Of a stretch of DNA of 64,000 nucleotides, positions 1 through 64,000 are shown piece by piece (position 1 is the first letter of the stretch; every line of letters starts with the position of its first letter). Position numbers and translations under genes: made by a program. Source of the stretch: Stegostoma tigrinum (Eukaryota); assembly GCF_030684315.1 (NCBI RefSeq), contig NW_026728203.1:62001-126000 (forward strand), written 5' to 3'. The notes under the pieces were generated by a model. It worked only from the letters and a program-made list of their open reading frames with translations, was not told the DNA's origin and searched no databases.

Positions 1-139
1 ATTCCAGAAATTCTGTGCATAACCATCTTTGGGTCGAAGCTGTTAGAACTGAGCACTCCAGCTGTGGTTGAGCTAGAACTTGACAATTTCACAAAAGAAC
101 CATCAGCCAGAGGTAGTTGAAACCCTCGGAGATCAGGCC

Positions 140-560
140 TAACATTAGATGAGAGAATGTGGTGGCTTGCGTTCTTGAATTGCTGTTGCCCATTTGGTGT
201 AGGCAGATCCCCAATGCTGTTAGGGAGGGAATTCCAGGATTCTGATCCAGCACACTAGGGGAATGGGACCATGTTTCCAACTCAGGATGGTGAATGGCTT
301 GGTGTAGAACTTAGAGGCGGTTGTGTTCCATGTATTTGCTGCCCTTGTCCCATGGCAAGTAATGGGGGCTTTGGAAGGTGTTGTCTAGGGAGCTTTGGTG
401 GATTTCTACAACATTTGGTGATAGTACACATTGCAGTCCCTGTGTGTCAGTGGTGGAAGGAGTGAATCTCGTGGCTGCTCTGAGCTGGCAACTGTTAAGC
501 TTCTGGAGTGTGGGACTGAGGCCCATTGTCCTGATTCTGTCTGAAAAACTCTCTTTGGGC
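140..560 (-). mobile_element. Old LINE ORF2 3' remnant; homologues near 7140-7500, 13745-14070, 18940-19290, 25680-26010, 32780-33150, 38010-38370, 52615-52990, 58500-58850
   Basis: Recurrent translation GSESWNSLPNSIGDLPTPNGQQQFKNASHHIL, typical of a CR1/L2-group ORF2 C-terminus. Confidence 0.55.
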
Positions 561-611
561 ATTATGAACCTAAAAATGAGCATGCAATTCCTAGTCTGAA
601 TAAAATATCCT

Positions 612-775
612 TTTCACTGAAGTCATTCAGGGAAGGGAACTGCCAAACTGCCATCCTTACCTGGTCTGGCCAGTATATGACACCAAGCCTAAAGCACTGT
701 AGTTGACTAATGGGCCCATGGGCAGTTCAGACAGAGGATAAATGCTGCCTGGTCAGTGACATCCTTATCCTGTCA
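612..775 (+). mobile_element. Decayed SacSINE1/DeuSINE-like fragment; homologues near 7590-7725, 14170-14335, 19370-19495, 26110-26275, 33247-33410, 38455-38578, 46078-46240, 53070-53203, 58910-59005
   Basis: ttcact..gtc.ttcagggaagg..ctgccatccttacctggtctggcc and ataaatgctgcc..cagtgacatcc motifs resemble the Deu domain and tail (recalled, not searched). Confidence 0.55.
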
Positions 776-1904
776 AGGAATTGTCAGTGGTCACCCATTA
801 GAAACCAGTGACTGATTGTGATTGACAGCAATGAGCTAGACCCAATGCAGCGTGTGTGGAGCCACATGGAGGCCAGATTACATCAGAAAGCTGATTTTCT
901 TCACAATTAAATGTAAAGGAAATTGGAACTACTGACTTCTGCAAGTGGTATTTTGGTTTTTGCTTTATTGTCATCAGGTGTCCTCAGCATTTGTCACCTT
1001 TGCATTGCAGAGCAAGGACAGGAGTTACAGCAGATGCTTTAGAAGGTGGGCACTGCTTCATTGCCTAATAGAGGCCATAGTCATTAGCATTGTCAGGGAG
1101 AAAGCAGAGCTTTCATTCTACTGAATGGAAAGGACATACTAGAGAAACAATTCTCTAGCTCAGGAAACATGTAAATGGTAAGCAATTGCAGAAAAGCAGG
1201 TGTACCTTGCACGATTGGTCAACTTTATATCCTTGTAATGAGGAATTTTGTGACCTATTAAAGTCAGTAAGATTTAAGCAAGAGAACAAGTAGGTGCAAA
1301 ACACCTCATGGCCTGGCAACAAAATCAGTCAAGAGATAAACACGTGTCTCGTGTCCCGGTTCTGTTCAACACTTCTCACTACCAAACCTGAGATTTCCCA
1401 GCAGCTTTTGTTCCTGGTTTCCAGTGTCAGCTTGGTTTTTCCAAAAATGCTGAAGATTGAATGAATGGACAGGCCTTGGCAATGCCTAATGTTTAGGCAC
1501 AGGACAGATTTCAGTCATGGTTTTGAGCCGAAGCTGGTCCTGAAAAATTGTCCTGGGAAAGCTGAGGACAGATTTTGTTCTGGCATTGTCTGCAATGCAG
1601 ATATTTGCCAGTTGTGGCATTTCCAAGGACAAGATTGCCCACTCAATCCCTACAGACTCTCAGCAGAAGCAAACACCGAGCAAATTACTGGGGCAGGCAT
1701 TGAATCAAAGGTTGCAAGAAAGAACAGAAAATGGATTTGATTACCAGATGTTAAAACACAAAAAACCTCCAAGAACCAGAAGCTATGAAAATTACACACT
1801 GTACTCAGTTCCATGGTGAACACTCTTTTAATTTGCTCAGAGAACAACTAGTCATTTAGTAGAATGAGGTCACCATGTACAACAGATATAGATATTGACC
1901 CCAT

Positions 1905-4313
1905 TCAACGGAGTGGCAGCCTGTCAAACATGTACTCTCCCATGCCATTGTCAGGGGCTCCCAGTCTCTTCAGGTTGGTGATGTGATCTCCCAGCTTCTT
2001 GATCATCTTCACTTGCTTATCCAAGTAGTGCCTCTCCATGAAATCACAGCTGGAAGACAAAATTAATCCAACAAGGATCAAAAAATGTCAGTGACCTCCC
2101 ATGACAGAAGTGACCATCACCTCACTATGGGGGAGGGGCATGCAAGTGATGCCTTCACAAGGTTTTGTTTAAACATCCTGCAGGAGGCAGATAGAAAAAT
2201 AATTGGATTCCCCACCCTGGAAGTACACAAACAGATCACTTTCTTCCAGGAAAGGGATAAAACCTCACATGAGGGTCTATGTGGTCAGAGGCAAGTTTGT
2301 GCAGATCCAGCAGACTCTGGTTCACATCCTTCTCCATCTGCAGAGCTCTCTGCATCACCTCCAGACCATTGCCCCACTCATCCTGCTCTGGCTTCTGAAG
2401 CGAGGGAAGCAGGAACAGAAAGCACAGCTCAGCAGGCAGTTGTATCATTAGTCTACATCTGATCAGTTAGTTATCCCTCATCATTTCCAGGGGTTACATT
2501 CAGACAAAAAATTTTACTTGGATACAAAAACCCTCTAGATTTTATGCTGGTCTGAGAATAAAGAAATGTTAACATATCCCACTGTTACTGTGAATTCTGA
2601 AAGAAGTCGTATCTAGAATCAGTCGCAATGGAAGTAATCCCTTGCTTTACTGTTTGATGTAGTGACCAGAATGGTCCCAAGGCATTACAAACCTCTTCTG
2701 GATGTAGTGAGGTTGGATGCTGCTGCTTTTTGTAGCTGCAAGTTCTCAGCCTTACCTTTTGTTACCTCACCTTGTCCATATAGAGTCACATACAGGGACA
2801 TGTGCTCACCATCCAGTAGCCTGGATCATCTGAATTGCCTTCTGCTATTGAGTCACAAATGCAAAGTATTTCCCTTTTCCCTAAACAAATCCTGTTTTGG
2901 TGAACAACTTGCCCTTGACATAGTATTTGATCAATCCTGAAGCTAAATAGATGGAGATACCAGTCGATTGTAGCTGCTCAAAAAGCTGCAAACAGACAGA
3001 CATTCTCAGAATCCAACCTTGATGTCCTCGGGAGGACTCAGCCTCCACGTTTATTCTGGAATGCCATCAGTTTCTCAGCGTGTTCCCGCTCCTCATGGGA
3101 CTGCTCCTTGAAGAACTCAGCAAAGTGATGGAGGGCAACATCATCCTGGTCAAAGAGAGAGAACTGCAAACAGACAAAATGGGAAGTAAATTTCACTCAA
3201 TTCAGCTTGGTTTTGCTCACGAAATGGAAGTTAGATGGACAGTAAGAAGACAGGTATTTACATTTATGGTCATCCATAAACTAAACTAGACAGATATTTG
3301 TTCAAACATCTAGAAATAAAGATTAAGTAGCACCCGCTACAACCGCTGGTCGGTGACTTGGTGAGACAGTGCACGGTGACGGTCACAGCTGGCAACAGGC
3401 ATTAGACATCCCTGCACTGCAGGTCAGAAACACTATTACCCAGTGCTGGAAGCCAATCAGGGCATTGTCCAACAGAACGAAGGGGCATGTGCATGTTGAC
3501 CAAGAGAAGCTGAAATCTGAGCTCCTCACATTACCAACATCACTCATCTGATTTAGCCCCACTGTCCTAACACCTCATCTGCACAAGAGACAGTGACTGA
3601 TTTTTGTTCCAGATAATCCATCTTGGGAGTGGAAAAAGTCTGCTCCTCATAATTAGCAACTAAAAACCATGAAGGAAAGGTCACTGGACCAAAAACAGGA
3701 ACTGATTTCTCACCACAGATCCTACCAGACCCACTAAGCTTTTCCAGCAGCTCATTTTAGTCTTTTATTTCCAGTAGTTAATCACAGTTAGGATGCTTAT
3801 TAAAAAAAAGGCTTCATTAAAAGGACAAGATATAAAAAGTTAGATTTGGACTGATGCAGGCTTCCACAAGGATGTAAATGATTTCAAATATAAATGGGCC
3901 ATTGATATCAACATGGAAGGAGGAGTTGAATTAAGAAGCAGAACCAGGCCATCCCTCAGCACCAAAAATGTGCTCTGCCCAGAATTACAACATACTGGGG
4001 ACTCCTAGACAAGAGCCAGCTCCAACACAAGACAAGCTTAAAATTGCTACAGAATTAGTATTAAGAGCACTCACAGGATTCATTCCAGGAAGGACAACAG
4101 ACACGATATATGGTAGTACTAAATCATTGAGCAAGAAGCCACTTAAAGGCTCAGTACAATCATATCACAGCCCTAACACTGAAATAGACCATTCAAGATC
4201 ACAAGTCTCACCATGGAGAGGTAAACATAGGAGGAATAAAGCTCCAGGTTGATCTGTTTGTTCACAGCATCCTCACAGTCCTTGTGGTAATTCTGACACA
4301 CTTGGGAGGCCAT
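1905..4313 (-). pseudogene. Ferritin copy 1 (M/heavy-B-like) pseudogene; exons 4313-4212, 3163-3018, 2394-2269, 2049-1905
   Basis: Exon 1 reads [34 protein letters not shown]. Exon 2 has CGA>TGA (tca at 3038-3040) and a 1-bp deletion (146 vs 147 bp). Exon 4 has a 2-bp deletion at its start (145 bp), giving CTG TGA after splicing. Confidence 0.92.
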
Positions 4314-4349
4314 CATCACTAGCCTTGTTCATTAAAACCAAGACCACCC

Positions 4350-4387
4350 TAGAACTGAGTTGCTCCCCGACAAGCTCTGTATTTATA
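4350..4387 (-). promoter_or_regulatory. TATA box (4380-4387) and Inr-like TCAGTTC of copy 1
   Basis: TATAAATA about 67 nt upstream of ATG, with a YYANWYY match at TATA-Inr spacing. Confidence 0.6.
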
Positions 4388-4759
4388 CTCCTGGGGGCCA
4401 TCCCGCACTGACACAGAGAAGGGCAGAACTGATGATGACTGGCAATTGAAAAAAGCTTTAACATTTTGTTTCTAAATTAAGGTGGTTGTGACAAACTGCA
4501 CGAGGAAGTCAATGAAGAAGAGGTGTCAGCTTCTCAGCCTGTTGTGCTGGGATATGAGACAGAAAGGTGGCAAATTGGCTCTGGGTCATAGAAAACTGTG
4601 ACAGGATCAGACGGGGCAAGGACAGGAAGGATGTTCCCAATGATGGGGGAGTCCAGGATCAGGGTATCCTGATGTAAGAGGACTGGGTTGGACATTTAAG
4701 ACTGAGAGGAATACAAACCCAAAATTTACAAAAGTTCCTGGGTGGACATTCAGAGGATT

Positions 4760-5511
4760 TTTAACGACAGAGGCCATTCAGCCCATCATGTCCGTATCGG
4801 CTTCCGAAAGAGCTACCCACCTAGTCCCCCTCTCCAGCCCTATACCCTCTATATTCGTCACTCCCAAGTATATATCCAGCTCTTGTTTTGAAGCCACCTA
4901 TGGGATCTACCTCCGCCACTCTCCCAGGCATCAGATTCCAAATCCTAACAACCTTCTGAATAGAGAGGTTTGTCCTCATCTCAGAGCTCCCTTACTGACA
5001 AATTGTGACCCCTCATCACTGCCGTATCAACTGGTGAAAACAGGATATCCTCCTTTACCCTGCCAGAATGTTCATTATTTTTGTCACTTCAACGGGGACA
5101 CCTCTTAATCAACTATGCTTCAAGGAGATTTATCTCAATTTCCTTCATCTTTCCTTGTATCTAAAATCCCTCATTCCTGGTGTCATTCTCGTAAATGCCC
5201 TTTGAACTCTGTCGAGGGCTTTAATGTCCTTCCTTAAATACCATGCCCAGAACTGAACACAGTACTGCAAATGTGGTCTAACCCATGATTTGTGGAGGTG
5301 TAACATCTATTCCTCGCTTTTATACTCTCCGCATCTATTTGAAATCTATTTCACAAAAGCCTTCTTCATAGCAGGTTAGTCCCGCTCGGCCACTTTCAGA
5401 TAATAACATACTTGAAACCCAAAGTCCCTCTGCTCCCGTACTCACCTCAGATTTGTAACATCGAGCCTGTTTTGTCTTTCTATGTTTCTCAACCAAAATG
5501 CATTAATCTTT
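4760..5511 (-). mobile_element. Old decayed CR1 3' fragment (host of the younger insertions); homologues near 12530-13330, 24450-25250, 30550-30954, 43820-44411, 50230-50984, 57700-58060, 63880-64000
   Basis: Residual RPHL/YCVQFWAW-like coding (cccagaactgaacacagtactgc on +), RIWNL motif and GAATGGCCT 3'UTR motif. Confidence 0.7.
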
Positions 5512-5517
5512 TATGTT

Positions 5518-6679
5518 ATAGAACATAGAACATTACAGCACAGTACAGGCCCTTCGGCCCTGACGTTGTGCCGACCTGTCATACCGATCTGAAGCTCATC
5601 TAACCAACACTATTCCACGTACGTCCATATGCTTGTCCAATGACGACTGAAATGTACTGAAAGTTGGTGAATCTACGACCGTTGTAGGCAAAGCGTTCCA
5701 TACCCTTACTATTCTCTGAGTAAAGCAACTACCTCTGACATCTGTCCTATATCTTTCACCCCTCAATTTAAAGCTATGCCCCCTCGTGCTCGCCGTTTCC
5801 GTCCTAGGGAAAAGGCTCTCCCTATCCAACCTGTCTAACCCTTTGATTATCTTATATGTCTCAATTAAGTCACCTCTCAACCTTCTTCTCTCTAACGAGA
5901 ACAGCCTCAAGTCCCTCAGCCTTTCCTCGTAAGACTTTCCCTCCATACCAGGCAACATCCTAGTAAACCTCCTCTGCACCCTTTCCAAAACTTCCACATC
6001 CTTCTTATAACGCGGTGACCAGAATTGTACGCAATGCTCCAAGTGCGGCCGCACAAGAGTTTTGTACAGCTGCAGCATAACCTCTTGGTTCCGGAACATG
6101 ATCCCTGGATTCATAAAAGCTAAAACACTGTATGCCTTCTTAACAACCCTGTCAACCTGGGTGGCAACTTTCAAGGATCTGTGTACATGGTCACCGAGAT
6201 CTCTCTGCTCATCTACACTCCCAAGAATCTTACAGTACTTTGCCTTCCGGTTCCTCCTACCAAAGTACAACACCTCACACTTGTCCGCATTAACCTCCGT
6301 TTGCCACCTCTCAGCCCAGCTCTGCAACTTATCTACGTCTCTCTGTAACCTACAACATTCTTCGTCACTATCCACATCTCCACCGACCTTCGTGTCGTCT
6401 GCAAATTTACTAACCCATCCTTCTACGTTTATAAAAATGACAAACAGCAGTGGACCCAGCACCGACCCTTGCGGTACACCGCGAGTAACCGGTCTCTAGG
6501 ATGAACATTTCCCATCAACCACCACGCTGTCTTCTTTCAGCAAGCCAATTTCTGATCCAAACTGCTATATCTCCCACAATCCCATTCCTCCGTATTTTGT
6601 ACAATAGCCTAATCGAAAGCCTTGCCGAAATCCATATACACCACATCAACCGGTTTTCTCTCATCTACCTGTTTGGTCA
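5518..6679 (-). mobile_element. 5'-truncated CR1-clade LINE (subfamily A), reverse transcriptase C-terminus and 3' tail
   Basis: ORF 5596-6462 with LGPLLF, SKFADD, RPHLEHCVQFWSP; GVPQG just upstream. (GTTCTAT)n 3' terminus. TSD TATGTT at 5512-5517 and 6680-6685; empty site near 58030. Confidence 0.93.
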
Positions 6680-8756
6680 TATGTTGCAATGGGAAAGTGA
6701 TTGGCAACATCAATATCTTACCGAATAAATATCTAACTGCTCATTCACATATTATCCTTTCCAAAAAGCAGCTGTTTTTTGCTTTATCATGGATGATTTA
6801 CTTCTACTACTAGGAATGTAATCATATTCCCCACTCTCGGTCCTGGAATGGAATTGAAAAGAAGCAGGATCTCTCTATCTACCCTATCAAATCCATGAAT
6901 CCACTTGTAAATTTCAAGCACAGACATCCCTTCCACTTCTACACCGAGAGACTTGGGAAAACTATTATCATCGTAGCCAATTAACTTTCTGCCCAGGTTC
7001 ATTCCAGAAATTCTGTGCATAAGCATCTTTGGATTGAACCTACTGGAACAGTGCACTCCAGATGGGGTTGAACTAGGACTTGACAATTTCACAAAAGAAG
7101 GCCCATCCTGAGGTATTGGACCCGGTCTGAGATCAGGCTCACCATGAGAGAATGTGGTGGCTTTCCTTCTTGAATTGCTGTTGCCTATTTGCTGTCGTCA
7201 GATCCATAATGTTCCGAGTGAGGGAATTCCAGGATTCTGATCCACCGACCCTGGAGCATGGCGGGTCACGTTTCCAACTCAGGATGGCATGTCGCTTGGT
7301 GGAGTAGTTAGAGGGGGTGGTGTTCCCCTGTATCAGATGCTTTTCTCCCATGGCACGTAATTAGGGCTATGGAAAGTATTGTCTCAGGAGCGATGGTGGA
7401 TTTCTGCAGCTTTTGGGAGGCAGTACACAGTGTACTCTGTGTGTCAGTGGTGCAAAGAATGAATCTCGTGGCTGGTGGGAGCGGGAGGCCATCACATTTC
7501 TGGAGTGGTGGACTGATCTTCTAATTCTGTGCAACAACTCTCTGGAGTTCTAGAATTAAGAAACTGATGAGTAGCATTAAATTCAGTGTCAAAAATGCAT
7601 CCTTACTTAGTCTGGCCTGCATATGACACTGCAACCACAGCAAAGCGTGACACTCTGACCTGGCTTTGGCAGGGGGCAATCGGAAATGGATAAATGGTGT
7701 CAGCTCAGAGACATCCTCATCCTTTTTCTAAAGGAATCTGTCACCCCTGAGCATCAGTAATTAGGCAGCCAGAGTGCTCTGCAGGTGTAGGTACATTCCA
7801 GTCAGTCAATCTACATCAGGAGAGCTTATTTCCTTGCTAAGAATAGGAACTGCTGCTTTCTGCCAGTGGCATTTGGGTTCGAGCTTTATTTTCTCCTGGT
7901 GTCATGAGCATTTGGCGTCCTTAGACTGCAGAGAAGTGATAGAAGTTCTACCACAGGGGCTCGAAGGTGGGGACTGCTTCATTACCTAATCAGGATCATT
8001 GTCTAGAAGCAGAGAGAGACTGATACACAAGAAAACAAACTTTGCCATTCTCCTACAAACAGCCACTGCCCTCACTCCTTCCACCACCGCAGCAAAAGAG
8101 AGAAACCAATTTCCCACATCTGGACACAATTGCTTATCTAAATGCTAAAGATCAGTGCATCTGAAATGCTGGATGTTCTGCTATATATATTCCTGTTCCA
8201 AAAAGAGTGAATGTATGCTCAAATCATTAGATTTGAAGTGCGACAACAAAATTGCTGGAAAGCTTGGGTCCTGGGACTGAACAGTTTTCTCTCCACAGAT
8301 GCTCCCCAAACTTGCTATTTCCTGCCCCTGCTTATTTACAAAAGAGACCTAAACATTTGCAAGGGCAGTGTCTAACATTGAGACAGGGGGCTGGTTTCAC
8401 TGAAGATATTGACCAGAAGCTGGTTTGGAATAAAGAAGTCAATACAACACTGCTTACTCGCCAAAAAAACCCAAACTGAACACTTGTGGAATTTCCACTA
8501 CAAGGATTGCCCACCTAATTCCTACAAACAAGAGAAAAGGAGCAAGCCAGTGGGGCAGGCATTGAATCAAAGGTTAATCAGAACAGAAAAACACTTACAT
8601 GATCAGGTGTCAAACAGCAATACCAAGAGCCAGAAGCAGCTGTGAAATTATGCAAAGTACTCAGTTGCATGGTGAACACTATTTTAATTTGCTCAGAGCA
8701 CAACCAAGTTACTAGCATTATGTCACCATGTACAACATACACATTATTGACCCCAT

Positions 8757-11032
8757 TCAGCCGAGTGTGAGCCTGTCAAACAGGTACTCTCCCATGCCAT
8801 TGTCAGGGGCTCCCAGTCTCTTCAGGTTGGTGATGTGATCTCCCAGCTTCTTGATCATCTTCACTTGCTCATCCAAGTATTGCCTCTCCAGGAAGTCACA
8901 CAGCTGGAAGAGAAAATTAATCCAGAGGATCAAAAGTGTCTGAAAGTGACCCCCATGACAGATGTGACCATCACAACCAGGTGGAGGTCCACTGAGGTGA
9001 TGCATTTGTAAGTTTGTTTTACCAGCCTGCAGGAGGCTGCGAGAAGGTAATTGGATTTTTACCCAGAGAGTGCACAAACACACCACTTTCTTCCAAGAAG
9101 AAAGTTTACAAACTCACATGAGGGTCAGTGTGGCCAGAGGCGAGTTTGTGCAGATCCAGCAGACTCTGGTTCACATCCTTCTCCATCTGCAGAGCTCTCT
9201 GCATTGCCTCCAGACCACTGCCCCACTCATCCTGCTCTGGCTTCTGGAGGGAGGGAAGCAGGAACAGAAAGCACAGTTCAGCAGGCAGTTGTATCATTAG
9301 TCTACATCTGATCAGTTAGTTATCCCTCATCATTGTAGGGGAGGTACTGCAAACCAACTTGAATTTGAAGACAACAACTAGATTTTGTACTGAGGGAATA
9401 ACAAATTTTCTAAACACATTCTACTGTTAATGTAGATTCTCAGAATTCACATGTAGAGAATAGGTACCAATGGAAGTAGTTCCTGGCTTCACTATTGTGG
9501 TGTTAGAAACATCTTCCAGATTCAGAAAGGCTGGACACTGCTACTTTCCACAGTGCAACAATTTCCTGTCTTAGCTTTTGTTACCTCATTCTGTCTGAAG
9601 GAGAGTCATTCACATTGATATCTACTCACTATTCTGGTTCCTCTCAATTGCCCTCATAAGTGCAGAGTATTTCCTTTCAACCTAAAGGAATCCTATTTTG
9701 GTGAACACCCTCCCCTTCACACAGTATTTGTTCAAGGCTAAAGCTAAATAGATGGAGATACCAGTCGATTGTAGCTGCTCACAAAAAGCTGCAAACAGAA
9801 GGCTTCAGAATCTAACCTTGATGTCCTGCAGGATGACTCGACCTCCACGTTTATTCTGGAATGCCATCAGTTTCTCAGCGTGTTCCCGTTCCTCATGGGA
9901 CTGCTCCTTGAAGAACTCAGCAAAGTGATGCAGGGCAACATCATCCCGGTCAAAGTAAGAGAACTGTGGGGAGAGAGAGGCTAAAAGGAAACTGTCTGAA
10001 ATTCATGAATGACACTCCTCACTCTGGAACTAACCTGGGCACCATCTGGATTCCACATTTAAGTGGTTAAAAAAACAGACAAAGCAGGAAGTCACCTTCC
10101 ATGGATGATGAAGGGGAGAGCTGTCTAGAGCCATTAGACATCCCTGCTCTGCAGGTTAGAAACACTATTGTTCAGGAGGTGGAGACCAGTTCGGCCCCTG
10201 TCCAACTGAATGAAGGGACATGTGTTCATTAACACAACCAGAAAGCTCAGTCAGCAGTCTCATTATCACTATCACCCACCTGAATAACCGCAGTGTCCTA
10301 CCACCCACTCCACAGAATTTTAACTGCTTTGTTAGAGAGAAAGAAAAAAAAACACATACATAGTCTGAAAATGTGCCCCTTTCCTCACATTGCATAGCTC
10401 AAAGCCACTTCTGAGAAAGGGTCAATGGACCCAGAGCTTGGATTTCTTCCAGCTCTGTAGAGCTTTTCTAGCTATTTTTGTTAGTGTTTAATGTCTAGCA
10501 GCAGCTGTTCTTTTAGTTCAGGGAACTTGACATCTTGAGCACAAGACAGTCCGGTGAATAGGGCAAGGTTTTAAAAAAGGAGTATATTTGTGTCAGGAAA
10601 AGCTTTTGTTGAGAAAAGGAATACAACCAAAGTTTTACAAAAATTAATTATTGACCAAGACCAGATCATCCCTCCAGAGTTAGATGAAAAAAATCACCAA
10701 GGGTTACATTGTCCAGAGACAGCAAGCTGGGCATCCACATCCAGGAGCCAGTTGGACATGAAGACAGTGGTCAAGTTTTGAACAGAGAGTCAGTGATAAG
10801 ACCTGCACTAGATTGCAACAGGGGAAGGGCCACAGAAAATAATACATGTTACAGCTAATTCATTAACCCAGCATAAAAACCAAACAGGTCAACACTATCA
10901 TAGCACAGGCTTCAATTCCACAAAGCTCACCAGGGAGAGGTAAACATAGGAGGAATAGAGCTCCAGGTTGATCTGCTTGTTAACAGCATCCTCACAGTCC
11001 TTGTGGTAGTTCTGACACACTCGGGAAACCAT
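8757..11032 (-). CDS. Ferritin copy 2, M/heavy-chain-B-like subunit, 173 aa; exons 11032-10931, 9963-9817, 9243-9118, 8903-8757
   Basis: Four exons of 102/147/126/147 bp, phase-0 GT-AG introns as in vertebrate ferritins. Translation [10 protein letters not shown]...[40 protein letters not shown].../KPEQDEW...QMEKDVNQ.../[23 protein letters not shown]...FDRLTLG*. Ferroxidase ligands present. Confidence 0.93.
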
Positions 11033-11069
11033 CTTCACTATTCCTGCTCACAAGCACCAAGAAAACTCT

Positions 11070-11215
11070 AGAACTAAGTCTCTCTCTCCCACAGGCTCTT
11101 GTATTTATAGTCCTGGGACCATCCTGCAGTCACACAGAGAGAGGCAGAACTGATGATGACTGACAGTTGCTGCTGGCCAATCAGGAACCACCCATGCATA
11201 CAGGCACCAATGAGA
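11070..11215 (-). promoter_or_regulatory. Core promoter of copy 2: Inr-like TTAGTTC, TATAAATA (11102-11109), two CCAAT motifs (read on + strand)
   Basis: Motif spacing; the block is nearly identical in copies 4, 7 and 10 and similar in copy 9. Confidence 0.7.
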
Positions 11216-11564
11216 GAGAGGGGGTGGGTGTGTTAAGCAGAGCTGATCAGAGGTGGAGATGAGAGCCAGGTCTGGATGGTTATTCTGTGATTGGAACAGC
11301 AGGAGGCCATTCGGCATCTCAAACCTTCTGCACCACTCACTCAGGTCATGGGTCATTTGGTTCTTTTTTAAAATAAGTCAATTTGGTTTGAGAAAAGTTT
11401 TCACATTTTTTTTAATTAAGGTGGTTGTGAGCAACTGCATGAGGGATTCAATGAGGAAGAGGGGCATCAGTTTCTCAGCTTGTTGTGCTGGGATTTGGGA
11501 AAGAAAGTTGGGAAATTGTCTCTGGGTCATAGAAAATTGTAACAGTGTCAGCTGTGGAAAAGAC

Positions 11565-11860
11565 AGGAAGGATGTTCCTGATTATGGGGGAGTTCAGGAC
11601 CAGGGTTTGCAGTCTAAGGATACATTTAGAACTGAGGTGAGGAGAAATCTCTTCACCTCGGGGGGCGGGGTGGTGGATCCTGTGGAATTCTCTGCCACAG
11701 AAAAGGATTGAAGCCAAAACAGGAATTGGGGAGAGCTTTGAGGGCTGGATCAAAAGGGAATGCAGAGAGGGTGAGAATATGGTGCTGAGTTATGGAATCA
11801 GCCACAATCACATGGAATGGCAGAGCAGGCTGGAAGGGATGAATGGCCGACTCAACATTT
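11565..11860 (+). mobile_element. Old CR1 3' end upstream of the ferritin promoter; homologues near 23490-23780, 30305-30545, 42838-43140, 62915-63205
   Basis: RMF...FRTEVRRNLFT...LWNSLPQ remnants and gaatggcagagcaggctggaagggatgaatggcc 3'UTR motif. Confidence 0.7.
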
Positions 11861-11899
11861 ATTTTCTATGATTCCACGTTTGTGCAACTAGCGCAGCCA

Positions 11900-11970
11900 G
11901 GGTCTTGTGGTTAAGGGGTCATGTCCCTAGCTGTGGACCAGGAGGCCTTGGTACAAGTTCCTACCAGATC
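11900..11970 (+). mobile_element. Decayed tRNA-derived SINE head; homologues near 23823, 43187 and 63248
   Basis: Degenerate A-box (tgtggttaagggg) and B-box (ggtacaagttcc) at tRNA-like spacing. Confidence 0.35.
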
Positions 11971-14900
11971 CAGAGATCTTAAATCATCTCTACAGGCAGA
12001 TTTAGAAAACAACCAGAACAGGTACAGGCACAAAGGACCGAATGGCCTCCTGCTGTGCCATAACAATTCTCCGATTCTGTGGTGGGTCTGTACCTGAGCA
12101 GAATCTCCCTGCCTCCAGCTCCTGCCTGTGGATTGTCACCTCGCAGTGATGGAAAGCCTCGAGTGTTCTGTTGGTTCTCAGAGTGATAAGTGAAGAGGAT
12201 TTCACCTCCTGGCAGGGCCACCCAGGATGGTACGATCGAGGGGAGGGTCCTGATAAAGTGCAATGCAAAACCAGTCCCCAGCGGCCATCCAGGTGGAAGA
12301 TAGGTGTGTGCGATCGTTGGCTGTGACAGTGGGTGTTGGTCAGCAGTGGGGGGATCCCCAGTCAACATTTCTTTGCCAGTGGAACTGGGTCTACCTTGTG
12401 TAAAGGACCATGTCTCTGCTGGCGTGTAACAGCTTTCCCACATTAAAGGTGCCTTGTACAGGTGGAATTCAAACCCCGTCCCCAAACTCTCAGAATTTCC
12501 TGAGTGGAAATTCAGAGCGTTTTTCACAACAGGAGGCCGTTCAGCCCACCGTTCCTGTAATAGCTTCTGAAAGAGCTACCTGATTAGTCTCACTTTCCAG
12601 CCCTATCTCTGTCACTCTCTAAATTCGTCACTTCCAAGGACATATCCAACTCTTGTTCTGAAACCAACCATGGAATCGACCTCCGTCACTCTCCCAGGCA
12701 GCACATTCCAAATCCGAACAACTTTCTGAGCAAAGAGTTTTCTAACCATTTCACTCTGATCTCCCCTACTGACAAACTGTGACCCCTCGTCACTGACAAG
12801 TCAACTGCTGAAATCAGAATATCCTGCTTTACTCTGACAAAATTGATCATAGTTTTGATCACGTCAATAAGGTCACCTACAAGGAGATTTCCCCCATTTT
12901 CCTTAATCTTTCCGTGTATCTAAAATTCCCCATTCCTGGGGTCATCGTAATAAATCACCTTTGAACACTTTTGAGGTTTTTCACATCCTTCCTTGAATGT
13001 CACGCCCAGAACTGAGTACATAATGGAAATGTGGTCTAACCAATGATTTGTAGAGGTGTAACATCAATTCGTTGCTTTTATACTCGATGCCTCAATTTGA
13101 AAACACAAGGTTCACAAAAGTGGCTCAATCTCCATTAATAACAGCTTCATCCTGCCTGACCACTTTCAGATAATCACATACTTGAAACTGAAAGTCGCTG
13201 AGCTCCTGTACTCACATCAGATTTGTAACATCGAGCCTGTTTTGACTTTGTGTTTCTTCGACAAAAATGCATTACTCACTTTTTTTTGTTGAAATTGGAA
13301 AGTGATTGGCAACATCAAACCTTGTGCAGTAAATATCTGTGTGTGCAGATATTGTCCTTTCCACAAAGAAATTGTTTTTGATATTATCCTGGATGATGTA
13401 ATTCTAATGTGAAGATTGTCATCCCATTCTGCGCACAGTCCGAGATGATCATTGAGAAGAAATGGGTTCTTTCCTCTCTACCCTGTCAAATCCATTAATC
13501 CTCTGAAAATTATCAATTACAGCCATCCCTTAACTTCCGACACAGAGGGACTAGACAAGCCGTTATCATGAATTAACCATCACTCTGTCCAGGTTACTTC
13601 CAGAAATTCTGTGCATAACCATCTTTGGGTCGAACCTGCCAGAACTGTGCACTCCGGCTATGGTTGAACAGGAACTTGACCATTTCACCAAAACCTCTTC
13701 ATCCAGAGGTATTTGAACCCCTCAGAGATCAGGGCCAACATTAGTTTAGAGAATGTGGTGCCTTGCCTTCTTGCATTACTGTTGCCCATTTGGTGTAATC
13801 AAACCCATACTGCTGTTAGGGAGGGAACCTGGGAGCGATGTTTCCAACACCAGCTGATCGGTGGTTTGGTGTAGAACGTGGTGTTCCCACATATCATCTG
13901 CCCTTGTCCGATGGAAAGTAGTTACGGTTTTAAGAAGTTGGCTGAGGAGCTTTGGTGGATTCCTACAGCATTTGGTAGATGGTATATATTGCAGTCTCTG
14001 CGTATGTCAGTGGTGGAAGGATAGACGAAAGTGGCTGCTCGTTTGCTGGAGGCTGTCAACATTCTGGAGTGTTAGACTGACACCTGTAATCCTGATACTG
14101 TCTGACTTGACAGAATTTCATGCACATCATTCTCTTTCCAGAAGAGATGGTCCAAACAAGCCTCTTCTGGTTCACTAATGTCCTTGTTCGTAAGAAACTG
14201 CCATCCTTACCTGATCGGGCCTTTGCGTAACGCCACAGGCAGAGCAAAGGGGTTTAATTTGAATTACTCATGGGCTGGGTGGGTAATCAGAGATGGATAA
14301 TAAATGCTGCCTGTCAGTGATAGCCTGATCCTGTTAAAGCACTTACACAAACCAGTCACATTGTAATTCAGGGCTGATTGATAGTGATTAGGCCACCACA
14401 GTGCACTGTTTGGAGTCACAGGTCAGCCAGATCAGCTCTCCTGCTGAAGATTAATAAACGTAAAAATTGGAACTGCCGATTCTGCACCTGGTATTTGTAT
14501 TTTAGCTTGATTTTCCACCAGGCATCCTCAGTATTTGTCACCTCTTCGTTGCAGGGTAATAATAGAAATTATCACACAGGGAACGAGGTGGGCACCGCTT
14601 CATTCGCATGGCCGTTCCTAGACGTTAGCATTCTAAGAGAAGGTAGATTTGTCCTTCTCCTACATGTATAAAGGAAATACTGAAGAAACTAATTCCCTAG
14701 CTCTGGGAACAATGACATGAGCAATTGCTTATGTCAAAGAAAAAAAGAGACTGTGGAAAAGCATTGTATCTTAGTCTTGTAAGGAGGAATTTTACAAACT
14801 ACTAAAATCACTAACATCGAGGCATTACAACAAATTGCTGGAAAACACCTCACTGTCAGGCAACAAAGTCAATCAAGAGATGATTGAGTGTCTCATGTCC

Positions 14901-15439
14901 AGGTTCTGTTCAACCCTTCTCCCTACCAATGCTGCCCAACCTGAGATTTCCCAGCAGGTTGTGTTCCTGGTTTCCAGAATCTCCTTATTTAAAAGAGATG
15001 CAAACACATGGCCAAGGGCAGTGCATTAGATCAGTGCCTACCCTTTAGGCAAAGGAATGATTTCAGTCAGTGTATTGATTAGAAGCTGGTCCTGCAAACT
15101 TGTCCCTGTGAGTACATGTCAGTAATGCTGATTTATCTGTCAACAACCTTACCAGTTATGGAATTTCCAATAAAAGGATTGCCCACTCAATCCCCAGACA
15201 CAGCAGAATCAAACACTGATCAAGTTACTGGGGCAGGCATTGAATCAAAAGCTTGTCACAAAGAACAAAGGATTGATGATCAGACATTAAAACACAAAAA
15301 GCTCCAAGAACCAGAAGCTATGAAAATTACACACTGTGCTCAGTTCCATGGTGAACACTATTTTAATTTGCTCAGAGCACAACTAGTCATTTAGTAGAAT
15401 GAGGTCACCTTGTACAACAGATATAGATATTGACCCCAT

Positions 15440-16649
<1,210 letters not shown>

Positions 16650-16750
16650 CCGTGGGGAAGAGAAAGGCAGGAAAGGGAAACATATCTGATGTTAATCAAT
16701 GGCACTCCTCAATCAGAAACTAACCTGGTCACTATCTTGATTCCACATTT

Positions 16751-17279
16751 AAGAACAAAGAAAATCACAGCACAGGAACAGGCCCTTCGGCCCTCCAAGC
16801 CTGCACCGATCGAGATCCTGTGTAAGTCTGTCATCTCTTTTCTAGGGTCAGTATCCCTTTGCTCCCTGCCCATCCATGTACCTGTCCTGATACATCTTAA
16901 AAAGACACTTGCGTGACTTCGTCTACCACCTCCACAGGCAAAGTGTGCCAGGCACCCTCCAACCTCTGCGTAAAGAGCTTGCCACACATCCACATGATAA
17001 ATTGCCCGTAGCGTTCAGAAGTGTGGGGGGTTTTGGTGGGATGCTTCAAGGGCCAGTGTGGACATTTTTGGCTTAAAGGGCCTGTTTCCACACTGTAGGC
17101 AATCTAACCAAATCCCCTCTAAACTTTGCTCTTATTTTGAACTCATGACTCCGAGTCATTGAATCCCCGACTCTGGGAAAAAGCTTCTTGCTATTCACCT
17201 TGTCTATAGTTCTCATGATTTTGTTGACCTCAGTCAGGTTCCCCCCAGACCCCATCACCCTTCTAATGAAAATAATCTT
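16751..17279 (-). mobile_element. CR1 3' end in ferritin intron 1, interrupted by an HE1-like SINE 3' part (16993-17105, + strand); homologues 35818-36345 and 55497-56185
   Basis: agaacaaagaaaatcacagcacaggaacaggcccttcggccc tail; nested taaattgcccgtag...gggcctgtttccacactgtagg. Confidence 0.65.
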
Positions 17280-17301
17280 AAATGCATTCATCTTTTATGT
17301 T

Positions 17302-18477
17302 ATAGAACAGAGAACATGACAGCACAGTACAGGCCCTTCGGCCCTTGACGTTGTGCCGACCTGTCATACCGATCTGAAGCTCATCTAACCTACACTATTC
17401 CATGTACGTCCATATGCTTGTCCAATGACAACTTAAACGTACTTAACGTTGGTGAATCTCCTACCGTTGCAGGCAAAACGTTCCACACCCTTGCTATTCT
17501 CTGAGTAAAGAAACTACCTCTGACATCTGTCGTATATCTTTCACCCCTCAATTTAAAGCTATGCCCCTCGTGCTCGCTGTCTCCGTCTTGGGAAAAAGGC
17601 TCTCCCTATCCAACCTGTCTAACCGTTTGATTATCTTAGATGTCTCAATTAAGTCACCTCTCAACCTTCTTTTCTCTAACGAAAACAGCCTCAAGTCCCT
17701 CAGCCTTTGCTCGTAAGACTTTCCCTCCATACCAGGCAACATCCCAGTAAACCTCCTCTGCACCCTTTCCAAAACTTCCACATCCTTCTTATAATGCGGT
17801 GACCAGAACTGTACGCAATGCTACAAGTGCGGCCGCACAAGAGTTTTGTACAGCTGCAGCATAACCTCTTGGTTCCGGAACACGATCCCTGTATTCATAA
17901 AAGCTAAAACACTGTATGCCTTCTTAACAACCCTGTCAACCTGGGTGGCAACTTTCAAGGATCTGTGTACATGGTCACCGAGATCTCGCTGCTCATCTAC
18001 ACTACCAAGAATCTTACAGTACTTTGCCTTCCGGTTCCTCCTACCAAAGTGCATCACCTCACACTTGTCGGCATTAACCTCCATTTGCCACCTCTCAGCC
18101 CAGCTCTGCAACTTATCCACGTCTCTCTGTAACCTACAACATTCTTCGTCACTACCCACATCTCCACCGACCTTAGTGTCATCTGCAAATTTACTAACCC
18201 ATCCTTCTACGTTTATAAAAATGACAAACAGCAGTGGACCCAACACGGACCCTTGCGGTACACCGCGAGTAACCGGTCTCCAGGATGAACATTTCCCATC
18301 AACCACCACCCTGTCTTCTTTCAGCAAGCCAATTTTTGATCCAAACTGCTATATCTCCCACAATCCCATTCCTCCGCATTTTGTACAATAGCCTACTGTG
18401 GGGAGCCTAATCGAACGCCTTGCCGAAATGCATATACACCACATCAACCGGTTTACTCTCATCTACCTGTTTGGTCA
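17302..18477 (-). mobile_element. 5'-truncated CR1 LINE subfamily A (duplicate of the same insertion)
   Basis: RT ORF pieces 17821-18327 and 17548-17781; same TATGTT TSD and flanks. Confidence 0.93.
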
Positions 18478-20559
18478 TATGTTCCAATGGGAAAGTGATT
18501 GGCAACATCAACATCTTACCGAATAAATATCTAACTGCTCATTCACATATTATCCTTTCCAAAAAGCAGCTGTTTTTTGCTTTATCATGGATGATTTACT
18601 TCTACTGCTAGGAATGTAATCATATTCCCCCCTCTCAGTCCTGGATGTGAATTGAAAAGAAGCAGGATCTCTCTATCTACCCTGTCAAATCCATGAATCC
18701 ACTTGTAAATTTCAAGCACAGACATCCCGTCCACTTCTACATCGAGGGACTTGGGAAAACGATTATCATCGTAGCCAATTAACTTTCTGCCCAGGTTCAT
18801 TCCAGAAATTCTGTGCATAAGCATCTTTGGATTGAACCTACTAGAACCATGCACTCGAGATGGAGTTGAGCTAGAACTTGACAATTTCACAAAAGGCGGC
18901 CCAGCCAGAGGTATTTGACCCGCTCGGAGATCACACCCACCATGAGAGAATGGGGTGGCTTTCCTTCTTTAATTGCTGTAGTCAGATCCACAATGTTCCT
19001 AGTGAGGGAATTCCAGGATTCTGATCCACCAACACTGGAGAATGGGGTGTTGTGTTTCCAACTCAGGATGGCAGGTAGCTTGATGGAGAACTTAGAGGGG
19101 GTGGTTTTCCCCTGTATCAGATGCCTTTCTCCCATGGCAAGTAATTAGGGCTTTGGAAAGTATTCTCAGGAGCTTTGGTGGATTTCTCCAGCTTTTGGGA
19201 GGCAGTACACAGTGTACTCCGTGTGTGTCAGTGGTGCAAAGAATGCATCTAGTGGCTGCTGGAGGCCATCAAGTTTCTGGAGTGGTGGAATGATCTCCTA
19301 ATTCTGTGCGACAACTCTCTGGAGTTCTAGAATTAAGAAGCTGATGAGGAGCATTATATTCAGTGTCAAAAACCCATCCTTACCTGGCCTGCGTATGACG
19401 CTGCAACCACAGCCACGTGTGTGACTTTGACCTGGCCTTGGGGACAATGAGCAATGGATAAATAAATGGTGTCAGCTCAGAGACATCCTCATCCTTTAAA
19501 TAAAAGGAAACTGTCACCCCTGAGCACCAGTAATTAGGCAGCCATAGCACATTGCAGGTGGAGGTACATGCCGGTCAGCGTAGATCAGGAGAGCTTATTT
19601 CCTTGCTAAGCACACAAACTGCTGCTTTCTGCTAGTGGCATTTGCATTCTAGCTTTATTTTTACTAGGTGTCCTGAGCCTTTGGCATCTCTACATTGCAG
19701 AGCAATGATAGAAGTTCTACCACAGGGGCTCCAAGGTGGGCACTGCTGCATTACATAATGAGGATCATTGTCTAAAAGCAGAAAGACTGATACACGAGAA
19801 AACAAATTTTGCCATTCTCCTACAATCAGGCAGTGCCCTTACTCCTTCCCCCACTGCAGCAAAAGAGAGTAAACTATTTCCCAGCTCTGGAAACAATTGC
19901 TTATCTAAAGTGCTAAAGATCAGTGCATCTTAGATGCTGGATGTTCCACTATATATTCCTGTTCAAAAGAGTGAAAGTATGCTCAAATTGCTAGATTTGA
20001 AGTGCGACAAAAAAATTGCTGGAAAGCCTCACAGGTCTGGCAACATCTGTCACGAGATGTGACTGTATCTTGGGTCCTGGGACTGAGAACAGTTCTCTCC
20101 ACAGATGCTCCCCAAACCTGCTATTTCCTGCCCCTGCTTATTTACAAAAGAGACTTGAACATTGCCAAGGGCAGTGTCTAACATTGAGACAGGGGGCTGG
20201 TTTCACTGAAGATATTGACTAGAAGCTGGTTTGGAATAAAAAAGTCAATACAACACTGCTTACTAGCCAAAAACCCAAATTGAACACTTGTGGAATTTCC
20301 ACTGCGAGGATTGCCCACCTAATTCCTACAAACGAGAGAAAAGGAGCAGACGACTGGGGCAGGCATTGAATCAAAGGTTAATCAGAACAGAAAAGGAATT
20401 AATGATCAGGTGTCAAACAGCAATACCAAGAGCCAGAAGCAGCTGTGAAATTATACAAAGTACTCAGTTCCATGGTGAACACTATTTTAATTTGCTCAGA
20501 GCACAACCAAGTTACTAGCATTATGTCACCATGTACAACAGACACATTATTGACCTCAC

Positions 20560-22955
<2,396 letters not shown>

Positions 22956-22991
22956 CTTCACTATTCCTGCTCACAAGCAGCAAGAAAACTC

Positions 22992-23137
22992 TAGAACTAA
23001 GTCTCTCTCTCCCACAGGCTCTTGTATTTATAGTCCTGGGACCATCCTGCAGTCACACAGAGAGAGGCAGAACTGATGATGACTGACAGTTGCTGCTAGC
23101 CAATCAGGAACCACCCCTGCATACAGGCACCAATGAG
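22992..23137 (-). promoter_or_regulatory. Core promoter of copy 4 (TATAAATA 23025-23032, CCAAT motifs)
   Basis: Same block as copy 2. Confidence 0.7.
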
Positions 23138-26100
23138 AGAGAGGGGGAGGGTGTGTTAAGCAGAGCTGATCAGAGGTGGAGATGAGAGCCAGGTCTGGAT
23201 GGTTATTCTGTGATTGGAACAGCAGGAGGCCATTCGGCATCTCAAACCTTCTGCAGCACTCAATCAGGTCATAGATCATTTGGTTCTTTTCTAAAAGAAG
23301 TCAATTTGGTTTCAAAAAAGTTACACATTTTTTAAAAATTAAGGTGGTTGTGAGCAACTGCACGAGGGATTCAATGAGGAAGAGGGGCATCAGTTTCTCA
23401 GCTTGTTGTGCTGGGATTTGGGAAAGAAGGGTGGGAAATTGTCTCTGGGTCATAGAAAAATTATAACAGTGTCTGCTGTGGAAAAGACAGGAAGGATGTT
23501 CCTGATTATGGGGGAGGCCAGGACCAGGGTTTGCAATCTAAGGATACGTTTAGGACTGAGGTGAGGAGAAATCTCTTCACCTCGGGGGGCGAAGTGGTGG
23601 AACCTGTGGAATTCTCTGCCACAGAAAACGATTGAAGCCAAAACAGGAACTGGGGAGAGCTTTGAGGGCTGGATCAAAGGGGATTGCAGAGAGGGTGAGA
23701 ATATGGTGCCGAGTTATGGAATCAGCCACAATCACATGGAATGGCAGAGCCGGCTGGAAGGGATGAATGGCCGACTCAACATTTCTTTTCTATGATCCTA
23801 TGTTTCTGCAACCAGCGCAGCTAGGGTCTTGTGGTTTAGGGGTAATGTCCCTAGCTGTGGACCAGGAGGCCTTGGTACAAGTTCCTACCAGATCCAGAGC
23901 TCTTAAATCATCTCTACAGGCAGATTTAGAAAACAACCAGAACAGGTACAGGCACAAAGAACCGAATGGCCTCCTGCTGTGCCATAACAATTCTCCGATT
24001 CTGTGGCGGGTCTGTACCTGAGCAGAATCTCCCTGCCTCCAGCTCCTGCCTGTGGATTGTCACCTCGCAGTGATGGAAAGCCTCGAGTATTCTGTTGGTT
24101 CTGAGAGGGATACCTGAAGAGGATTTCACCTCCTGGCAGGGCCACCCTGGACGGTACGATCGAGGGGAGGCTCCTGATAAGGTGCAATGCAAAACCAGTC
24201 CCCAGCGGCCATCCAGGTGGAAGATAGGTGTGTGCGATCGTTGGCTGTGACAGTGGGTGTTGGCCAGCAGTGGGGGGATCCCCAGTCAACATTTCTTTGC
24301 CAGTGGAACTGGGTCTACCTTGTGTAAAGGACCATGTCTCTGCTGATGTGTAACAGCTTTCCCACATTAAAGGTGCCTTGTACAGGTGGAATTCAAACCC
24401 CGTCCCCAAACTCTCAGAATTTCCTGGGTGGAAATTCAGAGCGTTCTTCACAACAGGAGGCCGTTCAGCCCACCGTTCCTGTATTAGCTTCTGAAAGAGC
24501 TACCTGATTAGTCCCACTTTCCAGCCCTATCTCTGTCCCTCTCTAAATTCGTCACTTCCAAGGACATATCCAACTCTTGTTTTGAAACCACCCATGGAAT
24601 CGACCTCCGTCACTCTTCCAGGCAGCACATTCCAAATCCGAACAACTTTCTGAGCAAAGAGGTTTCTTCCCATTTCACTCTGATCTCCCCTACTGACAAA
24701 CTGTGACCCCTCGTCACTGACAAGTCAACTGCTGAAATCAGAATATCCTTTTTACTCTATCAAAATTGTTCATAGTTTTGATCATGTCAACAAGGTCACC
24801 TGTAAGGAGATTTAGCCCATTTTCCTTCATCTTTCTGTGTATCTAAAATTCCTCATTCCTGGGGTCATTCTAATAAATCTCCTTTGAACTCTTTTGAGGT
24901 TTTTCATGTCGTGCCTTGAATGCCATGCCCAGAACTGAGTACATAATGGAAATGTGGTCTAACCAATGATTTGTACAGGTGCAATATCAATTCATTGCTT
25001 TTATTCTCGATGCCTCAATTTGAAAACACAAGGTTCACATAGGTGGCTCAATCTCCATTAATAACAGCTTCATCCTGCCTGACCACTTTCAGATAATCGC
25101 ATACTTGAAACCGAAAGCCTCTGAGCTCCTGTACTCACATCAGATTTGTAACATCGAGCCTGTTTTGTCTTTCTGTGTTTCTTGGACAAAAATGCATTAC
25201 TCACTTTTTTTTTTATGTCTTGAAATTGGAAAGTGATTGGCAACATCAAGCCTTGTGCAGTAAATATCTGTGCGTGCAAATGTTGTCCTTTCCACAAAGT
25301 AACTGTTTTTGACATGATCCTGGATGATGTAGTTCTCATGTGAAGATTGTCATCCCATTCTACGCACAGTCCGAGATGATCATTGAGAAGAAATGGGTTC
25401 TTTCCTCTCTACCCTGTCAAATCCGTTAGTCCTCTGAACAATATCAGTTACAGCCATCCCTTAACCTTCTACACAGAGGGACTGGACAAGCCATTATGAT
25501 GAATTAACCATCTCTCTGTCCAGGTTACTTCCAGAAATTCTGTGCATGACCATTGTCGGGGTCGTACCTGCCAGAACTGTGCACTCCGGCTGTGGTTGAA
25601 CAGGAACTTGACAATTTCACCAATACCTCTCCATCCAGAGGTATTTGAACCCCTCAGAGATCAGGGCTAACATTAGTTTCGAGAACGTGGTGACTTTCCT
25701 TCTTGCGTTACTGTTGCCCATTTGGTGTAGGCAAAGCCATACTGCTGTTAGGGAGGGAATGTGGGGCTATGTTTCCAACGCCAGATGAGCAGTGGCTTAG
25801 TGTAGAACGTGGAGAGGCATGGTGTTCCCACATTTCTGCGGCCCTTGTCCGATGGAAAGTAGTTATGGTTTTAAGAAGTTGTCTGAGGAGCTTTGGTGGA
25901 TTCCTACAGCATTTGGTAGATGGTATATATTGCAGTCTCTGCGTATGTCAGTGGTGGAAGGATTGACTAAAGTGGCTGCTCGTTTGCTGGAGGCTGTCAA
26001 CATTCTGTAGTGTTAGACTGCTACCTGTTTTCCTGATTCTGTCTGACATCACTGAATTTCCTGCACATCATTCTCATTCCAGAAGTGATGGTGCAAACAA

Positions 26101-27377
26101 GCCTCTTCTAGTTCACTAATGTCCTTGTTTGTAAGAAACTGCCATCCTTACCTGCTCTGGCTTATGTGTAACCCCACGGCCACAGCAAAGGGGTTTAATT
26201 TGAATTACTCATGGGCTGGGTGGGTAATCAGAGATGGATAATAAATGCTGCCCGTCAGTGATAGCCTGATCCTGTTAAAGCACTTACACAAACCAGTCAC
26301 ATTGTAATTCAGGGCTGATTGATAGTGATTAGGCCCCCAGCGTGCACTGTGTGGAGTCACAGATCAGCCAGTCGACAGCAGGCGATCTGATCTGCTTGAA
26401 AATTGAAACTGCTGATTTCTGCATATGCTCGTTGCATTTTAGCTTGCTTTTGCACCAAGCATCCTCAGTATTTGTCACCTCTTCGTTGCAGGGTAATAAT
26501 AGAAATTATCACACAGGCAACAAGGGGGGCACTGCTTCATTCCCAACGCAGTTCCTCATCATCTTTAGCATTGTAAGACAAGGTAGATGTTTCCTTTCTC
26601 TTACATGTAAGAAGGAGATACTGAAGAAACTAATTCCCTAGCTCAGGGAAGAGTGCAATAAGCAATTGCTTATGTCAAAGAAAAAAACTGCGGAAAAGCA
26701 TTCTATCTTACTCTTTGGGAGGAGGAATTTTACGATTTACGAAAATGAGTAACACCAAGGCATTAGAACAAATTGCTGGAAAACACCTCACTGTCAGGGA
26801 ACAAAATCAAACAAGAGATGATCACGTGTCTCATGGCCAGGTTCTGTTCAACCCTTCTCCCTCCCAATGCTGCCAAACCTGAGATTTCCCAGCAGGTTTT
26901 GATCCTGGTTTCCAGAATCTGCTTATTTAAAAAGAGACCCAAACACATGACCAAGGGCAGTGCATTAGATCAGTGCCTACCCTTTAGGCAAAGGACTGAT
27001 TTCAGTCAGTGCATTGATTGGAAGCTGGTCCTGCAAACTTGTCCCTGCGAGTAGATGTCAGTAATGCTGACTTATCTGTCAACAACCTTACCAGTTATGG
27101 AATTTCCAATAAAAGGATTGCCCACTCAATCCCCAGACACAGCAGAATCAAACACTGAGCAAGTTACTGGGGCAGGCATTGAATCAAAGGATGTCACAAA
27201 GAACAAAGGATTGATGATCAGACATGACAGCACAAAAAGCTCCAAGAACCAGAAGCTATGGAAATTACACACTGTACTCAATTCCATGGTGAATACTATT
27301 TTAATTTGCTCAGAGCACAACTAGTCATTTAGTAGAATGAGGTCACCATGTACAACAGATATAGATATTGACCCCAT

Positions 27378-29768
<2,391 letters not shown>

Positions 29769-30960
29769 CTTCACTATTCCTGCTCACAATCACAAGGACA
29801 ACTCTGGAACAAAGGCCTCAATCCCCAAAGCTGTTGTGTTTCTACTCCTGAGACAACCGGCACTCACCCAGAGGGAGACCGAACTGATGATGACTGACAG
29901 TTGCTGCTAGCCAATCAGGAACCACCCATGCATAGAGGCACCAATGAGAGAGAGGGGGAGGGTGTGTTAAGCAGAGCTGATCAGAGGTGGAGATGAGAGC
30001 CAGGTCTGGATGGTTATTCTGTGATTGGAACAGCAGGAGGCCATTCGGCATCTCAAACCTTCTGCACCACTCACTCAGGTCATGGGTCATTTGGTTCTTT
30101 TTTAAAAGAAGTAAATATGGTTTGAGAAAAGATTGCTCGTTTTGTTTTTAAATTATGGTGGTTGTGATCAACTGCACAAGGGACTCATTGAGGAAGGGGA
30201 GTGTCAGTTTCTCAGCCTGTTGTGCTGGGATTTGGGAAAGAAAGGTGGGAAATTGGCTCGGGGTCATCGAAAATTGTCATAGTGTCAGCTGTGGAAAAGA
30301 CAGGAAGGATGTTCCTGATGATGGAAAAGTTTAGGATCAGGGGTCACAGCCTAAGGACACATTTAGGACTGAGATGAGGAGAAATCTCTTCACCGAGAGA
30401 GTGGGGGTCCTGTGGAATTCTGTGCCACAGAAAACATTTGAGGCCAAAACTTTGAATGTTTTCCAGGAGCAGTTGGGTGTAGCTTTGAGGGCTGCTGGGA
30501 TCAAAGAGTATGGAGAGAGAGAGGGAAGATGGGAATGAGTTAGGGGATCAACTTTCTGAGCAAAGAGGTTTCTTCCCATTTCACTCTGATCTCCCCTATT
30601 GACAAACTGTGAACTCTCGTCACTGACAAGTCAACTGCTGAAATCAGAATATCCTGTTTACTCTATCAAAATTGTTCATAGTTTTGATCACGTCAACAGG
30701 GTCACCTCTCAATAAGGTCACCTGCAAGGAAATTCACCCCATTTTCCTTAATCTTTCCGTGTATCTAAAATTCCTCATTCCTGGGGTCATTCTGATAAAT
30801 CTCCTTTGAACTCTTTTGGAGGTTCTTCTTGTCCTTCCTTGAATGCCACGCCCAGAACTGAGTACATAATTGAAATGTGGTCTAACCAATGATTTGTAGA
30901 GGTGTAACATCAATTCGTTGCTTTTATACTCGATGCCTCAATTTGAAAACACAAGGTTCA

Positions 30961-32147
30961 TAGAACAATACAGCGCAGAACGGGCCCTTCGGCCCTCGAT
31001 GTTGTGCCGACCTGTGAGCTAATCCAAGCCCCACCTCCTACACCATCCCGTCATCATCCATATGCTTATCCAAGGACTGTTTAAATGCCCCTAACGTGGC
31101 TGAGTTAACTACATTGGCAGGCAGGGCTTTCCACGCCCTTACCACTCTCTGAGTAAAGAACCTGTCTCTGACAAATGTCTTAAATGTATCACCCCGCAAT
31201 TTGTAGCTATGCCCCCTTGTACAAGTTGAAGTCATCATCCTCGGAAAAAGACTCTCACTGTCCACCCTATCTAATCCTCTGATCATCTTGTATGTCTCTA
31301 TTAAATCCCCTCTTAGCCTACTTCTCTCCAATGAGAACAGATCCAAGTCCCTCAGCGTTTCTTCATAGGGCCTGCGCTCCAGACCAGGCAACATCCTGGT
31401 AAATCTCCTCTGCACCTTTCCCAATGCTTCCACATCCTTCCTGTAATGGGGTGACCAGAACTGCACGCAATATTCCAAATGAGGCCGCACTAGCGTTTTG
31501 TACAGTTGCAGCATGACATCACGGCTCCGGAACTCAATCCCTCTACCAATAAAACCTAACACACGGTAAGCCTTCTTATCAGCATCAACCTGGGTGACAA
31601 CTTTCAGGGATCTATGTACATGGACACCAAGATCCATCTGCACATCCACACTGCCAAGAATCTTTCCATTGACCCGGTATTCTGCCTTCCTGCTATTCCC
31701 CCAAAAGTGAATCAACTCACATTTATCTGCATTGAACTCCATTTGCCACCTTTCAGCCCAATTCTGCAGTTTATCCAAGTCTCCCTCCAACGTGCAACAT
31801 TCTTCCACACCGTCCACCACTCCACCGACTTTAGTGTCATCTGCAAACTTACTAACCCATCCACCTATGCCTGCGTCCAAGTCATTTATAAAAATGACAA
31901 ACAGCAGTGGTCCTAAAGCAGATCCTTGAGGCACACCACGAGTGACCTGACTCCAGGCTGGATATTTTCCATCAACCACCACTCGTTGCCTTCTCACAGA
32001 AAGCCAGTTTCTAATCCAAACTGCTAAATCTCCCTCAATCCTGTGCCTCTGTATTTTCTCCAATAGCTTACCATGTGGAGCCTTATCAAAGGCTTTACTG
32101 AAGTCCATGTACACCATGTCAACTGCCCTTCCCTCATCCACATGCTT
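30961..32147 (-). mobile_element. 5'-truncated CR1 LINE subfamily B
   Basis: 367-aa RT ORF 31038-32141 (YMDFSKAFD, GVPQG, FADD, LEYCVQFWSP). TSD GGTTCA at 30955-30960 and 32148-32153; empty sites near 13110 and 25033. Confidence 0.93.
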
Positions 32148-34526
32148 GGTTCACCTCAGCCTTCTCAATAACAGCTTCATCTTGGCTGGTCACTTTCAGA
32201 TAATCACATACTTGAAACCCAAAGTCTCTCTGCTCCTGTACTCACATCAGATTTGTAACATTGAGCCTGTTTTGTCTTTCTATGTTTCTCAAACAAAATG
32301 TGTTATTCACATATTTTTAGTGTTGAAATTAGAAAGTGATTGTCAAAGTCAAGCCTTACCCAATAAATATCTAACAGCACGTGCACATATTATCTTCTCC
32401 ACAAAGAAGCTGTTTTTGACATTATCCTGGATGATTTTGTTGAAATGTGAAAACTATAATCCTATTTTGCACACAGTCCTCAATGACCATAGACAAGAAA
32501 TAGATTCTGTCTGTTCACTCTGTCAAATCCATTAATCCTCTTTGAAATTTCAAACACGGCCATCCCTTAACCTTCTACACAGAGGGACTGGGACAAACCG
32601 TTATCATCAATGAACCAGCTCTCTGTCCAAGTTCATTGCAGAAATTCTGTGCATAACCATCTTTGGGTCGAAGCTGCTAGAACTGAGCACTCCAGCTGTG
32701 GTTGAGCTGGAACTTGACAATTTCACAAAAGAACCATCAGCCAGAGGTAGTTGAAACCCTCGGAGATCAGGCCTAACATTAGATGAGAGAATGTGGTGGC
32801 TTGCGTTCTTGAATTGCTGTTGCCCATTTGGTGTAGGCAGATCCCCAATGCTGTTAGGGAGGGAATTCCAGGATTCTGATCCAGCAACCTGGGGGAATGG
32901 GACCATGTTTCCAACTCAGGATGGTGAATGGTTTGGTGTAGAACTTAGAGGCGGTTGTGTTCCATGTATTTGCTGCCCTTGTCCCATGGCAAGTAATGGG
33001 GGCTTTGGAAGGTGTTGTCTAAGGAGCTTTGGTGGATTTCTACAACATTTGGTGATAGTACACATTGCAGTCCCTGTGTGTCAGTGGTGGAAGGAGTGAA
33101 TCTCGTGGCTGCTCTGAGCTGGCAACTCTTAAGCTTCTGGAGTGTTGGACTGATGCCCATTGTCCTGATTCTGTCTGAACAACTCTCTTCGGGCATTAAG
33201 AACCTAAAAATGAGCATGCAATTCCTAGTCTGAATAAAATATCCTTTTCACTGAAGTCATTCAGGGAAGGGAACTGCCAAACTGCCATCCTTACCTGGTC
33301 TGGCCAGTATATGACACCAAGCCTAAAGCACTGTGGGTGACTAATTGTCCCATGGGCAGTTCAGAGAGAGGATAAATGCTGCCTGGTCAGTGACATCCTT
33401 ATCCTGTCAAGGAATTGTCAGTGGTCACCCATTAGAAACCAGTGACTGATTGTGATTGACAGCAATGAGCTAGACCCAATGCAGCGTGTGTGGAGCCACA
33501 TGGAGGCCAGATTACATCAGAAAGCTGATTTTCTTCACAATTAAATGTAAAGGAAATTGTAACTACTGACTTCTGCAAGTGGTATTTTGTTTTTAGCTTG
33601 ATTTTCACCAGGTGTCCTCAGCATTTGTCACCTTTGCATTGCAGAGCAAGGACAGGAGTTACAGCAGATGCTTTAGAAGGTGGGCACTGCTTCATTGCCT
33701 AATAGAGGCCATAGTCATTAGCATTGTCAGGGAGAAAGCAGAGCTTTCATTCTACTGAATGGAAAGGACATACGAGAGAAACCACTTCTCTAGCTCAGGA
33801 AACATGTAAATGGTAAACAGTTGCAAAAAAGCAGGTGTACCTTGCATGATTGGTCAACTTTATATTCTTCTAATGAGGAATTTTGTGACCTATTAAAGTC
33901 AGTAGAATTTAAGCAAGAGAACAAGTAGGTGGAAAACACCTCATGGCCTGGCAACAAAATCAGTCAAGAGATAAACACGTGTCTCATGTCCCGGTTCTGT
34001 TCAACACTTCTCACTACCAAACCTGAGATTTCCCAGCAGCTTTTGTTCCTGGTTTCCAGTGTCAGCTTGGTTTTTCCAAAAATGCTGAAGATTGAGTGAA
34101 TGGACAGGCCTTGGCAATGCCAATTGTTTAGGCACAGGACAGATTTCAGTCATGGTTTTGACCAGAAGCTGGTCCTGAAAAATTGTCCTGGGGAAGCGGA
34201 GGACAGATTTTGTTGTGGCATTGTCTGCAATGCAGATGTTTGCCAGTTGTGGCATTTCCAAGGTCAAGATTGCCCACTCAATCCCTACAGACAGACGCTC
34301 AGCAGAAGCAAACACCGAGCCAATAACTGGGGCAGGCAGTGAATCAAAAGGTTGTCAAAGAACAAAATCCATTTTGTGATCACTTGTTAAAACAGCAACC
34401 AGAAGCAGCTATGAAGTGACACAGTACTCAGTTCCATGGTGAACACTACTTTTATTTGCTCAGAGCACAACCAAAGCCATTCACGAGAATGAGGTCACCA
34501 TGTACAACAGATATTATTGACCCCAC

Positions 34527-35713
34527 TCAGCTGAGTGTGAGCCTATCAAACAGGTACTCTCCCGTGCCATTGTCAGGGGCTCCCAGTCTCTTCAGGTTGG
34601 TGATGTGATCTCCCAGTTTCTTGATCATCTTCACTTGCTCATCCAAGTAGTGCCTCTCCAGGAAGTCACACAGCTGGAAGACAAAATTAGTCCAGAGGAT
34701 CAAAAAGCAGTCTGAAAGTGACCTCCCATGACAGATGTGACCATCACCACCACGTGGAGGTCCACGTAGGTGATGCCTTTGAAAGGTTTTAACAGCCGGC
34801 AGGAGGCTGGGAGAAGGTAATTGGATTTTTAACCCAGAGAGTGCACAAACACACCACTTTCTTCCAAGAAAGAGAGAGAAAAGTTTACAAACTCACATGA
34901 GGGTCAGTGTGGCTAGAGGAGAGTTTGTGCAGATCCAGCAGACTCTGGTTCACATCCTTCTCCATCTGCAGAGCTCTCTGCATTGCCTCCAGACCATTGC
35001 CCCACTCATCCTGCTCTGGCTTCTGGAGGGAGGGAAGCAGGAACAGAAAGCACAGCTCAGCAGGCAGTTGTATCATTAGTCTACATCTGATCAGTTAGTT
35101 ATCCCTCATCATTGTAGGGGAGGTACTACAGGCCAACTTGACCTTGGTAAAACACCTGCTGTATTTGGTACTGTTCTTGAAGGGGACATTTCTAAACAGA
35201 TCCTGCTATGCTGTGATCAGAGTGATCTCAAGGCATCAGAAACATCTTTAGATGTATAAAGGCTTCATACTGATGCTTTCCACACCTGAAAGATTTCTGT
35301 TTTCCCTTTTGACACCTCATCTTGTCCAAAGCAGCGTTAGACACTGATATTTACTCACCATCCAGAATACTGGATTATCACAATTGCCAACTGTTGTTCA
35401 ATCACAAGTGCAAAAGTGTTTCCTTTTAGTGAAGGGAATCCTATTGTGGTGAGCAACCCTCCCATTCATACAGCATTTGTTCAGTCCTGAAGGTAAACAG
35501 ATTGAGCTAGCCACAATTGAGTGGTATTTCACGAAAAGCTGCAAACAGAAGGCTTTGGAATCCAACCTTGATGTCCTGCAGGAGGATTCGGCCCCCACGT
35601 TTATTCTGGAAAGCCATCAGGTTCTCAGCGTGTTCCTGCTCCTCATGGGACTGCTCCTTGAAGAACTCAGCAAAGTGACGCAGGGCAACATCATCCCGGT
35701 CAAAGTAAGAGAA
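34527..35713 (-). pseudogene. Ferritin copy 6, exons 2-4 only (35713-35567, 35022-34897, 34673-34527); exon 1 and promoter deleted
   Basis: Exons 2-4 are open with intact splice sites. Intron 1 runs into the same deletion junction as copy 3 (about 36345) and no exon 1 follows. Confidence 0.88.
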
Positions 35714-36366
35714 CTGTGGGGGAAGAGAAAGGCAGGAAAGGGAAACATATCTGATGTTAATCAATGGCACTCCTCAATCAGAAACTAACCTGGTCACCAT
35801 CTTGATTGCACACTTAAGAACAAAGAAAATCACAGCACAGGAGCAGGCCCTTTGGCCCTCCAAGCCTGCACCGATCGAGATCCTGTTGACGTCTGTCATC
35901 TCTTTTCTAGGGTCAGTATCCCGTTGCTCCCTGCCCATCCATGTACCTGTCCAGATACATCTTAAAAAGACACTTGCGTGACTTCGTCTCCCACCTCCAC
36001 ATGCAACGTGTGCCAGGCACCCTTCAACCTCTGCGGAAAGAGCTTGCCACACATCCACATGATAAATTGCCCGTAGGGTTCAGAAGTGTGGGGGGTTTTG
36101 GTGGGATGCTTCAAGGGCCAGTGTGGACATTTTTGGCTAAAAGGGCCTGTTTCCACATTGTAGGCAATCTAACCAAATCCCCTCGAAACTTTGCTCTTAT
36201 TTTGAACTCATGACTCCGAGTCATTGAATCCCCGACTCTGGGAAAAAGCTTCTTGCTATTCACCTTGTCTATAGTTCTCATGATTTTGTTGACCTCAGTC
36301 AGGTTCCCCACCGACCCCATCACCCTTCTAATGAAAATAATCTTAAATGCATTCATCTTTTATGTT

Positions 36367-37542
36367 ATAGAACAGAGAACATGACAGCACAGTACAGGCC
36401 CTTCGGCCCTTGACGTTGTGCCGACCTGTCATACCGATCTGAAGCTCATCTAACCTACACTATTCCATGTACGTCCATATGCTTGTCCAATGACAACTTA
36501 AATGTACTTAAAGTTGGTGAATCTACTACCGTTGCAGGCAAAACGTTCCACACCCTTGCTATTCTCTGAGTAAAGAAACTACCTCTGACATCTGTCATAT
36601 ATCTTTCACCCCTCAATTTAAAGCTATGCCCCTCGTGCTCGCTGTCTCCGTCTTAGGAAAAAGGCTCTCCCTATCCAACCTGTCTAACCCTTTGATTATC
36701 TTATATGCCTCAATTAAGTCACCTCTCAACCTTCTTTTCTCTAACGAAAACAGCCTCAAGTCCCTCAGCCTTTCCTCGTAAGACTTTCCCTCCATACCAG
36801 GCAACATCCCAGTAAACCTCCTCTGCACCCTTTCCAAAACTTCCACATCCTTCTTATAATGCGGTGACCAGAACTGTACGCAATGCTACAAGTGCGGCCG
36901 CACAAGAGTTTTGTACAGCTGCAGCATAACCTCTTGGTTCCGGAACACGATCCCTGTATTCATAAAAGCTAAAACACTGTCTGCCTTCTTAACAACCCTG
37001 TCAACCTGGGTGGCAACTTTCAAGGATCTGTGTACATGGTCACCGAGATCTCGCTGCTCATCTACACTACCAAGAATCTTACAGTACTTTGCCTTCGGGT
37101 TCCTCCTACCAAAGTGCATCACCTCACACTTGTCCGCATTAACCTCCATTTGCCACCTCTCAGCCCAGCTCTGCAACTTATCTACGTCTCTCTGTAACCT
37201 ACAACATTCTTCGTCACTACCCACATCTCCACCGACCTTAGTGTCGTCTGCAAATTTACTAACCCATCCTTCTACGTTTATAAAAATGACAAACAGCAGT
37301 GGACCCAACACGGACCCTTGCGGTACACCGCGAGTAACCGGTCTCCAGGATGAACATTTCCAATCAACCACCACGCTGTCTTCTTTCAGCAAGCCAATTT
37401 CTGATCCAAACTGTTATATCTCCCACAATCCCATTCCTCCGCATTTTGTACAACAGCCAACTGTGGGGAGCCTAATCGAACGCCTTGCTGAAATCCATAT
37501 GCACCACATCAACCGGTTTACTCTCATCTACCTGTTTCGTTA
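36367..37542 (-). mobile_element. 5'-truncated CR1 LINE subfamily A (duplicate)
   Basis: RT ORF pieces 36886-37392 and 36613-36846; TATGTT TSD. Confidence 0.93.
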
Positions 37543-39610
37543 TATGTTCCAATGGGAAAGTGATTGGCAACATCAACATCTTACCGAATAAATATCTAAC
37601 TGCTCATTCACATATTATCCTTTCCAAAAAGCAGCTGTTTTTTGCTTTATCGTGGATGATTTACTTCTACTGCTAGGAATGTAATCATATTCCCCCCTCT
37701 CAGTCCTGGATGCGAATTGAAAAGAAGCAAGATCTCTCTATCTACCCTATCAAATCCATGAATCCACTTGTAAATTTCAAGCACAGACATCCCGTCCACT
37801 TCTACATCGAGGGACTTGGGAAAACGATTATCATCGGAGCCAATTAACTTTCTGCCCAGGTTCATTCCAGAAATTTTGTGCATAAGCATCTTTGGATTGA
37901 ACCTACTAGAACCGTGCACTCGAGATGGAGTTGAGCTAGAACTTGACAATTTCACAAAAGGCGGCCCAGCCAGAGGTATTTGACCCGCTCTGAGATCACG
38001 CCCACCACGAGAACATTGGGGTGGGGGGGCTTTCCGTCTTTAATTGCTGTAGCCTATTTGCTGTAGTCAGATCCACAATGTTCCTAGTGAGGGAATTCCA
38101 GGATTCTGATCCACCGACACTGGAGAATGGGGTGTTATGTTTCCAACTCAGGATGGCAGGTAGCTTGATGGAGAACTTAGAGGGGGTGGTTTTCCCCTGT
38201 ATCAGATGCCTTTCTCCCATGGCCAGTAATTAGGGCTTTGGAAAGTATTGTCTCAGGAGCTTTGGTGGATTTCTACAGCTTTTGGGAGGCGGTACACAGT
38301 GTACTCCGTGTGTGTCAGTGGTGCAAAGAATGCATCTAGTGGTGCTGGAGGCCATCAAGTTTCTGGAGTGGTGGACTCATCTAATTCTGTGCGACAACTC
38401 TCTGGAGTTCTAGAATTAAGAAGCTGATGAGGAGAATTATATTCAGTGTCAAAAACACATCCTTACCTGGCCTGCGTATGATGCTGCAACCACAGCCATG
38501 TGTGAGACTCTGACCTGGCCTTGGGGACAATGAGCAATGGATAAATAAATGGTGTCAGCTCAGAGACATCCTCATCCTTTAAATAAAGGAAACTGTCACC
38601 CCTGAGCATCAGTAATTAGGCAGCCATAGTGCATTGCAGGTGGAGGTACATGCCGGTCAGTGTACATCAGGAGAGCTTATTTCCTTGCTAACCACAGAAA
38701 CTGCTGCTTTCTGCTAGTGGCATTTGCATTCTAGCTTTATTTTTACTGAGCCTTTGGCATCTCTACATTGCAGAGCAATGATAGAAGTTCTACCACAGGG
38801 GCTCCAAGGTGGGCACTGCTGCATTACGTAATGAGGATCATTGTCTAGAAGCAAAAAGACTGATACATGAGAAAACAAATTTTGCCATTCTCCTACAATC
38901 AGGCAGTGCCCTTACTCCTTCCCCCACTGCAGCAAAAGAGAGTAAACTATTTCCCAGCTCTGGAAACAATTGCTTATCTAAAATGCTAAAGATAAGTGCA
39001 TCTTAGATGCTGGATGTTCCACTATATATTCCTGTTCAAAAGAGTGAAAGTATGCTCAAATTGCTAGATTTGAAGTGCGACAAAAATAATTGTTGGAAAG
39101 CCTCACAGGTCTGGCAACATCTGTCAGAAGATGTGATTGTATCTTGGGTTCTGGGACTGAGAACAGTTCTCTCCACAGATGCTCTCCAAACCTGCTATTT
39201 CCTGCCCCTGCTTATTTACAAAAGAGACTTGAACATTGCCAAGGGCAGTGTCTAACATTGAAACAGGGGGCTGGTTTCACTGAAGATATTGACTAGAAGC
39301 TGGTTTGGAATAAAAAAGTCAATACAACACTGCTTAGTAGCCAAAAACCCAAATTGAACACTTGTGCAATTTCATCTGCGAGGATTGCCCACCTAATTCC
39401 TACAAACAAGAGAAAAGGGGCAGACATTGAATCAAAGGTTAATCAGAACAGAAAAGGAATTAATGATCAGGTGTCAAACAGCAATACCAAGAGCCAGAAG
39501 CAGCTCTGAAATTATGCAAAGTACTCAGTTCCATGTGAACACTATTTTAATTTGGTCAGAGCACAACCAAGTTACTAGCATTATGTCACCATACACATTA
39601 TTGACCCCAT

Positions 39611-42299
39611 TCAACTGAGCGTGAGCCTGTCAAACAGGTACTCTCCCGTGCCATTGTCAGGGGCTCCCAGTCTCTTCACGTTGGTGATGTGATCTCCCAG
39701 CTTCTTGATCATCTTCACTTGCTCATCCAAGTAGTGCCTCTCCAGGAAGTCACACAGCTAGAAGACAAAATTAATCCAGAGGATCAAAAAGGTGTCTGAA
39801 AGTGACCCCCATGACAGACGTGACCATCACCACCATGTGGAGGTCCACTGAGGTGAAGCCTTTGCAAGGTTTTACCAGCCGGTAGGAGGCTTGGAGAAGG
39901 TAATTCGATTTTTAAACCAAGAGAGAGTGCACAAACACATCACTTTCTTCCAAGGAAGAGAGAGAATACAGTTTACAAACTCACATGAGGGTCAGTGTGG
40001 CCAGAGGAGAGTTTGTGCAGATCCAGCAGACTCTGATTCACATCCTTCTCCATCTGCAGAGCTCTCTGCATTGCCTCCAGACCACTGCCCCACTCATCCT
40101 GCTCTGGCTTCTGGAGGGAGGGAAGCGGGAACAGAAAGCAGAGTTCAGCAGGCAGTTGTATCATTAGTCTACATCGGTTAGTATCCCTCATCATTGTAGG
40201 AGGTACTACAAACAAACTTGAATTTGATCAAGACAACTAGATTTTGTACTGAGGGACTAAGAAATTTTCTGAACACATTCTACTGTTCATGTCGATTCTC
40301 AGAATTCACATGCAGAGAATAGGTGCCAATGGAAGTAATTCCTGGCTTGAATCTTCCAGATTCAGAAAGGCTGGACACTGCTACTTTCCACACTGCAACA
40401 ATTTCCTGTCTTAGCTTTTGCTCCCTCATTCTGTCTGAAGGAGAGTCATTCACATTGATATCTACTCACTATGCTGGTGAGTCTCAATTGCCCTCAAGTG
40501 CAGAGTATTTCCTTTCACCTAAAGGAAGCCTATTTTGCAGAACAACCTCCCCTTCATACAGTATTTGTTCAATGCTAAATTGAATTAGCTGGAGATACCA
40601 GTCGATTGTAGCTGCTCAAAAAGCCACAAAACAGAAGGCTTCAGAATCTAACCTTAATGTCCTGCAGGAGGACTCGACCTCCACGTTTATTCTGGAATGC
40701 CATCAGTTTCTCAGCGTGTTCCCGTTCCTCATGGGACTGCTCCTTGAAGAACTCAGCAAAGTGATGCAGGGCAACATCATCCCGGTCAAAGTAAGAGAAC
40801 TGTGGGAAGAGAGAGGTTTAAAGGAAACTGTCTGAAATTCGTGAATGACACTCCTCACTCAGGAACTAACCTGGGCACCATCTTGATTCCACATTTAAGT
40901 GGTTAAAAAAACAGACAAAGCAGGAAGTCACCTTCCATGGATTATAACCCAAACAACAGATACTTAAGCAGCCTTTGTGCAGATATTTCACCAGCATTCT
41001 GGAAATCAAGGACAAAAACNNNNNNNNNNNNNNNNNNNNNNNNNNNNNNNNNNNNNNNNNNNNNNNNNNNNNNNNNNNNNNNNNNNNNNNNNNNNNNNNN
41101 NNNNNNNNNNNNNNNNNNNNNNNNNNNNNNNNNNNNNNNNNNNNNNNNNNNNNNNNNNNNNNNNNNNNNNNNNNNNNNNNNNNNNNNNNNNNNNNNNNNN
41201 NNNNNNNNNNNNNNNNNNNNNNNNNNNNNNNNNNNNNNNNNNNNNNNNNNNNNNNNNNNNNNNNNNNNNNNNNNNNNNNNNNNNNNNNNNNNNNNNNNNN
41301 NNNNNNNNNNNNNNNNNNNNNNNNNNNNNNNNNNNNNNNNNNNNNNNNNNNNNNNNNNNNNNNNNNNNNNNGACAGCTGGCTATTGCCATCAGACATCCC
41401 TGCTCTGCAGGTTAGAAGCACTATTGTTCAGGAGGTGGAGACCAGTTAGGCCCCTGTCCAACTGAATGAAGGGACGTGTGTTCGTGAACACAGCCAGAAA
41501 GCTCAGTCAGCAGCCTCATTATCACCATCACCCACCTGAATAACCCCAGTGTCCTACCATCCACTCCACAGAATTCTAACTGCTTTGTTAGAGAGAGAAA
41601 AAAGATCACATACATAGTGTGAAAGTGTGCCTCTTTCCTCACATTGCATAGCTCAAGGCCACTTGAGAAAGGGTCAGTGGACCCAGAGCTTGGATTTCTT
41701 CCAGGTGTGTAGAGCTTTTCTAGCTTTTCTGTTGGTGTTTAGTGTCCAGCAGCTGCTGTTCTTTTTGTTCAGGGAACTTTACATCTTGAGCACAGGACAG
41801 TCTGGTGAATGGGGCAAGGTTTTAAACAAAAAGGAGTATATTTGTGTCAGGAAAAGTTTCCACCAGGGAAGGCTTTTGTTGAGAAAATGAATGCAACCAA
41901 GTTTTAAAAAAATTAATTATTGACCAAGACCAAATCATCCCTCCAGAGTTAGATGAAAAATCACCAAGGGTTACATTGTCCAGAGACAGCAAGCTGGGCA
42001 TCCACATCCAGGAGCCAGTTGGACATGAAGACAATGGTCAGGTTTTGAACAGAGAGTCAGTGTTAAGGCCTGCACTAGATTGCAACAGGGGAAGGGCCAC
42101 AGAAAATAATACATGTTACAGCTAATTCATTAACCCAGCATAAAAACCAAACAGGTCAACACTATCATAGCACAGGCTTCAATTCCACAAAGCTCACCAT
42201 GGAGAGGTAAACATAGGAGGAATAGAGCTCCAGGTTGATCTGCTTGTTAACAGCATCCTCACAGTCCTTGTGGTAGTTCTGACACACTTGGGAAACCAT
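39611..42299 (-). CDS. Ferritin copy 7, 173 aa; exons 42299-42198, 40799-40653, 40110-39985, 39757-39611
   Basis: Open frame, canonical splice sites (exon 4 acceptor TAG). An assembly gap lies in intron 1, so linkage of exon 1 to exons 2-4 depends on scaffolding. Confidence 0.82.
41020..41371. other. Assembly gap (352 N) in intron 1 of copy 7
   Basis: Run of n characters. Confidence 1.
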
Positions 42300-42335
42300 C
42301 TTCACTATTCCTGCTCACAAGCACCAAGAAAACTC

Positions 42336-42482
42336 TAGAACTAAGTCTCTCTCTCCCACAGGCTCTTGTATTTATAGTCCTGGGACCATCCTGCAGTCAC
42401 ACAGAGAGAGGCAGAACTGATGATGACTGACAGTTGCTGCTGGCCAATCAGGAACCACCCCTGCATACAGGCACCAATGAGA
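42336..42482 (-). promoter_or_regulatory. Core promoter of copy 7 (TATAAATA 42369-42376, CCAAT motifs)
   Basis: Same block as copy 2. Confidence 0.7.
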
Positions 42483-44417
42483 GAGAGGGGGAGGGTGTGT
42501 TAAGCAGAGCTGATCAGAGGTGGAGATGAGAGCCAGGTCTGGATGGTTATTCTGTGATTGGAACAGCAGGAGGCCATTCGGCATCTCAAACCTTCTGCAC
42601 CACTCAATCAGGTCATAGATCATTTGGTTCTTTTTTAAAAGAAGTAAATATGGTTTGAGAAAAGATTGCTCGTTTTGTTTTTAAATTATGGTGGTTGTGA
42701 TCAACTGCACAAGGGACTCATTGAGGAAGGGGAGTGTCAGTTTCTCAGCCTGTTGTGCTGGGATTTGGGAAAGAAAGGTGGGAAATTGGCTCGGGGTCAT
42801 CGAAAATTGTCATAGTGTCAGCTGTGGAAAAGACAGGAAGGATGTTCCTGATGATGGAAAAGTTCAGGATCAGGGGTCACAGCCTAAGTACACATTTAGG
42901 CCTGAGATGAGGAGAAATCTCTTCACCGAGAGAGTGGGGGGTCCTGTGGAATTCTGTGCCACAGAAAACATTTGAGGCCAAAACTTTGAATGTTTTCCAG
43001 GAGCAGTTGGGTGTAGCTTTGAGGGCTGCAGGGATCAAAGAGTCTGGAGAGAGAGTGGGAAGATGGGACTGAGTTATGGAATCAGCCACAATCACATGGA
43101 ATGGCAGAGCAGTCTGGAGGGGGCTGAATGGCCGAATCCAACAATTTTTTTTCGATGATTCTAAGTTTGTACAACCAGTGCAGCCAGGGTATTGTGATGC
43201 AGGGGTAATGTCCCTAGCTGTGGACCAGGAAGCCTTGGTCCAAGTCCATACCAGATCCAGAGATTTTGTAACATCTTTACAGGCAGAATTAGAAAACAAC
43301 CAGAACAGGTGCAGGCACAAAGGACCGAATGGCCGCCTGCTGTGCCACAACAATTCTCCGATTCTGTGATGGGTCTGTACCTGAGCAGCATCTCCCTGCC
43401 TCCAGCTCCTGCCTGTGGATTGTCACCTCGCAGTGATGGAGAGCCTCGAGTGTTCTGTTGGTTCTGAGAGTGATACCTGAAGAGGATTTCACCTCCTGGC
43501 AGGGCCACCCAGGACGGTACGATCGAGGGGAGGGTCCTGGTAAAGTGCAATGCAAAACAAGTTCCCAACGGCCATCCAGGTGGAAGATAGGCGTGTGCTA
43601 TCGTTGGCTGTGACGGTGGGTGAAGGTCAGCAGTGGGGGGATCCCCAGTCAACATTTCTTTGCCAGTGGAACTGGGTCTACCTTGTGTAAAGGACCATGT
43701 CTCTGCTGATGTGTAACAGCTTTCCCACATTAAAGGTGCCTTGTACAGGTGCCCACTGAGAGGAGTACAAAGCCCCTCTCCAAACTCTGAGAATTTCCTG
43801 GGGGAACATGCAGAGGATTTTTAATGATAGGAGGCCATTTGGCCCATCGTGCCTGATTCAGTTTCTGAAAGCATTCCACACGCAGCCCCACTCTCCAGCC
43901 CTATGTCTGTATCCCTCTAAATTTGCCACTTCCATATATGTATACAGCTGCTTTTCTAAAGCCACCTACGGAATCTGCGTCCATCACTCCTGTCAGCTAC
44001 GCATACCAAACCCTACCAACTTTCTGAGTGAAGAGGTTTCTCCTCCTCTCACTGTGAGCTCCCTCACTGACAAATTGTGACCCCTCGTCACTAACGTATC
44101 CACTGGTGAAAACAGAATATCCCCCTTTACCCTGACAGAATTGGTGATAATTTTGATCACTTCAACAAGTGCTCCTTGCTCCAAGGAGAATAAGCGCTAT
44201 TTCTTTAATCTTTCCGTGTGTCTGAAATTCCCCATTCCAGGTGTCATTATTATAAATCACCTTTGAACTCTGTCCAGGGCTTGCATGCCCTTCCTTAAAA
44301 GCCACGCCCAGAACTGAGCACATCACTGCAAATGTGGTCTAACCAATGAGTTGTAGAGGGGTATCATCAATTCCTTGCTTTTATACTCGATGCCTCAATT
44401 TGAAAACACAAGGTTCA

Positions 44418-45607
44418 TAGAACAATACAGCGCAGAACGGGCCCTTCGGCCCTCGATGTTGCGCCGACCTGTGAGCTAATCCAAGCCCCACCTCCTACAC
44501 AATCCCGTCACCATCCATATGCTTATCCAAGAAATGTTTAAATGCCCCTAATGTGGCTGAGTTAACTACATTTGCAGGCAGGGCTTTCCACGCCCTTACC
44601 ACTCTCTGAGCAAAGAACCTGCCTCTGACAAATGTCTTAAATGTATCACCCCGCAATTTGTAGCTATGCCCCCTTGTACAAGTTGAAGTCATCATCCTCG
44701 GAAAAAGACTCTCACTGTCCACCCTATCTAATCCTCTGATCATCTTGTATGTCTCTATTAAATCCCCTCTTAGCCTACTTCTCTCCAATGAGAACAGATC
44801 CAAGTCCCTCAGCGTTTCTTCATAGGGCCTGCGCTCCAGACCAGGCAACATCCTGGTAAATCTCCTCTGCACCTTTCCCAATGCTTCCACATCCTTCCTG
44901 TAATGGGGTGACCAGAACTGCACGCAATATTCCAAATGAGGCCGCACTAGCGTTTTGTACAGTTGCAGCATGACATCACGGCTCCGGAACTCAATCCCTC
45001 TACCAATAAAACCTAACACACGGTAAGCCTTCTTATCAGCATTATCAATCTGGGTGACAACTTTCAAGGATCTATGTACATGGACACCAAGATCCATCTG
45101 CACATCCGCACTGCCAAGAATCTTTCCATTGACCTAGTATTCTGCCTTCCTGTTATTCCCCCAAAATTGAATCAACTCACATTTATCTGCATTGAACTCC
45201 ATTTGCCACCTTTCAGCCCAATTCTGCAGTTTATCCAAGTCTCCCTGCAACGTGCAACATTCTTCCACACCGTCCACCACTCCACCGACTTTAGTGTCAT
45301 CTGCAAACTTACTAACCCATCCACCTATGCCTGCGTCCAAGACATTTATAAAAATGACAAACAGCAGTGGTCCTAAATTAGATCCTTGAGGCACACTACG
45401 AGTGACCTGACTCCAGGCTGGATATTTTCCATCAACCACCACTCGTTGCCTTCTTACAGAAAGCCAGTTTCTAATCCAAACTGCTAAATCTCCCTCAATT
45501 CTCTGCCTCTGTATTTTCTCCAATAGCCTACCATGTGAAACCTTATCAATGGCTTTACTGAAGTCCAATTACACCACGTCAACTGCCCTTCCCTCATCCA
45601 CATGCTT
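44418..45607 (-). mobile_element. 5'-truncated CR1 LINE subfamily B (duplicate)
   Basis: RT ORF pieces 45134-45568 and 44495-45103; GGTTCA TSD. Confidence 0.93.
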
Positions 45608-47373
45608 GGTTCACCACAGCCTTCTCAATAACAGCATCATCTTGGCTGGTCACTTTCAGATAATCACATACTTGAAACCCAAAGTCTCTCTGCTCCTGTA
45701 CTCACATCAGATTTGTAACATTGAGCCTGTTTTGTCTTTCTATGTTTCTCAAACAAAATGTGTTATTCACATATTTTTAGTGTTGAAATTAGAAAGTGAT
45801 TGTCAAAGTCAAGCCTTACACAATAAATATCTAACAGCACGTGTGTTGTCTAAGGAGCTTTGGTGGATTTCTACAACATTTGGTGATAGTACACATTGCA
45901 GTCCCTGTGTGTCAGTGGTGGAAGGAGTGAATCTCGTGGCTGCTCTGAGCTGGCAACTGTTAAGCTTCTGGAGTGTGGGACTGAGGCCCATTGTCCTGAT
46001 TCTGTCTGAAAAACTCTCTTTGGGCATTATGAACCTAAAAATGAGCATGCAATTCCTAGTCTGAATAAAATATCCTTTTCACTGAAGTCATTTAGGGAAG
46101 GGAACTGCCAAACTGCCATCCTTACCTGGTCTGGCCAGTATATGACACCAAGCCTAAAGCACTGTGGTTGACTAATTGTCCCATGGGCAGTTCAGACAGA
46201 GGATAAATGCTGCCTGGTCAGTGACATCCTTATCCTGTCAAGGAATTGTCAGTGGTCACCCATTAGAAACCAGTGACTGATTGTGATTGACAGCAATGAG
46301 CTAGACCCAATGCAGCGTGTGTGGAGCCACATGGAGGCCAGATTACATCAGAAAGCTGATTTTCTTCACAATTAAATGTAAAGGAAATTGGAACTACTGA
46401 CTTCTGCAAGTGGTATTTTGTTTTTAGCTTTATTGTCATCAGGTGTCCTCAGCATTTGTCACCTTTGCATTGCAGAGCAAGGACAGGAGTTACAGCAGAT
46501 GCTTTAGAAGGTGGGCACTGCTTCATTGCCTAATAGAGGCCATAGTCATTAGCATTGTCAGGGAGAAAGCAGAGCTTTCATTCTACTGAATGGAAAGGAC
46601 ATACTAGAGAAACAATTCTCTAGCGCGGGAAACATGTAAATGGTAAGCAATTGCAGAAAAGCAGGTGTACCTTGCACGATTGGTCAACTTTATATTCTTG
46701 TAATGAGGAATTTTGTGACCTATTAAAGTCAGTAGGATTTAAGCAAGAGAACAAGTAGGTGGAAAACACCTCATGGCCTGGCAACAAAATCAGTCAAGAG
46801 ATAAACACGTGTCTCATGTCCCGGTTCTGTTCAACACTTCTCACTACCAAACCTGAGATTTCCCAGCAGCTTTTGTTCCAGGTTTCCAGTGTCAGCTTGG
46901 TTTTTCCAAAAATGCTGAAGATTGAATGAATGGACGGGCCTTGGCAATGCCTAATGTTTAGGCACAGGACAGATTTCAGTCATGGTTTTGAGCCGAAGCT
47001 GGTCCTGAAAAATTGTCCTGGGAAAGCTGAGGACAGATTTTGTTCTGGCATTGTCTGCAATGCAGATATTTGCCAGTTGTGGCATTTCCAAGGACAAGAT
47101 TGCCCACTCAATCCCTACAGACAGACGCTCAGCAGAAGCAAACACCGAGCAAATTACTGGGGCAGGCATTGAATCAAAGGTTGCAAGAAAGAACAGAAAA
47201 TGGATTTGATTACCAGATGTTAAAACACAAAAAACCTCCAAGAACCAGAAGCTATGAAAATTACACACTGTACTCAGTTCCATGGTGAACACTCTTTTAA
47301 TTTGCTCAGAGAACAACTAGTCATTTAGTAGAATGAGGTCACCATGTACAACAGATATAGATATTGACCCCAT

Positions 47374-49783
47374 TCAATGGAGTGGCAGCCTGTCAAACAT
47401 GTAGTCTCCCAAGCCATTGTCAGGGGCTCCCAGTCTCTTCAGGTTGGTGGTGTGATCTCCCAGCTTCTTGATCATCTTCACTTACTTATCCAAGTAGTGC
47501 CTCTCCATGAAATCACAGCTGGAAGACAAAATTAATCCAACAAGGATCAAAAAATGTCAGTGACCTCCCATGACAGAAGTGACCATCACCTCCCTATGGG
47601 GGAGGGGCATGCAAGTGATGCCTTCACAAGGTTTTGTTTAAACATCCTGCAGGAGGCAGGTAGAAAAATAATTGGATTCCCCACCCTGGAAGTACACAAA
47701 CAGATCACTTTCTACCAGGAAAGGGATAAAACCTCACATGAGGGTCTATGTGGTCAGAGGCAAGTTTGTGCAGATCCAGCAGACTCTGGTTCACATCCTT
47801 CTCCATCTGCAGAGCTCTCTGCATCACCTCCAGACCATTGCCGCACTCATCCTGCTCTGGCTTCTGAAGGGAGGGAAGCAGGAACAGAAAGCACAGCTCA
47901 GCAGGCAGTTCTATCATTAGTCTACATCTGATCAGTTAGTTATCCCTCATCATTTCCAGGGGTTACATTCAGACAAAAAATTTTACTTGGATACAAAAAC
48001 CCTCTAGATTTTATGCTGGCCTGAGAATAAAGAAATGTTAACATATCTCACTGTTACTGTGAATTCTGAAAGAAGTCGTATCTAGAATCAGTCGCAATGG
48101 AAGTAATCCCTTGCTTTACTGTTTGATGTAGTGACCAGAATGGTCCCAAGGCATTACAAACCTCTTCTAGATGTAGTGAGGTTGGATGCTGCTGCTTTTT
48201 GTAGCTGCAAGTTCTCAGCCTTACCTTTTGTTACCTCACCTTGTCCATATAGAGTCACATACAGGGACATGTGCTCACCATCCAGTAGCCTGGATCATCT
48301 GAATTGCCTTCTGCTATTGAGTCACAAATGCAAAGTATTTCCCTTTTCCCTAAACAAATCCTGTTTCGGGGAACAACTTGCCCTTGACATAGTATTTGAT
48401 CAATCCTGAAGCTAAATAGATGGAGATACCATTCGATTGTAGCTGCTCAAAAAGCTGCAAACAGACAGACATTCTCAGAATCCAACCTTGATGTCCTGCA
48501 GGAGGACTCAGCCTCCACGTTTATTCTGGAATGCCATCAGTTTCTCAGCGTGTTCCCGCTCCTCATGGGACTGCTCCTTGAAGAACTCAGCAAAGTGATG
48601 GAGGGCAACATCATCCCGGTCAAAGAGAGAGAACTGCAAACAGACAAAATGGGAAGTAAATTTCACTCAATTCAGCTTGGTTTTGCTCACGAAATGGAAG
48701 TTAGATGGACAGTAAGAAGACAGGTATTTACATTTATGGTCATCCATAAACTAAACTAGACAGACATTTGTTCAAACATCTAGAAATAAAGATTAAGTAG
48801 CACCCGCTACAACCCCTGGTAGGTGACTTGGTGAGACAGTGCACGGTGACGGTCACAGCTGGCAACAGGCATTAGACATCCCTGCACTGCAGGTCAGAAA
48901 CACTATTACCCAGTGCTGGAAGCCAATCAGGGCATTGTCCAACAGAACGAAGGGACATGTGCATGTTGACCAAGAGAAGCTGAAATCTGAGCTCCTCACA
49001 TTACCAACATCACTCATCTGATTTAGCCCCACTGTCCTAACACCTCATCTGCACAAGAGACAGTGACTGATTTTTGTTCCAGATAATCCATATTGGGAGT
49101 GGAAAAAGTCTGCTCCTCATAAGTAGCAACTAAAAACCATGAAGGAAAGGTCACCGGACCAAAAACAGGAACTGATTTCTCACCACAGATCCTACCAGAC
49201 CCACTAAGCTTTTCCAGCAGCTCATTTCAGTCTTTTATTTCCAGTAGTTAATCACAGTTAGGATGTTTATTAAAAAAAAGGCTTCATTAAAAGGACAAGA
49301 TATAAAAAGTTAGATTTGGACTGATGCAAGCTTCCACAAGGATGTAAATGATTTCAAATATAAATGGGCCATTGATATCAACATGGAAGGAGGAGTTGAA
49401 TTAAGAAGCAGAACCAGGCCATCCCTCAGCACCAAAAATGTGCTCTGCCCAGAATTACAACATACTGGGGACTCCTAGACAAGAGCCAGCTCCAACACAA
49501 GACAAGCTTAAAATTGCTACAGAATTAGCATTAAGAGCACTCACAGGATTCATTCCAGGAAGGACAACAGACAAGATATATGGTAGTACTAAATCATTGA
49601 GCAAGAAGCCACTTAAAGGCTCAGTACAATCATATCACAGCCCTAACACTGAAATAGACCATTCAAGATCACAAGTCTCACCATGGAGAGGTAAACATAG
49701 GAGGAATAAAGCTCCAGGTTGATCTGCTTGTTAACAGCATCCTCACAGTCCTTGTGGTAGTTCTGACACGCTTGGGAGGCCAT
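47374..49783 (-). pseudogene. Ferritin copy 8 pseudogene (duplicate of copy 1); exons 49783-49682, 48633-48487, 47863-47738, 47518-47374
   Basis: In-frame TGA in exon 2 (tca 48508-48510) and the same 2-bp deletion at the start of exon 4 as copy 1. Confidence 0.92.
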
Positions 49784-50990
49784 CATCACTAGCCTTGTTC
49801 ATTAAAACCAAGACCACCCCAGAACTGAGTTGCTCCCCGACAAGCTCTGTATTTATACTCCTGGGGGCCATCCCGCACTGACACAGAGAAGGGCAGAGCT
49901 GATGATGACTGGCAATTGAAAAAAGCTTTAACATTTTGTTTCTAAATTAAGGTGGTTGTGACAAACTGCACGAGGAAGTCAATGAAGAAGAGGTGTCAGT
50001 TTCTCTGCCTGTTGTGCTGGGATATGAGACAGAAAGGTGGCAAATTGGCTCTGGGTCATAGAAAACTGTGACAGGATCAGACGGGGCAAGGACAGGAAGG
50101 ATGTTCCCAATGATGGGGGAGTCCAGGATCAGGGTATCCTGATGTAAGAGGACTGGGTTGGACATTTAAGACTGAGAGGAATACAAACCCAAAATTTACA
50201 AAAGTTCCTGGGTGGACATTCAGAGGATTTTTAACGACAGAGGCCATTCAGCCCATCATGTCCGTATCGGCTTCCGAAAGAGCTACCCCCCTCGTCCCCC
50301 TCTCCAGCCCTATACCCTCTATATTCGTCACTCCCAAGTATATATCCAGCTCTTGTTTTGAAGCCACCTATGGGATCTACCTCCGCCACTCTCCCAGGCA
50401 TCAGATTCCAAATCCTAACAACCTTCTGAATAGAGAGGTTTGTCCTCATCTCAGAGCTCCCTTACTGACAAATTGTGACCCCTCATCACTGCCGTATCAA
50501 CTGGTGAAAACAGGATATCCTCCTTTACCCTGACAGAATGTTCATTATTTTTGTCACTTCAACGGGGACACCTCTTAATCAACTATGCTTCAAGGAGATT
50601 TATCCCAATTTCCTTCATCTTTCCTTGTATCTAAAATCCCTCATTCCTGGTGTCATTCTCGTAAATGCCCTTTGAACTCTGTCGAGGGCTTTAATGTCCT
50701 TCCTTAAATACCATGCCCAGAACTGAACACAGTACTGCATATGTGGTCTAACCCATGATTTGTGGAGGTGTAACATCTATTCCTCGCTTTTATACTCTCC
50801 GCATCTATTTGAAAACACACATTTCACAAAAGCCTTCTTCATAGCAGGTTAGTCCCGCTCGGCCACTTTCAGATAATCACATACTTGAAACCCAAAGTCC
50901 CTCTGCTCCCGTACTCACCTCAGATTTGTAACATCGAGCCTGTTTTGTCTTTCTATGTTTCTCAACCAAAATGCATTAATCTTTTATGTT

Positions 50991-52152
50991 ATAGAACATA
51001 GAACATTACAGCACAGTACAGGCCCTTCGGCCCTGACGTTGTGCCGACCTGTCATACCGATCCGAAGCTCATCTAACCAACACTATTCCATGTACGTCCA
51101 TATGCTTGTCCAATGACGACTTAAAATGTACTTAAAGTTGGTGAATCTACTACCGTTGCAGGCAAAGCGTTCCATACCCTTACTATTCTCTGAGTAAAGT
51201 AACTACCTCTGACATCTGTCCTATATCTTTCACCCCTCAATTTAAAGCTATGCCCCATCGTGCTCGCCGTTTCCGTCCTAGGGAAAAGGCTCTCCCTATC
51301 CAACCTGTCTAACCCTTTGATTATCTTATATGCCTCAATTAAGTCACCTCTCAACCTTCTTCTCTCTAACGAGAACAGCCTCAAGTCCCTCAGCCTTTCC
51401 TCGTAAGACTTTCCCTCCATACCAGGCAACATCCTAGTAAACCTCCTCTGCACCCTTTCCAAAACTTCCACATCCTTCTTATAACGCGGTGACCAGAACT
51501 GTACGCAATGCTCCAAGTGTGGCCGCACCAGAGTTTTGTACAGCTGCAGCATAACCTCTTGGTTCCGGAACATGATCCCTGGATTCATAAAAGCTAAAAC
51601 ACTCTGGGCCTTCTTAACAACCCTGTCAACCTGGGTGGCAACTTTCAAGGATCTGTGTACATGGTCACCGAGATCTCTCTGCTCATCTACACTACCAAGA
51701 ATCTTACAGTACTTTGCCTTCCGGATCCTCCTACCAAAGTACATCACCTCACACTTGTCCGCATTCACCTCCGTTTGCCACCTCTCAGCCCAGCTCTGCA
51801 ACTTATCCACGTCTCTCTGTAACCTACAACATTCTTCGTCACTATCCACATCTCCACCGACCTTCGTGTCGTCTGCAAATTTACTAACCCATCCTTCTAC
51901 GTTTATAAAAATGACAAACAGCAGTGGACCCAACACGGACCCTTGCGGTACACCGCGAGTAACTGGTCTCCAGGATGAACATTTCCCATCAACCACCACC
52001 CTGTCTTCTTTCAGCAAGCTAATTTCTGATCCAAACTGCTATATCTCCCACAATCCCATTCCTCCACATTTTGTACAATAGCCTAATCGAAAGCCTTGCC
52101 GAAATCCATAACACCACATCAACCGGTTTTCTCTCATCTACCTGTTTGGTCA
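50991..52152 (-). mobile_element. 5'-truncated CR1 LINE subfamily A (duplicate)
   Basis: RT ORF 51121-52017; TATGTT TSD. Confidence 0.93.
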
Positions 52153-54231
52153 TATGTTGCAATGGGAAAGTGATTGGCAACATCAATATCTTACCGAATA
52201 AATATCTAACTGCTCATTCACATATTATCCTTTCCAAAAAGCAGCTGTTTTTTGCTTTATCATGGATGACTTACTTCTACTGCTAGGAATGTAATTATAT
52301 TCCCCACTCTCGGTCCTGGAATGGAATTGAAAAGAAGCAGGATCTCTCTGTCTACCCTATCAAATCCATGAATCCACTTGTAAATTTCAAGCACAGACAT
52401 CCCTTCCACTTCTACACCGAGAGACTTGGGAAAACTATTATCATCGTAGCCAATTCACTTTCTGCCCAGGTTCATTCCAGAAATTCTGTGCATAAGCATC
52501 TTTGGATTGAACCTACTGGAACAGTGCACTCCGGATGGGGTTGAACTAGGACTTGACAATTTCACAAAAGAAGGCCCATCCAGAGGTATTGGACCCGGTC
52601 TGAGATCAGGCCCACCATGAGAGAATGTGGTGGCTTTCCTTCTTAAATTGCTGTTGCCTATTTGCTGTCGTCAGATCCATAATGTTCCGAGTGAGGGAAT
52701 TCCAGGATTCTGATCCACCGACACTGGAGCATGGCGGGTCACGTTTCCAACTCAGGATGGCATGTAGCTTGGTGGAGTAGTTAGAGGGGGTGGTGTTCCC
52801 CTGTATCAGATGCCTTTCTCCCATGGCACGTAATTAGGGCTATGGAAAGTATTGTCTCAGGAGCGATGGTGGATTTCTACAGCTTTTGGGAGGCAGTACA
52901 CAGTGTACTCTGTGTGTGTCAGTGGTGCAAAGAATGAATCTCGTGGCTGGTGGGAGCGGGAGGCCATCACATTTCTGGAGTGGTGGACTGATCTTCTAAT
53001 TCTGTGCAACAACTCTCTGGAGTTCTAGAATTAAGAAACTGAGGAGGAGCATTAAATTCTGTGTCAAAAATGCATCCTTACTTAGTCTGGCCTGCATATG
53101 ACACTGCAACCACAGCAAAGCGTGAGACTCTGACCTGGCTTTGGCGGGGGGCAATCGGAAATGGATAAATAAATGGTGTCAGCTCAGAGACATCCTCATC
53201 CTTTTTATAAAGGAATCTGTCACCCCTGAGCATCAGTAATTAGGCAGCCAGAGTGCTCTGCAGGTGTAGGTACATTCCAGTCAGTCAATCTACATAAGGA
53301 GAGCTTATTTCCTTGCTAAGAATAGGAACTGCTGATTTCTGCCAGTGGCATTTGGGTTCGAGCTTTATTTTCTCCTGGTGTCATGAGCATTTGGCGTCCT
53401 TAGACTGCAGAGAAGTGATAGAAGTTCTACCACAGGGGCTCGAAGGTGGGGACTGCTTCATTACCTAATCAGGATCATTGTCTAGAAGCAGAGAGACTGA
53501 TACACAAGAAAACAAACTTTGCCATTCTCCTACAAACAGCCACTGCCCTCACTCCTTCCACCACCGCAGCAAAAGAGAGAAACCAATTTCCGAGGTCTGG
53601 ACACAATTGCTTATCTAAATGCTAAAGATCAGTGCATCTGAAATGCTGGATGTTCTGCTATATATATTCCTGTTCCAAAAAGAGTGAATGTATGCTCAAA
53701 TCATTAGATTTGAAGTGCGACAACAAAATTGCTGGAAAGCTTGGGTCCTGGGACTGAACAGTTTTCTCTCCACAGATGCTCCCCAAACCTGCTATTTCCT
53801 GCCCCTGCTTATTTACTAAAGAGACCTAAACATTTGCAAGGGCAGTGTCTAACATTGAGACAGGGGGCTGGTTTCACTGAAGATATTGACCAGAAGCTGG
53901 TTTGGAATAAAAAAGTCAATACAACACTGCTTACTAGCCAAAAAACCCAAACTGAACACTTGTGGAATTTCCACTACAAGGATTGCCCACCTAATTCCTA
54001 CAAACAAGAGAAAAGGAGCAAACCAGTGGGGCAGGCATTGAATCAAAGGTTAATCAGAACAGAAAAACACTTCATGATCAGGTGTCAAACAGCAATACCA
54101 AGAGCCAGAAACAGCTGTGAAATTATGCAAAGTACTCAGTTGCATGGTGAACACTATTTTAATTTGCTCAGAGCACAACCAAGTTACTAGCATTATGTCA
54201 CCATGTACAACATTCACATTATTGACCCCAT

Positions 54232-57172
54232 TCAGCTGAGTGTGAGCCTGTCAAACAGGTACTCTCCCATGCCATTGTCAGGGGCTCCCAGTCTCTTCAG
54301 GTTGGTGATGTGATCTCCCAGCTTCTTGATCATCTTCACTTGCTCATCCAAGTATTGCCTCTCCAGGAAGTCACACAGCTGGAAGAGAAAATTAATCCAG
54401 AGGATCAAAAGTGTCTGAAAGTGACCCCCATGACAGATGTGACCATCACCACCATGTGGAGGTCCACTGAGGTGATGCATTTGTATGTTTGTTTTAACAG
54501 CCTGCAGGAGGCTGGGAGAAGGTAATTGGATGTTTACCCAGAGAGTGCACAAACACACCACTTTCTTCCAAGAAGAAAGTTTACAAACTCACATGAGGGT
54601 CAGTGTGGCCAGATGCGAGTTTGTGCAGATCCAGCAGACTCTGGTTCACATCCTTCTCCATCTGCAGAGCTCTCTGCATTGCCTCCAGACCATTGCTCCA
54701 CTCATCCTGCTCTGGCTTCTGGAGGGATGGAAGCAGGAACAGAAAGCACAGCTCAGCAGGCAGTTCTATCATTAGTCTACATCTGATCAGTTAGTTATCC
54801 CTCATCATTGTAGGGGAGGTACTTCAGACCAACTTTACCTTGGTTAAACACCTGCCAGATGTTGTACTATTCTTTTCTTGAAGAGGAAATTTTCCAAACA
54901 TATCCTACTATTCAGTGATCAGAATGATCCCCAGGCATCAGAAACATCTTCTAGATGTGGAAGGGCTGCATCAAATGCTTCCCACACCTGACAATTTTCT
55001 GTCTTACCTTTTGATAGCTCATCTTGTCCAAAGAAGCGTTAGACGCTGACATTTGCTCACCATCCAGTATTCTGGATGATCACAATTGCTGACTGTTATT
55101 CAATCACAAGTGCAAAGTATTTCCTTTTAAAGGAGCCTCATTGTGGTGAACAGCCTCCCGTTCATAGTATTTGTTCAGTCTTGAAGCTGAACATATTGAG
55201 ATACCAGTCAATTGTCGTGAGCAGATTAAAAAAGGTTAGAATCCAATCTTGATGTCCTGCAGGTGGACTTGGCCTCCACGTTTATTCTGGAACGTGATCA
55301 GTTTCTCAGCATGTTCTCGCTCCTCATGGGACTGCGCCTTGAAGAACTCAGCAAAGTGACGCAGGGTAACATAATCCCGGTCAAAGTAAGAGAACTGTGG
55401 GGAGGAGAAAGGCAGGAAAAGGAAACATAGCTGAAATTCATCAACGGCACTCCTCAATCAGAAACTAACCTGGTCACCATCTTGATTCCACATTTAAGAA
55501 CAAAGAAAATTACAGCACAGGAACGGGCTCTTTGACCATCCAAGCCTGCACCGATTGAGATCCGGTCTAAATCTGTCATCTCTTTTCTAAGGGTTTGTAT
55601 CTCTTTGCTCCCTGCTCATCCATGTACCTGTCCACACACATCTTAAAAGACACGAGCGTGACTGCGTCTACCACCTCCACGGGCAGCATGTGCCAGGCAC
55701 CCACCAATCTCTGGGTAAAGAACTTCTCCACACATATCCACATGATAAATTGCCCGTAGGGTTCAGAGGTGTGGGGGTTATAGGGGATGGGTCTGTTTGG
55801 GATGCTTCAAAGGGGCGGTGTGGTACTTTTGGGCTAAAAGGCCTCTTTCCACACTGTGGGAATCTAACCTGATTCCCCGCTAAACTTTCCTCCTCTTACA
55901 TTGAACTCGTGAACCCTAGAAAGTGAGTCTCACTCTGGCGAAAAAGCTTCTTGCTGTCCACCTTGTCTATGCCCCTCACGATTTTGTCGACCTCAAATCA
56001 GGCCACCCACCATCCCCTCAATCGCCCTCCTTCTCATGAAAATAATCCTAATCTACTCATCCTTTCTTCATAGCTAGCACCCTCCATACCAGGCAATATC
56101 CTGGTGAACCTCCTCTCCACCCTGTCCAAAGCATTCACATCCTTTTGGTAATGTGGCGACCAGAACTGTACATGCAATTACTGGAATGTGATCCTGCCAG
56201 ATCTGTAAAGCAGGAAGGCTTTTTCCATGGATTACAGCCTAAACAGAGGGCACACAACCAGCCAATCAGGGACACACACACACACCCACCAACAGCCAGG
56301 ATTTGCAGTGAGGTCCAGCATTACCATCATCACCCACCTGAATAACCCCACTCTGTCCTACCTTCTCCCCAGCACTGAATTCTAACTGGTTTCTTTTTCA
56401 GTAATTCACATTTGGAGTGTGAAAACATACCACACTTGTCCTTCCTCCTACTGAATAGCTGAGAAACCTACTTCTGAGGAAGAGTCACTGGACCCAAAAC
56501 ATGAACTGATTTCTCTAAGTCCTGCCAGATCTGTAAAGCTATTCCAGCTCTTTTTGTTGCTGTTTCTAATTTCCAGCAGTTGCTGTTCTTTTAGAAAAGA
56601 AAAAAACTCATTTAGGGCCAGAGCAGAGGGCAGCCTGGTGAATGGGGCAACATTTTAAGAGTGCGAGTACATTTTGCATAAAGTGAGTGAGAGTACATGT
56701 TGCTTTGAAATTTTCACACGAGGGAAAGCTTTTCGAACAAAAAAGTTGCAACCAACTTTAAGAAAAGTATAGGCTCATCAGCAACGCCAGCTCATCCCTT
56801 CACAGCATGAAGAAAAATCACTAAGGTGTACATTGTCCAGAGATAAGTGGTAAATGTCGCCCATGACTCAGTTAGAACACAACATAAACTTCAAGTTTCC
56901 AACAGAGTCGGTGTTAACAATTTCACTGGATTCACTCAGGGAAGGGCCACAGACCAGAACACATGCTACAGCTAAATCATTAAACGAGGCAAGAAAATAA
57001 ACCTGAGGGTCAATGCAAATATATCACAGGCTTCAATTTGAGGTCAGATCTTCAATGTCACAAGGCTCACCGTGGAGAGGTAAACATAGGAGGAACAGAG
57101 CTCCAGGTCGATCTGTTTGTGAACAGCATCCTCACAGTCCTTGTGGTAGTTCTGACACACTGGGGAAGCCAT
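54232..57172 (-). pseudogene. Ferritin copy 9, probable pseudogene; exons 57172-57071, 55394-55248, 54718-54593, 54378-54232
   Basis: Exons are open, but the intron-2 donor is AT rather than GT (55247). Many private changes ([33 protein letters not shown]). A hairpin element is inserted at the predicted TSS. Confidence 0.8.
56470..56590 (+). mobile_element. Decayed Penelope-like terminal repeat in ferritin intron 1; homologues near 3670-3775, 10410-10510, 22330-22420, 29140-29250, 41663-41765, 49140-49245, 61750-61850
   Basis: ctgaggaagagtcactggacccaaaac (hammerhead-like CTGAnGA..GAAAC decay) followed by cctgccagatctg..agct.ttccagc. Confidence 0.5.
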
Positions 57173-57218
57173 CTTCACTATCCCTACTGATTATAACCAA
57201 GATCACTCTAGAACTGAG

Positions 57219-57427
57219 ATAATAAAATGTGAGGCTGGATGAACACAGCAGGCCAAGCAGCATCTCAGGAGCACCAAAGCTGACGTTTCGGGCCGAGACC
57301 CTTCTGAAGGGTCTAGGCCCGAAACGTCAGCTTTTGTTCTCCTGAGATGCTGCTTGGCCTGCTGTGTTCATCCAGCCTCACATTTTATTATCTTGGATTC
57401 TCCAGCATTTGCAGTTCCCATTATCTC
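57219..57427. mobile_element. Penelope-like terminal-repeat fragment forming a 177-bp inverted repeat, with 16-bp TSD
   Basis: Palindrome 57217-57393 (88-bp arms, 3 mismatches, 1-nt centre at 57305). Hammerhead-like remnant ctgaagggtctaggcccgaaacgtc. Direct repeat TCACTCTAGAACTGAG at 57203-57218 and 57428-57443. The Penelope assignment rests on recalled similarity. Confidence 0.8.
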
Positions 57428-57429
57428 TC

Positions 57430-57572
57430 ACTCTAGAACTGAGTTGCTCGCCCACAAGCTCTGTATTTATACTCCTGGGGCCGTCCTGCACTCACAGAGA
57501 GGCAGAACTGATGATGACTGACAGTTGCTGCTGGCCAATCAGGAACCACCCCTGCATACAGGCACCAATGAG
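57430..57572 (-). promoter_or_regulatory. Core promoter of copy 9 (TATAAATA 57464-57471), displaced from exon 1 by an insertion
   Basis: Same TATA/CCAAT block; the Inr lies within the duplicated target site. Confidence 0.65.
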
Positions 57573-60094
57573 AGAGAGGGGGAGGGTGTGTTAAGCAGAG
57601 CTGATCAGAGGTGGAGATGAGAGCCAGGTCTGGATGGTTATTCTGTGATTGGACCAGGAGTTCATTCAGCCTCTCAAATCTGCTGCACCACTCAATCAGG
57701 TCATTCTCGTAAATACCCTTTGAACTCTGTGCAGGGCTTTAATGTCCTTCCTTAAATACCACGCCCAGAACTGAACACACCACTGCAAATGTGGTCGAAC
57801 CAATGATTTGTAGAGGTGTAACATCTATTCCTCACTTTTATTCTGTCTGCGTCTGTTTGAAAACACACATTTCACAAAAGCCTTCTTCATAGCAGCTTAG
57901 TCCCGCTCGGTCACTTTCCAATAATCATACACTTGAACCCAAAGTCCCTCTGCTCCTGTACTCACCTCAGATTTGTAACCTCAAGCCTGTTATGTCTTTC
58001 CATGTTTCTTCAACCAAAATGCATTCATCTTTTATGTTGAAATTTGAAAGCGATTGGCAACATCAAATCTTACTGAATAAAAAAATCTAACTGCTCATTC
58101 ACATATTATCCTTTCCAAAACAAAGCTGTTTTTGGCTTCATGATGGATGATTTACAGCTAATACTCGGAATGTAATCATATTCCCCACTCGCAATCCTAG
58201 ATGAGGATTGGAAAGAAGCAGGATCTCTCTAACTATCCTCTCAAATTCACTTGGAAACTTCAAGCACAGGCATCCTTTACACTTCTACACAGGGTGGCGG
58301 GGGCGCTTGGGCAAACATTATCATTGTAATCAATTAATCAGCTCTCTGCCCAGGTTCATTCTCAAAGTTTTGTGCATAACCAGCTTTGGGTCAAAACTGC
58401 TAGACCTGTGCAGTCCTGATGTAATTGAACTTGACAATTTCACCAAAGAACTTCTGTCCAGAGGTATGTGAACCACTCTGAGGTCAGGCTTAACATTAGA
58501 TTAGAGAACATGGTGGCTTGCCTTCTTGAATTGCTGTTGCCCATGTGGCGCAGGCAGATCCACAATGTTGCCTTTGAGGGAATTCCAGGATTCTGATCTA
58601 CCAATGCTGGAGGAATGGGGTTATGTTTCCAACTCAGCACAGCAAGTAGCTTGGTGTAGAAATTACAGAGCGTGATGTTCCCATGTATCAGATATCCTTC
58701 TCCCATGGCAAGTAATAGGGGCTTTAGAATGCTTTGGTGGATTTGTATAGGAATTGGGAGGTGATACCCATTGCAGTCCCCACAGTGTTGGAAAGAGGCA
58801 ATCCAGTGGCTGCTTGGAGATGGAAGCCAATCAAGTTTCTGGAGTGTTGGACTGTTCTCCTGACAACACTCTGGAATTAACTTAATGCTAATCATTAGCT
58901 TAAGTGTCAAAAACCCATCCTTAACTGGTCTGGCCTGCATATGACCCTACAACTACAGTAATTGTTTGACTCTGGCCTGGCCTTGGGACAATTAGACATG
59001 GAGAATAAACACTATCCTTTTAATAAAAGGAGACCATCACAAATTAGGCAGCCATAGTGCAGCACATGTGCAGTCAGCTGCAGGAGCGCTGATTTCATTG
59101 TAAATAACAAAAATCTCAACTGCTGTTTTCTGCCAGTGGTAGTTTGGTTCCAGCTTTATTTTCACCATGTGCCCTTGGCATTTGTTATCTCTGCACTGCA
59201 GAGCAATGCTAGAAGTTCTACCACATGGGCTCCAAGGTGGGCACTGCTGCATTTCCAAATACAGGTCATTCTAAATGAAGAGAGAGACACTGATACAAGG
59301 GAAAGCTGATTTTGCCATTCTCCGAGATGCAGCCACTGGACAAAGTCCTTCCACCACTGATAAGGCAGAAAGGGGAAAAGGAGAGAGAAACCGATTCCCT
59401 ACTTGTGGGAGCAATTGCTTATCAAAAAAAACTGAAAAAAGCAGTGCATCTTTGATGCTAAATGTTTTACTTGGTATTCCTGTTTGAAAGAGTGAATGTA
59501 CGCACAAATATTAAATTCCAAGTGAAAGAACAAATTGCTGGAAAAACCTCACAGGTCTGGCAACACTTGTCAAAAGATGATGTGTCTCAGGTCCTGGGAC
59601 CGAGAACAGTTTCCCCTGCACAGATGCTGCCATACCAGAGATTTCCGGTAGCTGCTTATCTCAACGAGACCTAAACATAGCACAGGGAAGGGCTCCAGCT
59701 CAGAAAAACATTTAGACAGGGGGCTGCTCAATCAGGGTATTGACAAGAAGCTGGTCCTGAAAAATTGATTGTCAGTACAACACTGCTTACAAGCCAAACC
59801 CAAAAACACCACAGGCTCAACACTGAATTTCCACTACAAGGATTGCCCACTTAATTCCTATAGACAAGAGAAAAAAAGAGAGCAAACTACTGGGGCAGGC
59901 ATTGAATCAAAGGTTAATCAGAAATAACAGGAGGATTTAATGATCAGGTGTCAAACAGCAATACCAAGAGCCAGAAGCAGCTGTGAAATTATGCAAAGTA
60001 CTCAGCTCCATGGTGAACACTACTTTAATTTGCGCAGAGCACAACCAAATTATTTGGATTATGTCACCATAAACAAAGATATTATTGACCCCAC

Positions 60095-62383
<2,289 letters not shown>

Positions 62384-62419
62384 CTTCACTATTCCTGCTC
62401 ACAAGCACCAAGAAAACTC

Positions 62420-62566
62420 TAGAACTAAGTCTCTCTCTCCCACAGGCTCTTGTATTTATAGTCCTGGGACCATCCTGCAGTCACACAGAGAGAGGCAGAA
62501 CTGATGATGACTGACAGTTGCTGCTGGCCAATCAGGAACCACCCATGCATACAGGCACCAATGAGA
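62420..62566 (-). promoter_or_regulatory. Core promoter of copy 10 (TATAAATA 62453-62460, CCAAT motifs)
   Basis: Same block as copy 2. Confidence 0.7.
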
Positions 62567-64000
62567 GAGAGGGGGAGGGTGTGTTAAGCAGAGCTGATCA
62601 GAGGTGGAGATGAGAGCCAGGTCTGGATGGTTATTCTGTGATTGGAACAGCAGGAGGCCATTCGGCATCTCAAACCTTCTGCACCACTCAATCAGGTCAT
62701 GGGTCATTTGGTTCTTTTCTAAAAGAAGTCAATTTGGTTTCAAAAAAGTTACACATTTTTTAAAAATTAAGGTGGTTGTGAGCAACTGCACGAGGGATTC
62801 AATGAGGAAGAGGGGCATCAGTTTCTCAGCTTGTTGTGCTGGGATTTGGGAAAGAAGGGTGGGAAATTGTCTCTGGGTCATAGAAAAATTATAACAGTGT
62901 CTGTGGAAAAGACAGGAAGGATGTTCCTGATTATGGGGGAGGCCAGGACCAGGGTTTGCAATCTAAGGATACGTTTAGGACTGAGGGGAGGAGAAATCTC
63001 TTCACCTCGGGGGGCGGGGTGGTGGAACCTGTGGAATTCTCTGCCACAGAAAAGGATTGAAGCCAAAACAGGAATTGGGGAGAGCTTTGAGGGCTGGATC
63101 AAAAGGGATTGCAGAGAGGGTGAGAATATGGTGCTGAGTTCTGGAATCAGCCACAATCACATGGAATGGCAGAGCAGGCTGGAAGGGATGAATGGCCGAC
63201 TCAACATTTCTTTTCTATGATCCTATGTTTCTGCAACCAGCGCAGCTAGGGTCTTGTGGTTTAGGGGTAATGTCCCGAGCTGTGGACCAGGAGGCCTTGG
63301 TACAAGTTCCTACCAGATCCAGAGCTCTTAAATCATCTCTACAGGCAGATTTAGAAAACAACCAGAACAGGTACAGGCACAAAGAACCGAATGGCCTCCT
63401 GCTGTGCCATAACAATTCTCCGATTCTGTGGCGGGTCTGTACCTGAGCAGAATCTCCCTGCCTCCAGCTCCTGCCTGTGGATTGTCACCTCGCAGTGATG
63501 GAGAGCCTCGAGTGTTCTGTTGGTTCTGAGAGTGATACCTGAAGAGGATTTCACCTCCTGGCAGGGCCACCCTGGACGGTACGATCGAGGGGAGGCTCCT
63601 GATAAGGTGCAATGCAAAACCAGTCCCCAGCGGCCATCCAGGTGGAAGATAGGTGTGTGCGATCGTTGGCTGTGACAGTGGGTGTTGGCCAGCAGTGGGG
63701 GGATCCCCAGTCAACATTTCTTTGCCAGTGGAACTGGGTCTACCTTGTGTAAAGGACCATGTCTCTGCTGATGTGTAACAGCTTTCCCACATTAAAGGTT
63801 CCTTATACAGGTGGAATTCAAACCCCGTCCCCAAACTCTCAGAATTTCCTGGGTGGAAATTCAGAGCGTTCTTCACAACAGGAGGCCGTTCAGCCCACCG
63901 TTCCTGTATTAGCTTCTGAAAGAGCTACCTGATTAGTCCCACTTTCCAGCCCTATCTCTGTCCCTCTCTAAATTCGTCACTTCCAAGGACATATCCAACT

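Follow-up and report, generated by a model that had tools for sequence, protein, structure and literature searches.

Introduction

Repression through the iron-responsive element (IRE) and the IRPs is the textbook rule for vertebrate cytosolic ferritins. FTHL17 is an intronless retrogene without an IRE. According to the available part of one paper, it is a germ-cell ferritin with six genes in mouse, in which the E62K change alone abolishes ferroxidase activity (PMC7760355). FTMT is described in the accessible parts of two papers as ferroxidase-active and not IRE/IRP-regulated (PMC7760355, PMC11719527), and the second states that iron is loaded efficiently only where H and L functions are combined. 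In the snails Lymnaea and Biomphalaria, the yolk ferritin is IRE-less, occurs beside an IRE-type soma ferritin, and is tied to egg iron, as far as the available text goes (PMC10799875). FTMT, cited in a first-pass annotation of the present DNA as the exception that lacks an IRE, is thus such a case but not the sole precedent. Ferritin has been recorded in fish, amphibian, snail, and schistosome eggs in the part of a further source at hand (PMC1488847).

The fthl27 genes of the hadal snailfish are tandem fish ferritins (14 copies, recent, broadly expressed), and the accessible text of that paper contains 0 occurrences of IRE (PMC10746142). In the Greenland shark, 155 copies named 'FTL' and 179 named 'FTH1' have been reported, an expansion common to the white shark, and one sentence in the available part of the preprint states that the largest ferritin cluster is ovary-specific (10.1101/2024.09.09.611499). 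Iron, IRE, and UTR occur 0 times in the main text of this preprint as far as accessible, and ferritin, FTH1, and iron occur 0 times in a second Greenland shark preprint (10.1101/2025.02.19.638963).

Here we report the analysis of a ferritin gene of the shark Stegostoma tigrinum and of the gene family to which it belongs. The first-pass annotation had proposed that these genes have a leader of about 40 nt without an IRE and are uncoupled from IRP control.

The focal gene and the ten ferritin units of the window

All positions given without a contig name refer to the window, that is, the whole 64,000-nucleotide stretch of DNA analysed, which lies on the contig C216 (C216:62001-126000). The focal copy, a ferritin gene of four exons, is intact: its splice sites are canonical and its frame encodes 173 aa. 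Its ATG starts at 11032 on the minus strand, on which all features listed below also lie. The coding part of exon 1 (10931..11032, 34 codons) ends at a GT donor. Exon 2 (9817..9963, AG/GT) carries the ferroxidase residues E61, E62, and H65; exon 3 (9118..9243) carries E107; and exon 4, up to the stop (8757..8903), carries Q141, the last two also with splice sites. Exons 2, 3, and 4 are found spliced in contigs of related organisms. A poly(A) signal, ATTAAA, is located 68 nt past the stop (8683..8688), and ATTAAA or AATAAA was identified 59–72 nt past the stop in 10/10 window copies. Exon 3 is 93–98% identical to proteins of the zebra, bamboo, and whale sharks, which are the closest named ones. 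Relatives carry PF00210, and a family member aligns with solved structures of M and H ferritins at E 1e-80, the best solved relative being bullfrog M ferritin.

The TATA box of the focal copy, TATAAATA, is positioned at 11102..11109. Its first T is 77 nt and its end 69 nt from the ATG, in agreement with the distance of about 70 nt annotated before. Two inverted CCAAT (ATTGG) boxes lie further upstream (11177..11211), 149 and 179 nt before the ATG.

Ten ferritin units were found in the window, of which five are intact, three are broken, and two lack exon 1. Besides the focal gene, intact copies are present at 60095..62460 (from TATA box to stop), 39611..42376, and 20560..23032, and another with an intact ORF and no canonical TATA box at 27378..29768. 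In the copy at 54232..57471 the donor of intron 2 is lost and a repeat lies between TATA box and initiator; in-frame stops break the ORF at 47374..49857, and a stop together with a frameshift breaks the copy at 1905..4387. The units at 34527..35713 and 15440..16649 have no exon 1. The box TATAAATA occurs in seven of the eight exon-1 copies. The copy at 29768 has no such box, and at 57172 a repeat inserted between box and initiator has moved it to 299 nt upstream. This short repeat (57220-57430) sits exactly between the two elements.

Positions 1-24,584 are 99.5% identical to C50:21,015,000-21,039,582 in reverse orientation. C216 may be a second haplotype left uncollapsed in the assembly or a block of DNA copied very recently, a point that touches the count of units and not the IRE result.

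Two ferritin arrays on one contig

The family of the focal gene (array 1) occupies C50:19.95-21.56 Mb and C216, where nearly all of the listed exon matches fall; the exon searches, with 470 and 419 candidates at first look, gave at least 150 places each. Array 1 was sampled over 494,656 bases. Of the 58 units counted there, 48 have exon 1, 43 have all four exons, and 31 are intact, the other 27 being broken, partial, or cut by a sample edge. Inner segments totalling 314 kb contain 49 units, from which about 250 units are extrapolated for C50. The array changes strand several times at C50:20.39-20.84 Mb, where blocks are inverted.

A second array (array 2), which came up in searches with canonical-type ferritin proteins, lies at about 12.98-14.40 Mb of C50 (L097-L116) on the plus strand, with about one gene per 8 kb. 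A 200 kb sample contained 25 units, 24 with exon 1 and 16 intact, from which about 175 units are extrapolated. The H-like array 1 and the L-like array 2 are about 5.5 Mb apart on C50, parts of each having been sampled.

Array 1 ends 52 kb from a single-copy ferritin gene on C50 that has an IRE, and the array genes nearest to it are on the opposite strand. A TIP49/RUVBL gene is found on C50, 1.4 Mb away. In human, RUVBL2 is linked with FTL, and FTH1 with BEST1. By its content, C50 fits an M/L locus. Our trees do not place array 1 firmly among the M, L-like, and presequence-bearing genes. A second IRE gene, on C20, lies about 40 kb from a bestrophin gene and groups with FTH1 in the tree; for the arrays, neither grouping with vertebrate FTH1 nor BEST1 linkage was seen. 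Glycogen-synthase matches were found on C20 and C33 and none on C50 in a strict first look.

Two further ferritin genes lie next to array 1. One, between the array and the IRE gene (C50:21,570,730-21,580,354, minus strand; L007:230-354 and L008), is a divergent single gene without an IRE. It has K61 and Q65, so that its ferroxidase centre is damaged, and a TATA box 124 nt before the ATG; judged from its sequence, it is a third IRE-less lineage at the locus. The other (C50:21,591,488-21,601,900, plus strand; L006:1489-1758 and L004:174-1900) adjoins the array, contains introns, and encodes a 56-residue, Arg/Leu-rich, acid-free N-terminal extension resembling a mitochondrial presequence. It has a CpG-island promoter, no IRE, and ferroxidase residues that are kept. 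Six other sharks and a ray have orthologues of 198-231 aa, which group in one clade (100/100), and the gene may be a mitochondrial ferritin of an origin separate from that of the intronless mammalian FTMT.

Transcription start and 5′ leader

Processed ferritin retrocopies, at least nine, were found on seven contigs (L013, L014, L015, L016, L017, L018, L076, L077, and L083). Seven derive from array 1, one from array 2, one from the C50 IRE gene, and 0 from FTH1, a tally biased by the array-type starting query and by the copy number of the arrays. The array-derived retrocopies imply that mRNA of the arrays is present in the germ line. L013 (on C11) and L016 (on C43) are intronless and A-tailed and reach their 5′ end at an initiator-like motif. 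The homology of L013 starts 46 nt before the ATG by comparison with the focal promoter type and 48 nt by comparison with the best-matching C50 copies; the corresponding values for L016 are 43 and 44 nt. The remaining array-derived retrocopies are 5′-truncated at or past the ATG. Since two independent insertions stop within 4 nt at the predicted site, they are good evidence for a leader of 43–48 nt that would have no upstream exon.

In the focal gene, the initiator-like start deduced from the retrocopy ends is positioned at 11075..11078 (minus strand), 27–34 nt below the TATA box. The leader (11033..11078, minus strand) would then be 43–46 nt long, and it contains no IRE, upstream ATG, or stable fold. 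The leader quoted in the first-pass annotation is present letter for letter, and the start proposed at the Inr-like motif is where the two retrocopy ends fall. The proposed leader is indeed short, but its length is 43–48 rather than about 40 nt. An upstream exon bearing an IRE, which would contradict the proposal, was searched for and none was found; as far as the initiator, the retrocopies match the genomic sequence without a break.

Two contigs, X3 and X4, presumed to come from RNA runs of two other organisms, are about 96% alike and spliced at all three introns; X1 and X2 carry partial spliced pieces of the family. This shows, at the level of the assembled sequences, that the array family is spliced in relatives. 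The 5′ limits of X3 and X4 are 22 and 28 nt from the ATG; as assembled contigs cannot fix a start, these ends agree only weakly with the mapped one.

Absence of the IRE from the arrays

Rfam gave no hit in the 64-kb window, and at E≤10 over positions 8000-32000 it returned five chance snoRNA matches and no IRE. None of the eight exon-1 copies of the window has CAGTGN in the 50 nt preceding the ATG; the earlier observation that none of them has the loop or the C-bulge stem is thus confirmed. In the 48 sampled array-1 copies with exon 1, a bare CAGTGN was found in this interval twice, both times on C50 and neither time with a C-bulge stem. When a C-bulge, at least 4/5 pairs, and an IRE-type loop were required, no IRE-like stem-loop was detected within 80 nt of the ATG in array 1 (0/48) or array 2 (0/24). 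Weak stem-loop matches in the 1.5 kb upstream numbered nine across the 48 array-1 copies and six for array 2, all above the TATA box. The folding of the focal leader against shuffles gave z +0.46, versus z -5.0 for a true ferritin IRE of the same genome.

Genome-wide (3.2 Gb), where 82 of some 1.5 million candidates were scored, Rfam IRE_I had at least two matches. Both lie in the leaders of single-copy ferritin genes, on C20 and at C50:21,609,424, and both are perfect IREs. The same two were the only matches in 150 kb of the C50 and C20 loci, with none in array DNA, and 150 kb of array 2 gave 0 matches. With a custom model built from these two IREs, which match it by construction, the best non-training score was 14.4 bits in 484,853 bases, and the best score in 210,000 bases was 13.5 bits. 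A 22-letter IRE pattern with up to three mismatches had 62 matches genome-wide, two of them perfect, against 23 for the reversed control, and none lay inside either array or on C216. The covariance check of leaders and upstream DNA, and the comparison with the other ferritin loci of the genome, both of which the first-pass annotation had suggested, hence agree.

The leader was also considered as a decayed IRE, and this was rejected: the shuffle p ranged from 0.01 to 0.6 with the scoring used, 159 and 221 of 1358 unrelated genomic tiles scored equally well, and a profile of 40 leaders failed to recover the IRE gene. In the single L-like gene on C50, a search for a decayed IRE gave no score above 2.8 bits.

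The IREs of the C20 and C50 genes indicate that IRE control of ferritin exists in S. tigrinum. Because these two genes keep it, the IRE-less arrays are a real exception within their own genome. We regard the joint claim, that the arrays have no IRE and that transcription of array 1 starts at the initiator, as close to certain from these sequences; absence was scored in the S. tigrinum genome with searches that target canonical IREs and would miss non-canonical IRP sites. As to the proposed uncoupling from IRP control, its two supports, IRE-free leaders and the start site, stand, and the escape itself is well supported at the level of sequence.

Promoter structure

The sequence YATAAA is located 62–79 nt before the ATG in 37 of the 48 sampled array-1 copies, the focal box included, a spacing beyond chance, although the copies are paralogues and such promoter counts are non-independent. 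Inverted CCAAT boxes cluster near −110, −140, −170, and −210; 30 of the 31 intact copies have two to five per promoter, versus 0–2 in control stretches. The array-1 promoters are CpG-poor, with a mean of 3.5 CpG per 500 nt versus 25 for FTH1. In array 2, a TATA-like box lies mostly 93–107 nt before the ATG, and 23/24 copies have one to four CCAAT boxes. A CpG-poor CCAAT-TATA layout is the build of tissue-specific, highly transcribed genes.

Some copies at C50:20.39-20.84 Mb (L044-L048, L054-L068) have a leader 13 nt shorter and a TATA box 62 nt before the ATG, and some copies in this region have an upstream ATG within the last 50 nt. The Y-box was tried as an oocyte marker and dropped. The motif was present in 23/31 promoters versus 0/31 controls, yet it is not a specific YB-protein site according to the accessible part of a review (PMC7226217), so we counted these motifs as CCAAT boxes only.

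Encoded proteins, selection, and phylogeny

The residues of the ferroxidase centre, which we take to be E27, Y34, E61, E62, H65, E107, and Q141, are all conserved in 31/31 intact array-1 copies, and 77 of the 173 positions vary. The mean pairwise dN/dS of array 1 is 0.35, and array 2 has a dN/dS of 0.25, which shows purifying selection. All 16 intact copies of array 2 have K62 and E141, states found in L chains too, and the array is 73% identical to array 1. As sequence, then, array 2 encodes an L-like subunit, and array 1 encodes an H/M-like subunit whose ferroxidase activity is predicted. Function of the array genes at the protein level appears very likely.

The array-1 clade includes Heptranchias, Pristiophorus, a sawfish, Heterodontus, lamniforms, Mustelus, and carpet sharks, with support of 100/98 and 100/99, and 84/98 once array 2 is added. 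Three other sharks have single 90% clusters of array-1 type that number 127, 138, and 180 members. In the tree, array 2 comes out as the sister of array 1, a grouping of modest support (89/78), and no array-2-type protein was found among the 248 proteins compared.

At R23, a position of the NCOA4-binding cleft, K is found in 31/31 array-1 and 15/16 array-2 copies, and R in 61/67 other ferritins; D replaces A19 in 28/31 array-1 copies. According to the available part of one study, the cleft includes A19, N22, and R23, and human FTH1 no longer binds NCOA4 when it carries R23A or A19Y, R23K not being among the mutants tested (PMC11076521). A large NCOA4 exon of the shark (L079:1201-2433, C49, minus strand) keeps the Cys-rich stretch of the human protein. 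The ferritin-binding motif that follows downstream of this stretch in human NCOA4 was not recognisable by eye in this exon, where several short Trp-Leu-Leu motifs recur. That array ferritins might escape NCOA4 is a lead. In addition, the Arg of the VRQNY motif (residue 6; window 11015-11017) is replaced by Cys in 30/31 array-1 proteins and by Ser in array 2, and position 144 is Met in 31/31 array-1 proteins. It is possible that these changes act on inter-subunit disulfides or on ferroxidase site C.

Discussion

We propose that an old elasmobranch ferritin subfamily was duplicated at the M/L locus, lost its IRE, and expanded to hundreds of genes in tandem. Their compact CCAAT-TATA-initiator promoters would produce mRNAs with an unstructured leader of 43–48 nt, and with no IRE in it IRP1/2 would have no site at which to block translation. 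Output would then be set by transcription and gene dosage, and the subunits of arrays 1 and 2 would probably co-assemble into cytosolic 24-mers, with ordinary iron homeostasis left to the single-copy IRE genes. The arrays are thus probably a second iron-storage system made regardless of cell iron, perhaps for the loading of eggs: bulk, feed-forward iron loading in ovary or oocyte would suit large yolky eggs and the long development of sharks. The first-pass annotation, which inferred that the family could be made at low iron, did not consider that its expression is probably restricted to certain tissues, or that a second IRE-less array encodes an L-like subunit. The ovary-specific cluster of another shark, the germ-line retrocopies, the analogy of snail yolk ferritin, and the ferritin recorded in eggs of other animals suggest the egg role, and an ovary or egg iron store is what we favour, with some reserve, as the main one. 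As the array proteins have no signal peptide, they would not be yolk precursors secreted by the liver along the classical route. We give this explanation as a whole a probability of about 0.6.

IRE-free genes driven by transcription could also serve an immune or antioxidant role, such as iron withholding or protection from ferroptosis in epigonal granulocytes or other tissues. According to the accessible part of one source (PMC5568229), the lymphomyeloid epigonal organ surrounds the ovary in sharks and its tissue is present in ovary samples, so the cells behind an ovary signal may be leukocytes. The complete ferroxidase centre in 31/31 copies would suit such a role, as would a CRE-like motif in 15/31 array-1 promoters versus 1/31 controls, and overexpression of fthl27 lowers ROS in the available part of the snailfish paper (PMC10746142). 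Retrocopies, however, need germ-line mRNA, and 8/9 are array-derived; ARE motifs are not enriched (3/31 promoters versus 4/31 controls) and AP-1 is absent. We consider an immune or antioxidant role unlikely as the main explanation, though it is the strongest of the rivals.

The arrays might instead be a largely neutral birth-and-death product, in which one IRE-less duplicate was spread by unequal crossing-over, expression is weak in most copies, and losing the IRE was of no adaptive consequence. Half of the window's units (5/10) are broken or lack exon 1, near-identical blocks were duplicated recently, and a dN/dS of 0.35 is relaxed rather than strict. Neutrality does not sit well with seven catalytic residues invariant in 31/31 copies, with the same-clade clusters of 127, 138, and 180 members in distant sharks, or with the conserved promoter layout, and we hold it improbable. 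That IRP control persists, be it by way of a non-coding exon further upstream, of another start, or of an element of non-canonical type, is more improbable still: the leader itself is the best IRE-model match around the focal gene with filters off (8.5 bits, E 0.93), shares two lower-stem arms with the C50 IRE, and is accompanied by the nine weak stem-loops upstream, but that likeness is not significant and lacks the upper stem and loop, the weak matches all precede the TATA box, the retrocopies follow the genome to the initiator, and no ferritin-type IRE occurs anywhere in the arrays, the neighbouring IRE gene being on the opposite strand.

The second iron store that we favour can be extended, tentatively, to a complete second ferritin system of sharks, and probably rays, more than 250 million years old, with a ferroxidase array and an L-like one of independent derivation, amplified together, whose products are free of IRP control in their synthesis and possibly of NCOA4 in their breakdown and serve as a long-lived iron depot of the oocyte. 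This extension is rather doubtful at present; if true, sharks would have the vertebrate equivalent of the yolk ferritin of invertebrates, achieved by gene dosage and not by secretion.

One vertebrate thus keeps the IRE rule on two genes and exempts several hundred intron-containing others, one array of which has a full catalytic centre. The proposal offers a mechanism for the unexplained extreme ferritin expansion in sharks and makes it testable how large-egged vertebrates stock embryo iron. Array copies have probably been mis-called FTH1 or FTL in genome papers, which bears on claims about longevity and ferroptosis drawn from copy number.

Comparison with known ferritin systems

Like IRE/IRP-controlled FTH1, FTL, and the M ferritins of fish and amphibians, the array genes have four exons, encode 173–176 aa colinear with cytosolic ferritins, and lack a targeting peptide. 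They differ from these in having no IRE, in a leader of about 45 nt, where that of the C50 IRE gene measures about 145 nt, in a copy number that runs to hundreds, and in K for R23. FTMT is intronless, has a mitochondrial presequence, and is single-copy, whereas the array genes have three introns and no presequence; the array-1 protein begins directly with the ferritin domain, its ATG lying 43–48 nt from the mapped start. The E62K change of FTHL17 recurs as K62 of array 2, but array 2 has introns and groups with shark sequences in a tree without FTHL17, and array 1 keeps E62 whereas FTHL17 is ferroxidase-dead. FTHL17 and the shark arrays would be of separate origin. The snailfish tandem belongs to the teleost M clade, a fthl27-labelled protein being grouped with M in the tree.

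With the Greenland and white shark expansions, the arrays share hundreds of full-length copies in few clusters and in distant sharks, and all are very probably the same family. FTH1b is reportedly expanded in the Greenland shark according to a later report. The available text of the Greenland shark preprint describes neither the leader, the loss of the IRE, the ferroxidase status, nor a clade apart from true FTH1 (10.1101/2024.09.09.611499). From the accessible parts of these sources, ferritin expansion and ovary-specific expression were known for these sharks, and the IRE loss and the split into H-like and L-like arrays appear to be new; in the full-text literature searched, which leaves most subscription journals outside, nothing was found on shark ferritins that have lost the IRE or on an L-like array apart from the other. 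Snail yolk ferritin has, in the part of the paper available, a signal peptide and a 42-aa insertion and is one gene (PMC10799875), whereas the shark array proteins have neither feature and are encoded by many copies. What sets the arrays apart is an intron-containing, cytosolic, several-hundred-copy family without an IRE, catalytically intact as judged by its residues and with an L-like partner of its own.
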